In this document: in pieces, positions 1 to 64,000 of the stretch | Layout of the letters: every line of letters starts with the position of its first letter | Position numbering within the stretch: position 1 is the stretch's first letter | Made by a program: the position numbers and the translations under genes | Notes under the pieces: model-generated | Told to the model about the DNA's origin: nothing | Database searches by the model: none | The model's input: the letters and a program-made list of their open reading frames with translations, nothing else | Assembly (NCBI GenBank): GCA_963726195.1 | Contig: CAVSBO010000013.1 | Span: 1-64,000, forward strand | DNA: 64,000 nt | Direction of reading: 5' to 3' | DNA from: Candidatus Thorarchaeota archaeon | GTDB lineage: Archaea > Asgardarchaeota > Thorarchaeia > Thorarchaeales > Thorarchaeaceae

Positions 1-729
1 CCTCTCGGTCCAATAATGTAGTGCTTCGGAATCTCCACGTTCTCAATATTGAATCCGCCAGTGGACACACCCATCCTACCCATGTCCTCAAAGAGCGTGG
101 TCGTGATTCCCTTTGTCAATCCCTTGCCCAAGTTCAGCGGCAGAATGAATGAATCGAATGCATTGTGGCTGCCCTTCGGGTCAGACTTTCCGAGTGTCCA
201 GTACACACCGCCGTACTTCTCCGACTCCCGAACGCCGCTGATGTAGACCTTCTCTCCATTCACAACGAACGAAGTTGCCCTTCGGATCCTTGGGCTTGAT
301 GACTGTCCTTGTCGTGTTCACAAGGTCAGACCCACCAGTCGGCTCAGTCGTTGCGATACCGAAGAACAGGTCGCCTTTCGTAACCCTAGGCAGTATCTCC
401 TTCTTCGCTTCGGGCGTGCCGTACAAATCGAATATCAGCGCCCATGATGCCTCGACCAGATACATGACCGGCAGCGCAATCGAGAGGTCAGCCTTTGCCA
501 ACTCCTCAGCCGCGATACATGCCATGGTCATCGAGAGCCCAGCACCGCCGTACTCCTCAGAAACGGTCGGCGCCCAGAGCATCTGCTCTCCCATCTTCTT
601 GACCAGATCCCGTGGGACCTCGTGAGTCTTCTCATCATAGGTCTTCCAGACCGGTGCAACATACCTCTGCGCAAACTCGTGCACAGAGTCCCGGAACATC
701 TTCTCCTCATCTGACTCTTCAAAGTGCAT
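1..729 (-). CDS. Acyl-CoA dehydrogenase (runs off window; +1 frameshift near 265-275)
   Basis: EEYGGAGL, IATTEPTGGSD; continues in shifted frame as VNGEKVYISG...MGRMGVSTG. Confidence 0.9.
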
Positions 730-813
730 CTCAAACTACCTCGTTCAGACTGTATCCATAGTGAGATGAAGCGGTCTGGAAAGTGGCTCCCTTATAGTTC
801 CTTCGTAATAATC
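711..813. repeat. ~100-bp direct repeat copy 1 (5' end and upstream region of the acyl-CoA dehydrogenase gene)
   Basis: Ungapped alignment to 3691-3793, 13 mismatches over 711-810. Confidence 0.9.
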
Positions 814-1170
814 AAGTCCTGTCACAGGTGGCCCTGATCGCAGAGGCGGGTATTAGATTGTGAATGCCGCGGTTCCTCCGTAGGCTCAAGCAACCGGGAG
901 CGTAGCATCAAGTTCAGACTGGTTTCATAGCACTCTACGCAGTCGTGGTTGTATCACGAAAGAGACGGCAGAAGATATCGCCGTCTATCAATGTGTTTAC
1001 TTACATCGCCCTAAACACTGAGTCCGGTTCTCAATGGCAGAGTTTTTCTTCGTTCTTTTTATGCAGACCTCTGTATGGATTGTATTCTAATCCTACTGGT
1101 TGTTCACTAGGAGAGGAGTCCGGATGAGGGAATACAACGCGCGCAACAATCGAAGGAGAGTGGCTAGAGA

Positions 1171-1954
1171 TTGACGATGGCACTCACTGTTGGGAATCTG
1201 GTAAAGTCGTTTGGAGACTTAGTGGCTGTCAACGGCCTGTCATTTGAAGTGAATCCAGGCGAGATCTTCGGGCTGCTGGGACCCAATGGTGCTGGTAAGA
1301 GCACCACTATCAAGATTATCATGGGCCTGCTCGATGCTGATAGCGGCGGGACACGAGTTTTTGGTGTTTCATCGAAGGATAACCCAATGGAAGTCAAGCG
1401 TCTTGTCGGCTACGTTCCTGAGGAACATGAGTCTATACGAGTCCTTGACGCCGAGACAACTCTTTGACTTTATTGCGTCAGTCAGAAGGCTCGACAAAGA
1501 CAAGGCGAATAAGCGTATCAAGGAGATTGCGGCTGCACTGGACTTCCAGAAGTACTATGACTCCATCATAATAGGCCTCTCCCAAGGGAACAAGCAGAAG
1601 GTAATGCTGATCGCTGCGCTCCTGCATGCACCCAAGCTGCTCATTCTCGATGAGCCCTTCTCTAGTCTCGACGTTCGCACTGTAAGGATAATGAAGGAAA
1701 TAATCCGAATACGTGTGGAACATGGGGGCGCAGTGCTTCTCAGCACACATATCATGGAGATCGCCCAAGGGCTCTGCGACCGAGTTGGCATAATCGATCA
1801 CGGTGTTCTAGTGGGCATCGGTACTCTCGACGAGCTTAGGGCCCAAGCACATAAGGAAGGCGCGACGCTCGAGAGTGTCTTCCTGAAGCTGACAGAACAG
1901 GAGGAGGAGGTCCGCATAGGCATTGACGCACTCAGGGAGGCTCTGTCCGATTGA
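1171..1954 (+). CDS. ABC transporter ATP-binding protein (+1 frameshift ~1425)
   Basis: GPNGAGKST in ORF 1171-1467; LSQGNKQK, LILDEP, STH in ORF 1286-1954. Confidence 0.9.
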
Positions 1955-3587
1955 AACTGCGGGAACGTTGGCGGCTTGCAGGAATCATAGCCACAGAGGT
2001 GCGGTTCAAAGGGTTTCTTGAGGCCAACCCCTCCAATCTTGCGCGCGTGAAAGAGGACCCAGTCAAGGTCACGGGTGCGATGAATCTATCATGGAAAATC
2101 AACGCTTTGGTATCTTTCCTCATGGTCTTGACGCTAGCTGCACTCGTAGCCGGAGTCTCAGCTGACCGATCCATAGGCAGCCCCGGGATCAGTTTCGCGT
2201 TTGCCTACTCGCTCTTTCTACTGTTCAGCTTCGTAATTGTATTCTTTTTCAATCTGACCACAACGTCCGGCTTCTTTGTGTCGAGGGTCATGGACCTTCC
2301 CTCGACACTACCCTTGGAAAGAGAAGAACTGGGACGTCTGGCGTTCTACGCCTTTGCGAGAGTATTCGTGGCACCAACCATCGCTATAGTCACTCTGTTC
2401 CCGGTTGCGAGCTTCATTCTCTTCGGCCCTGCAGCCGCAGCAGTGGTCATCATCGGTGGTGCGACTACCATTGCTCTGTCTATGGGTTCGCTGATAGCCT
2501 TCTCAAGATGGTTCTATGTGAAGACCCACAGCAGCGAGGAGTCGAGGTTGTCAGTTGTTCTCAGACTGGCAACTACCCTCGGTATAATGGTCGGTATCAT
2601 GAGCATCTATGTGCTGGCCAGTATAATGCAGGGGATTGTGAGGTCATTTGTAGGTGTCTCAGCTGTCCTAGGCCCCGGTTTCTTGACAATAATGTCCGCA
2701 GTTTTCCCGTTTTCCTTCGGATTCCTTGTGGCATCGGTCGGATTCGAAGGTTCTCTTTCCGTAGTGACAACTATCGTTGCGGGCGTGACCGCGTCAGGAT
2801 ACGCACTACTCGGTCTCAGGGCCTACAGAATGGTGGGTTCATCTCTCAAATCAATCAGCTTGACGGCGGAACCAAAGGACGAACTGGACCTGCAGGTGCC
2901 GTCACACTTCAGATCGTTAGCCCGATGCGGGCTGTGATTAGGAAGGACATGAAGCTGGCTACCAAGAACATTGAATCTGGAATTATCTTTGCGTTGCCTG
3001 TGTTTCTTGCGATCATAATGTATACAATGATGGTCTTCTGGCACGGTGCTATTCGGAGTACGACCGTCTTGATGGTACTAGGTTATGCCAGCTTCTTCGC
3101 AGGTATCTCGGTACTGTCTGTAATGATGCTAGATACTCAGGGCGCTTCTATTCACGCCGGACTTCCCTTGAGCACAATGGTGGTGCTTAGAGCAAAGGTC
3201 ACTATTGCCCTTGTGGTCTATTTGTTCGGTCTGGGACTTCTATGCATCATCATCATCGCAGCTCAGAATCTCATCACCCCTCTCCTCATCTTCATACCCC
3301 TAGCCCAGATTCCAGCAGGCTACTCGGTACCTATGGTCGTGGGCGGAGTCGTATATAGGACTAGAGGAGCGGGGCATGTCGTGGCAGTCAACCTTAATGC
3401 GGAACCCGCTACCGTCCTTGGTTCAGCTATCCTTGCCAGCATCGTGGGGATGGTGCCTCTATTGGCATACGGGCTCACTCTGATTAACACCGCTTCACAT
3501 ATTGTAAGCCTGGTTGCTCAGGCTGGTACTGCCCTGTTGGAGGCCGGTATCGTGAATCGACTGATTCCCTTGATGCTAAAGGATTAG
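1951..3587 (+). CDS. ABC exporter multi-pass permease (frameshift ~2860)
   Basis: Two overlapping hydrophobic ORFs join at AGCTTGACGG; overlaps ATPase stop. Confidence 0.75.
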
Positions 3588-3690
3588 CATGTGCTTGTCC
3601 TGCTGAACCGTTCTTGCGATTGTGTCTACTGCCGGTTGTTGGAGCGAGTTGCCTCTACATCCGATCATACAGCCTGCCACAGATTTTCCT

Positions 3691-3793
3691 CCGACACTTC
3701 AAAGTGCATCTTGAACTACCTCGTCCAAACTGTATCCATACTGGGATGAGGCGGTCTGAAAAGGGGCCCGCTTATAGTTCCTTCGTAATAGTC
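3691..3793. repeat. ~100-bp direct repeat copy 2; carries a truncated MHFEVSEE... start on the minus strand
   Basis: Matches 711-813. Confidence 0.9.
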
Positions 3794-3809
3794 CTGGGCA
3801 GACATCTGG

Positions 3810-3955
3810 TGAGAGCAAGATCTCATCGGCGGATGAACCGATTCATGCAGAGGTTTCTAGCGGTATTTTACGTAGAGAACGATAGAGTGATTACTGCGTT
3901 CATGATTTCAAAACCTCAGACATTCATGCGGAGAGGAGTAGCATGGCAGAAATAA
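3810..3955 (+). pseudogene. 3' remnant of a small toxin-like gene (DUF4258/RelE-like partner of DUF2283)
   Basis: ...RFLAVFYVENDRVITAFMISKP...GVAWQK overlapping the DUF2283 start; no plausible N-terminus. Confidence 0.55.
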
Positions 3956-4179
3956 ACATCAATCTTGAGAGCGTGGAGGTCAGATACGATTCCGACGATG
4001 ATGTACTCTACGTCAGTTTCGGCGAGCCTCAAGATGCAGATGACTCCGAGCTCTTACCGAATGGAATCGTCGTCAGATACAAAGACGGGAAGCCAATTGG
4101 CTTCACAGTTGAAGGCGCAAAGGGAACCCGACGCCGCGAGTCGCGCCGCAAGGACCGAGCCAGGCGCGTAAGCCACTGA
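3943..4179 (+). CDS. DUF2283 family putative antitoxin, copy 1
   Basis: YDSDDDVLYVSF...GIVVRYKDGKPIGFTV. Confidence 0.8.
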   Translation: MAEININLESVEVRYDSDDDVLYVSFGEPQDADDSELLPNGIVVRYKDGKPIGFTVEGAKGTRRRESRRKDRARRVSH

Positions 4180-4382
4180 CAACATCGGATAGAGTTGGTA
4201 CCAAGGCAGACGACGCAGAGCCCCGGGAATAATCGGAGAGAGGTGGTCATTCTCGTCTCTGAGATAATTCAAGAATACATAGAGCCGAATAGGGATTTCC
4301 CTGCCGTTCCTTCGCTATAGTCCGGGGCACGCATTTGGTGAAAGTATAGTCTGGTCGACAGATGGACAGACTTGCCCGGAAC

Positions 4383-4805
4383 CTAGAGTCTGTGGACGGA
4401 ATTGTCAGTGCTAGATGTGGCTCGATTCCTCGTGGTGACAAAATAAACAAACATGACAGTGGATACGGCTAGGATGTTCCAGACTACCAGTTCCACAATC
4501 GCATAGCCGTAGTAGTACACTCCTGCGACAGTCCCAAGAACAAGCAAAATGCAAAGCGCGAGTCCTGCAGCATTCGAGCCAAGTGGTCGGTAATAATCAC
4601 CCATTTGCTTCCTCTTCCGGCTCAAGACCAAGCTGAGGGGCAGAACAAGGCACACGTAGGGTGCCATATACCACACGGTGTTCACATTAGTCGCATTCAA
4701 TGAGGTCAAAGCGAATACTATCCACTGCATCGACCAGAGAACCGCTATGCTCAAAACAGCCCCTGTAGGTCTAATCGAAAGCACCCCGCAGACAATATTC
4801 TGCAT
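4383..4805 (-). CDS. Small 4-TM membrane protein
   Basis: 140 aa with four hydrophobic segments, divergent from 4932 gene. Confidence 0.6.
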   Translation of the reverse strand: MQNIVCGVLSIRPTGAVLSIAVLWSMQWIVFALTSLNATNVNTVWYMAPYVCLVLPLSLVLSRKRKQMGDYYRPLGSNAAGLALCILLVLGTVAGVYYYGYAIVELVVWNILAVSTVMFVYFVTTRNRATSSTDNSVHRL

Positions 4806-4931
4806 TTGCTATAATAGTCTATCGGATGTTTATGCCGCTACGTTACCACCCGTCTGCATAGCCACTGTTCTTCTTCGAGTCGGAAGGCATATATCCAACT
4901 GCGGCACAAGTCGGATTCGGGGTCTTCAAGA

Positions 4932-5834
4932 TTGAGGAAAGTGCACATTAAGCTGTTTGTAACCATCGTTGCCGCATTATCTCTGATTGCATACGTTGCA
5001 CCAATTCCTGAGTACTGTGCGGCTGAGGTGAACAGCAACCTGAGTGAAGAAATGAACAAGACATCTCTGAACCTACTGCCAGACGGTCCGGTTCCCATAA
5101 ACATTCACGACACGTACCGTGATTCAAGCGGGTACAAGTCGCTCGATGTCGTAGGAATTGGCCTGCTGAAGGGCAAGGATATGTACGTTAACATGACAAT
5201 CAGGGCTCGGACCTATAATGACGCCATGGTGCCAGTTACAGACATAACTACCGACTCTAAGATCATTCTTCCGAGATTCGATGAGATGAGGGCATCTCTT
5301 GCTTCAGCAACACAGGACAGCAAGTCTTCAGGCGCTGCGAACGAGTTTGTTCCTGCATATCAAGACTGGGGCACATTTACTACCTACTATTGGAGGAACG
5401 CGCTGTGTGTGGCTCGGCCAGGGAACGACAGGACATGGGTGGCGTACGATCACCCTGACAATTACTATACATACCATCGAGAACAGTGGAATCTCGATTG
5501 GAGTATGTACGATAGTCCTTCTAGGACAACCATGATTCACTACGGTGTCCACCAGTTTATGGATTTGACAAACCCGCTTTCTATTCTAACTGCCATACTT
5601 GGCTCAATGGCGACCATAATACTGGCAGTTACTAAACTCGTATTGCTTGGGATAGTCCTTGCGGCTCTGGCATTGCTTGGTATCGGCATCCTGGCATTCC
5701 TATTACTCGTTGTGATCTCCGAGCGAGGTGATGGATGGGGATATGTGTGCGGCCCAGGATATTGGCCGTATACTAATTGGTGGTGGGTATCGTTCGGACT
5801 GTGGCGAGATATATGGTGGATAGCCTACTATTGA
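4932..5834 (+). CDS. Secreted protein with C-terminal hydrophobic hairpin and Trp-rich tail (candidate archaeocin precursor)
   Basis: Signal peptide, YDHPDNY segment, ~45-aa almost uncharged stretch, GDGW...WWWVSFGLWRDIWW. Confidence 0.75.
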   Translation: MRKVHIKLFVTIVAALSLIAYVAPIPEYCAAEVNSNLSEEMNKTSLNLLPDGPVPINIHDTYRDSSGYKSLDVVGIGLLKGKDMYVNMTIRARTYNDAMVPVTDITTDSKIILPRFDEMRASLASATQDSKSSGAANEFVPAYQDWGTFTTYYWRNALCVARPGNDRTWVAYDHPDNYYTYHREQWNLDWSMYDSPSRTTMIHYGVHQFMDLTNPLSILTAILGSMATIILAVTKLVLLGIVLAALALLGIGILAFLLLVVISERGDGWGYVCGPGYWPYTNWWWVSFGLWRDIWWIAYY

Positions 5835-5933
5835 TCTCGTAGCCAAAGTACTTAGTCGATGTGTGTGTTGGTTCCCAACGTGCTGCAAATGCATTGGGAA
5901 CCGCACATTCTTTTCTCTTGGTCGGTGGATGAA

Positions 5934-6497
5934 ATGGCAACGCTTTCAATAAGGAATGCATACATCGCAGGTGAATTCGGTAGCGTAGTTGGGGTTGCGG
6001 CAGGGATGTTGAGCATTATCATATTTGTAGCGAACGAAGCAGCCTATGGGATGCTTCAAGGCATAAGGGACATCCTCTGGATAATGTGGCCAGCATTTCA
6101 AGGGCTCGGTTTCGTTGGCCTTTTCAGAGAATACAGGATACAGTCTGCAAGGTTGGCCTTTCTGTTCGCATTGATCACCGCTATCGCCCAAGCTTGTCTG
6201 GTAGTCGTTCTTGCAACGATTGGCTTGCCTCAAGCCATGACCTCACTGTGGGCAGCCTTAGGCCTGACGTTGACCAGCATCTTGGCAGTAACAGCACTCA
6301 CATTCATGATGATCTCTGGAGGGATTGCATTGATGAGAACCAGCCAACATGTCAGATTGCGCCGCCTTTCCTCCTGTGCAGGGTACATATGCATGGTTAC
6401 AGGAATATTGATACTGTCGCCACTGGTGCAAGGTCTGGTTTTCATACCCAATCTGCTCTTGGCACTTCTGTTCGCATCCGAGATTGGCTCAGAGTGA
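5934..6497 (+). CDS. Multi-pass membrane protein (~6 TM)
   Basis: ORF 5859-6497; likely start MATLS at 5934. Confidence 0.7.
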   Translation: MATLSIRNAYIAGEFGSVVGVAAGMLSIIIFVANEAAYGMLQGIRDILWIMWPAFQGLGFVGLFREYRIQSARLAFLFALITAIAQACLVVVLATIGLPQAMTSLWAALGLTLTSILAVTALTFMMISGGIALMRTSQHVRLRRLSSCAGYICMVTGILILSPLVQGLVFIPNLLLALLFASEIGSE

Positions 6498-6784
6498 TTT
6501 CACTTTTCGTCTTGAGCTAACAGGATAGTGCGAGTGCTGAAAGCCCGACTTCGCAGGCTTTCTGATGTTGAGACATAACCCATGAACGACTATCCCTGCA
6601 CCAATGACAGACAGGACTGGTTACCCTATGATCAACGGCAAAGAATTCCTCTGCCGATGATTTGCGGCCCGAGACTCTTCATGTGAGTCTTCAAGGTGCG
6701 CGACATACTGCCTCTTGCATGCTTTTCCATGCCGATGGGGGCGACGGGAAGGGGGCCACGCTATAGGACCTTCGCACGGGACCC

Positions 6785-7010
6785 TAGTCGGCATTTAGAA
6801 GAGTTCAACGGCATGCAGAAGTTCCGGTCTTTGGGAAGAACTCCGTTACGCCCTACTGCTTGCAGGGGAAAGTTCAGACAGATCTTGTTGATTGCAAGCA
6901 ATGAACGGATTCTGGCAGTAATCTAAGGAGACAACGATAGAGTGATTACTGCATATGTGACCTCAAAGCCTCAGACACTCATGAGGAAAGGAGTAGCATG
7001 GCGGAAGTAA
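6785..7010 (+). pseudogene. Decayed toxin-like gene upstream of DUF2283 copy 2
   Basis: RHLEEFNG fragment, internal TAA, then GDNDRVITAYVTSKP...GVAWRK matching 3875-3955. Confidence 0.55.
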
Positions 7011-7228
7011 ACCTCAATCTTGAGAGTGTCGGAGTCAGTTACGATTCTGAAGGAAATGTACTCTATGTGAGCTTCTGCCATCCTCAAGATGCGGATGTCT
7101 CAGGGCTCTTTCCGAACGGGATGGTTGTCAGATACCGTGAGGGGAAGCCAATTGGCTTCACAGTTGTAGGCGCAAAGGGGAGCAGACGGCGCGGGTCACA
7201 CCGCAAGGACCGAGTCACAGGTGAATAA
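6998..7228 (+). CDS. DUF2283 family putative antitoxin, copy 2
   Basis: YDSEGNVLYVSF...REGKPIGFTV; collinear paralog of 3943-4179. Confidence 0.75.
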   Translation: MAEVNLNLESVGVSYDSEGNVLYVSFCHPQDADVSGLFPNGMVVRYREGKPIGFTVVGAKGSRRRGSHRKDRVTGE

Positions 7229-7264
7229 CCCGCTGTATTCTTCGAGTAGACTGAATAGCTGCTT

Positions 7265-7897
7265 TTACTTTTTCATCCCGATTTTGCGCAGCCACTCGGA
7301 TACCTCATTCTCCGCTCTTTTTACATCTCTGCCCCGGACAGCAAGACCATCCAGAATGGCTGACTGCGGCCAAAGCTCTTTGATATCCGTGACACTTCGC
7401 CCCAGACCGCTTCCCTCGTGCGTGCAAAACGGTACAATAGTTTTACCGGAAAAATCGTACTCCGACAAGAATGTTGCAACCGGCCTAGGTATCGTACCCC
7501 ACCAGTCAGGATAACCAACGAAAACCACGTTGTACGATTCCATGTTCTCAACTTTCGTTTTCAATTTCGGCCTGTAGTCCTCTCTGAGTTCCTTGCCTGC
7601 CTGCTCCACGCATTCACCGTAGTCGCTGGGGTATGAATCTGCGGACACAATTTCAAAGATATCGCCGCCGACGCTTTCGTGTATTTGATTAGCAATCACG
7701 CGCGTGTTGCCGGAATGTGAAAAATAAGTCACAAGGATATTCTTTCCTTTTGTGCCCGAGGTATTGTCACTCTTGGCTTTTGATTCTGTCAGTTCAATTT
7801 TCCCGCCCTTTCTTGGACTTGATGGTGCTGAAGCTTTTTCACTTTCATCATCCTTCAACTGCTTGAGCTGGACAGACTTGGTCCAGAGGCACTTCAC
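7265..7897 (-). CDS. Flavodoxin (true start probably ~7790)
   Basis: YFSHSGNT, GYPDWWG, PFCTHEGSG. Confidence 0.9.
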   Translation of the reverse strand: MKCLWTKSVQLKQLKDDESEKASAPSSPRKGGKIELTESKAKSDNTSGTKGKNILVTYFSHSGNTRVIANQIHESVGGDIFEIVSADSYPSDYGECVEQAGKELREDYRPKLKTKVENMESYNVVFVGYPDWWGTIPRPVATFLSEYDFSGKTIVPFCTHEGSGLGRSVTDIKELWPQSAILDGLAVRGRDVKRAENEVSEWLRKIGMKK

Positions 7898-7964
7898 TTA
7901 AACAAGAGGATTATAAGGAGAAGGTCAACGCGAGGCTTCATACCCTGAGACTGATGTTAAGGGC

Positions 7965-10823
7965 GTGGGACCGGTTAGCTACCTGCTCCTGACATCATTT
8001 TGTGTTGAAAACGCAAAGCGGAATCGTCCCGGAGGAATCCATCCATCACAGCAGACGCTACGGCAAGCTGGAATGACTGGTTTGATCAACATAGTAGAAT
8101 CTTCCATAGAGGAAGTATTAGCATCCGTTGGAGCGTCACCAGAAGGTCTCAGCTCAGCTGAGGCTTCTGCCCGGTTAATCGAAGTCGGCCCGAACGAAAC
8201 CCCGCGAACAAGAACTCATCTATCCCTGAGACGGTTCTTTGCCTACCTTCTAGACGGGTTCAGCATCCTGCTTCTCATTGCAAGCGTTCTGCTCTTCATC
8301 AGCGGCACGCCGCTGGTCGGCCTAGTTGTGTTTGGAATCGTAATCCTGAATGCAACAGCCAGCGTCGTGCAGGAGATACGCGCCGAAAAGACAATGGATG
8401 CTCTGAAGGGATGGGTACCTGAGTTCGCGAAGGTATTGCGTGACGGACGGATCCAGAAAGTGATTGTGCGGGACATAGTGCCCGGCGATGTGATATCGCT
8501 GGATCTAGGCGATCGTGTTCCCGCTGATGCCCGACTCATGGAGGCCTATGATGTCTGGGTAAACAATATTCCTCTCACGGGTGAGGCCACGCCGCAGCCG
8601 CGCACTGCCGATCCAAGGGGGAACCACGGCGTCTCATACCTCGAAGCACCCAATCTTGTATTCCAGAGTACCGGCATAGTGCGCGGACATGGAAAGGCAG
8701 TGGTGTATGCCACTGGCGCAAATACGAAATTTGGCGAGATTGCAGGCCTGACCCAAAAGATTCGGGATCCTCCAAGCCCTCTGGAAAAGGATATCGCCGC
8801 AGCGGCTCGAAAAGACTTCGTGATCTCCATGCTCCTTGGGTCCGTTTTCCTGTTTGTCACGCTGATATGGTTACATCTCTCCATCTATGAGGGTATCTTC
8901 CTCATGATAGGAGTGATGCTCTCACTGGTGCCGGAGGGGCTTCAACTGACCGTGTCTTCTGCACTAGCAATCAGTTCCCTGCAGTTGGCCCGGCAGAACG
9001 TCCTTGTCAAAAGGCTGTCAGCAGTAGAGACCTTGGGCAGCGTGACAGTCATATGCACCGACAAGACAGGGACTATAACGAAGGGTGAGATGACTGTCCG
9101 AAAGATGTACGCAGGAGATATGCTATTTGATATATCTGGTCTCGGCCATCATCTCTTTGGCGTGTTCTCTCACGAGGAGCGGGTCACAAGCATTGGCCAA
9201 TGTCCAGCGCTGGACAAGCTCATGGTAACTACCACACTATGCAACTCGGCCGAAGTGGAGCCTCCAAAGGAATTGGAGCCGGGTAAGGGCTGGACAATTA
9301 TCGGCGACCCCGTGGACGGTGCGCTCCTGATAGCCGCTATGAAGTTCGGGTTCGATATCGAAGCAATGCATAGAGAGAACATTCTTGTTCGGGCAATCCC
9401 GTTCAATTCTGAGCGGAAGCGCGAAACGACGGCGTATAGCAACGGTGGCACAGTGTCTGTCTGTATGAAAGGCGCACCATCGACGGTCTTTCCAGTGTGC
9501 ACTAGAGCGCTCGCAGCAGACGGGACTATAGAGGAATTCACTCCACGGTACCTCTCTCACGTGGATGAGGTCTATCAGAATCTCGCACGCGGAGGACTGC
9601 GAGTCCTTGCTTGTGCATACCGTGAACAGCCCGTCGAGACTCTTTCCGAGGACGAGGATATCGAGCGTGACATGGTCTTTGTCGGATTGACAGCGCTGTA
9701 CGATCCTCCGCGCAGTGACGTTGAAGCCTCAGTTCTCACTGCCAAGAAGGCAGGAATTGAGATTGTTGTCATGACGGGTGATTCGGAGATTACGACAGAG
9801 GCCATCGCAGCGGAAGTGGGCATCACAAACCGTGGGGCTGCTCGCCCAATGATAGGTGAGGAACTGCACAAGCTGAGTGATTCCGAGCTTGTGGAAGGAA
9901 TCCGCGAAGGCAGTGTGCTATATGCACGTGTCTCTCCTACTGACAAGTTTCGAATCGTGAAGGCCCTGAAGGACGCCGGAGAAACAACCGCTGTGACAGG
10001 TGATGGTGCAAATGACGCTCCTTCACTCAAGGAGGCGAATATCGGAATTGCAATGGGCGCATCTGGCACAGACATTGCCAGAGAGAGTGCGGACTTGGTG
10101 CTTCTGGACGACAGCTTCACTTCAATCGTGAAGGCGATTGAAACTGGAAGAGCAATCTACAGTAACATCAGGCGTTTCATTGTATATGTTTTCTCACATA
10201 ACTGGGCAGAGCTTATCACTTTCCTCCTATTCGTGTTGTTCTCGATTCCTCTGCCCTTGCTTGTGATGCAGGTATTGGCAATCGACCTATTCATCGAAAT
10301 ACTTCCTTCACTTGCTATCAGCCACGAACCAGCCGAACCGGGTGCAATGAGCAGGCCGCCTCGGAGCGCTCAGGAGCATCTGTTGGACACAAGGACGCTG
10401 CTACGCTCCCTCTACGTTGGAACCATTACCGGCGCCGGAGCAATGATACTGTGCTTGACGGTTTGGACTGCCGGCGGGTGGAAAGTGGGGATGCCGCTCG
10501 ACGTTACAAGCCCACTATACATCAAGGGTACTACGATGACTTTCGCAGGAATCGTGTTCGGGCAGATTGCCAACGTGCTTTCGTGCCGGACAGACAGGGT
10601 CTCCATATTTCGAACGAGCTTGTCCCGCAATAAATGGATTCCCGGATCAATAGGGGCTCAAGTCAGTATTCTTGCAATCATCATCTATCTACCATGGCTA
10701 CAGCCAATATTCGGCACAATCGGCCTTGGCGTTCTCGACTGGGGCTATCTCCTCCTTATCACGGCCAGCGTGATTGTTGCTGAGGAGATACGCAAACTGA
10801 TTTATCGTGCCTGGCGACAATAG
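7965..10823 (+). CDS. P-type cation ATPase, type II (IIC-like); likely start ~8073
   Basis: LTGEA, VPEGL, DKTGT, KGAP, DPPR, TGD, GDGANDAP. Confidence 0.95.
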   Translation: MGPVSYLLLTSFCVENAKRNRPGGIHPSQQTLRQAGMTGLINIVESSIEEVLASVGASPEGLSSAEASARLIEVGPNETPRTRTHLSLRRFFAYLLDGFSILLLIASVLLFISGTPLVGLVVFGIVILNATASVVQEIRAEKTMDALKGWVPEFAKVLRDGRIQKVIVRDIVPGDVISLDLGDRVPADARLMEAYDVWVNNIPLTGEATPQPRTADPRGNHGVSYLEAPNLVFQSTGIVRGHGKAVVYATGANTKFGEIAGLTQKIRDPPSPLEKDIAAAARKDFVISMLLGSVFLFVTLIWLHLSIYEGIFLMIGVMLSLVPEGLQLTVSSALAISSLQLARQNVLVKRLSAVETLGSVTVICTDKTGTITKGEMTVRKMYAGDMLFDISGLGHHLFGVFSHEERVTSIGQCPALDKLMVTTTLCNSAEVEPPKELEPGKGWTIIGDPVDGALLIAAMKFGFDIEAMHRENILVRAIPFNSERKRETTAYSNGGTVSVCMKGAPSTVFPVCTRALAADGTIEEFTPRYLSHVDEVYQNLARGGLRVLACAYREQPVETLSEDEDIERDMVFVGLTALYDPPRSDVEASVLTAKKAGIEIVVMTGDSEITTEAIAAEVGITNRGAARPMIGEELHKLSDSELVEGIREGSVLYARVSPTDKFRIVKALKDAGETTAVTGDGANDAPSLKEANIGIAMGASGTDIARESADLVLLDDSFTSIVKAIETGRAIYSNIRRFIVYVFSHNWAELITFLLFVLFSIPLPLLVMQVLAIDLFIEILPSLAISHEPAEPGAMSRPPRSAQEHLLDTRTLLRSLYVGTITGAGAMILCLTVWTAGGWKVGMPLDVTSPLYIKGTTMTFAGIVFGQIANVLSCRTDRVSIFRTSLSRNKWIPGSIGAQVSILAIIIYLPWLQPIFGTIGLGVLDWGYLLLITASVIVAEEIRKLIYRAWRQ

Positions 10824-10868
10824 TCTTCAGGCGGCCTCATCAGCGGTTCCGTCGGGCTCGGCGGCTCT

Positions 10869-11774
10869 TCATAAAGAAGCGTTTCGTCTCCTGAGGAGAA
10901 TCACTGCAGCTAGCACGCACGCTGTGGAAGCTGCTGCACCCAAGACTAGCCAATAGGACAGAGGGACTGGAGGGTATAAGCCGTGATACTCATACTGTTT
11001 GGCTGTGAACCCAACCCAGAAGCTGTCGAAGTGGTCGACTGAGCAAGACCAGAGCGCGACACTAGTAGATTCGACAGGGTTCTCGGTACGATTTGGTTGG
11101 GGGTAGAAGGTCAACCCCAACAGCCCTGCTCGATCTTCGACCTCAATCCGGACGGTTTCGGATGTGTTGCCAGCCCAGTACCTGCCTGTGCCGATTGCAT
11201 AGTTGAAATTGAAACTATAGTAGGTGGAAACCAGACGGAGCGTCTGGTCTACTTGTACAGTACAGGCCTCATCTGCATTGAGGGTGACGTTGAACACAGC
11301 AAATGAGCACTCCTGCAGACTCAAGATGTCTGACAAATTCGTTTGGAAGCCGGTCTGAAGGTCGGTCCCGTTGAGGTTCACGTGGCTTGTCTGCACGCTG
11401 TCAACGTATACAGCCAACGAGGAATCGTACAGAGTGGTTGGGCCCATACTCAAGTAGGCTCGGGGATAAGCGAATGCCACACTACAATTCAGCGTTGAGT
11501 TCGAGATAACACTAAAGGTGCAGTTTGAAGTCACGTCATAGGTAAAGGAACCTGTAACCAGAGCCTTGATTGAAACGTTCGCGGTTGGCATCATTGTTTC
11601 ATTATTCGAAGATATGACAACCCCTTCATTGACGTAAGAAACAATCGCAATATCGGCCGCGACTTCCCGAATAACCACATTCGGGAGCAGCAATCCTACG
11701 CTGACGACGAGAAGCATAGTAAATGCTTCAGATCTACGAGCCCTCACCCGCACAGGCCTCCAGACACATACCAC
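10869..11774 (-). CDS. Secreted/membrane-anchored hypothetical protein
   Basis: N-terminal hydrophobic segment, many NxS/T sequons, C-terminal TM followed by RRR. Confidence 0.7.
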   Translation of the reverse strand: MVCVWRPVRVRARRSEAFTMLLVVSVGLLLPNVVIREVAADIAIVSYVNEGVVISSNNETMMPTANVSIKALVTGSFTYDVTSNCTFSVISNSTLNCSVAFAYPRAYLSMGPTTLYDSSLAVYVDSVQTSHVNLNGTDLQTGFQTNLSDILSLQECSFAVFNVTLNADEACTVQVDQTLRLVSTYYSFNFNYAIGTGRYWAGNTSETVRIEVEDRAGLLGLTFYPQPNRTENPVESTSVALWSCSVDHFDSFWVGFTAKQYEYHGLYPPVPLSYWLVLGAAASTACVLAAVILLRRRNASL

Positions 11775-11919
11775 CGTAGCATTGGGTTCCGGAGGATAAA
11801 TGATTATTGAACCGCGCTGGGGGCTCGCGTGCCTGTGCCGAGAACTGATGGAAAAACAAAGATACTTGACTGCCGGGCCACTTGGACCCGGAAGTCAGTT
11901 TTGAACTGGAGTGCGCAAA

Positions 11920-12061
11920 TCACTTCTTCAGCTTGAGGTCCTTGCCACAGCACTCGAAGCTGACAGCCGCAAGAACCATCTTCGCAGCATTCTTTGCAGG
12001 TGTTGAGGATTTTTATCTCGAGCCCGCAATCATCGCATTTGTAGACCTGCCCTTTCTTCAT
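11920..12061 (-). CDS. Desulforedoxin-like small Cys-rich protein (+1 frameshift ~11962)
   Basis: Corrected: MKKGQVYKCDDCGLEIKILNTCKECCEDGSCGCSFECCGKDLKLKK. Confidence 0.75.
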
Positions 12062-12235
12062 GTCATGACAGCTTAGTACCATTGTATGCACCTCTTGGTG
12101 TATTCGGCTAAGAGACCGATGTCGGCGTTAGATATCACTTTTGCGATGTATCCGATTCGTCCAACCCCTATTCCATGCGCGGAGACAACTGTTCCCACAG
12201 CTTTTAATCGGCTCCTTATTGTGTCCTTTCCTATT

Positions 12236-14813
12236 ATGAGCGACGAATTCGACATCTTCGCCCACAGACAGACTAAGTGAGGTCGAAGCCGAGGCTCGCC
12301 TACACGAAGAAGGATTCAACGAACTCCCTTCAGCGAAAGCAAGAAGCGTCTTCACAATCATATTTGAGATTGTCAAAGAACCCATGTTCCTGCTTCTGAT
12401 AGCAGGTGGTACTTTGTACCTCGTTCTCGGAGACCCCGAGGAAGCGCTGATGCTTCTTGGTTTCGTATTTGTCATTATTACTATCACGTTTGTTCAAGAA
12501 AGAAGGACTGAGCGGGCTTTGGATGCACTGCGGGACCTCTCTAGTCCACGGGCGCTTGTTGTTCGGGATAGTGTCGCACGTCGAATACCCGGCAGGGAGG
12601 TTGTGAGAGAGGACATCGTGATCCTCTCTGAAGGAGACCGGGTGCCAGCTGATGCTGTTGTATTATCCTCCCTGAACCTTTCCATCGATGAATCCCTCTT
12701 GACAGGGGAGTCCGTGCCGGTTCGCAAAATAGCATATGATGGGAAAACGGAGTTCGGCCGACCGGGCGGAGACGACCTGCCCTTCGTCTATTCCGGGTCA
12801 CTGGTTGTACAGGGGAAGGGCTATGCTCGCGTAGAGAGAACTGGAATACACACAGAGATGGGCAAAATCGGCAAATCGCTTGCTTCCGTCAAAACAGAAG
12901 AGACGCTGCTACAAAGGGAAATCCGGGTTTTCGTACGCAATTTTGCTCTTGTCGGCTTAGTTCTCTGTGCCTGCGTAATCATTCTCTATGGCCTTAGTCG
13001 GGCGGATTTTCTCGGAGGATTTCTTGCTGGTATCACGCTTGCAATGGCGATTCTGCCAGAGGAGTTCCCAGTAGTCTTGACCATTTTCCTCGCAATGGGT
13101 GCGTGGAGAATGTCTCGCTATCACGTGCTAACCCGTCGCATGCCTGCCATTGAGACTCTCGGGTCAGCTAGTATCCTATGTGTGGACAAGACTGGCACGC
13201 TGACAATGAACAGGATGACGGTTGCGATGCTCTCCATTGAGGGGGAGTACTTCGGAGTCGGCGGAGTCCTAGGTGAGAGACTGCCTGAGCAATTTCACAG
13301 AGTTGTCGAATTCGGTATTCTTGCAAGTCAAACAGATCCCTTCGACCCCATGGAAAAAGCCATCCGAGAACTGGGCTACAAATACCTCACTGAGACAGAA
13401 CACCTGCACGAAGCGTGGACTCTTGTGAAGGAGTATCCATTGAGGCCTGAATTGCTCGCAATATCTCGAGTATGGGAATCGTACAAAGATCACAACTACG
13501 TTGTAGCTGTCAAGGGCTCTCCCGAGGCTGTTCTTGACTTGTGCCATATGGACCAAGACCGAAGAGACAAGATGGAAGTCCAAGTCGTGAACCTTGCCGC
13601 ACGAGGTTTGCGCGTCCTTGGAGTCGCGGCAGCAATTCTCAGGAGAGGACCGATACCGCCGCACCAGCACGAGTTTGACTTTACATTTGTTGGACTCATA
13701 GGGCTACAGGATCCGATTAGGGAGCAGGTGCCTTCGGCAATAGAGGAGTGCCATCGAGCTGGGATTAAGGTGGCCATGATTACCGGCGACTATCCAGTCA
13801 CGGCGATTCATATAGGCGAGGCAATCGGGCTGGAATTTGCCGACCATGCAATCACAGGTCCAGAACTGGAAATGATGAATGATGAGGTTCTCACTGAGAA
13901 GAGCGCCAGGACCAGTATATTTGCTCGCGTTGTGCCAGAACAGAAACTGCGGATTGTGAATGCTTTCAAGGCACGGGGCGAGGTGGTCGCAATGACGGGC
14001 GATGGAGTGAACGACGCTCCTGCTCTCAAGTCGGCCCATATTGGTATTGCCATGGGAGAACGTGGAACAGACGTGGCCCGGGAATCTGCATCCTTGGTAT
14101 TGTTGGACGACGATTTCTCATCCATCGTCGGAGCAGTCAGAATGGGTCGACGTATCTATGATAATCTGCAAAAAGCGATGGCTTACATCATAGCGGTTCA
14201 TATTCCCATTGCCGGCCTTTCTTTGTTACCTGTGCTCCTCAATTGGCCACTCATTCTTTTTCCGATTCATGTAGTCTTCTTGGAGCTCATCATAGACCCA
14301 GCATGTTCTGTGGTCTTTGAGGCAGAACAGGGTGAGCAGGATATCATGACGCGCCCTCCTCGGAGCCTGAAGGAGCGCATGTTCAATGCCAGAAACCTAG
14401 GAATCAGCGTGGCTCAGGGGGCAGTCGTTCTGGCGATGATTGTTCTTGTATACAGCATTTCTCACTTCTCTGGTCGTCCAGAAGGAGAGACGAGAGCGAT
14501 GGCTTACGGTACCCTCGTGATAGCGAATCTTGGATTAATCCTCACCAATCGGTCGTGGTCCAACACGATATCGCAGACACTGAGGGTTCCCAACAAGGCG
14601 CTCGGTTGGGTTGTTGCAGGGATTACACTCTTTCTGGGTGCAGCATTCTTCATGCCGGAGATGCAGAAGTTGTTCAAATTCGGCACTCTCTCGCTGGCCG
14701 ATGTCCTGACATGTGTCGTGGCAGGATTGCTCAGCATTGCTTGGTTTGAAGCATGGAAGTATGCCCGCCGAAAAAGAGCAGGAAGACGCTCTTCACCTGT
14801 TGTCAGCAGGTGA
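12236..14813 (+). CDS. P-type cation ATPase (PEEFP subtype; N-terminal frameshift ~12255-12272)
   Basis: LSEVEAEARL..GFNELP, TGES, PEEFP, DKTGT, GDGVNDAP. Confidence 0.95.
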
Positions 14814-14825
14814 CAGTCTCATCTT

Positions 14826-15986
14826 CTACTTCCTGCCAAGTTTTCCGAACAGGACTATTCCCAACAGAACCACCACCACACCGACTACTGCGACAACCAT
14901 TAGGTCAATCCACAGTGACAGCGTTGTTACCGGCGCGCCCCTCAACAGCAGTGTAGTGAGGGCATTCGTCACATAACTGCTTGGAACGAATGCGGCTGCC
15001 GCTTGTGATGCTCCGCTCAATGGTATGAAGGTTCCAAGGAACATCTGTGGCATGATGAAGATGAACGATATGCCGGTAGCCACATCAGGAGACTTCGACA
15101 ACGTTGCTGTGATTAGTCCAAAGCCGACTGAATCGAGTGAGAACAGCACGACAATCGAAAGCGCGAACGCAATTCCCACCGAATCGGTTGCTGGTCTGTA
15201 GCCGATGAGGTATGACGTGCCGAAGACCAGAAAGACCTGCAGAACGGCAACAGTCATGTTGGAGGCAACCTGGGAGATAATGTACTCAGAGGACGAGAGC
15301 GGAGTGGTTGCCAATCGCTTCAGTAATCCTCCATTTCTGTCTGTGGACAAGGATTGGGCTACAACCATTATGATCCACATGGAGGCGAAGGCGAATATGC
15401 CGGGGGCCATGTAGTCCCACTGTGACAAAGTGCTCGCCAATACCAGAGCTGGGCTTCCGACTTGGACAGGTATGTCCAGAGACAACGCCTTGGTCCCGAA
15501 GATTGTCGTCAGAACGACCTGTCGAACAAGGGGCGGAATCACACTAGCGGCAATCATTGAACCGCTGTCAACATAGAGCCCGATTGTTGTATTCGTCCAA
15601 GTGCTTCCATTGAACGGTGCTAACCAGTAGGACTGGCAGCTATTCCCAAAACCTACGGGGATTACAATGAACGCGTCCAAATTGCCCTGGAGAAGATCAG
15701 CTTGTCCCGTTGCATTGTCAGAGTAGTCTATGACTGTGATACCCTCAGTGTGCGTCAAGTTATCGATGAATCTGGTCGCCCACTCGGGATGTGCTGAAGT
15801 TGTATCCAAGTTTACTACGCCAATACTGAAGTTCTGTTGGCCTGATGTGCCAATGCCTCCAAAGGCTAGAGCAAAGGCCCCTGTCAGCACAACTGGAAAC
15901 AGCAGCAGCATGAAGAGCGAGGCGGGTTCCCTGACCAGCCTTTTCAGATCCTTCTTGGTCATTGCCATAACACGTTGAAGTTTCAT
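14826..15986 (-). CDS. ABC-2 type exporter permease
   Basis: TM1, extracytoplasmic loop, YMAPG, DRNGGLLKRL, 5 further TMs. Confidence 0.9.
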   Translation of the reverse strand: MKLQRVMAMTKKDLKRLVREPASLFMLLLFPVVLTGAFALAFGGIGTSGQQNFSIGVVNLDTTSAHPEWATRFIDNLTHTEGITVIDYSDNATGQADLLQGNLDAFIVIPVGFGNSCQSYWLAPFNGSTWTNTTIGLYVDSGSMIAASVIPPLVRQVVLTTIFGTKALSLDIPVQVGSPALVLASTLSQWDYMAPGIFAFASMWIIMVVAQSLSTDRNGGLLKRLATTPLSSSEYIISQVASNMTVAVLQVFLVFGTSYLIGYRPATDSVGIAFALSIVVLFSLDSVGFGLITATLSKSPDVATGISFIFIMPQMFLGTFIPLSGASQAAAAFVPSSYVTNALTTLLLRGAPVTTLSLWIDLMVVAVVGVVVVLLGIVLFGKLGRK

Positions 15987-16778
15987 CTACACTGCCTCCC
16001 TCAGCTTCCTTCCAGTCCTTTGTAGAAAGACCTCTTCGAGGTCTGCGACACCGTACTTCTTGACCAGTTCCTTTGGAGTGCCGAGGTCGATGAGTTTCCC
16101 TTGATCTATGATGCCCACCCTGTCGCAGAGTTCTGATGCTTCTTCCATGTAGTGCGTTGTGAGGATTATGGACTTGTCTTGACTTCTAAGTTCCCTGATA
16201 AATTCCCAGACAGCGCGGCGGGATACTGGGTCCATCGCCACAGTTGGCTCATCAAGTAGAGCGACCTTCGGGTCGTGGATCAATGACATGATTGTACTGA
16301 CGCGTCTGACCATTCCTCCACTGTATTGTGCTGCGCGACGATTGGCATCTTCTTCCATTCCTATCTTCTTGAGTAGCAGATCGGTGCGCTCCTTGAGAAG
16401 CTGTTTCGGCATCGAATGGAGCTGGCCGAATAGCTCAATGTTCTCCCTCCCAGTGAGGAATGGGTAGAACGCAGGCTGCTGAGGACACAGACCTATGATA
16501 TCCCAGATCTTCTTAGGTTCCTTCACTACGTCATAGCCGCCAACAGAGGCCTGCCCCTCGTCAGGTGCCAGCAAGGTAGACAGTATGTTAACAGTCGTCG
16601 TCTTCCCTGCTCCATTGGGACCCAAGAGCCCAAAGATTTCACCCCAGCCGATTTCGAGGCTCAGACCATCAATTGCTGTAATGCTTCCGAATCGCTTTGT
16701 GACGTTATCAATCGCAATCGCAGGTTGGCCTGATTCATGCGACTTCGTCTTAGGATAGGTTCGCAAGTGTTGAATCAC
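15987..16778 (-). CDS. ABC transporter ATP-binding protein (DrrA-like)
   Basis: GPNGAGKTT, YSGGM, LLDEPT, TTHYMEEA. Confidence 0.95.
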   Translation of the reverse strand: MIQHLRTYPKTKSHESGQPAIAIDNVTKRFGSITAIDGLSLEIGWGEIFGLLGPNGAGKTTTVNILSTLLAPDEGQASVGGYDVVKEPKKIWDIIGLCPQQPAFYPFLTGRENIELFGQLHSMPKQLLKERTDLLLKKIGMEEDANRRAAQYSGGMVRRVSTIMSLIHDPKVALLDEPTVAMDPVSRRAVWEFIRELRSQDKSIILTTHYMEEASELCDRVGIIDQGKLIDLGTPKELVKKYGVADLEEVFLQRTGRKLREAV

Positions 16779-17055
16779 CTGATCTCATCCAGGTCAAGCA
16801 CCAAGTCATTCAAAGCATTTGGGTTCTCGGCTTAATATCAGATTCGGAGCGAGACAGATTTCGGGCTTATAGTCGTCCTTGACCGCTATCCGAAAGCTTC
16901 ACCTAGGTTTTCCATCATGTCGCTAGACGCATAGTGGCCTGAGCTCGGGCCAAGTGTGGATTCCTAATCTGTTGCAGGTCGGACTGATGTGGTGAATTGA
17001 CGCGAAGAACGCTAGGTCTCCAGTACCCGGTGGCAAGAGTATCGACTATGACGCC

Positions 17056-17817
17056 GTGGCGAAGGTGTACGACCAAGTACGCGAGGGGAACCCCGAGATG
17101 ATTGGCCATATGCTTGAAGGGGTCGCGCTTGACAGGAAGGCCGTTGTGCTCGATGTAGGCTGTGGGACCGCCAACAACACCTTGCTTGTCTCGGGGGCTC
17201 TGTCATCGAGGGTGGTTGGTGTTGACATCTCCACCGGCATGCTTGGGGGAGCGAATGCCAAAGCTTCTACTCTTGGACTTGTGCAAGGCACGGCCGAAGA
17301 CCTACCATTCGGTTCAGACCAGTTCAACTTCGTCTACATGACCGAGGTTGTCCATCATCTGTCCGACTTCAAGGCGGCACTCAAGGAGATACTGCGCGTG
17401 TTGAGACCGGGCGGTTCTTCTTGCATTGTAACACAATCTCACAAGCAAATAGACCACCGCATGTCCTCACGCTTCTTTCCCGGCTCCTCAATGGTTGACA
17501 AGATGCGGTACCCGGATATTGATGAGATTGAATCTGCGATGAAAGATGTCGGATTTGTGAAGGTTTCTTCAAGACAGTACTCTTTTGCCCCTGTGATTCT
17601 GGGCGCCGATTACCTTCGGGCAGTTGAGATGCGCGGCTATTCGAGTCTCCACAAGATAAGCGAAAAGGAATATGCGGAGGGTCTGGAGGCGCTGCGCGCC
17701 GCTTTTGAGCAAGGCGAGCAGCTTACCTATTCTGCAGGATATACATTTGTAGGAGGTTGCAAGGGAAAGCATCTCGCGCGCAGAGCGGCAATCGACGCCG
17801 GTCACAGGCAGAAGTAG
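17056..17817 (+). CDS. Class I SAM-dependent methyltransferase (start likely upstream; IDYDAV is in frame)
   Basis: VLDVGCGT, GVDIS, EDLPF, LRPGG. Confidence 0.9.
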   Translation: MAKVYDQVREGNPEMIGHMLEGVALDRKAVVLDVGCGTANNTLLVSGALSSRVVGVDISTGMLGGANAKASTLGLVQGTAEDLPFGSDQFNFVYMTEVVHHLSDFKAALKEILRVLRPGGSSCIVTQSHKQIDHRMSSRFFPGSSMVDKMRYPDIDEIESAMKDVGFVKVSSRQYSFAPVILGADYLRAVEMRGYSSLHKISEKEYAEGLEALRAAFEQGEQLTYSAGYTFVGGCKGKHLARRAAIDAGHRQK

Positions 17818-17838
17818 GACCTGTTCGTAACCATTCAG

Positions 17839-19848
17839 CTACGAGATCCCTCTCGCAGTCCTTGGCCTCTCCAGATAGTAAGCGAGGATGAGGAGTGTCA
17901 CAATAGCCGCCAGCACTCCTGCACCAAGCAATAGCTCAAAGGTAGAAGTGACCTCTATCTGGTTGGTACTGTAGTAGGCAACATAGGAGTTCGGAAGGAA
18001 AGCAATCACGTAGTCGCTGTAGTCAAGTTTTATCTCATGCGGATTACCCTGTGTCTGGATTGCCACTGTCGTGGAGCCATTCACCCACACCGTGCTTTGC
18101 CCAATGATGCTGTTGCCACTATCATACACTTTGACAGGAACCTGTTGGCAATAGTCATGCACATTCGATTGTCGGTTCGAATCAACTATCTTGAACGTTA
18201 GGGATGAGCTGCTTGTATCGTATATTGCATTTTGAATCGCATAGTTGGGGATAAACGGGTTGTCAAACCAAGGTCGGAAGAACCAGTCAAGGTCGCCCTT
18301 GAAGCTCGATTCAAATGCACTCTGAAGGTCGTTGAGAGTGGCAATCAGGAAGTATTCATCCCTAAAGAATAGACTAAGGCCAGAAAGAAAGACGCCGCCA
18401 CCGATCATCCGTCTAAGCTTCTCCAGCACCACTGGCATCTCAACATAATCCACATAGCTTGTTAGTGCAGGCCTGACAAGGTTTGATTGGTTCATCACGC
18501 ATCCTGATGCTACATGGAAAGTTCGGACTGTGTCCAGAAGACGGGGTACTTGGAAATACTCCCAATTGGAGTAGTAGTATTCGGCATAGTATGACTGTGA
18601 CCAAGAGGCCAGCCCTTCATCGAGGAATCCCCAGTCCACACAGTTATCGCCCATGAGCTGAGACCACCACTGATGTGCAACTTCGTGCGCTATCACCAGC
18701 TCAAGGTACCAAGGTGCCCGCTGGCCGCTCTGGATCCTCTCGGTTACTGCGCGAGTGATGTACACCTGGCATGGATACTCCATTCCGGCATAGGCCGCAT
18801 ACTGTTCTACGACATTCAATGTGAGGTAAGGATAGATTCCAAAGGTTGAATTGAACAGCTCCATCGCCTGAACGGAATACCGAAGAGAACTGTTCTCCCA
18901 AATCGATGCAGAGGCCGGAAGATAGAACGCACTGACATTCACTCCGTTGTGCAGAGTTGAGTCCACAAGATAGTATCGCGAGGCGGAGAATGTGACCTCT
19001 CTGACGGGAAGGCCAGCATTGTAGTGATATTGCATCCTTCCATCCTGACTGGATTTTCCTACCGGGTCTCCTGTCGCCGCGACCACCATGCCTTGTGGGA
19101 CATCAATCAATACATCGTAGAATGCCATATCGTAGTAGAAAGGATCACCAACATCGATGTAAGGGTCGGTGTTCCACCCCTCAAACTCATCATAGACACA
19201 TGGCACCGGGTAGCAGCTGGAAAACGTGAAGATTCGCGTTTGGTTACTGTCACTGCCGTGTTCCCCGGCCCGATCAATGCCGCCGTCGGGAAGCGTTGTT
19301 GTGAAGCTGATATTCAGGGACACATACTCGCCAGGTTGAACAGCTGAAAGAAGGTTCACCCACATCAGTTGTTGGCTTTCGGAGACGTCGAAAACAAGCG
19401 CTTCTGGAGGATCGCCAGTCGTCGTGACACTGTGTATATCTATCCTGCCGGGTCTGCTCACGAATGCCATACCAGATGGGTAGAGGTGAAATGGAATTCT
19501 ACTGAACGGCACAGAATCACCATCGTAGAAATCAATCAGGAGGGTTCCAAGTACTGACGATCCGGTCTCATTCAAGCTAAGTGAAAGATTCAGTTTCGAT
19601 AGGTGAACGCCGCTGAAGTTCCCTCTTGCGAACCGACTATAGTCATCTGCAGGGATACTGTTCAGGCTCTCTGTTTTGCCGATTGAACCAAGTTGTGTTT
19701 GCGTAGGTTTCGCGTCGTTCCATAATACAGCAGTACTCAACATGAGAATAATCAGCAGCATTGCTGCTGTCTGCCGCGGAATCCTATCTGCTTGCCTCAC
19801 TTCTGCTCGCATGAGCTCACCGCATGCAACAAATCGTGTTGGTAACAC
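17839..19848 (-). CDS. Membrane-anchored M1-family zinc aminopeptidase
   Basis: AGMEYP, HEVAH...E, signal peptide, C-terminal TM. Confidence 0.9.
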   Translation of the reverse strand: MLPTRFVACGELMRAEVRQADRIPRQTAAMLLIILMLSTAVLWNDAKPTQTQLGSIGKTESLNSIPADDYSRFARGNFSGVHLSKLNLSLSLNETGSSVLGTLLIDFYDGDSVPFSRIPFHLYPSGMAFVSRPGRIDIHSVTTTGDPPEALVFDVSESQQLMWVNLLSAVQPGEYVSLNISFTTTLPDGGIDRAGEHGSDSNQTRIFTFSSCYPVPCVYDEFEGWNTDPYIDVGDPFYYDMAFYDVLIDVPQGMVVAATGDPVGKSSQDGRMQYHYNAGLPVREVTFSASRYYLVDSTLHNGVNVSAFYLPASASIWENSSLRYSVQAMELFNSTFGIYPYLTLNVVEQYAAYAGMEYPCQVYITRAVTERIQSGQRAPWYLELVIAHEVAHQWWSQLMGDNCVDWGFLDEGLASWSQSYYAEYYYSNWEYFQVPRLLDTVRTFHVASGCVMNQSNLVRPALTSYVDYVEMPVVLEKLRRMIGGGVFLSGLSLFFRDEYFLIATLNDLQSAFESSFKGDLDWFFRPWFDNPFIPNYAIQNAIYDTSSSSLTFKIVDSNRQSNVHDYCQQVPVKVYDSGNSIIGQSTVWVNGSTTVAIQTQGNPHEIKLDYSDYVIAFLPNSYVAYYSTNQIEVTSTFELLLGAGVLAAIVTLLILAYYLERPRTARGIS

Positions 19849-19935
19849 GACATTAGTTACTATAACAATGCTTACCTCACCGCAATCGGCATGGTGACCC
19901 AGAGCTACTCATGAAAACATGGGCTGCCATGACAA

Positions 19936-20304
19936 TCATGTCACGGTGATATCGATTCTGCATTCATTATCGAGCCGGCCACGAAATAGCTTGCGAATGA
20001 GAATAGAGGTATTGCCTTTCTTGTCTGCTCTGAAGAACCACCGGCCTCTCTGACTGTCACCGCCTGTCCAGCCCGGTTTCATGTTTTCCGGGTGCAGGTA
20101 CTCCTTTTCGGTGTTGACATGCGAGACGATTCCGGTATCAGCGATTTCGAACTCTGCTTCTATGCCAACTGACTCATGTCTATGGAACTCGTAGAAGAAG
20201 GTCTCCCCTACCTTGAAGGAATAGGACGCGCCCTCTTCCGAACACATAATCTGCTTGACTTGCGGCGCTTTTTGTTTCATTCTGTCACCCTGATCTCTGT
20301 CCAC
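19936..20304 (-). CDS. Chagasin/I42 inhibitor-like Ig-fold protein
   Basis: KVGETF...PGWTGG...WFFRADKKGNTSI pattern. Confidence 0.5.
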   Translation of the reverse strand: MDRDQGDRMKQKAPQVKQIMCSEEGASYSFKVGETFFYEFHRHESVGIEAEFEIADTGIVSHVNTEKEYLHPENMKPGWTGGDSQRGRWFFRADKKGNTSILIRKLFRGRLDNECRIDITVT

Positions 20305-20431
20305 GGTCGGGCTAGAGGCTGTAATGAACTTTGGCTTGACCCGGCAAGTCTTACCTGCCTGTTCCTGCCCAAGCGGAAGAATCTAATACCAGAGGGACAT
20401 GGCCTCCCAATCAGAGGTGCAGTTAGTGCCT

Positions 20432-21514
20432 TCATTCAAGTGCAGAGACATAGGACTGAATTGTCCATTTGAGGCCAAGGGAAAGACCAACGAGGAACTG
20501 CTGAAGAAAGTCGCTGATCATGCAAAGACTGCTCACAACATGACAATCAATTCCCCCTGACACGATGGACAAGATAAAGAAAGCAATCAAGCCCAAGTAG
20601 AGGGTTTGGTGACGTAGACTGTTTGAGAACCAGGGCTGTCTTCCTGTCTCGTGCGAAAGATAGTCCCGGTCACTCATCTTCAATTTCGTCATTCGCCTAG
20701 ACTTCTGTGCAATCGATTTCCTTCGGTGCTGCATCCTGTAGACAAACACTGATGCAACTGACACCAGACCGACCGAGAGAAGGCCAGCCACGGCAGCCAC
20801 AATCGGCGTCGTTTGGAGTTCTGGCGCAAGGACAGTTGGCATACCTGCATGCCAATGGACGAACACTATATTCAACGCATAGTTCCCCCGAGAGCTGACT
20901 CTCAACTCTAGATAGTTGAGCGTTCCATTCTGCTTTTCATACCTTATTTCCTGGTAGTAATTGAAGGTCCCTTTACCCGAATAGCCCATGACATCGATGT
21001 TCTGGGAGGCGCCCCACTCGCTATCGGTATTGATTAGGGTCAAACTAGTGTTCTCAAAACCACTCATATGAGTGAGGAAGTTCCAGTCACCAATTAACAC
21101 CACAAAGAGAGTTGAGTTGGTCACGAGTTGCGCTGAGTCGTTCTGTCGAACTAACGTACAGAATGAGTTAGGCATCTCATCGGTCGTGTTGATTCTGCTC
21201 GGTATGGTCTGGAGACCTGTGACTGTCACAGTTGCCTGTTGTCCCTCATCCATGGAAGGAATGAACGAAAGTAACTCGTTGAACTGGTTAATCCAAGCAG
21301 GGAACTGGTTGAACCAAGTAGGGAACATGTTGATCCAACCAGGGTCACCTTGTTTCCTCTGCAAGTCGTAGGTGAATTGTTCGTTGGTTTGCACGCCCCA
21401 CTGGAGGGTGTTGTTTGGGGACGCATTTACAAACGAAACGGGTAGGCAGAGAAGCAATACAGTCACCGCGATGAACGCTCTTTGACGCATCATGATGACA
21501 CCCTGACCTTGCAT
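20432..21514 (-). CDS. Secreted membrane-anchored protein, tandem paralog A
   Basis: Signal peptide, NNTLQWGV, EIRYEKQNGTLNYL, C-terminal TM; reads into a duplicated downstream segment. Confidence 0.8.
   Translation of the reverse strand: MQGQGVIMMRQRAFIAVTVLLLCLPVSFVNASPNNTLQWGVQTNEQFTYDLQRKQGDPGWINMFPTWFNQFPAWINQFNELLSFIPSMDEGQQATVTVTGLQTIPSRINTTDEMPNSFCTLVRQNDSAQLVTNSTLFVVLIGDWNFLTHMSGFENTSLTLINTDSEWGASQNIDVMGYSGKGTFNYYQEIRYEKQNGTLNYLELRVSSRGNYALNIVFVHWHAGMPTVLAPELQTTPIVAAVAGLLSVGLVSVASVFVYRMQHRRKSIAQKSRRMTKLKMSDRDYLSHETGRQPWFSNSLRHQTLYLGLIAFFILSIVSGGIDCHVVSSLCMISDFLQQFLVGLSLGLKWTIQSYVSALE
21281..21343. repeat. 3 x 21-bp in-frame tandem repeat
   Basis: gaactggttaatccaagcagg / gaactggttgaaccaagtagg / gaacatgttgatccaaccagg. 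Confidence 0.85.
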
Positions 21515-21566
21515 CTAACAGGATGCATTCACACTTCACTTGCTACAAGAATCTGTCTATGCCTGC

Positions 21567-21680
21567 CATGATGTCATGGCGACGCCGGCGTCTCCGGCGA
21601 CAAGGCGTGTCTGTGTCTTCTCCACAGTAGGAATCCTGTTCCTACGCAAACAATGCCCACAATCACAGCAATCTCGTTAG
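21567..21680 (-). pseudogene. 3' remnant of paralog C
   Basis: EIAVIVGIVCVGTGFLLWRRHRHALSPETPASP* vs C-terminus of ORF 22703-23230. Confidence 0.8.
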
Positions 21681-21878
21681 CCAACGAGGAACTGTTGAAG
21701 AAGATAGCAGATTACGCAAAGACTGCTCACAACATGGCCTCAATTCCGCCTGACACGATGGACAAGATAAAGAAAGCAATCAAGCCCAAGTAGGGGGCTG
21801 AGTACGGATACGTTTGACGATACCGGGCTGTCTTCCTGTTTCAAGAAAGATAGTCCCGGCATATCCTCTCTTGTTTCA

Positions 21879-22622
21879 TCATTCACCTAGACGCCTTGCG
21901 ATTGACTTCCTTCCGGTGTACATCCTGTAGACAACTACAGAAGCGACTGACGCTACACCAACTCCGAGAAAGGCGATTAAGATTGCCGACACTTGGAGTT
22001 CTGATGCGAGGACTGTTGGCATACCTGCATGCCAATGGACAAACACTAAGTCCAACAGGTCGGTTCCGAGAGAGCTGATTCGGACTCTCAGATAGTTGAG
22101 CGTTCCGTTCTGCCTTTCATACCTTATTTCTTGGTAGTAAGTAACGGTCTGATTGTCCTGAATGTCGACACTCAGGGAGGCGCCCCACTCAGTGTCAGTA
22201 TTGATTGTTGTCCATCCACTGGCCCCAAAACCGCTCATTTGTGTCAGGAAGTTCCAATCGCCAATAGGCACTACGAAAAGCGTGAAGTTGGTCACGAGTT
22301 GTGCTGAATCGTTCTCTCGGACCAACGCACAGAATGAGTTTGGCATTTCATCAGTCGTGTTGATCGTGCTGGGTATAGTCTGGAGGCCTGTAACCGTCAC
22401 AATCGCCTTCTGCCCTTCATCCATGCCCATGATGAATGAAAGCGACTTGTTGAACTGGCTGATCAATAGAGGGTCACCCAGTTTCCTCTGCAATGCATAA
22501 GTGAATTGCTCGTTGATTTGCACCCCCCATTGTAGGGTGTTGTTTGGGGACGCATTTACAAACGAAACGGGCAGGCAGAGAAGCAATACAGTCAGCGCGA
22601 TGAACGCTCTTTGAGGTTTCAT
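21879..22622 (-). CDS. Secreted membrane-anchored protein, tandem paralog B
   Basis: Close collinear paralog of A. Confidence 0.85.
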   Translation of the reverse strand: MKPQRAFIALTVLLLCLPVSFVNASPNNTLQWGVQINEQFTYALQRKLGDPLLISQFNKSLSFIMGMDEGQKAIVTVTGLQTIPSTINTTDEMPNSFCALVRENDSAQLVTNFTLFVVPIGDWNFLTQMSGFGASGWTTINTDTEWGASLSVDIQDNQTVTYYQEIRYERQNGTLNYLRVRISSLGTDLLDLVFVHWHAGMPTVLASELQVSAILIAFLGVGVASVASVVVYRMYTGRKSIARRLGE

Positions 22623-22702
22623 TGTGACACCCTGACCTTGTTTCTGACAGGATGCGTTCAGACTTCGTTTGCTACAAGAATCTGTCTATACTCACAATCG
22701 AG

Positions 22703-23483
22703 TTATGGCGATGCTGGCGTCTCAGGCAACAAACCGTGTCTGTGTCTTCTCCACACTAGGTATGCTACTGCTGCGCAACCAATGCCCACGATTACGGCAA
22801 TCTCAATAATCAACGACTGGTTTTCAGGGGGTAGGATTGTAGTCATGCCGGGTTTCCACTTGGCGAGTATGATATCGATGATGTTGTTCCCGTTGAGGTC
22901 AACCTTTGCCCGCATCATATTCAGGGTGCCGTTTGCCTTTTCATAGCGCATCTCAATATGAAAGGTGAACGTGAGTACGAAGAGCATCGTGAAGGAGCCC
23001 TCCATGATTGTGCCCCATTCTTCGGTGGTGTTGATGACTGTTGTACCTTGGAATGCAGTGAAATTGCCCACGAGAGTCATGAAGTCATAGTCACCCGCTG
23101 GAACCACAACCATTGTGAAGTCCTTGGCAGATGACTGTTGAGTCGTTGTCTCGGATGAGAGTGCAGTTGGAGTGGGGGATTTGCTCCGAGGAGTTGATGT
23201 AGCTTGGAATTGGTGACAAGTATATGACATTCGCTGTCAATCGTTGCCCCTCAGAGATGTTCATGATGAACGGAGCGTATTGAACGAAGTACTGTTCGTA
23301 GGAAGGGTCTACGACTTTTCTCTGAAGCACCAGGGGAATCTCATCTCCTACATTGACTTCCCAGTGCAGGTTGTTGTTGGATTGCGCAGCAACTAGAGGA
23401 AACATTGGGCTGAAAGTCATAGCAATCAAAATCAAAGCAACGGAGAGAGTCTTCATCTTCGCGTCCCCTCTTGCGGACCGCAA
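22703..23483 (-). CDS. Secreted membrane-anchored protein, tandem paralog C (+1 frameshift ~23130)
   Basis: NNNLHWEV...; EMRYEKANGTLNM; two ORFs join at STVI|AKDF. Confidence 0.8.
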
Positions 23484-23486
23484 CCT

Positions 23487-24245
23487 CTAGCGCTCTCTAC
23501 GGTGTTTTTGTGCGCTTCTAGATTCGGCCAATTCTAATAAATCCGCGGCTCGCCTTATTATTATCGTTCCCGGCGGGGCTTTCTTTTCCTCGTCGACGGA
23601 GCCCCACGCTAGCAGTATAGGAATAGCGCCGGCCCTTTGAGCTGCTACCACATCGAACTCCACCTTGTTTCCAACATAGGCAATCTTGACCGGGTTGACC
23701 CGCAACTGACTGGCAACCTGCACCAACATGTATGGCGAAGGTTTCCTGTAGCCGGGCACGTTTGAAAACTCGATTGAATCGAACAGGTCTGCTATCCCAT
23801 CTCTCTCAAGGTAGGGCAACGGTGGTCCCCATCGATTCGATGCTACCCCGAGCCTGCACCCTCCAGAATGAAGTTCTTCAAGAACGACCTTGCAGCCTCC
23901 AATCAGCTGCTCGGGCAGTCCGGCATCTCTCACATGCCATTTTTCTTGGTATGCCGCCGCATAATAATCGAGGTTCTCGTCGACTCCAAGACCTGAGAGC
24001 ACTCTCCTGTCATATTCGAACCAATCTTCATGCGAAGGTTCCCAATGTGATTGGACATTCGCATCAAGCATTGTCTTGTCAAGCCAGGCATCTGCAAGCT
24101 GGGTGCTGCGTAGAATCAGGTCATCGGAGAACCCGTTCAATCCTAGCTCATGCAGGAAGCCTCTCGCCTCGGTAATCGGGTCCAAGGCACCGTATAGCGT
24201 GCCTCCTAGATCGAAAACGAAGGATTTGACGCTGAGTGACTTCAT
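23487..24245 (-). CDS. HAD-superfamily hydrolase
   Basis: FDLGGTL, ASN, KPSP, YVGNKVEFDV. Confidence 0.9.
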   Translation of the reverse strand: MKSLSVKSFVFDLGGTLYGALDPITEARGFLHELGLNGFSDDLILRSTQLADAWLDKTMLDANVQSHWEPSHEDWFEYDRRVLSGLGVDENLDYYAAAYQEKWHVRDAGLPEQLIGGCKVVLEELHSGGCRLGVASNRWGPPLPYLERDGIADLFDSIEFSNVPGYRKPSPYMLVQVASQLRVNPVKIAYVGNKVEFDVVAAQRAGAIPILLAWGSVDEEKKAPPGTIIIRRAADLLELAESRSAQKHRRER

Positions 24246-24361
24246 GTCCGGACGAGGAGCCCACCGCTGAGCCCCTTATATTTCTGAGGCACTGGATGTC
24301 AGACATCTTTGTGACCAACTCAATTCTTTTGTACTGCGAGGTCACAATTCTGTCGGTCCAG

Positions 24362-25511
24362 ATGGCATCCATTGACGATACACTGAGAGAATTGGAGGAG
24401 CATTTGAAGGCTAATCCCAATGATGCGTCAGCTTGGAATGCCAAAGGGGTCCTGTTGGCGCGAAAGGAGCAATTCGGGGAAGCCTTGAGATGTCTCGACC
24501 AAGCAACCCGTCTTGACCCGAGCCATGCAGAGGCATTTGTGAACCGCGGCCGTGTGCTTCTCGCTCTCGGACCCAGCAAAGCAGGAGATGCTTTGAGATC
24601 TTTTGACAAAGCCTTGGAGCTTACCCCCCAATCGCCAACAACTCTGTGGGATAAGGCATTGGCCCTCAGGGTTCTTGGTCGTGCCAAGGACGAGATGACC
24701 TGCCTGCAGACCATCATTCAGCCTCGCTTCTGCAGATGCAATGATTTGGTGTCGGACTGGAGACATTCAGCTGGAGCTCGGGCAGGCTGAACAGGCGATT
24801 GAAAGATACGACCAAGCTCTTTCGCTGGACGCCAAGTTCGTGCCTGCACTTGTCGGCCGCGCGCTTGCCTTATCACGGTTGGAGAACTGGGATGATGCAT
24901 TGGAGTCTGCCGAGTCTGCCGCCAAGCTGGCTCCACAGGATATCGGAGCGTGGCGAGTCCTTGCGGATGTAAACATGAGAGCGGAGAGGTACAGGTCTGC
25001 CACGAAGGCCCTGAAGAAGGCTTTTGAGATTGACCCAAGCGATCCTTTCGTGGAAAATGCAATGGGCATGGTCGCATACAAGGAGGGTCGTCTTCACGAT
25101 GCGGTGAAGCACTTTAGAGGAGCAATCGTGAGAAAAAGAGACAATGTGTCCGCTCTCCGAAACCTTGGGTTCGTCTACATGGAATTGGAAGAATGGGAAG
25201 AGGCCAGCAGAACATGGTCGACTCTGACGGCGCTGGTCAAGGACGATCCGAACGTGTACGACGCTCAGGCGGTAGCCCACGCGAGACTGGACGATTTCTG
25301 TTCTGCCGCAGACGCTTGGGAGGAAGCACGGAGACTGTACAAGAAAGTAGGCAATGAGAAAGAAGCGGAACGGGTTCATGAGCTCGGCCGTGTTGCCAAA
25401 ATCAACTGTGGAAGACAGAAGGACGCGCTCAGAGCGCAGAAGGAGCGCGAGAAGGCACAACGCGAGTTCAGCCATCGGTTTGATATGCGTCGAAGGAAGC
25501 AACAGGGATGA
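24362..25511 (+). CDS. TPR-repeat protein (+1 frameshift ~24722)
   Basis: Repeated AWxxKG/EALxxFDxAL units across two ORFs. Confidence 0.9.
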
Positions 25512-25674
25512 TTCTAGGAAGAATGAGAGATTACGCCCGTTTCTGCAGAGAATTCCGCCGTCTCCCATTTTGACCCGACCAGACCACACAGAGCTCTTTC
25601 TGACGAATTTCCACTAGTTTATCAGACATCGTTACAATAGGCGTCTGAAACACGCAGATGTGTTTCGTTAGTAG

Positions 25675-25935
25675 GTGAAGACAATGGACGTCAAGAAGAA
25701 GACTGGAAAGTCTGAACCATTCATGCCCGAGAAGATTGTCGTCAGCATAGTCAAGGCTGGCGCTCCTTATGACGTTGCCAAGCAGATTGCCCAATCGCTC
25801 TCCGCTAAGCAGGCCAGTTCAATGAAGAGCTCTGAAATTCGCGACTATGTGCTTAAGGAGCTCAAGGCGAAAGGCCTCACTTCAGTAGTGGCTCACTGGG
25901 AGTCCTACGACAAGAAGAAACCAGCAAAGAAGTAA
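25675..25935 (+). CDS. Stand-alone ATP-cone domain protein
   Basis: VKKKTGKSEPFMPEKI...SSEIRDYVLKEL. Confidence 0.85.
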   Translation: MKTMDVKKKTGKSEPFMPEKIVVSIVKAGAPYDVAKQIAQSLSAKQASSMKSSEIRDYVLKELKAKGLTSVVAHWESYDKKKPAKK

Positions 25936-26087
25936 AGAGTTTTGTGCGCTCGGGAGCAAGCTTTGCGGCAATGCAGGCTTGCTCTCCGCTGTGCTCGGTC
26001 TGTTAGGTGGCCTAGCTTCGGGCCATTTTTCCCATTTGCTGAAAGTTTGTCAAGAAGCGACTGGCATAGCCGCGCGCGCGTCTTCGG

Positions 26088-26465
26088 TCATGCTTCCATA
26101 CCAGAGTCTCCAAGATCGACATGTCTGTATGCTTCCGCTGCGTCATCAGGTTTTCCCATGGTGATCAAGACATCCCCCAGTCTGCGCCACGCTTCAACGT
26201 AATCCGGCTTCAATGTCACAGCCTTTTCCAGTGCCTCAACTGATTCCAAGAGTCTGCCGCGACCTGCAAGCAGCCGCCCATAATAGCACCAGCCCTCAGC
26301 GTCATCTGGTCTTGATCTAAGCAAGAACCCAACGTAGTTCAAAATAAAAGAGGGCACTTCAAGGGCAACGATGATAACTGCCACGATAATTACGACCAGA
26401 ATGACGGTGAAGGTAGGGGGCGCCAATGAGTTCGTGCTCCTTGGGTCTATTTCGTTGGATATCAT
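26088..26465 (-). CDS. Membrane-anchored TPR protein
   Basis: N-terminal TM plus two TPRs. Confidence 0.75.
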   Translation of the reverse strand: MISNEIDPRSTNSLAPPTFTVILVVIIVAVIIVALEVPSFILNYVGFLLRSRPDDAEGWCYYGRLLAGRGRLLESVEALEKAVTLKPDYVEAWRRLGDVLITMGKPDDAAEAYRHVDLGDSGMEA

Positions 26466-26535
26466 AAATGGAGTAAGGGACTGAGAACCCGCTGTGTCGG
26501 GTATGACCAGCTATGACTTAAGCTCTATCTTGTGC

Positions 26536-27381
26536 TCAAGCTTCCTTGTCAAATAGCAGCGACTTCACGAACAGGTCAATCCCAAATCGTCCTCGGGTAT
26601 ACTCAAGATACCATGGTCCCTCTAGCTCCAGTATCTTCTCGATTTCGGATTCCGACTTGCCTTCGTCGTGAAGCGCCTTCGCTTTGGACCGCATGTCCTT
26701 CAGAAAATCGATTCTTGTCTTGATGTGTTCGGCAGGCGAGGCTATTGGTCCTCGGTGAGAATCAAAAAGCACCTTGATGTCCATCTTCAGAAGCTTCTCC
26801 ATCGTGGATATCATCTGGGGAACATTCTCGTCATTCATGGCTATCTTCTTCTTGGATGGAAGTGGTACGGCATCGGCAGAGAAGAGCCAGCCATCCTTCT
26901 CCTCGTAGAACCCAACCATTTCCTTGCCGTGACCGGGTAGTGGAATTACTTTGAATTCATGTTCCCCAATTGTGAACTTCGATGGCATTGACTTTATCTC
27001 AGCGACCGGGTCGGGCTGTCCCCATACGAAACGGAAGAACTCTCCGTAGTCCGGCGGATTCTTCATGTATTCGATCGTGGCCTTGGGGCCATAAACCGAA
27101 GCCTCCTTTGCAAAGTACGAACACCCACCAACATGGTCCTCATGCTCATGAGTGAGATAGACTCTGTCCACTTGACTTCCGATTCCCCGGGCTCTAAGGT
27201 CACTCAGGGCATTCGCGCACCCCGCATCAAAAAGAACATTGCCGACCTTGTAAGCATAGACCCACATTATTGGATTTCCATCTTGGCCAGTAGCGGTCTT
27301 TATGCTCGTGATTGTCTCATCGAAGGTGGCTATCTCAATCATTCTCTCGGATCCTTCGCAAGAACTCAAGTTCGACAGCAC
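26536..27381 (-). CDS. MBL-fold metallohydrolase
   Basis: THEHEDHVGG, PGH, SAD, SH. Confidence 0.9.
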   Translation of the reverse strand: MLSNLSSCEGSERMIEIATFDETITSIKTATGQDGNPIMWVYAYKVGNVLFDAGCANALSDLRARGIGSQVDRVYLTHEHEDHVGGCSYFAKEASVYGPKATIEYMKNPPDYGEFFRFVWGQPDPVAEIKSMPSKFTIGEHEFKVIPLPGHGKEMVGFYEEKDGWLFSADAVPLPSKKKIAMNDENVPQMISTMEKLLKMDIKVLFDSHRGPIASPAEHIKTRIDFLKDMRSKAKALHDEGKSESEIEKILELEGPWYLEYTRGRFGIDLFVKSLLFDKEA

Positions 27382-27411
27382 ACTGCGAAGAGACAGGGAT
27401 ACATGAAGGTT

Positions 27412-28536
27412 TCAGTTGGTTGCAGACCTGAGTATTGGGGGCGCAAACCTGCTCAAACGTCTCAGTGCTACCACTCTTTCCCTGTTTCCCATCTTGGCTT
27501 CATTGAGTGTCTGTTCCATGAAGAGAATAGCTTCATCATACTCCTTTCTCTGAACGGGAAACGGCACTCCATCTTTGCCACCAAACGCGAACGTCATCCG
27601 CACTGGGTCGGACCACGATGGGGCGGACCCGAAGATTATCTCTGCAATCAGGGCCAGTCCGCGCACAGCGGCAGGTCCTATCCCTTCAATCATCAAGAGC
27701 TCTTGGAAATTGGACGGCTGCATCTCGTAGGCTTTTCGAACAGCGTCCCAATCCATTCTTCTAGGAATGACCTTGTAGGAAGGAATCTCTATCAGAGGCT
27801 CAACGCCGTCAAGCCACGGGACAAGTGTCGACTCGCCATGAGGCTGAATATTCTCGAAGAGCCTTCGGACGCGCTGTGGTCCCTCGTTGGCAATACCTAC
27901 GCTTGTAGATCGGCAGTCATCCGATTTCTTGGAGGTCATGTCAAGCACCACGCTCTTCGTTTGGCCTGATATCATTCCTGCGTGCGGCTCCTCAACGTAG
28001 CTGCGCAAGTGCTCAGAAACCCAGTGATACCTGCGAGCATCGCCAGTCTTCGAATCCATTCCTTGTTGTACTACAGCCCAGTTCTCGTCTTGGTCTACAA
28101 AGAAAACATGGTGATAGAGCTGGTATCCTGCTTGTATTGCTGCATTGTCGACCTTAGCGACCGCTCTGCTGGTCCAAGCAAGCTTCTTCCCGTCCAACCC
28201 CCGGTCTTCGAGCGCTCTCAGTTGCTCAGGTGTCTTTAGAGAAGCAAGACCCTTGCCGCCGACCCCTACGAGACCGTGTTTCTCGAAACTCAGTACTGAC
28301 TTCAACACACCGCATGTGACCGTTGTTGAACCAGAGCTATCCCAGTCGTAGCCAAGCACGTTGGAAAGGGCTTGAAAGTAGACGGGATCTGAGAGTCTCC
28401 GTAGCAATTCCACTGTGCCATACTCATCGACAATGAATTCACATATCGCACTGGCCATCGGCATCATTCTCTGAACCAGCCAGTGCGGCGCCTTCCCTGG
28501 GTGGAGCCTAAGATCTGCGACACCTGCTCGCATCAT
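27412..28536 (-). CDS. DUF763 family protein
   Basis: LHPGKAPHWL, DWDSSGSTT, AKVDNAAIQ, FAFGGKDGVPFPV. Confidence 0.9.
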   Translation of the reverse strand: MMRAGVADLRLHPGKAPHWLVQRMMPMASAICEFIVDEYGTVELLRRLSDPVYFQALSNVLGYDWDSSGSTTVTCGVLKSVLSFEKHGLVGVGGKGLASLKTPEQLRALEDRGLDGKKLAWTSRAVAKVDNAAIQAGYQLYHHVFFVDQDENWAVVQQGMDSKTGDARRYHWVSEHLRSYVEEPHAGMISGQTKSVVLDMTSKKSDDCRSTSVGIANEGPQRVRRLFENIQPHGESTLVPWLDGVEPLIEIPSYKVIPRRMDWDAVRKAYEMQPSNFQELLMIEGIGPAAVRGLALIAEIIFGSAPSWSDPVRMTFAFGGKDGVPFPVQRKEYDEAILFMEQTLNEAKMGNRERVVALRRLSRFAPPILRSATN

Positions 28537-28655
28537 ATGGAATAGCTCGTCTCTACCTAACGCTGTACTTAGATAAGTTCGACAGGTGAACGAAAGTACT
28601 CTGACCTCAGGATATGCGGGCCGGATACGCTTCGGCTTGCTCTTTCTTTGGGCGG

Positions 28656-29015
28656 TTAAGCCATCCGTTGAGTCCTGCGAATATCATCTAGAACAGTTCG
28701 AGTCTGGGCATCGCCAATCATTTTGAACAGCTGCTCCAGATTTCCACAAGGATACTTGCTGCAAAAGGCACAATTCTCAAGGCGTTTGCTGCTGCAACAC
28801 TGCCGAACCGAGCAGACTGTGCATTGCTTGAAGAGCTTCCCGCCCTCAGATTTGCAGCCATCACATGCCACCTCTTCAGGGGTGACCGAATAGTCAGGTC
28901 CCGACCATCTTTGAGCAGTCCTAGTCCGCAGGGCATGGTCATCGGTCCTGAGCGCGACGTACGCAGGACACTCGGTGCAAAGTAGGCCGCAGTAGGCACG
29001 CATTTTCTTGGGCAT
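28656..29015 (-). CDS. DUF3795 Cys-rich protein
   Basis: YCGLLCTECP...CDGC...CAFCSKYPC. Confidence 0.85.
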   Translation of the reverse strand: MPKKMRAYCGLLCTECPAYVALRTDDHALRTRTAQRWSGPDYSVTPEEVACDGCKSEGGKLFKQCTVCSVRQCCSSKRLENCAFCSKYPCGNLEQLFKMIGDAQTRTVLDDIRRTQRMA

Positions 29016-29260
29016 TGCTTGTCTAATTCTCCCTGATGGACAAGAGGTAAACCAAGCGTGCTACCGAGCCCATTTGAGCCTATCTTGTGCACCAAGAGCT
29101 CGTCTTCCTATCCGTCTTTCGCTCTATGTGCCTCTGTCTTGAGGAATGAAATGCGGCGCTTTCATCGGTTCTCATTGGTCTCGTTTCAGGCAATCCTTTT
29201 ATTGGTTAGCTGGCATGCCCTTTTGCCATTTCATAGGCAGACCCCCGAAATACTCTGAAT

Positions 29261-29818
29261 GTGGTACCGATGTCCGAGCTCACGATGAAGGCTGCATGGG
29301 ACAAGGCCGCGGACTATGAGACGTTTCTCAAGTCCGCCAGAGAAAACGTTGAGCTGATGAGAGCCCGTTTTCATGACCTGATGCTTAATGAGGACGAGGA
29401 GGAGACCCTGAAGGGCATTCAGAACGAGATTAGGATTCTTGTAATGGGCACGGACCGCTGTAATGACACTGCTGGCAATCTTCCGGTGTTGGCACGTATC
29501 GTATCACTGGCACCGAAAGCCCAGCTCAGAGTACTTGACAGTGACAACAATGCACAGTTCCTCCAACAATACAAGGTGAATGGAAAGAGAAAGACACCAG
29601 TCGTCATCTTTCTGAGTTCTGATTATGAGGAGCTCTGCCGATGGATTGAACGACCCAACGCGGCGTACAGGATTATCAACGAAAAGACGAATCCCTCGGT
29701 TGACGACCGCAGGGCCGCACTCAAGAAGCTCTATAGCGATCCTGAGATTCTACGCCAAAGCCTCGGCGAGTTTGTAGACTTGCTTGTGCGCGCCGACCTA
29801 ATCCTAGGGCGTCGGTGA
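29261..29818 (+). CDS. Thioredoxin-fold protein (Thioredoxin_9-like, CxxT)
   Basis: ILVMGTDRCNDT, NGKRKTPV, WIERP. Confidence 0.8.
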   Translation: MVPMSELTMKAAWDKAADYETFLKSARENVELMRARFHDLMLNEDEEETLKGIQNEIRILVMGTDRCNDTAGNLPVLARIVSLAPKAQLRVLDSDNNAQFLQQYKVNGKRKTPVVIFLSSDYEELCRWIERPNAAYRIINEKTNPSVDDRRAALKKLYSDPEILRQSLGEFVDLLVRADLILGRR

Positions 29819-30468
29819 GAATGGAGAACCTGGGCAAGGCTGACTGGAACGACCGCGAGAGGGTCAAGAGGCTTGCGACCTCGTATGATCAGCGATATGG
29901 TGAAACCTTCTGGCGCACTCTGCTTAGACTGACCGGCACTGAGCGAAGAGAAACCGTTCTCGACTTAGGCTGTGGTCCCGGTCCGTTCTTGGCCGATGCA
30001 GCATCGCGATACAAGGCGAGACGGGTGATTGGCCTTGATGCGAGCGAGGCCATGCTTGAGCAAGCCCGCGCTTTTCTGGCTGGCAAACTGGAAGACAGGA
30101 ACATCATTCTTCAGGTTGTAGATTTCGACTCGTCGGGCGCCGGACTTGAACCAAGTACGATTGATCTGGCATTTTCGGGTTTCTTGCTTCACGAGATTCA
30201 GAACCCCGAGGGTCTCCTCGTTCAAGTCCATGAGTCGCTGAACTCGAAAGGAGTCTACGCAATCTACGACTATGTCTCTGGTGACTTGGCTGCCTTCATT
30301 GATTACATGAAAGGATCGGGGATGAGTGAGACTGAAGCCCGAAACAGGTACCCACACGTGTGCAAGTACAGTCTGACCCAATTCGAGAACATGCTTCATC
30401 GTGCTGGTTTTTCACATGTAAAGTCCTCATTGATTGATGCCCGTGCAGTATTGGTAGGACTAAAATAG
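29815..30468 (+). CDS. Class I SAM-dependent methyltransferase
   Basis: VLDLGCGPG, GLDAS, LHEI. Confidence 0.9.
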   Translation: MRMENLGKADWNDRERVKRLATSYDQRYGETFWRTLLRLTGTERRETVLDLGCGPGPFLADAASRYKARRVIGLDASEAMLEQARAFLAGKLEDRNIILQVVDFDSSGAGLEPSTIDLAFSGFLLHEIQNPEGLLVQVHESLNSKGVYAIYDYVSGDLAAFIDYMKGSGMSETEARNRYPHVCKYSLTQFENMLHRAGFSHVKSSLIDARAVLVGLK

Positions 30469-30497
30469 AATTAGTGAGACAACGTAGCACAGGTTAG

Positions 30498-30743
30498 GTG
30501 GTGAAGACAATGTCTGAGGACCGACGCAAATCGCCTTGGGCGCATGATGATTCCGAAGTGAAATGCCCTCGATGCGGCAGTGCCAATGTGTCTCGGGTTC
30601 TGGATACGTGGGCACTTTCAAGAGGCATTCAGATTTTCTCCTGTGCATCGTGCGGCAAGAAGTTCTATGAGCGCGGGATGGACGACTATGAACCAACCTA
30701 TGGCGAGGAAGATGGCACCAGAGGGGAAGCCCGTGAAGACTAA
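30498..30743 (+). CDS. Small zinc-ribbon protein
   Basis: CPRCGS...CASCGKKF, acidic tail. Confidence 0.75.
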   Translation: MVKTMSEDRRKSPWAHDDSEVKCPRCGSANVSRVLDTWALSRGIQIFSCASCGKKFYERGMDDYEPTYGEEDGTRGEARED

Positions 30744-30745
30744 AG

Positions 30746-31885
30746 GTGACTAGAACGAGCGCCGGACCAACAAGACTTCAGATGTTGCGTTATCCCTTTT
30801 CCGTGGAGGCCAGAGAAGTCTCACAGAGGCAAGCCCGTGACGTGGAGAGCCTTGTCACTCTACTGGAAACCGGAGGAAACGAGTATATCATTGAAGAAGC
30901 TGAGAATCGAGTTATAGCTGCCCTTGATCAGTCCGAGATTCCCTTGGTCAATCACAATGATGACCGAGACCTGCTAATCTATCCCACGTCGCGCATCCTC
31001 GTCGAGAAGATTGGTGATCCTCGTCTAAAGGAGTATCAGGCTGAGGCCGAATCAAAGGCTGTGAACAAGCACCTGGAGAATGAAAAGGATGACATCGTCT
31101 TGCATATCTGTAAGTCCTCCTTCGGTTGGCAAGTGGAGTCAACGGGAAAAGCTGTCCAGCGGGCGGGTCTTCCTCTGTGGCTCAGAACCTTTGGTTTTCG
31201 TATGAGGTTTGAGGACTTCCTGGAGGTAGCACCTGAGTTCCATCAGTCCCCTTGGAAACTCGTGAACAGATACTTGGATGCTGGCTGGTTACCAGTACAA
31301 GGTCTTGAGCTCAAGAGGCTCATGTCGGGCAAATTCAAGCAGCTCATTCTGACGAGCCGTCTTGAAGTACGCACCCTACCGGCAAGACTCACTGAAGCAG
31401 TGCAGCGCGTCGAGAGTGAGCTTCGCGGGAAAATCAAGATGACACAGCCTGTCAAGATTACAGAGAGCCTCATAACGGCCTTTCCTCCGTGCATAAGACA
31501 GATGCACGAGGACTCGGTACGCGGGAAGAACCTCCCTCACGAGGCAAGGTTCGCTCTGGCTGCCTTTCTCCTCAAGATAGGAATGAGTCAACAGGAGGTG
31601 TTGGGAGTGTTCAAGTCGTCACCGGATTTCATAAGCAGCCTAGCCGAATACCAGGTCCGGCACATCTCTTCGAAGTCGGCTGGAGAGGGCTACACACCTC
31701 CTGGATGCAGGAAGCTCCAAGGTAATGGTCTTTGTCCGGTGTACCAAGGAGTGGAGTACGACTCTCTGTGTGAATATGTCAAACACCCCTTAGGATTCTA
31801 CAAGACGCGCGCTTGGGAGATTACAAAGGGGATTGAGAGCCATTCATGGTATGCTGTCAAGAGAAAGAAGCAGCAGAGCTTCTGA
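30746..31885 (+). CDS. priL: DNA primase large subunit
   Basis: RYPF, FPPCI, HEARFALAAFL, YQVRHI, YTPPGC...C...C..KHPL. Confidence 0.95.
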   Translation: MTRTSAGPTRLQMLRYPFSVEAREVSQRQARDVESLVTLLETGGNEYIIEEAENRVIAALDQSEIPLVNHNDDRDLLIYPTSRILVEKIGDPRLKEYQAEAESKAVNKHLENEKDDIVLHICKSSFGWQVESTGKAVQRAGLPLWLRTFGFRMRFEDFLEVAPEFHQSPWKLVNRYLDAGWLPVQGLELKRLMSGKFKQLILTSRLEVRTLPARLTEAVQRVESELRGKIKMTQPVKITESLITAFPPCIRQMHEDSVRGKNLPHEARFALAAFLLKIGMSQQEVLGVFKSSPDFISSLAEYQVRHISSKSAGEGYTPPGCRKLQGNGLCPVYQGVEYDSLCEYVKHPLGFYKTRAWEITKGIESHSWYAVKRKKQQSF

Positions 31886-31890
31886 GGGTC

Positions 31891-32796
31891 TCACTTTTTG
31901 GGCTTCTTTCCGCCTGTGCGAGTGTAGTAGTACAGATACTCCTGAGCATAACCTGCGTATCTGCCGAAGTAGTCCCTTGCGGCTCTTGACTTCTTGCCGT
32001 ATGACTTTCCTACTTCCGTGAATAGTCCGTAATGCTCTTGGATAACGCGTTCCATCCACACGTCAATCGGGAATGCTTCTAGGAATCCAAGCGAAAAAAG
32101 GCACACACAGTCGGAGACCTTGTCCCCAACACCGTGAAGAATCTTCAGTTCTTCATGGGCGTTGTCATACCCCATTTTGACTAGCTCTTCGGGCTTGATA
32201 TCGCCAGCAAGAATGGACGAGGTGGATCTGGCAATGAACGCAGCACGCCAATCAAGGCCGAGAGTCTTGAGTTCGTCAACGGTGACCCTCGATAGCTGCT
32301 CGGGTGTCGGGAATCCATGGTACTCACGTCCTCTGAACTGATATTTGGGACCGTAACGATCTCTTATGCGCTGTACCATTCTGTGGATGTTTGGGATGTT
32401 ATTGCGGATAGAGCACAGGAAAGAGACCAGGCATGGATAGAATGGGTCTCGGGCTATTCGAATGCCCGGAGCAAACATGATGCTTTTCTTCATGAGTTCA
32501 TCCTTAGTGATTTCCTGCTGTATCTCATGAATCGGATCACTGAGTCCAAGCAGTCTGCCGATGTCGATATCGTCAACCGAGGTCTCATACTGGAGGGTGT
32601 TTCCTTTCTGCACTACATAGATGGCTTGTCCGATATCTGCGTTGACGTACCCTTCGCCCTCTCTGGTCCAGCAGAACGTTTGCCCACATTCGAGAGTATC
32701 GGTCAAGTCAAAGTCGGCAACTGCGACGGTTCTCACAAGCCCATGCGTGACTTGATACCAAAGAAGAGCATTCCGATATTGCTTGTCCTTGGACAA
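31891..32796 (-). CDS. ogg: 8-oxoguanine DNA glycosylase (OGG1-type)
   Basis: TLECGQTF, FPTPEQL, GVGDKVSDC, FPIDVW, YAGYAQEYLY. Confidence 0.9.
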   Translation of the reverse strand: MSKDKQYRNALLWYQVTHGLVRTVAVADFDLTDTLECGQTFCWTREGEGYVNADIGQAIYVVQKGNTLQYETSVDDIDIGRLLGLSDPIHEIQQEITKDELMKKSIMFAPGIRIARDPFYPCLVSFLCSIRNNIPNIHRMVQRIRDRYGPKYQFRGREYHGFPTPEQLSRVTVDELKTLGLDWRAAFIARSTSSILAGDIKPEELVKMGYDNAHEELKILHGVGDKVSDCVCLFSLGFLEAFPIDVWMERVIQEHYGLFTEVGKSYGKKSRAARDYFGRYAGYAQEYLYYYTRTGGKKPKK

Positions 32797-32899
32797 TCCT
32801 CATATTCAGAGCAAGTTGAAGGCATATGTGGCGATGATGATATACCTATTAGTGATTGAGGAAGGATGAACGACCCTAGGGTATCTGAGCCATGCTGTT

Positions 32900-34973
32900 T
32901 CAAGCCATGTTATGTTTGCTACCTGCCGGGGTTTCAGGCGCCGTGCTTGATTGTACCTGAACAACTGTTCCATCCCGCTTGTAGGCTCTTTGCTTGAGAA
33001 AGGCGTACACGACAAATAGCATGGCCGTGGTCAAGAGCGCAGCAGGAGCAACAGTCACTATCCAGTGTTCTCTAGGATTCCAGTCAATGCCATCGGGGAT
33101 TCCATCAAAGTCAGTATCGGGATTTGTAGGTGAAAGACAGTACTCCACCTCATACGCATCACTCAACCCGTCCCCGTCCGTATCGTTGCTCTTGGGGTTT
33201 AGTCCGTTGACCACTTCAAACATGTCACTCAACCCGTCTTTGTCCGTATCTGGCGAAAGAGGGTTGAGCCCAAGTGCGACTTCAACACCGTCGGGGAGTC
33301 CATCAGCGTCGGTATCGGCAATCAGCGGGTTTGTATGGTAAACATTCACTTCGAGCCCATCGTCAAGCCCATCACCGTCGGTATCACGCTTCGTGGGGTC
33401 TGTTTCCAAAATCATCTCAACCCCATCCGATAATCCGTCTCCATCGGTATCAGCGACCAAAGGATTGGATCCGTGCTTGGCCTCCCAACCGTCAGGGGCA
33501 CTGTCTCCGTCGGTATCAGGATTGGTCGGATTTGTGCCCATGCTGAGTTCGACATCGTCGGTCAGGCCATCCTGGTCCGTGTCAGCAGAGTATGGGCTTG
33601 TACCTTGGCTGTTCTCGAAGGTGTCTGATAATCCGTCAGCGTCAATATCATTCAGGAAAGTTGTAGTGACCTTGACTAACGCGGATCCTGCACCGATGTT
33701 ACTGATACTGAGATTGAATGGGCCAAAATACCTCGAGAGGTATCTAACAACGATAACGCCACTGTTCCCAGTGCGTTGATACAGAATACGGTGAGAGTAC
33801 GCATCAGCAATGGTGGAAACGATTGTCGTGTTTCCAGTCCAACTGACTGTCGCATTCACGAAACCATTGAACGTAAAGGTGAGCAGCTCCGAGATATTGC
33901 CCAGAGGGGTCAACGGGCTAGTCATATAGAACGACGCAGCACTCTCGCCAAGCATACCGATGTAGGCAACAACACAGGCCGCACAAGCGGCTATTTCTCT
34001 CGCCTTGTCATAGCTATACTCGCCGTTGCTCCATACATCGTTGGACGTATCGCGAATTGTGTCATACCAATATCCCTGCGACACATGGATTGCAGGTCGT
34101 CCTGCCTGCCAGAGCTCATATGCCATGGATTTCTGAGCGACTCCGTGGTCGGTAGCATACTGCACTCTACCAGCTCCTCTTGAGGCAGATAGCTCCATCA
34201 AGAGATCTCGAATCCAGTATGATTGTTGGTACTTGCTGGTACCCGAGTAGCTCCTGAGCATTATCTCTGTCCCGTAGAGGAAACCGATGTCGTCGAAAAG
34301 TATCCGTTCAAAAGACAGCGATGTGACAGTCACCGTCTTTGTCTGGTTCAGCCAAGAAACGAAAGCTTTCGCTCCGGTGTCCGTTGTGGGGTTGTTCGTG
34401 TCTCTATTTGTCAGCACATAGTAGACGTCGCAGTACAGCGTGTAATTCTGAAGTACTCGTGCAATTTCGAGAACAGCAGCCACACTCGAGCCGACATCAT
34501 TGGCACCGGGTGTTGGTCCTGAACTGATTACACCGGTGACGAGAATTGCCTGTCTAGGAGAAGGCCCCATGCCGCTCTTAATCGCGAGAAGCACCTTGTG
34601 GTCTGTCACTTGATGGAAAGCAAGCTGCCCTCCTGTATTGTTCTTCAGGGTCCCATTGGCCCATGCCCATGCATTCTGAAGAGGCACCGATGGGGTTTCA
34701 TCCAGTTCATTCCATGTTCTTCCAGGATAGTTTTGAGAACAGGTTCCGAGTATAGTTCAGTAGACTCTGTGTTGAAGCTGCATTCCATATGTCGCCCCAT
34801 AGATTGGTCGCATTGAAATCCGCAGATGGGTTGAGGTTGGCAGAATTCTGGACTTTGACGGGCTCGCTGGACACTGGGGCTGCCGAGACAGAAACACGTT
34901 GTCCGCTTCCACAGGAGCAAGCCAGTAGGTAAAAGATAAGGACCAATGCTGCGATAATCCGTAGTCGATTCAT
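32900..34973 (-). CDS. Secreted M28-peptidase-like protein with Asp-rich TSP3-like repeats and C-terminal TM (+1 frameshift ~34735)
   Basis: GANDVGSSVAAVLEIARVL; ~10 DTDxDGLxDxxE repeats. Confidence 0.8.
33080..33655 (-). repeat. ~10 x ~57-bp coding repeats (DTDGDGLSD..E...GTNP)
   Basis: Visible ~19-aa periodicity in translation. Confidence 0.85.
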
Positions 34974-35207
34974 GATATCCAGTGCTTCCTCTGTTCACTT
35001 TCCACACTCAATTGGCAATGCAGTATCCTGGGCACTCTTCATTATGAATGAGAACGATGAATTCAGTCCGTGTTCGTGGTGGAAGCTGGAATGTCATCTC
35101 GGCCGGGACCCGCGTCATGGGTTGGAGGGCCCGTTGAAATGGCTGTTATACTTTGCGAAGGCACGGCTTGTCAGGTGTCTAGTCCTGCTGCATCAGCGAT
35201 TTCCAGT

Positions 35208-35708
35208 TCAGATCTCAAGCGTCGATATGTCGGCTGATTGTTTCATTACTATTTCAGTGAGCTTCTCAATGTCGTTGATTCTGAGGACTGGCTTTCTCGC
35301 GCTCTTCAGGTCAATGGTCGACTCAGCCCAAGTAACAATGGCAACAGCCGTCGGGGGTATTTCTCTGGAGTCGACAGGTCTGCTTCCGACACACCAAACC
35401 TTCGGCAGATGTTCCTCTTTGAATCCCTCAATCAGGAGAAAGTCGATGTTCTGTCCTTTCAAAATGTCTTTCAGCCTTCGTCTTGTCGAGTATCTCACAC
35501 TCGTAGAGTGGGGTCCGAGAAGAATCACAGGGTCTGCTCCGGCCTTCTCGTGCCGCCCTGAGTCTGTGCCCTCTGGGCTCGAATGGTCCTCCTTAGAGCT
35601 CTTGACTGTTGCAACTGAATAGCCCTTTGACTTGAGAGCTTTCACGAGCTGCTCCATGAGCGTGGTCTTGCCTGTCCCCGAAAGCCCTGAGATTCCAAAC
35701 ACACGCAT
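35208..35708 (-). CDS. mobB: Molybdopterin-guanine dinucleotide biosynthesis protein B
   Basis: GLSGTGKTT, VATVK, EGTDS, LIEGFK. Confidence 0.85.
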   Translation of the reverse strand: MRVFGISGLSGTGKTTLMEQLVKALKSKGYSVATVKSSKEDHSSPEGTDSGRHEKAGADPVILLGPHSTSVRYSTRRRLKDILKGQNIDFLLIEGFKEEHLPKVWCVGSRPVDSREIPPTAVAIVTWAESTIDLKSARKPVLRINDIEKLTEIVMKQSADISTLEI

Positions 35709-35865
35709 GTTGATTCAACCATGGGATTCTATTCTTGCTTTTGTCGTCTTCTGTTCACTGTAGACGTGAACAGTGAGAGTCTAGGATGGACCGACCTCCT
35801 GTTCTGGTGGCTTTTGCTCCAGTAGCAACCTTAAAAATCGGGTCAGTTCTCGGGCGGCTTGGAGA

Positions 35866-36645
35866 GTGCCTTTGGCCATCGAGAATAGCATAGCAGTGGA
35901 GTGTCGTGACCTGCACAGGGATTTTCAGGACGGTCCTCGGGTAATCCACGTGCTGAGAGGAACGAATCTGACCGTTCGCAGGGGCGAGTTTGTTGCAATA
36001 GTGGGCGCGTCAGGTTCCGGCAAGACCACTCTTCTGAACCTTATCGGCGGTCTTGATACTCCTACCAGCGGCACTATTCTCGTCGATGGCATTGACATAA
36101 CTTCTCTGCAGGACGAAGAGATCTCGAAGGTCAGGCGGAATAAGGTCGGAGTGCTCTTTCAGGACCAGCATTTGCTTCCCATATTCACTGCTCTGGAAAA
36201 CGTCGAGGTTCCTATGCTCTTGAACGAAGTGAGAGCCGAAAAACGCTACGAACGCGGTATGGAACTGCTGAAGGCAGTCGGCGTAGATCATAGGGCACAC
36301 CACATGCCGCATGAATTGTCGGGAGGCATGCGTTCCCGTGTAGCGCTGGCGCGTGCACTGGCAAACAGTCCTGCTGTGCTTCTGTGCGATGAACCGACAG
36401 GTGACCTCGATCACAAGACTGGCAGCGAGATAATCAAGCTCATGAAGGATCTCGCGAAGCAAGAGGGACGTGCGGTCATTGTTGTGACGCATGATCCTGA
36501 GGTCGCGAAAATGGCTGACAAGATTCTGCTTCTGCGTGACGGTGTCCTTGTAGAGGAACTTGTCAGTGCCTTCTTCAAGCCTAGCGGAGTGGACGTTGAT
36601 GCTTTGCGCCGGCAGGGCCCGAGTGACGATTCCTCTGCCGCCTAG
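35866..36645 (+). CDS. ABC ATP-binding protein (LolD/MacB-like)
   Basis: GASGSGKTT, LSGG, CDEPTGDLD, VTHD. Confidence 0.95.
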   Translation: MPLAIENSIAVECRDLHRDFQDGPRVIHVLRGTNLTVRRGEFVAIVGASGSGKTTLLNLIGGLDTPTSGTILVDGIDITSLQDEEISKVRRNKVGVLFQDQHLLPIFTALENVEVPMLLNEVRAEKRYERGMELLKAVGVDHRAHHMPHELSGGMRSRVALARALANSPAVLLCDEPTGDLDHKTGSEIIKLMKDLAKQEGRAVIVVTHDPEVAKMADKILLLRDGVLVEELVSAFFKPSGVDVDALRRQGPSDDSSAA

Positions 36646-36647
36646 GG

Positions 36648-39549
36648 GTGACGACTCTGGCCGAACATACAAGCGACAAGACTAATCTGCCCAAAGGTAA
36701 TCGTGCCTATCCTATCTCGTATGCTCTCCGCACGATGAGAGCGTATCCCTTCAGAGCTCTAAGTTTGGCGTTCACACTGAGTCTCGGGTTGTCGCTCATT
36801 GGTTCGGTGATGGTCTGGGCCGATACTGGAGTTCAGGTGAGCGTGAATTCCTATTTTGACCAGACAACATTCCAGATGCTCGTGCATAACCCGCCAGGGA
36901 TGACTGAGGCAGTCAACCTTGCCGAGAGCTATGCAAAGGAAAGCTCTCTCGTCGAAAGCACTGACCGAGTCTGCTCGACTGTGGGCCTCGTATTCGGGAC
37001 TAAGCTGCCTAACAGCGCTATCTATGGTCTTGATGAACCAGTATACACGCAGGGCATCAAAGATTGCGAGGTTGTCTTTGTCACAAACAATCTCCTTCAG
37101 CTCATGCAGCGTGACTTTCGCGTTCAGGGAGCATTCGAACTGAAGGAGGGCGAGGTCCTTGTCTCGATGCAATTCATAAACTACGTTTACGAAGTGTTTC
37201 ACCAGACCATTACAATAAACTCAACCATTGATATCGAGCTTCTGACCATACGTCCACAGACAAACTCTGGACCCATCGGTGAGCTTGGACGAACAAGCCT
37301 GAATTCTCTCGTGGTCGCAGGAATCTATGAACTTCAGAGCAGCGGTTCTATCATTGAGCAAGGCTTTCCATATCGAATGCGGTCGAACTACAATTACGTG
37401 AATTATGACACCGCGGTCCTTGGCATATTGGACAGCGTGATGGTCCTGTCAAGTTACACCAACATGAACACAATATCTGAGACCGGTTTCTTTGGTGCTC
37501 GGAGTTTCATTCGCGCATCAGCATCTGCCTTGATCACGGCGGGACCGGACAAGATTGCAGAGAACCTTCTTTCATTGAAATCGCGCATGCAAGAACGATT
37601 TGATGTGAGCATAGAAGGCCTCGGAGAGATACTTCACGTTCAGGACTTAGTCAATGCATATGTTTCATCGATGCCTCTATCGTTTCTCAATCTGCCAGTC
37701 TTCATCCTAGCATTATTCCTCTCTGTGTTCGCGGGCAGATACCTTCATGTCTGCGAGAGTCACGGAGGTAGGTGCGCTAAGGTCGAAGGGTGCCAACTCT
37801 GCACAGATCTATGGCGTGTTCATCTCAGAGTCCGTCTTCATGTCTCTGCTTAGTATAGTCGTTGGATTGGCAATGAGCATCCTGCTTGCACCACTGATAC
37901 CAAGCGCCCAAGGTTTTCTCGTCTTCGATTGGCAACGTTACGGTTTCTTCCTCTCCAAGACCGTACTCAAGCCGCAGGCGGTGGGATACTCGATTCTCGT
38001 GTGTATTGTGCCTCCGCTCCTGCTCATTCTGTATTCCGCAAGAAAAGCGGCACGCACAGAGATTGGGTCCGCTATGATAGAGTCATCCGAGCCGATAAGC
38101 CAACAAGGAGAAGCATATGGATTCACTCTGGGCGCGTCGCTGATTCTTTTAGCAATGGTTCTCGTGGCTGCAGTACTCTTTCCGCCACAGCCCATAATTC
38201 TGATACTAGAATTGACACTCGGTACCGCATCTTGGTTCTTCATGGCCTACAATGGTTCGAGGGCATTCAGAATGGGATTCGCCCGACTCTCTTCCAAGCT
38301 CACTTTTCTGTTGGGTGAGAAGAACCTTATTGCAGCAGGCAATCTTCGAATGCGGAAGGGGCAAGTTGTGCCTCTCATGGTCGTCCTAGTACTCACGCTC
38401 TCCTCAACGATTGCATTCACAGTGCAGGCACAGAGTTTTCACGCTGACCTACTGAAAGAGACAGACTATGCCATCGGGGCCGATTTGCGTATCTCCTGCG
38501 CTCCTAGACCCTTCAACTTCAGCAACGCGGTTGAAGGATATCCCGGCGTGGCCAAAGTCATGCCTGTCCTTCAAACATGGGGAAAGGTTGGGGGTGACAG
38601 AATCACAATCGAAGCACTCGATCCACTCAACTACTCGGTAATCGGTCATTTCGACCCCACAAGCTTTGGTGCAGAGAGCGCTACTGCTGTTCTCTCTACT
38701 CTCGCGCATACCAACAATGGGCTGATCATAAGCGAGTATCACGCTAATCGTTGGAACAAAACTATCGGGGACAACGTGACCATCGAGATAGGCACCAGAT
38801 TGGCTTCCGTTTTGGTGACCCTGACGATCGTGGGGTACGTCCGCAGCGCTCCCGGTTTCGGGTATGCCTCAAGTTCCTACGCGACAGGCATGAGCTTGGC
38901 GGATGCCTTTGGTTTCCAAGCAGGCTTCTCCGGGTTTGGTATAGCGAATATTGGGTACATGGCATCCATTACTCAGAAGTTGACCACCAGTCTCTTTCTA
39001 GGCAATCTTGTGTGTACAACCGACCAAAGCTATCTACTTGGAGCGCTTGATAGCATTCCGGGGCTCTCTGCCATAACACCGGAGACATTCAACCTGAGTC
39101 AGTGGTCTTTTTCTGCCACTCTGTTCCTGAGCACAGTTGAGGGCTTGTTCTCGACAGGTTTCGCAATGTCTCTAGTGCTCAGCATATTCGCAGTAACGCT
39201 GTTTCTGGGTTCAGTTGTTAGAGAGCGAAGACGTGATTATGCAATCCTGCGAGCAGTCGGTGGTTCAAAGAGCCAAGTCGTGACAACGGTATTCTCTGAG
39301 TTTACCGGGATTGTGCTTGCTTCTGTTGCATTGAGTCTGGTCCTCGGCTCTCTCTTCGGATATGTAATGAGCATCTTGGTCTTCTCCGCCAGTCCTTTCA
39401 CCAGAGTTCTGCCTGCGGTGCTAACCTTCCCAATCGGTTTCTTGACTATGGTGCTCTTGGGTGAGTTCCTGGCCATGTCTGCAGGATCGTATTTGCCAGC
39501 TCGAGAGGCCGCGAAGACTGATCCGGCTATCGTGCTCAGGAATCTGTAG
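36648..39549 (+). CDS. FtsX/MacB-type double permease (+1 frameshift ~37735)
   Basis: EVGALRSKGA, AIGADLRI, DYAILRAVG, DPAIVLRNL. Confidence 0.85.
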
Positions 39550-42458
39550 GGGGCCGAGAACACGAAAGAAGCACAGACCAAAGCGCGCGGTAACTCGTGG
39601 TGGGCATTAAGATATGCGTTCACATCTATGCGGAATGGCAAAGTGCGTAATGCGGGCATAGCGTTGGTGCTTGCAATCGGAGTCGCTTTGCCCACAACTG
39701 TGTTCGTATGGACCAGCACGGGCACGGGCTTAGCAATAGACGACTACTTCGCTGCTCATGCCTTTCAGATGGCAATCATGCCGGGTCCGGGCGAAAACTT
39801 GCAGTCGTCCGGTCTCCGTGATGCCCAAACGACAGTGACGCAAAGCCCGTTCACCGAGTCTGCAGATTTGGTCCCTTCTTCCGTGGGCATACTCATTGGC
39901 AGCTTCTTCCCTTCCTGGAGCCAATATTCGATGCAGGCCACCAATTATAGATTTGGCATCAAAGACACACGTGTCTTCCTTGTGACGAGTCACCTCATGA
40001 AGACTTGGTCACAGGAGTTCACGTGGCGTGGCACTTTCTCTCTCTCCGTAGGACATATTCTGGTCTCCGAAGGTTTTGTTCAGTACGCCAGTGAAGTCCA
40101 TAACATCACAATCGATGTGGGCAGTGTCATAAGCATAGACTTGCTCACTCACACAGGTAGAAGGTCGGTGGGTTCTCCATCCGATTTCGGCAGACTTGCC
40201 TTGAGCAATCTCACCGTATCAGCAGTCTACGACGTCGCTTCTCCATTATCGCTTCTTCGCCAGTGGTTTCCATCGATAAGCCGCAAGAACTGGGACTCGA
40301 TGAGCCCCTATGGGGCGTCTGTTCTAGGAATCGCTGATTCAGTGATGATTCTTCAGAGCCAAGCCGGACAGACAGCAACAGACGACGTTGGAAGTAGAGG
40401 TTTCTTTCCGCCAGTGTCACTAGTCAGGGCCTCGGCAGATGCACTATTTGCAGCAGGAGCAGAGAATGCAGGCACAAATCTGTTAGCTCTCAAGACACAA
40501 ATAGAAGAACAGTATCCGCGGGTGTTCGTCTCCGGCCTACAGGAGATTTCTCGTTTCGACGCAGAAATACAGACCTACCTCCAAAGCCAGGTTTTGACAA
40601 TCATTGCATTTCCAGTACTGGTCATGAGTCTCATGCTTAGCATATTCACTTCGGAGACATCAATTGCTCGGCGCAAGGGTGAGATCAGTGCTCTAAGGGC
40701 AAAGGGCGCGTCCTTCAATCAAGTGTTTGCCACGTTTATGTGGGAGTCCTTGTTCCTAGCCATACTGGGCTTCATCATTGGGGTCGGGCTTTCGTTTATC
40801 ATGGCCCCGCTTCTGGGAGCGTCAGTGGGGCTCTTTGTGTTCGATTTGAGCATTTATGCGAGATTCCTCGAGAACCTCAGTGTTCCTCCTCTTGCATTGG
40901 TCATTGCCGGCGTGATAACGCTGTATCTTCCGGGCTCTTACCTGCTACATGTCGCAAGAAAAATCGACGTCTCGGAGGTAGGGCAGCCCACAACTGCACC
41001 GACGGCTGAGGGCACGGAGCAAACAGGTGTCTTGCGATATGCGTTAGGTCTGACAGGGATTCTTCTTCTGCTCCTCCTGATGCCGATGATTGCAGCGCCG
41101 TCTAGGTTATGTTGCAGTGGCAGAGATACTTGGTGCGACTGTTTTGCTTTTCGTGTCATCATATCTTGGCTCAAGGATCATGCGGCTAGTCACTGCAAAG
41201 GCATCAAGTGGCACGGGCTTTCTAATTGGAGAAAGACGCCTCTACTTGACTCAAAGTCTGAGAAGACGCAAGGGTCAGTTCATTCTGCTTCTCGTAATCC
41301 TGACTCTAACACTCACGACTACAACAATGATGCTCATACAGGCCGTCTAGTTTCCAGGCAACAACACAGAATGAGAAACAATATGCAATAGGCTGTGACG
41401 TTCGCGTGAAGTGTGACCAAGAGCCTCTCATTTTCAACAAGACGATTCTGAGCTATCCATGCGTGACTGCTGTCACCCCTGTAGTTGAAACGTGGGCGCA
41501 AGTCGGAACCGAGTCATTCTTCTTGGAGGGCATCAATACGCAGAGTTACGCGCATATCGGCTACTTCTCATCGGATTCGTTTGTCGGCGAAGATGCCAAC
41601 ACAACCCTCGCGAAGCTGAACGCAAAGAGTGATGGCATCATTATTAGTGAATACTACTCGAAGCTATTGAAAAAGACCGTTGGAGAAAATATCTCGGTTA
41701 GCTTCGGATCGGTCAATGGGACTCTGGTCATGAGTTTCGAAATCGTCGGACTGATGAGAAGTGCGCCGGGTTTCGGTATGGCTGCTACTCATGACCTTGT
41801 GAGTGCCTCTCTGGGGACAGAGTTCGGATTCCAAGTGGGTCGAGGTGGTTTTGCTTTCGTGAATCTCCAGCTGCTGTCAGAGCTATCCTACATCAATACT
41901 TCCGATTTGTTTCTCGTCGCCATTGCACCTCACTCTAACACGACCTCAATGATTGATGGTCTCTCGGCTGAGAGGAATGTCAGTGTCTATACCCTCGGCA
42001 GCTTTGATACTTCACACTCCTCCACCAATCTCTTCCTATCTGGAATGCAAGGTCTCACCGTCGTTGCATTCCTTCTATGTGCAATGATGGGACTGTCGGC
42101 ACTAGCATTGTTTCTTGGCTCAGCAGTGAGGGACCGCAATTGGGAATATGCCGTGTTCAGAGCAGCTGGAGCAACGAAATCCCAAGTAGTATCAATGGTC
42201 TTCGGGGAGTTTGCAGGCTCTGTTGTTGCCGCGATTGGCGTCAGCCTCGTTCTCGGCGTCATCTTTGGCTACAGCATGACCATCCTAACCTTTGGCGTTT
42301 CGCCGTTTTCTGCAATCGTCGGAGAAGTACTAAGCTTCCCCATCGTCATGATGTTATTGCTGCTATCATTGGACGGCGTCGCTATGCTAGCTGCATGTTA
42401 CTTACCGGCAAGAAATGCTGGTGCTGTTGACCCTGCGACAGTGTTGAGGAACCTGTAG
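39550..42458 (+). CDS. FtsX/MacB-type double permease (frameshifts ~41100 and ~41345; start uncertain, first ATG 39628)
   Basis: EISALRAKGA, AIGCDVRV, EYAVFRAAGA, DPATVLRNL. Confidence 0.85.
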
Positions 42459-42564
42459 AGACAAAGAGCACAGTTCTCGCTGAGGCATGAACACGCGATT
42501 CTCGATCGCGAAAGGGATGGTTCACCCAATAGACTTATGAGAGTCACACTCGGGCGAGTCTGTT

Positions 42565-43597
42565 GTGCCCCCAATGACTGCTGCGACTAGTGTTGAGCAG
42601 CTTGACATCTACAGCCAATATCCTGATGACGTGGTAGTCAGCGTTGAGAACTGCTACAAGATTTACAAGACAAATGAGCTTGAAGTAGTAGCACTGAGTG
42701 GTGTGTCACTCCAGATTCTTGAGGGCAAGATGATGTGTGTGGTGGGACCGAGTGGGTCCGGCAAGACCACACTGACCAACATAATTGGGGGAATAACTAG
42801 AGCCACTGTTGGCAAGGTATATTGGGCTAACCTGCGCACGGACATCACGAAACTCAGCGAAAGGGTCCTCACGGAGGCCAGACGGAACTTCATCGGATTT
42901 GTGTTCCAGGTCAACAACCTACTGCCCCACCTGAACGCAGAGCAGAACGTCGAGTTGGCTGCTCGGATTGCGGGTGTTCCTCGTCAAGTACGCCGCGAAC
43001 GCGTGGATAGACTGACCAAGCTCGTTGGACTCGAAGAACGAAGGCGCAGTAAGGCGACCACTCTTAGCGGAGGTGAGCGAGCAAGGGTAGCCATCGCGAG
43101 CGCGCTGGTGAACTTGATTGATACTCAAGGTAAAGGTCTTGTTCTATGTGATGAGCCGACGGGTGACCTAGATCCAGAGACTGCTGAAAGGATTCTCGAC
43201 CTGTTTCAGGAGCTGAACGAGACACTTGGTACCTCCTTCTTCATCGTGACGCATAGCCAACAGGTAGCGTCAAAGGCCAACATTACCGTGGAGATTCGTG
43301 ACGGCATAATATCGGGATTTCATCAGGCGGGGATAGACCTTGACACTCTGGACAACACCAGAGTCGTGAAGCTCGACAACAATCTGCGTCTCCCCATGCC
43401 ATTCGATTTGCTTCAGAAGGCGGGCAACCCATCCGAGTTCAGAATTAGCTGACGAAGATGGGAGATTCATTTTAGAGCCCCAGAAGGGCGGTGTTGTGGA
43501 CGCGATAAGAATGCAGAGAGCGCGCACATGCCGTGTATGTGGGACCGAGATACCTGCTGGAAAGTTCATCTGTCCAAACTGCGGCAGCACCGTCTGA
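42565..43597 (+). CDS. LolD-like ABC ATPase with C-terminal AbrB/MraZ-like domain and zinc ribbon (+1 frameshift ~43450)
   Basis: GPSGSGKTT, LSGGE, DEPTGDLD; KLDNNLRLPMP...; +1 frame gives EDGRFILEP...CRVC...CPNC. Confidence 0.85.
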
Positions 43598-43647
43598 TTT
43601 GGACCAGTGACAAGTCACGATAGTGTCGTGAACCCATTGCCGTGGTT

Positions 43648-44148
43648 TTAGATTGCCATCTCCGGCGAATCATTTCTGCGGAACAACGCCTCAAGGTCCT
43701 CAATGCATCTTCTGTCTCCCATCAAGATGCGTATCTTCCTTCTCAGCCCTCTCAGCACCTTGACTTTGTGTAACTCCAATTCTCTCTGAAGAAAACCACT
43801 CACATCATTTCCTTCCCGATCGAAGTCAGTCAATATCAGCACTTGGCCTTCCTTTCGTGCGATACCTGCAATTTGATCCACGAGTTCGGCTCTACCCAGT
43901 CTCGTCTGTGTCCTCACCAACCGTGATTTCAGTCCGAAGTGCCTCAGTGCACGTTCGTCCTGTCGCCCTTCCACAACTACCAGCAAGTTCTCGTATTTCT
44001 GGTCGATGCTCGATAGCAGGTCAATCAGACTTCTTTCATCGTCCGTGAGATTCTTCTTGATTCTAATTGCTCGCCTTCTCTTGCTCTCTGCCGCCTTCTC
44101 CACTTTGCCATTGTCCCTCGCGGCATCCAACTGAGAATTCTCCTTCAA
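43648..44148 (-). CDS. Small TOPRIM-domain protein
   Basis: VVVEGRQD, LILTDFDREG. Confidence 0.9.
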   Translation of the reverse strand: MKENSQLDAARDNGKVEKAAESKRRRAIRIKKNLTDDERSLIDLLSSIDQKYENLLVVVEGRQDERALRHFGLKSRLVRTQTRLGRAELVDQIAGIARKEGQVLILTDFDREGNDVSGFLQRELELHKVKVLRGLRRKIRILMGDRRCIEDLEALFRRNDSPEMAI

Positions 44149-44293
44149 ACTTTGGAATACTGACTTGCTCCACGCGGCTCCGGTACCTTCGTCATGTATG
44201 ATGGTAAGTCACCAAGTTCAGAAACAAGGTTGTGGGTGCTATCCTAGTACCCCTGTGGATGACTAGAGAGCACGCTGCGGCCATTAAAGTTAG

Positions 44294-44863
44294 TTGGACT
44301 GTCCGGTGATGAGAGCAATATCGGAACCTTTAACCAACCATAGACTCTCGAACCCCTTCTGGGCATCGAGATTGAGAGTCAAATCACGTTACCCCGAATC
44401 TACAGAGTACAATGCTTCTGCTGTCTGGGACGGAGCGACAGGCGGCACGGCTTCGACAGGCGAGGGACAGAAAATCACTTTCGACACCCCGGTAGCATAC
44501 GGGGGAAAGGGCCAAGGACTATGCCCAGATGAGATTTTCATTTCATCGATTCTTGGTTGCCTCACCAATACGTTCCTAGACTTTCAACGACGGTTTGAGA
44601 TGGCATTAGTCTCGATGCATCTCGATGGAAGAGCATCTACGAAGTTTGATGGGTCCAGTTACAGAATCGACAGTGTCAGAGTTTCAGGCGGGGTTGTCGT
44701 CGGAGAAGGCGAACTGGAAACCGGTCAGCGCTGTCTGCAACTGATGAAGGAATATTGCCATCTTACCCGCTCGCTGAAGGATTGCATACCTATTGAGTAC
44801 GACATCATGGTAAGTGAGACCAAGGCCAACAAAAGCTCTGGGAAGCTGGGTCGCCCGCACTGA
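44294..44863 (+). CDS. OsmC/Ohr family protein (start uncertain)
   Basis: FDTPVAYGG.G...PDE...LGCL...EYCHLTRSL. Confidence 0.85.
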   Translation: MDCPVMRAISEPLTNHRLSNPFWASRLRVKSRYPESTEYNASAVWDGATGGTASTGEGQKITFDTPVAYGGKGQGLCPDEIFISSILGCLTNTFLDFQRRFEMALVSMHLDGRASTKFDGSSYRIDSVRVSGGVVVGEGELETGQRCLQLMKEYCHLTRSLKDCIPIEYDIMVSETKANKSSGKLGRPH

Positions 44864-44871
44864 GCACTCCT

Positions 44872-45364
44872 CTAAGGCGGTTGCTCCTCCACCAGTGACC
44901 TGATACGATCCATGTAGCTCCTGATGTTCTTCCAATGCCCTCCTTGGAAGTAGACGCTATTGCAGGTTGTGCAAAGCCAGAACTTATCGTAGTAGTTGTA
45001 GGTCTGCTCTAAGACGAGTCCCTTCACCCGTTCCTTCTCATCTTTGCCTATCTCGACGAGTAACCCATTGCACTTCGAGCAACGGGACTTTGAAGGGTCA
45101 ATACTAGGCTGTATGTTGAACTGTCGAAAGAGTATTGCAATCTCATCGTCGACCCCTCCTCTGAGTAGCATCGACGAGATCCCGCCTTTCTCAGCTCTCT
45201 CGTGAAGCAGCTCGTCCGATGTCAGCAGAACCCGATCTTCCGACTGAGTCTATCTCAAGCAGGCGGTCATCATCGTCCTTGGGCGAGTAAATCGTGTCGT
45301 AGCCAAGCAATCTGAGCCAGAGTGCAACCTTGCCCAGCATGCCATCGACTACGAAGCGTGTCAT
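44872..45364 (-). CDS. Mut7-C RNase (PIN-fold plus Zn ribbon; +1 frameshift ~45249)
   Basis: MTRFVVDGMLGKVALWLRLLGYDT...RVLLTSD...SRCSKCNG...CTTCNSVYFQGGH. Confidence 0.9.
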
Positions 45365-46266
45365 GGGTGTTCACCGAAGAACAGGCGGGCAGCATTTTTC
45401 CACATGCACTGTTGGATTTCGTCATCGGTAACCTGCTGATAACCGAGTTCGATGAGGCCGTTCGGCAATCTGAGGGTAGAGAAGAACTTGACCCAGTCTT
45501 TGAGAGGCATCGCGTACTCGAAGAGTGGAAAGTCACTGGCCCACACCAGCCGGCTTGGAAATATCCGAAGAAGCTTTGCCTCGGCTATCATCTGGTACAT
45601 CTTCATAGGAACCCTCCCGGCAAAAGCTTGCCACCCAGAAACATCAACAAACACGTTCGGATTCTTATATGCAACCATGAGCGTCTCATCAACCCAAGGG
45701 GTCCCAACGTGAGCAAGCACAATGTTCAGATCCGGGAAGTCAACTGCCACCTTGTCTACGAAAACAGGTCTCGCGTATTTCACATACTTGAACCGTGAAG
45801 TAAAGCCCTGATGAATCACCACGGGAATCTTGAGTTCCGTGCATAGCTCATAGTACGGGTAGAATTCGTCTTCATCAGGATAGAAGCCGTTGGGAGGATA
45901 TAGCTTCAGGCCGCGGCATCCCTTCTCTTTGACTGCTCTCTCAAGTTCGGCAAGTCCTTCCTCTCCTCTTCTGGGGTCCAGACCGACAAATGTGATCAGA
46001 GATGGGTCACCCTTTATCTCATCGACGTGCCAGTCGGTCTTCTCTCTCAATGAGAGTGGCATCCTTTGGTTGAGGCCGCTATCGATTGGCAGTATCACTG
46101 CTCTTTCGATACCTGCACCTTTCATCGCGGCCTTGAGCTTGCTTGCAGGGAACTCAAGTTGAGGCTCAATGCCCGCCTTCGCAGCAGCAATCCGCCGAGC
46201 CTCAATATCTGTCTCGCTAAGAATCGATTGCGACCAAGTATGAACGTGAGCATCGATGACTCTCAA
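45361..46266 (-). CDS. Amidohydrolase family 2 protein
   Basis: IDAHVH, GLKLYP, IHQG, LAHVG, WASDFP. Confidence 0.9.
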   Translation of the reverse strand: MRVIDAHVHTWSQSILSETDIEARRIAAAKAGIEPQLEFPASKLKAAMKGAGIERAVILPIDSGLNQRMPLSLREKTDWHVDEIKGDPSLITFVGLDPRRGEEGLAELERAVKEKGCRGLKLYPPNGFYPDEDEFYPYYELCTELKIPVVIHQGFTSRFKYVKYARPVFVDKVAVDFPDLNIVLAHVGTPWVDETLMVAYKNPNVFVDVSGWQAFAGRVPMKMYQMIAEAKLLRIFPSRLVWASDFPLFEYAMPLKDWVKFFSTLRLPNGLIELGYQQVTDDEIQQCMWKNAARLFFGEHP

Positions 46267-46367
46267 GTGGAATCACAACCACCTCATGACTAATCCTCGC
46301 CTGATATGAATTATGCGTGAGTCACATGGTAGCCGTGTATTCATGTTGAGAGCCGTACACATGTACA

Positions 46368-47228
46368 CTAGCTTGTCTTCTTGTTTCTCAGAGATGTGGC
46401 GGCCTTTCTAAGGCAGTCAACTACACTGAGCGGTACTGTAACGTCACCCATGAAACTCCGAGAGGCGTCACCGTGATGATCACTGCCGCCTGTCTCAATC
46501 AGACCCAAACCCTCGGCGGCTTCGCTGACCTGACCGGGCGCTGCGGGAGTATACATGTGATCATAGGCATAGTTTACCTCTATGCCCAACAATCCAGCTT
46601 GTTGCAGTTGCTTGATGTCTCGTCTCAGGTCGCTTGAGCCTATGGTTAGAGGGTGAGCCAGCACAGGGACCGTCTCTTCAGCCCTCAGAAGTGCAATGGC
46701 TTCCTTGGCATCAATCATCTCCTTTTCAACATAGGCTGGCTTCCCATCGCCCAGATAGACTTCGAAGGCTTCCTTCTCGTCTCTCACTATGCCGTTCATG
46801 ACGAGCAACCGAGCAAGATGCGGTCGCCCGGGCGATTTCACACCCTCAAGGATACGTTGGAGGTCTTTCTTAGCTATCTTGACGCCCAGCTCATTTAGCT
46901 TTTGAACCATCTTTGGGAATCGTTCTTGCCTCTTCTTCTCAAGGTACGCGAGACGTTCTCTGAGTTTGTCAGCACTTTCGGGCACAAAGTACCCGAGTAT
47001 GTGAGTTTCGTGTCCGTTGTGTACGGTGCTAATCTCCACTCCCGGAATACGAACTAGCCAGTTTGGTGCTTTGGCCTTCATAAACTCGCTAATACCGTCT
47101 AGAGTGTCGTGATCTGTCAGAGCAATTGCTCCAAGTTCCTTCTGCACAGCCATCGCGACAAGCTGGCTGGGTGTGTTGATACCATCAGATACAGTGGAAT
47201 GCAAGTGCAGGTCAGCGAGAGTCCTCAC
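46368..47228 (-). CDS. PHP-domain phosphoesterase (YciV/TrpH-like)
   Basis: DLHLHSTVSDG, TDHDT, GRPH, LAHP, GGSDHHG. Confidence 0.9.
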   Translation of the reverse strand: MRTLADLHLHSTVSDGINTPSQLVAMAVQKELGAIALTDHDTLDGISEFMKAKAPNWLVRIPGVEISTVHNGHETHILGYFVPESADKLRERLAYLEKKRQERFPKMVQKLNELGVKIAKKDLQRILEGVKSPGRPHLARLLVMNGIVRDEKEAFEVYLGDGKPAYVEKEMIDAKEAIALLRAEETVPVLAHPLTIGSSDLRRDIKQLQQAGLLGIEVNYAYDHMYTPAAPGQVSEAAEGLGLIETGGSDHHGDASRSFMGDVTVPLSVVDCLRKAATSLRNKKTS

Positions 47229-47706
47229 GCTTCTTTGCCTCTGTCATCAGTTTCTTTACGAGCTTCCTGACTTCAGGGCACGCTCTGTTAATCTCTTCCT
47301 TTGTGACGGTTTCTCTTGACGGGCAATCCTTGTCTACAACACACCTGTGTCGTCTGGCGTCATATATGATGGGATAGAACCTGCAACCGTCCGGTCTCTG
47401 TTCATAGATTCTGCATGTCTTCTTTTCAGAATCGTAAAAGCAGCAATAGTCGTCGAGGTCTCTCAGCTGGCAGAATGCATCCTTTGTCCTGACTACGTAC
47501 TCATTCCTCATGTGGCCCAAGGAGTCAATCCGCTCCATGTCCGACTCTGTCAGTGTCATTTCGGTCTTCACGCAACAGGCTTTGTCATCATCACAGTCTC
47601 CTGCGTGGTTGCAAACAAAGGGTGTCAAGCTTCGCTGCCCTCTCTCAAGTGTGGTTTGTTGGGCTGAGCAAAGACTAGCAGGGCTATGCAATATCTGGGA
47701 TATCAT
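47212..47706 (-). CDS. YkgJ-family cysteine-cluster protein (start probably ~47625)
   Basis: C..CC..TEM, CRIYEQRPDGCRFYP. Confidence 0.85.
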   Translation of the reverse strand: MISQILHSPASLCSAQQTTLERGQRSLTPFVCNHAGDCDDDKACCVKTEMTLTESDMERIDSLGHMRNEYVVRTKDAFCQLRDLDDYCCFYDSEKKTCRIYEQRPDGCRFYPIIYDARRHRCVVDKDCPSRETVTKEEINRACPEVRKLVKKLMTEAKKREDSR

Positions 47707-47757
47707 GGGGTCAATTGAGCACTATTGATAGCCGTGATGCGAGTGCACTGGTTGTAC

Positions 47758-47997
47758 CTAATCTCTTCTCAAACGTCTCAGAGGGGACAGTCTGGTCAAA
47801 TCATCGGTCGTAGAATCGACTGAATTCTGTCCGAGCAGGCTGGCCTCAGTCACGAGTTGTCTACCAGTGATTGCCAAGAAAACTCTGGCGCGAACGAGAG
47901 TCAAGAAGTGCATCATATCGCTCGGCTCCGCTCCGGCCTCACCACGGATGCGCCGTGCTCCGGTGAAGGTATCAAGCAGCCTATCTACAATCTTCAT
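47758..47997 (-). CDS. Possible small hypothetical protein
   Basis: MKIVDRLLDTF... ORF fills an otherwise empty 400-bp gap, divergent from ABCE1. Confidence 0.4.
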   Translation of the reverse strand: MKIVDRLLDTFTGARRIRGEAGAEPSDMMHFLTLVRARVFLAITGRQLVTEASLLGQNSVDSTTDDLTRLSPLRRLRRD

Positions 47998-48130
47998 CTC
48001 GTTCGCCTCAAAGGAAAGCTCTCGGCTGAGCACAAAAGCCTTTGGAAGCTTGCATCTCACACAGCCAAAGTGCTAAATACTGTGCCAGGAGTCGCAGTCC
48101 TAGTTTCTCCGTAGGTGTTGATAGACCGAT

Positions 48131-49948
48131 ATGCGTGTCGCCGTTCTGGATAGGGAGCGCTGCAGGGCCAAGGATTGTTCCCACGAATGTCAGAGGTTCT
48201 GTCCCAGGGTTAGGACCGGCGACGAGACTGTAGTTTTTCCCAATGGGCTCGAAAAGCCGCCTGTCATAGTTGAATCTCTCTGTTCAGGAGAGGCAATCTG
48301 CGTCAAGAAGTGCCCGTTTCACGTCATTAGCATCGTGAATCTACCGGAGGAACTTGAGACCGATACTAGCCACAGGTATGGTGTCAACGCGTTCAAGCTA
48401 TTTCGTCTACCGATTCCGAAGGAAGGAAAGGTTCTCGGTCTAATCGGTCCCAACGGTGTCGGGAAGACCACAGCCGTCCGGATACTCTCCGGTGAGCTGC
48501 AACCTAACCTTGGCCGCATCGAGTCTCCCCCAACATGGGATGAGATTATCCTGCAATATCGAGGATCTGAGCTTCAACCCTTCTTTGAGAAGATGCGCGC
48601 CGGTTCAATCAAGGCAGTTCACAAGCCTCAGAACATTACTGACCTTCCAAAGGTCAAGTCATTCGCTGAACGTCCCGTGAGCGAACTACTAGAGAGCGCA
48701 GATTCGTCAGGGCGACTCAAAGAGTTGAAGCAGGACCTAAGCTTGACAAACATCTGGACTCGCTCAGTGAAATTCCTTAGTGGAGGAGAGCTTCAGCGAG
48801 TAGCTATCACGGCGGCGATAGTACGCGAAGGTGACATATACTTCTTCGACGAACCTACAGCTTACCTAGACGTGAGAGAGCGCCTGCGTGTTGCTCGTGC
48901 AATAAGGCAGCTCTCCGAGAATGGAAAAACAGTTGTCGTAGTTGAACACGACCTCTCAATACTCGATTATGTGTCCGACTTGGTTTGCATGTTATACGGA
49001 AGCCCCGGAGTATACGGCATAGTGTCACATCCGCATGGCACTAGAGTCGGTATCAACATATTCCTCGACGGTTACATTCCGGACGAGAATATGCGATTCA
49101 GGGATACTGAGATTTCCTTCAAAGGGCAAACGACCGAGGACCAACAGTGGGCTGGTGCGGAAGCACTCTTGGAATATGGTGACATGACCAAGAGATTCGA
49201 AGACTTTGAGCTAAGAGTATCTGGGGGCCGTGTTGCAAAGGGCCAGGTGATCGGCATTCTCGGACCGAACGGTATAGGAAAGACGACCTTTGTGCGCTTG
49301 CTTGCCGGTGAACTTGAGCCAGATGAGGGCGAGGCACCGAAGAAGACAATGCTGGGTACCGACTTGAAGGTTAACTACAAGCCTCAGTACATAAGCGCAG
49401 ACTTCGAAGGCACGGTACGTCTGTATCTTCGTGAGGCCGGACATGACTTTGTCGAGACTGCGGAGTACAAGACGACTGTGGTGAAGAAGCTCGAGCTTGA
49501 ACACCTGATGGATCATGCTGTCTCAGAATTGAGCGGTGGCGAACTACAACGTGCGGCAATTGCTGCATGTCTTGCACGCGAGGCGGACATCTATCTCCTA
49601 GACGAGCCATCCGCATTCCTTGACATTGAACAGCGCCTAGCAGGGTCGCGAGCCATTCGCAGAATGATGCAAACGAGAATGAAGACGGCCTTTGTTGTTG
49701 AACACTCACTTCTCATGGCTGACTACTTGAGTGACAGCCTTGTGGTGTTCGACGGAATTCCAGGGAAATCCGGTCGTGCCTCTTCTGTTACTACTCTGAG
49801 AGCAGGGATGAACATGTTCCTGAAGCAAATGGGTGTAACATTCCGTCGCGATCCCCAAACAGGGCGTCCGAGAGTCAACAAAGACGGGTCTCAGCTTGAC
49901 GCCCAACAGAAGGCCGCCGGCGAGTATTACTACGTAGGCAAGATGTAG
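48131..49948 (+). CDS. rli1: Ribosome recycling ATPase ABCE1/Rli1
   Basis: N-terminal Fe-S domain, HRYGVNAFKL, two NBDs (LSGGELQR x2), TFRRDP..RPRVNK. Confidence 0.98.
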   Translation: MRVAVLDRERCRAKDCSHECQRFCPRVRTGDETVVFPNGLEKPPVIVESLCSGEAICVKKCPFHVISIVNLPEELETDTSHRYGVNAFKLFRLPIPKEGKVLGLIGPNGVGKTTAVRILSGELQPNLGRIESPPTWDEIILQYRGSELQPFFEKMRAGSIKAVHKPQNITDLPKVKSFAERPVSELLESADSSGRLKELKQDLSLTNIWTRSVKFLSGGELQRVAITAAIVREGDIYFFDEPTAYLDVRERLRVARAIRQLSENGKTVVVVEHDLSILDYVSDLVCMLYGSPGVYGIVSHPHGTRVGINIFLDGYIPDENMRFRDTEISFKGQTTEDQQWAGAEALLEYGDMTKRFEDFELRVSGGRVAKGQVIGILGPNGIGKTTFVRLLAGELEPDEGEAPKKTMLGTDLKVNYKPQYISADFEGTVRLYLREAGHDFVETAEYKTTVVKKLELEHLMDHAVSELSGGELQRAAIAACLAREADIYLLDEPSAFLDIEQRLAGSRAIRRMMQTRMKTAFVVEHSLLMADYLSDSLVVFDGIPGKSGRASSVTTLRAGMNMFLKQMGVTFRRDPQTGRPRVNKDGSQLDAQQKAAGEYYYVGKM

Positions 49949-49964
49949 CGGGGCTCAATCAAAG

Positions 49965-50798
49965 CTATTTTGAGACCGCCCTGGACCAAAACTTCCTGCC
50001 CTTGCTTTCTTTCTCACCATCCATTTCAGCAAGAACCCTAGCCGCTTCGTTGCCGCAGTCAATAGCAGCGTCTTCACCCTTAACTGCAAACTCGTCCCGT
50101 ATTCTGTTGGCATAGACTGCACAGACCGCTCCGGCTCTGAATCCGTATATGTTTGTCAAGGTGAACAAAGTGGCCGCTTCCATCTCAAAGCTCGCCACAT
50201 TCGCTCTTTGCAGCTCCTCAATCAAACCCTTGCTCCAGCTCTGTTCATAGCCACCGAACCCGGGTCGGGACTGGCCCAAGTAGAAGGAGTCAGTAGATGC
50301 TGAGATTCCAAGATGGTATCTTAGTCCAAGGTTCTCCGCAGCCTCAATCAATGCCAGCAGCAGTTCGTATGACGGCATGGCTGGATACTCCGGCCTGATG
50401 TACTGCTTGCTTGTGCCCTCAAGTCTCACAGCGCCTGTTGATATGATTAGGTCTCCAATCTCAATATCCTTCTTGAGGGCGGCACACGAACCGACTCGAA
50501 TGAAATCCCGGGCGCCAACATTCGCGAGCTCCTCTATTACGATCGCGGTCCCTGGTCCTCCGATACCTGTCGAACAAGCTGACACAGGGGTTCCCTTGTA
50601 GGTGCCTGTATGAGTTACGAACTGCCTATGTGTTGCTACTTTCTTGAATGAATCCCATCGCGCACTGATCTTCTCTACGCGTTGCGGATCGCCCGGAAGA
50701 ATGACCGTTCGGGCCACCTCGCCCTCTCGAACCTCTATATGGTACTGCTTACGGTCAGGTGTTTCCGGCTTTCGCGCTGATACTCTAGCTGAAGGCAT
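49965..50798 (-). CDS. udp: Uridine phosphorylase
   Basis: QYHI, LPGDPQR, STGIGGP, RLEGTS, DSFYLGQ, FEMEAATL. Confidence 0.9.
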   Translation of the reverse strand: MPSARVSARKPETPDRKQYHIEVREGEVARTVILPGDPQRVEKISARWDSFKKVATHRQFVTHTGTYKGTPVSACSTGIGGPGTAIVIEELANVGARDFIRVGSCAALKKDIEIGDLIISTGAVRLEGTSKQYIRPEYPAMPSYELLLALIEAAENLGLRYHLGISASTDSFYLGQSRPGFGGYEQSWSKGLIEELQRANVASFEMEAATLFTLTNIYGFRAGAVCAVYANRIRDEFAVKGEDAAIDCGNEAARVLAEMDGEKESKGRKFWSRAVSK

Positions 50799-51075
50799 CG
50801 TTCTCCATCCCGCAGAAAGAGCAGCTACAACCGCCTATTCTCGTTTTTGGGACGCCTCGGACCATGCCTGAGCGAGGAGGGTCAGGCTGGTCTGCAATGA
50901 ACCGTTAGACTATTCTACGGCCATAAAACTCATATGCGGGCGTGATTCCCCCAGAAACGAAGCTCTGCAACTCTTTGCGGGCTCGAAAGACCTAATAGAA
51001 TGCTCTGCAGAGGCTATCCTTACTCTGAGTAGAGTGCTGGGAATTCGGTCCGTAGGGGAAAAGGAGAGAAACGCG

Positions 51076-52243
51076 ATGGTTGAAAGTACTCTTAGTGTGA
51101 TTAAAGCAGACGTCGGTTCTTTGGCTGGACACGTAATTGTACCTGATTTTATCATGGAGCTCGCTCGAAAGTGTCTGAAAGAGGGTGTTGACAAGAAAAT
51201 CATCAAAGACTTTCGAGTGGTGAACGCAGGTGACGATCTCGAGCTGATTATGACTCACCATCGCGGGGAGAACAGCGAGGATGTCCACAAGCTGAGCTTG
51301 GGATACCTTCATGAAATGCACTGAAAAAGCACGGGAGATGAAAATCTATGCAGCCGGGCAAGACATGCTTTCGGACTCATTCAGTGGCAACGTGAAGGGC
51401 ATGGGGCCCGGCTCTGCTGAGATGGCTGTAGAGGAAAGAAAGTCAGAGCCATTTGCAGTGTTCTGTGCTGACAAGACCGAGCCAGGTGCTTACAACCTTC
51501 CTCTATTCAGAATGTTTGCGGATCCGTTCAACACGGCCGGACTGGTAATCGACCCCAATCTTCACGAAGGTTTCAAGTTCGTCGTGCAGGACATCCTGAA
51601 ACAGGTTCCCACCTATGTGGAGTTGAAGTGCCCAGAAGAGATGTACGACCTTCTGGCTTTGATTGGGAGCACTGGTCATTATGTCATCAAGAGGATTTTC
51701 AGGCGTGACGGTATGATAGCCGCTTCCGTCAGCACCGACAAGCTGTCCCATATCGCTGGCAAGTATGTTGGCAAAGACGATCCAGTTGCGATTGTAAGAG
51801 CCCACTCAGGTCTGCCAGCAATGGGCGAGGTATTGGAAGCTTTCACTCTTCCGCACCTAGTATCGGGATGGATGCGAGGGTCCCATATAGGCCCACTTCT
51901 GCCAGTCGGCTTGAAAGACTCAAGGTGTACCAGGTTTGACGGTCCTCCGAGAGTAGTCTGTCTCGGCATTCAGGTCAGCAATGGTATGATTGTCGGCCCC
52001 GTGGATCTCTTCGACGATATTGCCTTCGACATCAGCAGGCGAAGAGGAATGGAAATCGCTGACTATCTGAGAAGGCACGGGCCGTTCATGCCACACAGAT
52101 TGAACGAGCACGACATGGAGTATACGACTCTGCCCAATGTACTGTCGAGGCTTGAGGGTCGTTTCACTGAGAATGATGGCATGGCTGGCAAAAGCACAAG
52201 CACAAAAAGCGCGAAGAAGCCGCACACAGACTCTGCCGAGTGA
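51076..52243 (+). CDS. fbp: Fructose-1,6-bisphosphate aldolase/phosphatase (+1 frameshift ~51294)
   Basis: KADVGS..GH, GDD, YAAGQDML, DKTEPGA, YVGKDDP, GWMRGSH. Confidence 0.97.
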
Positions 52244-52341
52244 GTCCTTCGTGATGGCTCAAGTCACCCTTCAGCCACTATCCGATGTGCTCGACAAGAG
52301 AATCACTGAGCAGAGTCGTAGTTCCGAATGTCTGGAGCGGC

Positions 52342-52632
52342 TTAGCCTGTGCGCTTTATGATATGGTATCCGAACTTGGTCTTGACAGGTTCGGTAGTCA
52401 TTTGGCCAGGACCCAAGGCGAATGCAGCTCGCTCAAATTCCGGGACCATCTTGCCCCTCTCAAACCAGCCGAGGTCTCCGCCTTTGCTCTTCGAGGGACA
52501 AGTGCTGAACTGCTTTGCCATGTCCGCGAAGCTTGCACCTTCGTTTATCTTCCTGATGATTTCCAAAGCTTGGCTCTGTTTCTCTACCAAGATGTGGCTA
52601 GCTTTCACTTTTCCTGCAGTGCTCTTGCTCAC
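52342..52632 (-). CDS. Parvulin-type peptidyl-prolyl isomerase
   Basis: [35 protein letters not shown]; SD GAGGTGA at 52645-52639. Confidence 0.95.
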
Positions 52633-52645
52633 GAGTATTCACCTC

Positions 52646-52711
52646 GCCGTTCATTGTAGAATGGACAAATCTAGACATAAGTCCTTTGTCCTCTCAGGAA
52701 CGGCACTGAGA
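52646..52711 (-). ncRNA. Putative omegaRNA 3' scaffold (H-type pseudoknot plus hairpin) overlapping the tnpB-like 3' end
   Basis: TCTCAG/CTGAGA stem; loop GCCGTTC pairs with GAACGGC; nested GGACAAA/TTTGTCC hairpin. Confidence 0.5.
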
Positions 52712-54814
52712 TTGCCGGAGTGAATTATGTTACGTGCCGCATTTATGTCTGCATGAATGTGCAAACCGCAATGTGGACAGTAGAAGTATTCCCCACCCTT
52801 CTTCTCAGTCATGGATTCTTTGCCATGGACTCGGAGCCCTCTCTCTTTACACACATGGCAGGTCTGAGAGGTCCATGCGGGGTTTACTGTCCACACGCTA
52901 TGCGGCGAATGACCAAGTGCCTGCCGCATGTACCTGATTCTGTCAATGGTCTGTCCCCACATGTTTGCGGTGAGAGCCCATGAAAGACCTTTGTACCCAC
53001 TCGGGGCTTCGTCAGCTCCTCAGATCCTCAAGGTAGAGCGTTTTGACGTTGTGCTCTTCGCAGAACCAAACAGTGTGTGAGGCGACAACCCGAGAGACCT
53101 CGCGGTCGAGACGACGGACCTTGTGCCAAAGAGCATCTAGGTTCCTTTCCTTCTTGAGGAGGGACGATGGATGCGACTGCCCCGGCCTCTTTGTCTCCCA
53201 GTTATTCATTTTGTGTTTGACTTCTCCTTGGAGGAATGAGGCTTGCCTTCTAAGGCGTTGCCTCTTACTCAAGAGAGGCTCCATTCTTACCAGCTGATCA
53301 GAGTATGTTTGGTCTTGTAGAACCGATAAAGCGACAGAGACCCTGAGCCCTCTGTCTGCCCCCGCAAGCGAATCGTATGTTTTGTTCTCAAGTCTCGGGA
53401 GGGCTTTCGTGTCGGGTGCGTGGAATGGTATCTGGAGTGTCACTCTGTGCCCCCGAATGAGAAGCTTGGGGGGAGCAGACCTACGGAGCTTCTTCAACTG
53501 TGAGACTTCTTTCTTAAGTTCCACGAGCTTCTCGGACTCTGAATCGCCTTTGCGCCTGATGTGCAGCTCGTGCGCCTTGTGCTGAAATTGGATGGTATTC
53601 ATGAGCTGCTCGTGCATATCTCGAAAGACGCAAGCTCTAAACTCAAGTCTCTCTGCTCTGTAGGGCAGATTTGAAGCCCTTGCCTGGTCCGCTTTGACAG
53701 TGTCCCCACGCGATGCCTGTGGAAGCCAGTTCAGAAAGCGAAATGTCAACGTTCGACAATCGCGTGTGGAATCGTCGATCCTCGTCCCGGCCATGCCACG
53801 AGGGAGCTTGATATGCAAAAGGACTTCGTTGTTCTTTTCGGTGTCTGATTCGAACCAGTAGCCTTGCCCGGTACTGTTCTCAGTAGAAGCCGAATAGTCG
53901 AGACTCGGGCTCTTGAAGCGTGGCGTAGTAGACTTGTATCCGTTCTTAGACCAAGAGTCGACCTTGTTGATGATAAGCGCCCGAATAGCATCTTTCTTAG
54001 GAGAAGGCTTGCTGAGGCCTCGTCTGACTCTCAACCTTTGCCCTACTCTTGTTCCCATTGGTTGTTCTAATTCAGAAATCACAACTTGGTCAAGTGCGCT
54101 TCTGAGTTGTCGGAGGACCGAGAGTGCATAATGATAGCCTGCGCCATTCTTTCGGACTAGTTCGCAACTATCTCGGACCTTGCGGATCAATCTTGCCACG
54201 ATCCATTTCTCACTCAGCAGCTGAATAGCATCCTCTTGTGAATCACAGAGAAGGCGAATAGCAGACGTGGTCAGCTGCCTTCTGATGTATTGGGAGAGAA
54301 TGATGCGGCCGGCCTCTTCCAACGCGTCCCTGTGGAGACGCTCAAATATGAGATTCTGGAATTCCTTATTTCCTTGGTAGCAGAGGTCGGTTTCCTTGCG
54401 AAGTAGGTTGTATGCTTCTCCCCTGTACAGTGAAAGTTCGTGTCCGATTTGTTCAGCACGTTGAGGACTGGTGTAGACTCTCTCAAGAATCAGGTTGACG
54501 ACATCCACGTATCGTTTCATGTATGATTCAAGGGTGTTGAGGTCCACAGTACCGACTTTGTTTCCCGCGACTTTCGTCAGAAGTGAGAGCCGATGTAGAG
54601 ACCGGCGGCTGTGCTTCTTCGAGAACGAGGGGTTTGGGCAGGAGCCAGACCCTTTGCGTATTACGACTCGATCTCGAGAATTGAGAATGAATGATTCAGT
54701 CAGAAAACTCCGGGTCGCATGCTCAGCGACTGATGACTCATTTATGAAGTTGTCATCAATCGTCTCCTGCTTTGTAGGCAGCCTGTGATGACACTGGGTT
54801 GTTTCTGTTGCCAC
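52651..54814 (-). CDS. tnpB: Large (~720 aa) TnpB/Cas12-like RuvC nuclease (+1 frameshift ~53013)
   Basis: RuvC-I GADRG, RuvC-II LEDL, VNPAWTSQTCHVC...CPHC Zn finger, RuvC-III HADINAARNI. Confidence 0.85.
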
Positions 54815-54836
54815 ATGCCAGCACTCTCTAAGAGTC

Positions 54837-54850
54837 TATGCTCGAGCATA
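54837..54850. promoter_or_regulatory. Perfect 14-bp palindrome TATGCTCGAGCATA in the tnpB/RHH divergent region
   Basis: Self-complementary; lies within an imperfect hairpin 54831-54857. Confidence 0.4.
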
Positions 54851-55024
54851 TATCTCCGTAAGTTATACAGACGTGCTGGGAACCTGCCATTAGACTATCT
54901 TTTCGACACCTACGACATGTAAAACAGTGACTGTGGACAGAATTGAGCGCATAATACGCAGATGAGCACCAGCGAATGACACCGGTTCTTTAGGACCTGA
55001 GCTTCCTTTGTTGTTCGGTGCAGA

Positions 55025-55261
55025 ATGAGAGTAGTCACGATATGCTTGCCAGAGTCCTATGTTGAAGGCATGGACGCTTTGATAAAGAAGGACATGTACC
55101 CAAGCCGATCAGAGGTCATTCGCATGGCCATAAGAGACATGTTGGTGGCAGAACTCTGGAAGGAGGAAAGGCCATCAGGTTTGCGTCCTATGCTAGGACG
55201 GGGCGAGCGGCCATCTGCAGTTCCCTTAGAGCGAGTATCTCCTATCGGGCAGTATAGGTAG
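55025..55261 (+). CDS. Ribbon-helix-helix (CopG/CdrS-like) regulator
   Basis: MRVVTICLPE...YPSRSEVIRMAIRDML. Confidence 0.9.
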   Translation: MRVVTICLPESYVEGMDALIKKDMYPSRSEVIRMAIRDMLVAELWKEERPSGLRPMLGRGERPSAVPLERVSPIGQYR

Positions 55262-55339
55262 TCTGTACGACTCAATTAGCTTTTTCTTGGGAGCTTTCGT
55301 TCACTATTACCTGATATCCAAAGGCAGAGGAATGCGGAT

Positions 55340-55930
55340 ATGGTGCGCAAGATATTCGGACGCGGCAAGAAGGATACCGAAGAGGAAAAAGAGAAGTCAG
55401 TAGATGAGAAACTAGGTTCTCGGGAACTCGAAGAAACTTACATTCCGCCTCCTAGTGAGACTCACATCGAAGCCACTCCGACTGAGACTGAGGAATCATT
55501 GCCTGAGGCGAAGCAGTCTGAGCGAGGCGGAACCGTACCCTACCACAGTTCGTTGCCGGATCGTCTCAAATACTTCTTTGACGATACTTCTGCTGTCAAA
55601 GGAATAGAAAGCACGGACGCGTTCACGATCGGGTTCTTGGCCATGGGTGACAGATTCAAGGTCGAGAAGGAGTCCATGGGTCCGATTAAAGTGGATTCCG
55701 GAATGACGCACGACGAGGATGCATTCATACGGGTTTCCAATGATGCGGTCGCCGACCTCCTGTCTGCTGCCACGTTCAAAGAGTTCTCGGATGTCTACAT
55801 GCGTTACTACAGGAATGCGGGACCGGGCAAGTTCGTGAAAATCGAGCTTCGTGAGGACATCAGTACACTGAACAAGCGCGGTTTCGCCAGAGTTCCACTC
55901 CTCAAACTCCTGATTGGAACTGCGCGCTAG
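55340..55930 (+). CDS. Hypothetical protein (acidic N-terminus, possibly SCP2-like C-terminal domain)
   Basis: 196-aa ORF with SD-like GAGG upstream. Confidence 0.7.
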   Translation: MVRKIFGRGKKDTEEEKEKSVDEKLGSRELEETYIPPPSETHIEATPTETEESLPEAKQSERGGTVPYHSSLPDRLKYFFDDTSAVKGIESTDAFTIGFLAMGDRFKVEKESMGPIKVDSGMTHDEDAFIRVSNDAVADLLSAATFKEFSDVYMRYYRNAGPGKFVKIELREDISTLNKRGFARVPLLKLLIGTAR

Positions 55931-56060
55931 AAGAGAATCGCCGTTCATGCTCAAGCCCTCAGTTCCGCTCTATTTCGAGAACGAGTTGGAGCGCCATGTT
56001 AATAGGCAACTCCTCGCGTGCGGACTTTGTGGATGGTTGATTCAGTGAGGAGACTCTGCG

Positions 56061-56744
56061 ATGACTGACCTACGAACGCCAGTAGTGGTTGTCAATTTCA
56101 AGACTTACCCTCAGGCAACTGGTGACAAAGCAGTTAGCTTGGCCAAGATGTGCGAGAAGGTGGCTCGCGAGTACAACGTGTCAATCGTTGTGGCGCCCCA
56201 AATTGCAGACCTTTACAGGGTAAGCACCGCTGTCACAATACCTGTTTTCTCCCAGCATATGGATCCAGGGGAGCCCGGTCGATGCACGGGACACACCTTG
56301 GGCGAGACGCTTGTTGCATCCGGATGCAAGGGCACTCTCTTGAATCACTCTGAAAAGAGGATGCAGCTCGCTGATATCGAAGAAGCAGTCAGAATCGCAG
56401 AGAAGCTCAAGCTCTACACGATTGTGTGCACGAACAATCCATTCGTGAGCGTGGCCGCTGCATCCATTCATCCGTCGGCAATAGCAGTTGAGCCCCCGGA
56501 GCTGATTTCTTCTGGTATCTCGGTTTCAAAAGCTCAGCCGGAAATCATCACGGGTACTGTTGAAAAGATACGTGCAGTGAACCGCGAAGTCACGATACTC
56601 TGTGGTGCGGGTATCACAGTAGGTGAAGATGTGAGCGCTGCAATCAAGCTCGGCTCTCAAGGTGTTCTTCTGGCATCGGCAGTTGCGAAGTCGGACAAGC
56701 CTGAGGCCGCACTGAGGAACCTCGTAGCGCCTCTTAAGAAATAG
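56061..56744 (+). CDS. tpiA: Triosephosphate isomerase (archaeal type)
   Basis: VNFKTY, QH, LNHSEKR, AVEPPELI, LCGAGI, GVLLAS. Confidence 0.97.
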   Translation: MTDLRTPVVVVNFKTYPQATGDKAVSLAKMCEKVAREYNVSIVVAPQIADLYRVSTAVTIPVFSQHMDPGEPGRCTGHTLGETLVASGCKGTLLNHSEKRMQLADIEEAVRIAEKLKLYTIVCTNNPFVSVAAASIHPSAIAVEPPELISSGISVSKAQPEIITGTVEKIRAVNREVTILCGAGITVGEDVSAAIKLGSQGVLLASAVAKSDKPEAALRNLVAPLKK

Positions 56745-56775
56745 CAGCTTCCGCTCATCTTTTCAGAGTACCAGT

Positions 56776-57681
56776 ATGGTAGTGAGATGGCAATCCGAAT
56801 TGAAAGTCACTCCTTACTGTGCCGAGTGTTTGTTGGAACGCGCAGTGAAACAAGTGCGTCTTGCCACGTCCGATGCAGATCTACAGGCACGGGTAATCGC
56901 TGCAATGACAGAGCTCCTTGAGAGAGAGTTTACCGCAGACTCAGTGCCATGCTACATTGGAACGGACCGGGACCTGCTGGTACAGAGGATGACAGGAGTC
57001 GATCCGTACAAGGAGCTGAAAGCAAGGTCAAATGAAATGGCCCTCCGCATTCTGCCCGAACTAGAGTCATCCATAGGCAGGATGAGGAGTCCTGTTCAGA
57101 AGTTCAGGAGGGCAGCTCTCATTGCGGCTGCGGCCAATGCCATCGAATTCGATGTTGCTGGTCGCGATTTCAGCCTCGACGACTTCAAGGACATTGTAAG
57201 CCGTGTTGAGGCTGACTTGGTTGTCGACCACATAGAGCCCTTCAGGCGTCTCTGCAAGGAAGTCCGCAACGTGACCTATCTAGTTGACAATGCAGGAGAA
57301 GTCGCGCTCGACATCGTGCTGATTTCTCAAATGAAGCACCTTGGCCCACGTGTGACGGCCGTTGTGAAGAGCAGCCCAATTCTCAACGATGCAACATTAG
57401 AAGACGCCGAGGAGGTCGGCCTCACAAGTATCGCAGACAGAGTGATGGATACGGGCCCGCCGACTATCGGCATCATCTTGAATCGCGCGTCAGAAGAGTT
57501 CAAGCAGGTCCTGTTTTCGTCAGAACTGATTGTCGCTAAGGGTATGGGCCACTATGAGTCCCTTACTGAACTTGACTTGCCATGTCCAGTTGTTCACATT
57601 CTGCGGACGAAATGCAATCCTGTCGCAGATCACATTGGTGTGCCGCGCAACAAGAACGTGGTTCTGCTCAGACGACCATAG
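56776..57681 (+). CDS. DUF89/ARMT1-family damage-control phosphatase
   Basis: CAECL, DPYKELK, DNAGE, LNDAT, AKGMGHYESL, TKC. Confidence 0.9.
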   Translation: MVVRWQSELKVTPYCAECLLERAVKQVRLATSDADLQARVIAAMTELLEREFTADSVPCYIGTDRDLLVQRMTGVDPYKELKARSNEMALRILPELESSIGRMRSPVQKFRRAALIAAAANAIEFDVAGRDFSLDDFKDIVSRVEADLVVDHIEPFRRLCKEVRNVTYLVDNAGEVALDIVLISQMKHLGPRVTAVVKSSPILNDATLEDAEEVGLTSIADRVMDTGPPTIGIILNRASEEFKQVLFSSELIVAKGMGHYESLTELDLPCPVVHILRTKCNPVADHIGVPRNKNVVLLRRP

Positions 57682-57707
57682 CGAACGCTTTGACATTCGA
57701 ATTTGTC

Positions 57708-58538
57708 TCACGCCATATCCTGAGAGTACGGCCTAAGGGTTTTGGACAGTGGTGGTGAGTCAACGAAATCCAGCTTGAGCTCTGGGAATTCGAGGCTCAA
57801 CTGATACTTGAGACGTTTCATACCCGGCTCTTCACTGAGAAATGACCCAATCTCGATTGTGTTGACACCCTCTTCGACAGCAATCATCCGAGATTCAGGA
57901 ACCAGCTCACCAGTGACGAGTGTTTCTATATCTTGTTTCTTCGCTTCAGAAATCTCCGGAAGGTCGATCAGGTCTCCCGCACTGACCAAGATCGGTCCCA
58001 GTTCGTCGTCCAGTTCGCCGCCAAACAGAATCCCCTCGAGTCCCATCTTGCTTGAGACATAGTTTGCGAAGCCTGAATGGTTCATTACTCCTGGTGGCTC
58101 ACATATTCTGCCTATTGGGACAGTCTCCGAATAGGTACCGACGGTTCTAAACTCCTTGAGCTTCTTCAATTCGAGAGTCTCGACCAAGGCATCAGTGAGT
58201 CCGCCGTTGGTGCATGCCCATGCGCTCCCGACAGTGCATGCAGAAATGTAGTTCTTTGTCAGGAGTCTCACACGGATGAGGTCGAAGCCATACAGCCTGT
58301 CAAGAGCAAACGGAAAGAGAGGCCTGTACGTGATTAGGAGGTTGGCCTTGTCTTGAGATGCTTTTGTCACAGCTCTTGCCGAAGGGTATGTGGCCACTAG
58401 TACTCTGTTCACGGTCGTCTTTGCCTGCTCACTCTCTGTTTGAGGACCGATTTCCACCCTTGGCTCGATGTCTCTGACAGTCAATTCGCGTGGGGCGACA
58501 CTCTGTAGGAACTTTGTTATGTCAAGAAGAGTCGTCAT
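57708..58538 (-). CDS. Nif3/DUF34-like protein (degenerate metal site)
   Basis: Overall Nif3 layout: VAP..L, LLITYRPLF, IGRI, LVTGE, IEIG...EEPGM. Confidence 0.7.
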   Translation of the reverse strand: MTTLLDITKFLQSVAPRELTVRDIEPRVEIGPQTESEQAKTTVNRVLVATYPSARAVTKASQDKANLLITYRPLFPFALDRLYGFDLIRVRLLTKNYISACTVGSAWACTNGGLTDALVETLELKKLKEFRTVGTYSETVPIGRICEPPGVMNHSGFANYVSSKMGLEGILFGGELDDELGPILVSAGDLIDLPEISEAKKQDIETLVTGELVPESRMIAVEEGVNTIEIGSFLSEEPGMKRLKYQLSLEFPELKLDFVDSPPLSKTLRPYSQDMA

Positions 58539-58708
58539 GATCGGCTATCTCGCATGAAGGGATTGGACCTAGACCGAATTTTGGTATGTCATGTGTGCTT
58601 GTGAAATCGCTGAGCGAATGTGTCATTGAAATCTATCTTATGCTTTTTGTTCATGAGATGTGGCTAAGACCGAGCTCCTGGTGATATGACTCCCGAGTTG
58701 CTCCTGCT

Positions 58709-61192
58709 TCAGGTCTTCTTTCTGAAGTGGAGGACAACCACGATTATAAGTATCACTCCAACCGCACCAATTCCGATAATCAAAGCCCACTCCAACATGG
58801 CCGGTCCAGTTGCGGCCGGGATCTGATAGGTTCCTCCGATGACGAACGAATTGTCCAGCGCATCATGAATTAGTATCTGGAAGGTCACATTGACGCCCGG
58901 CGCATAAGGACCCAGCGTTATACCATATCCCTCGCCATCGTCAGTAAGGTCCGCTGTATGTGCGGTACCGTTGTTGTAACTTATCTGGGCGGAACTAATC
59001 ATTGAGCTATCTCCGCGACGAACCAGAAGCTTGATGGAGAGTTCTGTTCCTGCAGCGATATTCGTTGCTTGCACAGTGACGTTGGATATGATTCCGCCTA
59101 CTTGGAGGACTATGGGGCTCAGCTTTTCTGTCGTGTTGAAATCGTGGAGGTTCAGCAAGACTCTCGTGTAACCAAACGAAGTCGCAGTGCCGGTCAGGCT
59201 GGCAATATGTGTCGATGAGGGACCAGCTAGGATTTCGGTTGATGCAGCGTCAAACGTCATGGCTGTATTCAGAAAAGGAGTCGCGTTGAGAGATACTCCG
59301 TAAGCATGCCTGTTCTCAAGCTTTATTGACAGCGAAATGCTACTCTTGGGCGTTATCACACCCAAGTTTGGCGCAGTTGTGTTTAGATCTAGTCCCGTTA
59401 CGGTTGGCAGTACCGCATCATTTGCCGCTTTGAGGGCTCGCGATGGGTTCCACCAGTCCATTGCTGACTCCGCCTTCTGAAGGTACAATCTGGAGAGTCC
59501 GGCGTTCAGTCCTCCGCCCTCAAGGGCCTCGATTTCGCTTTGAGCGTTGTTGATTGCAGTTTCCGCTTGGCTCCAGACTTCCAAGAACTTATCGACCCAG
59601 ACTCCTTGCCCGAATATCACTCCATTGGTTAAGTCGAGCACAACTACTCTCCGGTTGATCACCGCATTAGCGATATCCGCGCCTGAAACCGTACCGTTCG
59701 GCCCGGTTGGGTTCTTAACGAATACCACATCCCTTGTGTATCCCAAAGCGCTCGCACTATGAGCGTCCGAAGCTCCGTAGAAGGACCTGAAGTAGCATGA
59801 CTCCCCGAGTCCTTGGAAGTAACCGGAATTAATCACCTCAAAGGCATCAAATCCATAGGTGTTGAATGCTTCCCAAACAAGCACCTCTGAGTAATCCATT
59901 GTAGGATGTGCCATGCCTGCGAATCCTCCCTGAGCGTGGATTGCATCGATGCCAGTCTTCTGGTCTTCTGTGTATATGTTGCTGGTCAGGGGGAACCCTA
60001 TCGTGTGCTCAATGGCGGACAGCTCTGCGCCGATGATGATCGGACAGTCCAGTCCGAATGTTTGAACATAGCTTCTCGCCTCGAGAGCACCGTAGATGCC
60101 GTCGGGGGATACGATCATGTGACTGTGGTCAGTCACGACAAAGTAGTCGAGGCTCGTAAGGAGGGCAGCTTGGACCATGGTGTCTGCTGTGTCAGAACCG
60201 TCACTATGGGTAGTGTGGGCATGGATGACTCCATTGAATATCGTATAGTTATCTACCTCACTGCTGTTGAGAGATGGTCCTGACCCGATCCTGAATATGG
60301 CCTTCTCAGGCGGTTGCGCGAGTCGGTGCGGATTGCCCACCAGCCAATCGATTATGTTCAAGCTGAGCTGAAAATGATCATTTGGGTTCACTTGCCAACC
60401 GACATCATTGCGATATACGATGAAAGGTGCAGGAGAGCCTACAGCAACTATCCTTCCGCTTCCGTTCTGAGCGACTGCTAGAGCGCTCTTGCTCATCATG
60501 ACAGCCAAGCTAATTGCCGGGCTCGTAACAGTGAGTGAGCAGCCATAGACCTGGTCACAATAACTGTGAAACGACTGGACGTCTTGTGTTACGGCATGGT
60601 CTGAGATTTGGCCGCCACTGCGCAATGATACACCCGTGAGGACGTCCTTATTGAATGTGATTCCATAAGTCTGGGAGACCGGGTTTAGATTAGCAGGTGT
60701 ATACATCCATCCGGCGGTTGTATAGTCGATACCCACCAGAAGCAGTCCACCACCGGAACTTACGAAATTCCAGACTGCGGTCACTTCGCCCGGTGTCAAG
60801 GCCACCATCGGAAAGAACAGACAGAGGACCTTGCAGCCGACTAGGATTCCGCTGTCTAGCGAGGAGTTCCAGTTAGTAGTGACATTGTATCCGTACTCCT
60901 CAAGAAGCCAACCGAACATGGATGCATTGCCCGGAGTCCACATGTCCGAGCCGCCGCCAACGTGCGACTCGTCATAGAGCACTTTACCTCCTATGAAACC
61001 CGCAACTTGGTTAATCGCCTGTGGTGTCCCACATGACAAAGGAACACCAGCTGGCACAACTGGCCAAAGGCTCAACGTTGATATCAAAAACAGAACAACG
61101 ACAGGGACTCCGATTCTCTTCATAGAGCCATACCCTTCTGCCTTTGACGGATGGACAACCAAGAGATAAGCAATTCCCTTCATGGGACGCAT
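58709..61192 (-). CDS. Secreted GATase-like plus PHP-domain membrane-anchored protein
   Basis: VLYDESH, FVSSGGGLLL; HAHTTHSDG, TDH, AHP, GASDAH; C-terminal TM. Confidence 0.85.
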   Translation of the reverse strand: MRPMKGIAYLLVVHPSKAEGYGSMKRIGVPVVVLFLISTLSLWPVVPAGVPLSCGTPQAINQVAGFIGGKVLYDESHVGGGSDMWTPGNASMFGWLLEEYGYNVTTNWNSSLDSGILVGCKVLCLFFPMVALTPGEVTAVWNFVSSGGGLLLVGIDYTTAGWMYTPANLNPVSQTYGITFNKDVLTGVSLRSGGQISDHAVTQDVQSFHSYCDQVYGCSLTVTSPAISLAVMMSKSALAVAQNGSGRIVAVGSPAPFIVYRNDVGWQVNPNDHFQLSLNIIDWLVGNPHRLAQPPEKAIFRIGSGPSLNSSEVDNYTIFNGVIHAHTTHSDGSDTADTMVQAALLTSLDYFVVTDHSHMIVSPDGIYGALEARSYVQTFGLDCPIIIGAELSAIEHTIGFPLTSNIYTEDQKTGIDAIHAQGGFAGMAHPTMDYSEVLVWEAFNTYGFDAFEVINSGYFQGLGESCYFRSFYGASDAHSASALGYTRDVVFVKNPTGPNGTVSGADIANAVINRRVVVLDLTNGVIFGQGVWVDKFLEVWSQAETAINNAQSEIEALEGGGLNAGLSRLYLQKAESAMDWWNPSRALKAANDAVLPTVTGLDLNTTAPNLGVITPKSSISLSIKLENRHAYGVSLNATPFLNTAMTFDAASTEILAGPSSTHIASLTGTATSFGYTRVLLNLHDFNTTEKLSPIVLQVGGIISNVTVQATNIAAGTELSIKLLVRRGDSSMISSAQISYNNGTAHTADLTDDGEGYGITLGPYAPGVNVTFQILIHDALDNSFVIGGTYQIPAATGPAMLEWALIIGIGAVGVILIIVVVLHFRKKT

Positions 61193-61254
61193 CCCTGATG
61201 AAGAACCACGGATGCAAAGTGATGCTGGCAGAGAAGTTACTTTGATTCGTTCCT

Positions 61255-61515
61255 TCAGGATTCCGGTTCTTCTTCCTCTGCGGCTTCTTCTTCAATCTCT
61301 TCAGGTTCTGGTTCTTCAGCCTTCTTTGGCTTCACTCTTGTCTCTTTCTCCTCCGGGGCTTCCGTTGGAGTAACGACGGTCTTTTTCTTGATCGCCCTGT
61401 ACTCAGTCTTGGCCTCGCGAAGATTCCGCTTGCGCTTGAGGTCGGTCTGCTGGGGGTTTTGCACTTTTCTAAGGCGGGTGATATCGCGTTTTGCGGCTTT
61501 GAGCTTGTTGACCAT
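61255..61515 (-). CDS. Small protein with basic N-terminus and acidic tail
   Basis: 86-aa ORF, strong charge polarity, GGTGG SD-like motif. Confidence 0.65.
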   Translation of the reverse strand: MVNKLKAAKRDITRLRKVQNPQQTDLKRKRNLREAKTEYRAIKKKTVVTPTEAPEEKETRVKPKKAEEPEPEEIEEEAAEEEEPES

Positions 61516-61679
61516 TGCCTAGCCACCGTCGTCGACGTCTGCCATGCTCCTGCGGTCACCTGTTATAACTATGTCGGACATTCAATGCCTATGACTGGGA
61601 GGAAGGCTTTTCCTTCAGGATGCTCTAGTCAAATCAGAGATTTGCTCTTGGATAGTACATCCGAGGTGCCACCCAGTAG

Positions 61680-62204
61680 ATGAGCAAGACTGCAAAACGG
61701 AAGGAAATCAGCATCCGTGTCCGCTTAGCAAAGGAGACACTCGAACGGATTGATCTGCTCGTCGGCAGTAACGGGCGTCAGAAGTTCATAGCAGATGCTA
61801 TCGCATGGAGGCTTGACCAAGACGTCCCGCCAGTCATGCTTGAGATGATTGACGATATTGACGCCCTGAAAGACCGAGTAACTCATCTTGAGAAAATCCA
61901 GTCGACAAGCTACTACATCGGCCGTCTCAGTGACGAGGTGAAAAGCAAAGTCTGTCGTGATGATCTCGACAGGAGACTCTTGGCTTATCTCCTTCAGCAC
62001 GAAGGGGCTACGACACCAGAACTTGCACGGTCTCTGCTCAGGAGCAATGGGAAACGTCGGACCGTACTCGGTAGAATAGACAAGCTCAATCAGCGAGCAC
62101 GCACCGTTCTGGGTGTGCGCATACTAGAGCATGAGCGAGGAATAGTGAAAGGGAAACGAGGTGCTTGGTGGCTCGTCAATACGGAGAAGATAGTCCAAGC
62201 TTGA
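61680..62204 (+). CDS. Putative regulator (RHH-like, coiled coil, wHTH-like)
   Basis: ISIRVRLAKE...RQKFIADAI; DRRLLAYLLQHEGATTPELA. Confidence 0.7.
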   Translation: MSKTAKRKEISIRVRLAKETLERIDLLVGSNGRQKFIADAIAWRLDQDVPPVMLEMIDDIDALKDRVTHLEKIQSTSYYIGRLSDEVKSKVCRDDLDRRLLAYLLQHEGATTPELARSLLRSNGKRRTVLGRIDKLNQRARTVLGVRILEHERGIVKGKRGAWWLVNTEKIVQA

Positions 62205-62292
62205 AGAGCCCGATACTTCCGTTGAGCCTCTCGCCGGATTGAGGGCGAGGAATAAAAGTCCTTAAGGAAACAAGTCATCCTCGGTCGTCAAC

Positions 62293-62370
62293 GGGCGCGT
62301 AGTCTAGCTTGGACAAGGCACGAGCCTCCGGAGTTCGATGTCGCCGGTTCAAATCCGGCCGCGCCCGCCA
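62293..62370 (+). tRNA. tRNA-Arg(CCG), CCA encoded
   Basis: GGGCGCG/CGCGCCC acceptor stem, anticodon CCG 62328-62330, GTTCAAATC T-loop. Confidence 0.97.
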
Positions 62371-62460
62371 TGTCTCGTAGTGCAAGCGTCATTCTCGTTT
62401 TCTATGGGAGTTTATATTCCATACACAGGATGACACTAGATTAACTAAGAGGTATTAGTC

Positions 62461-62667
62461 ATGAGTGCAGTTCAAGAAACCCTCAATCCCGACGAAGTGC
62501 TAGTCAGAAGATTCACACAGTATCTGAATGGCCCGATGGGGAAAGTAGTCTTGCAGGCACTGGATGAGGGTGAGAGTTTCCTGTTGCAAACGTCTGACCA
62601 CACACTCAAAGTGACGAAGAGCAAGGGTCGTGCGGTCGTCAATCTTCTCAGCTCGCATCGATTCTGA
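62461..62667 (+). CDS. Small hypothetical protein between two tRNA-Arg genes
   Basis: 68 aa, SD GAGGT, TTTATA upstream. Confidence 0.7.
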   Translation: MSAVQETLNPDEVLVRRFTQYLNGPMGKVVLQALDEGESFLLQTSDHTLKVTKSKGRAVVNLLSSHRF

Positions 62668-62748
62668 CCGATTGCTAGTGTGTTGGGTCCACTCATTCTC
62701 TATCTACTGCGAAGAGTCTATAAGTCAGACCCATCCCGGCTGTCGTTG

Positions 62749-62856
62749 GGGCGCGTAGTCTAGCTTGGACAAGGCACCAGCCTGCGGAGTTGGATGTCGT
62801 CGGTTCGCATGAGCCGACTTGTAGCTCATGGCCGAGAAATCCGACCGCGCCCGCCA
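62749..62856 (+). tRNA. tRNA-Arg(GCG) with 30-nt intron at position 56/57 (62807-62836)
   Basis: Collinear with tRNA-Arg(CCG); removing the intron restores TTCAAAT; anticodon 62784-62786. Confidence 0.92.
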
Positions 62857-63050
62857 TCTCGTCATCGACTGAATTGCTGTGAGTCTCGTTGCACGTCCTG
62901 ATCGACGTTACGGACTCCTATGGACCCAGAATCGAGCATTGTCTGTTCCGAGGAGCTTAAATGTGGCACAACGTAGAGATAGAGAAAGGCTCCTGACCGG
63001 CTCCATTATATCCCCTTGAACCGACCAACCCACTTCCGGTGAAACAACAA

Positions 63051-64000
63051 ATGCAGTCGACATCACAGAGAATTGAAAGGGTTCACCGTACGATGCAACG
63101 GGAGGGTGTCGACGCGCTTCTCGTCACACGTAGAACTGACGTACACTACCTAACTGGCTACGAAGGCGTAGCTGAGAGTATTCCAGTAGGATGTGTGGTA
63201 GTCGACGGACAGCCACCGCATCTCATTATGCCCGAACTTCAAAGGGAAGCAATGGGCCAAGATTCGACGATGGCAAGGGTGCATTCCTTTGCCGACGAAC
63301 AGTCAGAGCACTGGTATCCCAACCACGGGCCCGGGTTCTGGGAATGCGTTGATAGTGTCCTGCGAGAGGCGGGTGTTCGCAGAGGCATGATCGGACTGCA
63401 GTACGACTGGCTGTCCATTGGAGAATTCGAATCTCTCAAGTCTGCATTTCCGGACGCGGGTTTCAAGGACTTCTCGAAGGCTCTGTGGCGTCTAAGGCAA
63501 ATCAAGGACGCGGCGGAGATAGATGCCATAAGGCAGGCTGTGAAAATCGCGGAGATAGGGGTCAGGACGGCACTCGAGACCGTATCAGCAGGAAAGACAG
63601 AAGCACAGTGCTCTGTTGACATTGAGGCTGCGATGAGAGCTGCAGGAGGAGAGCTGAGAGGCATCAGGGCTGCGGTACTAGCAGGTGATCACGCGCGCTT
63701 TCCATTTGCACAACCAACGACGATAAGGGTAGGCAGCAATGAGCTGGTCTTGGTTGATGTCACGGTCAGTCATTCGGGATATTTGGCCGAGGTAGCTCGG
63801 ACTGTGCATGCCGGGAGCCCGTCGGCGGCTCAGCGGAAGCTGTTCGGTTCGGTCTTGGCCACAAACAGCGCACTCCAGAGCGTAATGACGCCGGAAACCA
63901 AGATATCGGAGGCAGCCGCTCAGGCGCTCAAGATTGCTGGAAATGGTTCCCAGATTCGCGGAGTGATACAGCCCTTGGGCAGTTCAATTGGCCTCGACAT
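63051..64000 (+). CDS. Xaa-Pro peptidase/creatinase-fold (M24) protein, partial, degenerate active site; absent from ORF track
   Basis: DALLV...YLTGY, LRQIKDAAEIDAIR, VDVTV..GYLAEVART, PLGSSIGLD. Confidence 0.9.
   Translation, partial: MQSTSQRIERVHRTMQREGVDALLVTRRTDVHYLTGYEGVAESIPVGCVVVDGQPPHLIMPELQREAMGQDSTMARVHSFADEQSEHWYPNHGPGFWECVDSVLREAGVRRGMIGLQYDWLSIGEFESLKSAFPDAGFKDFSKALWRLRQIKDAAEIDAIRQAVKIAEIGVRTALETVSAGKTEAQCSVDIEAAMRAAGGELRGIRAAVLAGDHARFPFAQPTTIRVGSNELVLVDVTVSHSGYLAEVARTVHAGSPSAAQRKLFGSVLATNSALQSVMTPETKISEAAAQALKIAGNGSQIRGVIQPLGSSIGLD

Follow-up and report, generated by a model that had tools for sequence, protein, structure and literature searches.

An omegaRNA-like pseudoknot at the right end of a probably defunct IS607-type tnpB element upstream of a Thorarchaeota parvulin gene

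We propose that the motif at 52646-52711 of the window (that is, of the whole 64,000-nucleotide stretch of Candidatus Thorarchaeota archaeon DNA that was analysed) is the 3' part of an omegaRNA scaffold and at once the right end of a tnpB element of the IS607 family, of which this copy now appears defunct. Comparison of the many copies of the motif makes this reading very probable. A pseudoknot adjacent to the guide is supported by covariation among these copies and, together with a likely (A)GGG TAM, it provides a guide-proximal omegaRNA structure for an uncharacterised clade of large archaeal TnpB proteins.

The motif and the genes around it

The first-pass annotation of this DNA had described two hairpins and a pairing between the loop of the upstream hairpin and the 3' end of the motif. 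When the minus strand is read directly, all of these are present where it had placed them. The features of the locus, with the approximate extent of the scaffold, are as follows.

52342..52632, minus strand: parvulin gene (PpiC-type PPIase, 96 aa; PF00639, E 4.2e-25)
52627..52646, minus strand: predicted guide CGAGGUGAAUACUCGUGAGC, assigned by position and drawn at 20 nt for illustration
52647..52760 (approximate), minus strand: putative omegaRNA scaffold, overlapping the final ~35 codons of tnpB
52652-52646, minus strand: 3' strand of the pseudoknot, GAACGG plus C
Between H2 and the pseudoknot 3' strand, minus strand: 10-nt linker ATTCTACAAT
52691-52685 with 52669-52663, minus strand: hairpin H2, GGACAAA with TTTGTCC, 15-nt loop
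52711-52706 with 52697-52692 (52692..52711), minus strand: hairpin S1, TCTCAG with CTGAGA, read from the sequence
52698..52704, minus strand: pseudoknot 5' strand GCCGUUC, held in the 8-nt loop of S1 (t plus GCCGTTC)
52725..52730 with 52680-52675, minus strand: candidate second long-range helix, ACAUAA with UUAUGU of the H2 loop
52651..54814, minus strand: tnpB-like gene of ~720 codons, with a +1 frame break near 53013-53019
54815..54950, minus strand: left-junction zone, with no TTGGACA repeats and no GGG
55025..55261, plus strand: host ribbon-helix-helix (RHH, CopG-like) gene (PF01402, E 5.3e-6)

The GG at 52648-52647 is the final dinucleotide of both the scaffold and the right end, and the tnpB stop codon (TGA, 52653-52651) falls within the motif. 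With a 6-bp S1, a 1-nt L1, a 6-7-bp S2 and a long L3 containing H2, the geometry is what we take to be that of an ordinary H-type pseudoknot. Rfam covariance models run against 52300-55400 gave no match at E <= 10.

The tnpB-like gene begins with a 600-codon ORF (54814-53012) that stops after ...LEDLRS, and the +1 frame then continues to the TGA at 52653-52651. The part in the +1 frame encodes a Cas12f1-like TNB zinc-finger domain (PF07282, E 2.6e-16). The RuvC D/E/D motifs GADRG, LEDL and HADINAARN are present in the gene, as is the CxxC..CxxC finger. Compared with intact paralogues the window gene has one extra base, and the paralogue on contig C16, P0003, is uninterrupted at 708 aa. Programmed frameshifting was rejected since neither a homopolymer nor a slippery run occurs at the site, CUG-AGG-AGC-UGA, and the extra base is not found in the intact paralogues; we read the frameshift as a mutation or an assembly error.

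The ~710-aa protein is distant from the characterised TnpBs, falling below the NCBIfam cut-offs and having best PDB matches at E ~0.01. By size, this enlarged TnpB stands between the minimal enzymes and Cas12. P0003 has at least 280 homologues, most of them from Thorarchaeota MAGs and many 50-60% identical over their full length. A protein of the relative G012 is 100% identical to one recorded at NCBI for a Candidatus Thorarchaeota MAG, which places the host in this lineage of Asgard archaea. Its matches to PDB sequences cover the C-terminal RuvC/zinc-finger part of Cas12g and TnpB only, and its ~480 N-terminal residues have no sequence match to solved structures. The genome that contains the window has 35 TNB-domain matches, and since most of these come from tnpB genes of the ordinary kind (~400 aa), which are not related to the ~710-aa clade, several TnpB families coexist within it.

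The right end of the element lies 14 nt upstream of the GTG of parvulin, with which the element is co-oriented, and parvulin is present as one copy in the assembly (tblastn). In at least eight relatives the divergent RHH gene is adjacent to parvulin at a distance of 130-200 nt, and the arrangement seen in the congener G002 recurs in G003 and at least seven further genera. This empty arrangement means that the insertion is specific to the lineage of the genome studied here. A three-way alignment of the window, G002 and G003 contains a conserved host block, (T)TGAGGT..(A/G)TG, and since G003 has an ATG at the position of the GTG in the window and G002, the start of parvulin and its SD-like GAGGTGA are fixed. 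Through the insertion, parvulin has been moved ~2.2 kb away from the intergenic region in which relatives have its promoter, and no T run follows the scaffold. Given the separated promoter region, the co-orientation and the lack of a T run, parvulin would most simply be expressed by transcripts that read through from the element or from host signals further upstream. Congeners share conserved blocks in the RHH-parvulin intergenic region, for example GAAAGG-AATACTCTAATA, which may be promoters.

Copies, boundaries and element family

The 62-nt motif was found in 24 copies in the 2.9-Mb assembly using blastn and nhmmer. From a sample of ~150 genomes, a covariance model of S1 and H2 recovered hundreds of copies in 17 of the 26 belonging to the same archaeal family, often at least 32 per genome among the matches listed, and none in the 125 from other families of the phylum. 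Within the assembly, 5 of the 24 copies adjoin the 3' ends of tnpB-like reading frames, which are uninterrupted on C16, broken on C8, C3 and in the window copy, and reduced to a fragment in another case on C13. The other copies are gene-less elements of ~186 nt that keep both ends, a TATA-like box and the entire scaffold. The box is found ~128 nt before the right end, a position from which the scaffold would be ~100 nt long. Two copies in relatives, L103 (G009:C1) and L100 (G010:C120), have internal deletions that join the first part of the recombinase gene directly to the mid-portion or the end of tnpB, and these show how gene-less derivatives originate. Several copies in relatives are situated at contig ends, which implies that the repeat breaks assemblies; for annotation, the element explains a high-copy repeat of ~186 nt that both breaks Thorarchaeota assemblies and interrupts genes. 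Some gene-less copies lie close together, as a tandem pair 269 nt apart (C8:162252-162585) and an inverted pair ~460 nt apart (C3:337131-337716).

All copies finish in ...AAUGAACGG with similarity ending directly after, and in each copy the end of similarity is found immediately past ...AATGAACGG. The sharp loss of conservation that had been predicted after GAACGGC is thus seen, falling abruptly after GAACGG. In the congener G002 the alignment to the window covers 56768-54951 and 52645-51300, with 159 nt between the two blocks compared with ~2.3 kb in the window. Since all copies share one terminus and the G002 alignment resumes at 52645, the right end can be placed within 1-2 nt, at 52647/52646. 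The earlier placement of the right end at 52646 therefore agrees with the empty site in the congener, but the scaffold likely ends at 52647, so that the guide begins one base earlier than had been supposed. Of 71 copies, 63 have T and 8 have C as the first base of the flank. If IS607 is taken as the model, the scaffold would end at the GG (52647) and the guide would start at C52646; with C52646 as the first flank base, the seventh pair of the pseudoknot would use the first nucleotide of the guide. The proposal of an omegaRNA-type scaffold that overlaps the 3' end of tnpB, with a pseudoknot directly before a variable flank, is borne out by these comparisons.

The predicted guide includes the SD-like GAGGTGA (52645-52639) and the parvulin GTG (52632-52630), and conservation in G002 and G003 confirms that the adjoining 20 nt correspond to the SD-like sequence and start of this gene. 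The further suggestion that the guide was derived from a host translation-initiation region reduces to a consequence of insertion position alone, as the flank differs in each copy. Elsewhere in the genome, each candidate target for the guide has at least 2 mismatches over 16 nt, and GGG precedes none of them. A nuclease-dead repressor of the TldR type was rejected since the RuvC residues are kept, the guide is the adjoining flank and no second genomic match exists at <=1 mismatch. Exact-match scans of genome and metagenome collections with the junction 23-mer and the guide 25-mer returned no match. An exact 18-mer in IMG/VR was discarded as a viral target, being inside a coding region, preceded by AAATT and not GGG, and near the number expected by chance (~1-2 by our own estimate).

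By its sequence features the element is of IS607 type and not IS605, a point that the first-pass annotation had left open. In full-length relatives a MerR-HTH plus Resolvase ORF is found directly behind the left end, which these relatives have in common with the gene-less copies and which reads GGG|T..CAACAGCTGC..TTGGACA..CTTGGACA. The recombinase frames of the copies in G012, G009 and G010 are fragments, truncated or fused through internal deletions. An intact MerR-HTH serine recombinase of 208 aa is encoded in the genome that contains the window (C3:855049-855675), behind a canonical left end; the window copy itself has no recombinase gene. At C3:854960-863118 (L104, L014) this left end and intact recombinase sit inside a DNA methyltransferase gene. 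Following the same strand downstream for 5.3 kb, one reaches the next right end that matches, which comes with a frameshifted tnpB; the region is thus either a single ~8-kb element that carries cargo or a pair of partial elements.

At 35 independent left junctions, G is found at positions -3 to -1 in 35, 35 and 31 cases, respectively, and A at -4 in 22, which points to (A)GGG as the likely TAM. The right ends all read ACGG followed by T or C. The pyrimidine (Y) at left-end +1 and flank +1 is probably a site preference of the recombinase. An occupied/empty pair for one gene-less copy, AAAAAGGG|TTCTGCAC, shows scarless insertion with no target-site duplication. In IS607, TnpA requires a GG core and prefers TGGG, the TnpB TAM is TGGG, and the omegaRNA scaffold terminates in ...UCGG, with the element-proximal TCGG escaping self-cleavage (10.1101/2023.11.20.567912). 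IS200/IS605 was dropped as an assignment because the genome, which is 88.9% complete, has no PF01797 (Y1) match, the flank motif is GGG and the recombinase is of the serine type. The consensus H2 loop and 3' arm contain a tandem TGTCCAA(C)TT repeat that is mirrored as two TTGGACA repeats in the left ends. These repeats are probably also binding sites of the recombinase at the DNA level, in which case the same stretch would carry both DNA and RNA functions. Since the repeats and the terminal GG are probably kept for DNA recombination, their conservation cannot all be counted as evidence for an RNA.

The window copy looks like a relic of a system that no longer works. Its tnpB is frameshifted, it has no recognisable left end, its right-end repeats are degenerate (TGTCTAG and TGTCCAT) and its left junction has no GGG. 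Solid homology to G002 stops at 54951, and the best candidate for the left junction is CTGG|CATG at 54820-54814. An HMM of the left end matches four related elements and nothing in the window copy, and 54960-54818 aligned to the 5' regions of six related elements at chance level (15-126 of 200 shuffles scoring equally high). A similarity to the promoter region of L101/L102 was discarded, such local alignments being at chance level. All RNA helices of the window copy are intact, as expected after recent decay, and the intact paralogue and recombinase could in principle still act on other copies. Just upstream of the tnpB GTG, in what may be host or element DNA, the minus strand of 54818-54879 carries CCAGCAC (54879-54873) and GTGCTGG (54824-54818), between which lie a perfect palindrome, TATGCTCGAGCATA (54850-54837), and an ATATAT box.

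Covariation and folding of the scaffold

Two alignments were used, one of 70 copies made by MAFFT (A1) and one of 88 copies made with the covariance model of S1 and H2 (A4). Since this model does not include the pseudoknot, it cannot have favoured pseudoknot pairing in A4. For S1, 90.5% of the cells in A4 are paired and 5 of 6 pairs have double-sided changes (for example CG/UA 55:19 and GC/UA 23:21), and for H2 the corresponding figures are 94.3% and 3 of 6 pairs. The pseudoknot has 96.4% of its cells paired and compensatory changes in 4 of 7 pairs, compared with 0.7 +/- 0.7 compensated pairs expected from shuffles, of which 0 of 500 reach 4. Across the whole structure, 13 pairs have double-sided changes in the 88 copies compared with 4.9 +/- 1.1 in shuffles. 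The first-pass annotation had named covariation at the 3' ends of homologous genes as its check, and the stems and the pseudoknot both show it.

When partners were slid out of register, 22-52% of cells were paired over the three helices compared with 90-96% for the real pairing. For the pseudoknot these controls gave 22-42%, with a +3 control at 76% that covers only 4 of the 7 pairs. Compensated pseudoknot variants include GCCGCU/GAGCGG, GUCGUU/GAACGA, UCUGUU/AACAG, CCGUUU/AAACGG and CCGUUG/CAACGG, the last of these in three genomes. The compensatory events are few in absolute terms, amounting to 6 cells across 4 pairs, and uncompensated C.A mismatches occur in 9 cells at one pair and 5 at another. 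The central CCG/CGG is near-invariant, so 3 of the 7 pairs show almost no variation and are uninformative either way.

A nested minimum free energy fold, which cannot draw both helices, chooses GCCGUU/AACGG in the window RNA as well as in a gene-less copy, while RNAalifold draws S1 and H2 only. The folding z-scores against shuffles are -4.2 for the RNA of a gene-less (MITE) copy and -1.8 for the window RNA. The candidate second helix was followed by eye in A1, where ACAYR ~20 nt upstream of S1 and YRUGU in the H2 loop change in step between subfamilies, with GACACA/UGUGUC, ACAUCA/UGAUGU, GACAGG/CCUGUC and GACAU/AUGUC as equivalents of the ACAUAA/UUAUGU pairing. For another candidate helix, AGGAGU/ACUCCU, the gene-less copies have the equivalents CAAAGC/GCUUUG and CAGAG/CUCUG; the tnpB-linked copies have no counterpart, and MAFFT shifts the register of this helix by one column.

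Proposed function, alternatives and known systems

We propose that the element inserted into the divergent RHH-parvulin intergenic region, 14 nt upstream of the parvulin GTG. Its RNA would fold into S1, then H2, then the H-type pseudoknot, formed between the S1 loop GCCGUU[C/U] and GAACGG, the six bases that end the scaffold, and the DNA past the GG core, roughly the first 16-20 nt of the flank, would become the guide. In a copy that is active, TnpB bound to this RNA would cleave the allele without the element at (A)GGG followed by the flank, leading to retention or homing. Cleavage of the element-free allele to promote retention or homing is established for IS605 and IS607 elements (PMC10055086, 10.1101/2023.11.20.567912). 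For the Thorarchaeota element we infer expression of the RNA, its binding by TnpB and the use of the TAM. Targeting of the empty allele, which the first-pass annotation had offered as one outcome, is thus the standard model, but is doubtful for the window copy given its frameshift, the lack of a recognisable left end and a junction of CTGG and not NGGG. In the only empty alleles found, those of G002 and G003, the target is not preceded by GGG and several of its positions do not match the guide. Since the system looks defunct in this copy, the guide would cover the SD and start of parvulin by accident of position, as a by-product of the insertion site.

It is improbable that the motif is a transposon end at the DNA level only, bound by the serine recombinase and giving rise to no functional RNA. 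The tandem TGTCCAA(C)TT repeat with its mirrored TTGGACA pair in the left ends, and the terminal GG with a Y in the flank, which fit an IS607 crossover site, are what such an end would contain. However, a site bound as duplex predicts no compensation across 50 nt or within S1 and H2, whereas all three helices show it; the left end has no counterpart of S1 or of the GCCGUU loop, and the gene-less copies retain a TATA-like box ~100 nt upstream together with the whole scaffold. Most likely the DNA-end and RNA roles coexist. A chance fold, or a host 5'-UTR element or terminator unrelated to mobile DNA, can be given hardly any weight. The window RNA taken alone folds only modestly better than its shuffles (z = -1.8), but the motif covaries, is repeated hundreds of times at unrelated loci, is absent upstream of parvulin in all relatives examined and is not followed by a T run.

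A further explanation is that the relic has been co-opted as a leader of the parvulin mRNA, with the TnpB of a paralogue binding or processing the read-through transcript and so controlling translation. The setting is suggestive, as the element is co-oriented with the single-copy parvulin gene, its right end is 14 nt from the GTG, parvulin has been cut off from the 130-200-nt intergenic region with the promoter in relatives, and the helices are intact despite the damage to tnpB and the DNA repeats. TnpB is also reported to process its own mRNA into omegaRNA (PMC10278001). Nevertheless, we regard co-option as very unlikely. A copy that decayed recently and has a single frameshift would be expected to keep its helices, and the insertion is private to its own genome, the junction 23-mer being absent from genome and metagenome collections and all relatives examined being empty; this means that there is no sign of selection for the insertion. 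In its specific form, the intact TnpB paralogue would bind the leader RNA and bury the guide segment with the SD and start, or processing would free a trimmed mRNA, and this we consider highly unlikely. If it were true, a transposon RNP would set parvulin translation at the RNA level.

Read as the omegaRNA scaffold and right end of an IS607-family element, the motif has its closest counterpart in CboIStron, the Clostridium botulinum IS607 element (10.1101/2023.11.20.567912). Both combine a MerR-HTH serine recombinase (here in relatives) with tnpB, insert without a scar beside a GG core and have gene-less derivatives. The left flank is G-rich in both, (A)GGG here and TGGG there, the scaffold has CGG before the guide (ACGG and UCGG, respectively), and the NCGG proximal to the right end differs from the TAM at -3. 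Unlike CboIStron, the present element is found in an archaeal host, has no group I intron and encodes a TnpB of ~710 aa instead of ~400, with ~480 aa before RuvC-I, and it is known from sequence alone. IS607 ends have been described as having no inverted repeats, whereas the ends here carry inverted tandem TTGGACA repeats.

Guide RNAs of TnpB and Cas12 conserve a pseudoknot beside the guide (PMC10097598). In the ISDra2 omegaRNA, seen by cryo-EM (PMC10097598), the RNA likewise overlaps the 3' end of tnpB, the guide is flanking DNA, and the last scaffold bases before the guide pair with an upstream segment. There, positions -103 to -105, close to the 5' terminus of a scaffold of 116 nt, are the partners of -5 to -3, whereas here -6 to -1 pair with a hairpin loop ~50 nt upstream (H-type), giving 6-7 bp compared with 3-5. 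ISDra2 also belongs to another family, IS200/IS605, has a Y1 transposase and uses a T-rich TAM.

Gene-less PATE-like elements encode omegaRNAs that act in trans (PMC10055086). The ~186-nt copies resemble them in that both ends, the complete scaffold and a promoter-like box are retained, and since they are gene-less they need TnpB and TnpA in trans. The window copy differs from PATE-like elements in that it retains a tnpB reading frame and has no recognisable left end. The element is an archaeal large-TnpB branch of the IS607-type elements, with self-promoted gene-less derivatives, and as a kind of element it is already known. The genome contains dozens of natural guides besides intact copies of both the protein and the recombinase, and so provides a ready-made system in which an enlarged TnpB can be tested.

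Follow-up and report, generated by a model that had tools for sequence, protein, structure and literature searches.

The window, a stretch of 64,000 nucleotides from a Thorarchaeota genome, contains on its minus strand a tnpB gene (52651–54814) whose product reaches 720 amino acids once one spurious base is dropped, and which is followed by a transposon right end at 52647, 4 bp past the stop codon. The flanks are host genes, as the sequence-only reading of this DNA had described: a parvulin gene (52342–52632, minus strand, PF00639) lies 18 bp downstream, on the right flank, and a divergent RHH regulator (55025–55261, plus strand, PF01402) stands on the left, separated from tnpB by host intergenic DNA (54870–55024) which can be aligned to the empty sites of the congeners G002 and G003. 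The RHH protein is CdrS-like, as its best match is the haloarchaeal cell-division regulator CdrS (NF058555, E=1.4e-8, below the cut-off), and its gene is syntenic across the family.

It had been proposed that a frameshift, to be checked by short-read polishing, divides one 720-aa protein into the open reading frames 53012–54814 and 52651–52962. Deletion of a single base anywhere in 53012–53022 does fuse both into one open frame of that length, and the short-read contigs of three public runs from two studies (X1, X2 and X3), one of which may be the source sample of the window, have one base fewer at position 53013. One short-read contig is otherwise identical to the window and still lacks this base; another covers 52317–55247 with approximately 97% identity and represents a related strain. 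The agreement of the contigs across two studies shows that the reading frame of tnpB is intact and the base at 53013 an assembly error, which rules out a pseudogene with a real stop at 53012. Two of the three full-length paralogues in the genome are likewise frameshifted, and, compared with G002, the nearby FBPase gene (PF01950, 51034–52243) carries one inserted base near 51295 that splits it, probably also an assembly error; together these cases indicate that the assembly is prone to indels.

The RuvC acidic triad and the CxxC...CxxC finger that the sequence-only reading had recognised, with GADRG from residue 485, are all present in the restored frame. The RuvC-I aspartate is D487 (53354–53356), invariant in 66 of 66 homologues, and sequence and homologue alignment place the RuvC-II glutamate at E596 (53027–53029; LEDL at 595), its canonical position, and the RuvC-III aspartate at D689 (52747–52749; HADINAARNI at 687). 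The zinc finger of the TNB domain (52768–52860, CxxC at 652 and 679; all four features on the minus strand) has four invariant cysteines and belongs to the C-terminal part that matches PF07282 (E=2.5e-16), so that the D-E-D triad and four-cysteine finger of TnpB, the OMEGA nuclease, are complete in this protein. The N-terminal part matches OrfB_IS605 weakly. NF040570, a model built on proteins of approximately 390 aa, gave 61 bits against a cut-off of 100 (E=1e-16) over the C-terminal 210 aa only, NF038280 gave 28 bits against a cut-off of 350, and a search of the ESM Atlas returned generic TNB clusters only.

A predicted structure of the intact paralogue (pLDDT 76.5) has the WED-REC-WED-RuvC-TNB order of TnpB, with a REC domain of approximately 200 aa (89–291), a helical hairpin of approximately 80 aa in WED (364–444) and long helices after RuvC-I. 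Its best structural matches are AsCas12f1 (Z 18.5), Fanzor2 (14.5) and TnpB (14.2), all at 10–17% identity, so that the model carries the TnpB fold with Z of 14–18.5 to TnpB and Cas12f. We conclude that the locus holds a real, intact and unusually large gene for an RNA-guided DNA nuclease of the TnpB type, which by analogy would cleave DNA.

This gene is no orphan, as had been supposed: tblastn identified three further full-length paralogues in the genome, on contigs C16 (intact, 722 aa, 54% identity), C3 and C8, as well as 3′ fragments. All of these terminate in one and the same sequence of ~65 bp, and the right end at 52647 is common to about 26 other places. One 3′ fragment (G000:C13:118359–118725 and 119203–119382, L004) lies elsewhere on the window's contig, is 82% identical to the window protein and has its own right end beside a degenerate mini-element. 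Protein searches matched 249 clusters, of which the best 120 are mostly 620–760 aa; the roughly 250 relatives are typically about 710 aa long, and those with a named host are almost all from Thorarchaeota. Across 41 Asgard genomes, full-length or substantial matches occur in no family but that of the window, where they are patchy and often multi-copy. The first ~400 residues have no match outside the clade among 1.84 billion representatives, and in a tree of nuclease domains the clade is monophyletic (100/98) and stands apart from the ordinary TnpBs of the genome; a group of TnpB/Cas12-like proteins of 710–790 aa (P0190, P0216, P0219, P0223 and P0225) lies near it (support 90/87, not starred). 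The earlier suggestion of an expanded, catalytically intact clade of TnpB-type RNA-guided nucleases in an Asgard archaeon is thus borne out, its N-terminal expansions being found nowhere else.

Comparison across 157 loci revealed the full element from which such genes come: a left end, a serine TnpA, a convergent giant gene coding for 1,650–1,900 aa, a divergent tnpB and the right end, with complete relatives measuring about 8 kb. Upstream sequence of 1.5 kb or more is available for 71 distinct loci; of these, 49 have the giant gene, which in 43 cases is head-to-head with tnpB, 5 have only tnpA and 17 have neither. In L072, L152, L153, L160, L162, L174, L178 and L180 the giant gene is oriented like tnpA and tnpB, i.e. 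as inverted cargo. TnpA consists of a MerR-type HTH and a serine recombinase (174 and 168 bits against NF033518, cut-off 110) and is encoded directly inside the left end in the C3 element and in many relatives, while many other elements lack it. In agreement with what had been stated for the 64 kb, neither a Y1 transposase nor a CRISPR-like array was found in the 89%-complete genome, nor any Pfam Cas1, and its only serine transposase is the one on contig C3.

The insertion mode of this element can be read from two split host genes. On C3, an element of 8,147 bp interrupts a DNA methyltransferase; rejoining the halves at a single GG gives a protein of 294 aa which aligns without gaps to a 70% identical paralogue, and every other offset fails. 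On C8, a copy of 7,637 bp without tnpA splits an SDR gene, whose frame is restored by removing the copy and leaving one GG. The GG core without target-site duplication which characterises IS607 is thus seen in both restored genes, and points to TnpA, rather than to the Cas1-like giant protein described below, as the transposase. On the sequence evidence, we assign the TnpB clade to an IS607-family transposon of Thorarchaeota. About 20% of right ends terminate in CGA rather than CGG, and the nexus loop of the predicted RNA then often has a corresponding C-to-T change, which indicates that recombination core and pseudoknot co-vary.

The giant cargo protein (L002:3917–7588 and 2786–3724 on C3; L171:1242–6176; L142:4067–9748) occurs as two subtypes which are 24% identical. 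It combines a Cas1-like helical domain with a RecB-like domain, whose PD-(D/E)XK residues are invariant, and a RecA fold (Z 11.5) in which Walker A is degenerate; folding covered the part ahead of the C-terminal ~700 aa. Four Cas1 structures align to its first 170 aa with Z of 8.9–9.6 and rmsd of 3.1–3.9, and the Cas1-like residues E75, N112, N116, H170, D177 and D180 are nearly invariant. The link to Cas1 rests on fold and motifs, because a profile comparison with 11 Asgard Cas1 proteins was non-significant (E=0.22), albeit in the correct register; Pfam and PDB sequence searches gave no match to the giant, and the ESM Atlas only leads under 0.9. The same giant family also pairs with an unrelated second TnpB clade (~560 aa) in this genome: at G000:C16:216400–223600 a second giant stands head-to-head with such a TnpB, after which come GTCCACTCA and a tRNA-like gene. 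Weak Pfam Cas1 matches lie within frames of 1,325–1,367 aa in other Asgard genomes (G069:C5:121343–122176, G069:C4:342074–342907 and G084:C9:5285–6127), which would be further large Cas1 fusions.

The right end of the window copy coincides with a predicted omegaRNA scaffold of approximately 65 nt (52647–52711, minus strand) which overlaps the last 20 codons of tnpB and is supported by conservation and covariation. It is composed of the nexus and a second, long hairpin, an invariant AAT linker and a pseudoknot in which the nexus loop forms 6 bp with the terminal GAACGG. Over 85 distinct right ends, 90.3% of cells are paired and 15 of the 22 pairs show compensatory changes, a result reached in 0 of 500 shuffles, with slid controls at 31–44%. 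At the innermost pseudoknot pair, 92 of 108 copies have Watson-Crick pairing where 43 would be expected, a count inflated by relatedness among copies, with C-G, G-C and U-A forms all represented. The window scaffold retains all helices and has a compensatory U-A pair of its own in the nexus stem; single-strand folding, which cannot draw both, favours the pseudoknot helix over that stem. A longer omegaRNA overlapping RuvC-III was rejected, as variation at four-fold synonymous sites is free as far as the HADxNAA codons, from which we derive a conserved scaffold of only ~65 nt. An Rfam search over the locus gave no match at E<=1, and the region has no listed RNA holder, an absence that carries no information on expression.

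Conservation stops after the terminal GG in 108 copies, and the adjoining 20 nucleotides (52627–52646, minus strand), which carry the parvulin ribosome-binding site and start codon, are the same host sequence as at the empty sites and would be the guide. A structured right-end RNA with a nexus pseudoknot and a guide outside the end, as expected of a TnpB, is thus present. All 108 copies have a pyrimidine as the first base beyond the right end, and AGGG stands before 11 of 16 mini-elements and before both long elements. By analogy with the IS607 protein CboTnpB, which uses 5′-TGGG (10.1101/2023.11.20.567912), the predicted TAM is 5′-AGGG. The mini-elements themselves, 17 gene-less copies of about 185 bp (e.g. 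G000:C4:111630–111818 and C3:337528–337716), share the right end with its omegaRNA scaffold and carry both IS607 ends, the left end bearing the right-end repeats in inverted form and a TATA-like box, with a 5′ hairpin just past it; C3 harbours a back-to-back pair of them and C8 a tandem pair, and the congeners contain many more right-end matches. They are likely to be stand-alone omegaRNA cassettes that supply guides.

The window copy itself is a reduced version of this element, with neither left end, TnpA nor giant, and its neighbours are parvulin and the RHH regulator in place of a Cas1 homologue. Between the tnpB start and ~54870 no left end was found with a profile that detects degenerate ends elsewhere, and a left-end remnant seen by eye at the empty site of G002 gained no support from the same profile; the left junction can be located only to within 54815–54870. 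Only one of the two ends needed for IS607 mobility is therefore present, and with host DNA reaching up to ~54870 its excision as an IS607 unit is ruled out. It had been suggested that a single copy kept in synteny with parvulin and RHH would mark domestication, and dispersal a mobile gene; the order FBPase-parvulin-RHH-hypothetical-TPI recurs in synteny, but with no tnpB, in G002, G003 and about 20 further genomes of the family, and the gene is multi-copy, dispersed and non-syntenic, so that single-copy domestication in synteny was rejected. AGGG is absent at the empty sites of G002 and G003, and no empty allele from the same species was found in the contigs of four runs, which drop rare variants.

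Between the window and the 97% identical strain there are about 95 differences over 2.9 kb, and the spanning contig has no in-gene indel. The 29 in-gene differences listed, a small sample, comprise 18 synonymous and 11 non-synonymous changes (omega 0.18–0.25, p<=2e-4), and one substitution falls in the terminal pseudoknot strand (52650). The copy appears, from these comparisons, to be immobilised yet under purifying selection. With at most 55% identity to anything, the copy sits on a long terminal branch (0.81 versus a median of 0.13), whose length could in part reflect relaxed selection.

The aCas1 family reportedly comes from Makarova et al. (2020, CRISPR J). A large survey later described two Asgard groups of aCas1-associated TnpBs, Cas1H-Asgard-1 and -2, and guessed that aCas1 acts as the transposase (Altae-Tran 2023, PMC10691335). 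As in that description, the clade is Asgard-restricted, its named members being almost all Thorarchaeota, and in 49 of 71 loci has a divergent Cas1-like giant as its neighbour, within an element flanked by repeats; two unrelated TnpB clades with one giant family would correspond to the "two distinct groups". The differences are that the ends, GG core and tnpA are of IS607 type, that the window copy lacks the giant, and that the published downstream motif GTTCACTCA has 0 exact occurrences after 123 members of the window clade; PMC10691335 is silent on whether both groups have it. With one mismatch, the motif follows the other, ~560-aa clade, and the TnpB at C16:216–223 kb is probably the group described with it. 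By description, then, the window clade is quite probably the other Cas1H-Asgard group, and the "undescribed system" of the sequence-only reading has probably been catalogued already. Our literature search found no paper on TnpB in Thorarchaeota, and Cas1H-Asgard only in the 2023 survey.

Among characterised nucleases, the clade resembles the IS607 TnpBs of CboIStron and ISXfa1, with which it shares a serine TnpA, a GG core without target duplication, short inverted subterminal motifs and, as predicted, a G-rich target motif and a scaffold that ends in CGG and has a nexus pseudoknot (10.1101/2023.11.20.567912; PMC10711439). It differs in having no group I intron and in carrying a cargo gene of 5–6 kb. 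A set of 59 tested TnpBs are proteins of 353–550 aa, against 720 aa here, with measured scaffolds of 79–466 nt, against a conserved scaffold of ~65 nt (PMC10278001). AsCas12f1 (8dzj/7wju) is the best structural match (rmsd 4.4 over 365 residues), but identity is 14–15% and the clade has approximately 300 extra residues, in a larger REC and the WED hairpin, and in place of a CRISPR array or tracrRNA has a predicted RNA of the transposon end. We rejected a Cas12f or Cas12n identity, given that the assembly has no spaced-repeat array and that a transposon end adjoins the gene. Fanzor2 and pro-Fanzor (PMC10711439) are similarly associated with IS607 and larger than the usual TnpB; the clade has DRG (66 of 66) rather than DPG, and a canonical glutamate 56 residues ahead of the zinc finger rather than 6, and the published criteria exclude it from that group. 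The clade is accordingly neither a transition to Fanzor nor a Cas12. A TldR-like domesticated TnpB was also dismissed, as the RuvC triad is intact and single copy number and conserved synteny are wanting.

We consider it probable that this locus is a stranded selfish nuclease, kept by homing against empty alleles independently of a transposase and by use with the guides of mini-elements. An IS607 copy would have inserted at a GG core 14 bp ahead of the start codon of parvulin, and a later deletion would have removed the left end, tnpA and the giant gene. Transcription of tnpB would continue through the right end, and TnpB would trim the 5′ side of its own mRNA and bind the pseudoknotted ~65-nt omegaRNA with the flanking host DNA as guide. 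Double-stranded DNA with 5′-AGGG followed by a guide match, i.e. a version of the site free of insertion, would be cut, and the locus itself spared since its right end stands where the TAM would be. Repair of the break from the occupied copy would then keep or spread the insertion without a transposase, and TnpA-independent homing has been described (PMC13565253). The omegaRNAs of the 17 mini-elements would probably be loaded by the same TnpB, which would protect these elements in trans. Here we infer expression, processing, TAM, cleavage, homing and use in trans alike, with IS607 TnpBs as the model for TAM, cleavage and homing.

Loss of the left end, tnpA and giant, the long terminal branch, the family fragments that litter the genome and the substitution in the right end of the related strain would suit a remnant which was recently stranded, is without function and has simply not yet acquired disabling changes. 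We regard such decay as unlikely, as the ~95 differences in the related strain include no in-gene indel and show an excess of synonymous changes, and the scaffold has its own compensatory pair in the nexus stem. Immobility, apparent purifying selection and the same position in the 97% identical strain, together with host DNA to within ~55 bp of the tnpB start codon, could also reflect early domestication, in which an immobilised copy was captured behind a host promoter on the parvulin side and serves the host. It might then act as a defence nuclease with mini-element guides, or tune parvulin translation, because its guide would be the ribosome-binding site of parvulin and 3′ flanks stay on the omegaRNA, untrimmed by TnpB (PMC10278001). 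This is improbable, given that two congeners and ~20 family members have no insertion here, that RuvC is intact, unlike in TldR repressors, that solo copies are common in the family (17 of 71 loci) and that no TAM-flanked match to the guide exists elsewhere in the genome.

There is hardly more to be said for a transposon mobilised by aCas1, as guessed in PMC10691335, or for a TnpB that depends on the giant and, as a solo copy, needs it in trans. The frequency of the giant and its head-to-head arrangement with tnpB, the near invariance of its Cas1-like residues and the lack of tnpA in many elements would fit either reading. Nevertheless, many elements carry tnpA immediately within the left end, 5 loci have tnpA and tnpB and no giant, and the giant also partners an unrelated TnpB clade. 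Cas1 integrases and casposases duplicate their target, and the single GG core without duplication is instead the signature of a serine TnpA.

The stranded selfish nuclease would be of less consequence as a locus than as a member of its family, a sequence-isolated clade of ~710-aa TnpBs for which scaffold, guide boundary and TAM are predicted precisely enough for direct assay. The system appears to be of a known kind; what is new here would be an oversized, uncharacterised variant with a specified predicted RNA and target motif. The insertions at GG cores speak against the Asgard Cas1 homologue as the transposase, which the survey had guessed it to be, and if it is not, its travelling with an RNA-guided nuclease needs another reason. 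A Cas1-like integrase-nuclease together with an RNA-guided nuclease is the pairing thought to have given rise to CRISPR adaptation. It is a tentative idea, and one we would sooner doubt than adopt, that the clade represents an independent step from TnpB to Cas12 which retained the transposon: the protein would have gained ~300 residues while the scaffold, at ~65 nt, became shorter than the 59 measured, giving a 5′-AGGG-TAM nuclease fed by dozens of promoter-bearing mini-elements, for which a catalytically intact Cas1-like partner, not a transposase, may provide or position guides, with selection keeping the window copy, which lacks a left end, as a trans-acting nuclease. The clade would offer a natural example of protein growth accompanied by RNA shrinkage between TnpB and Cas12.
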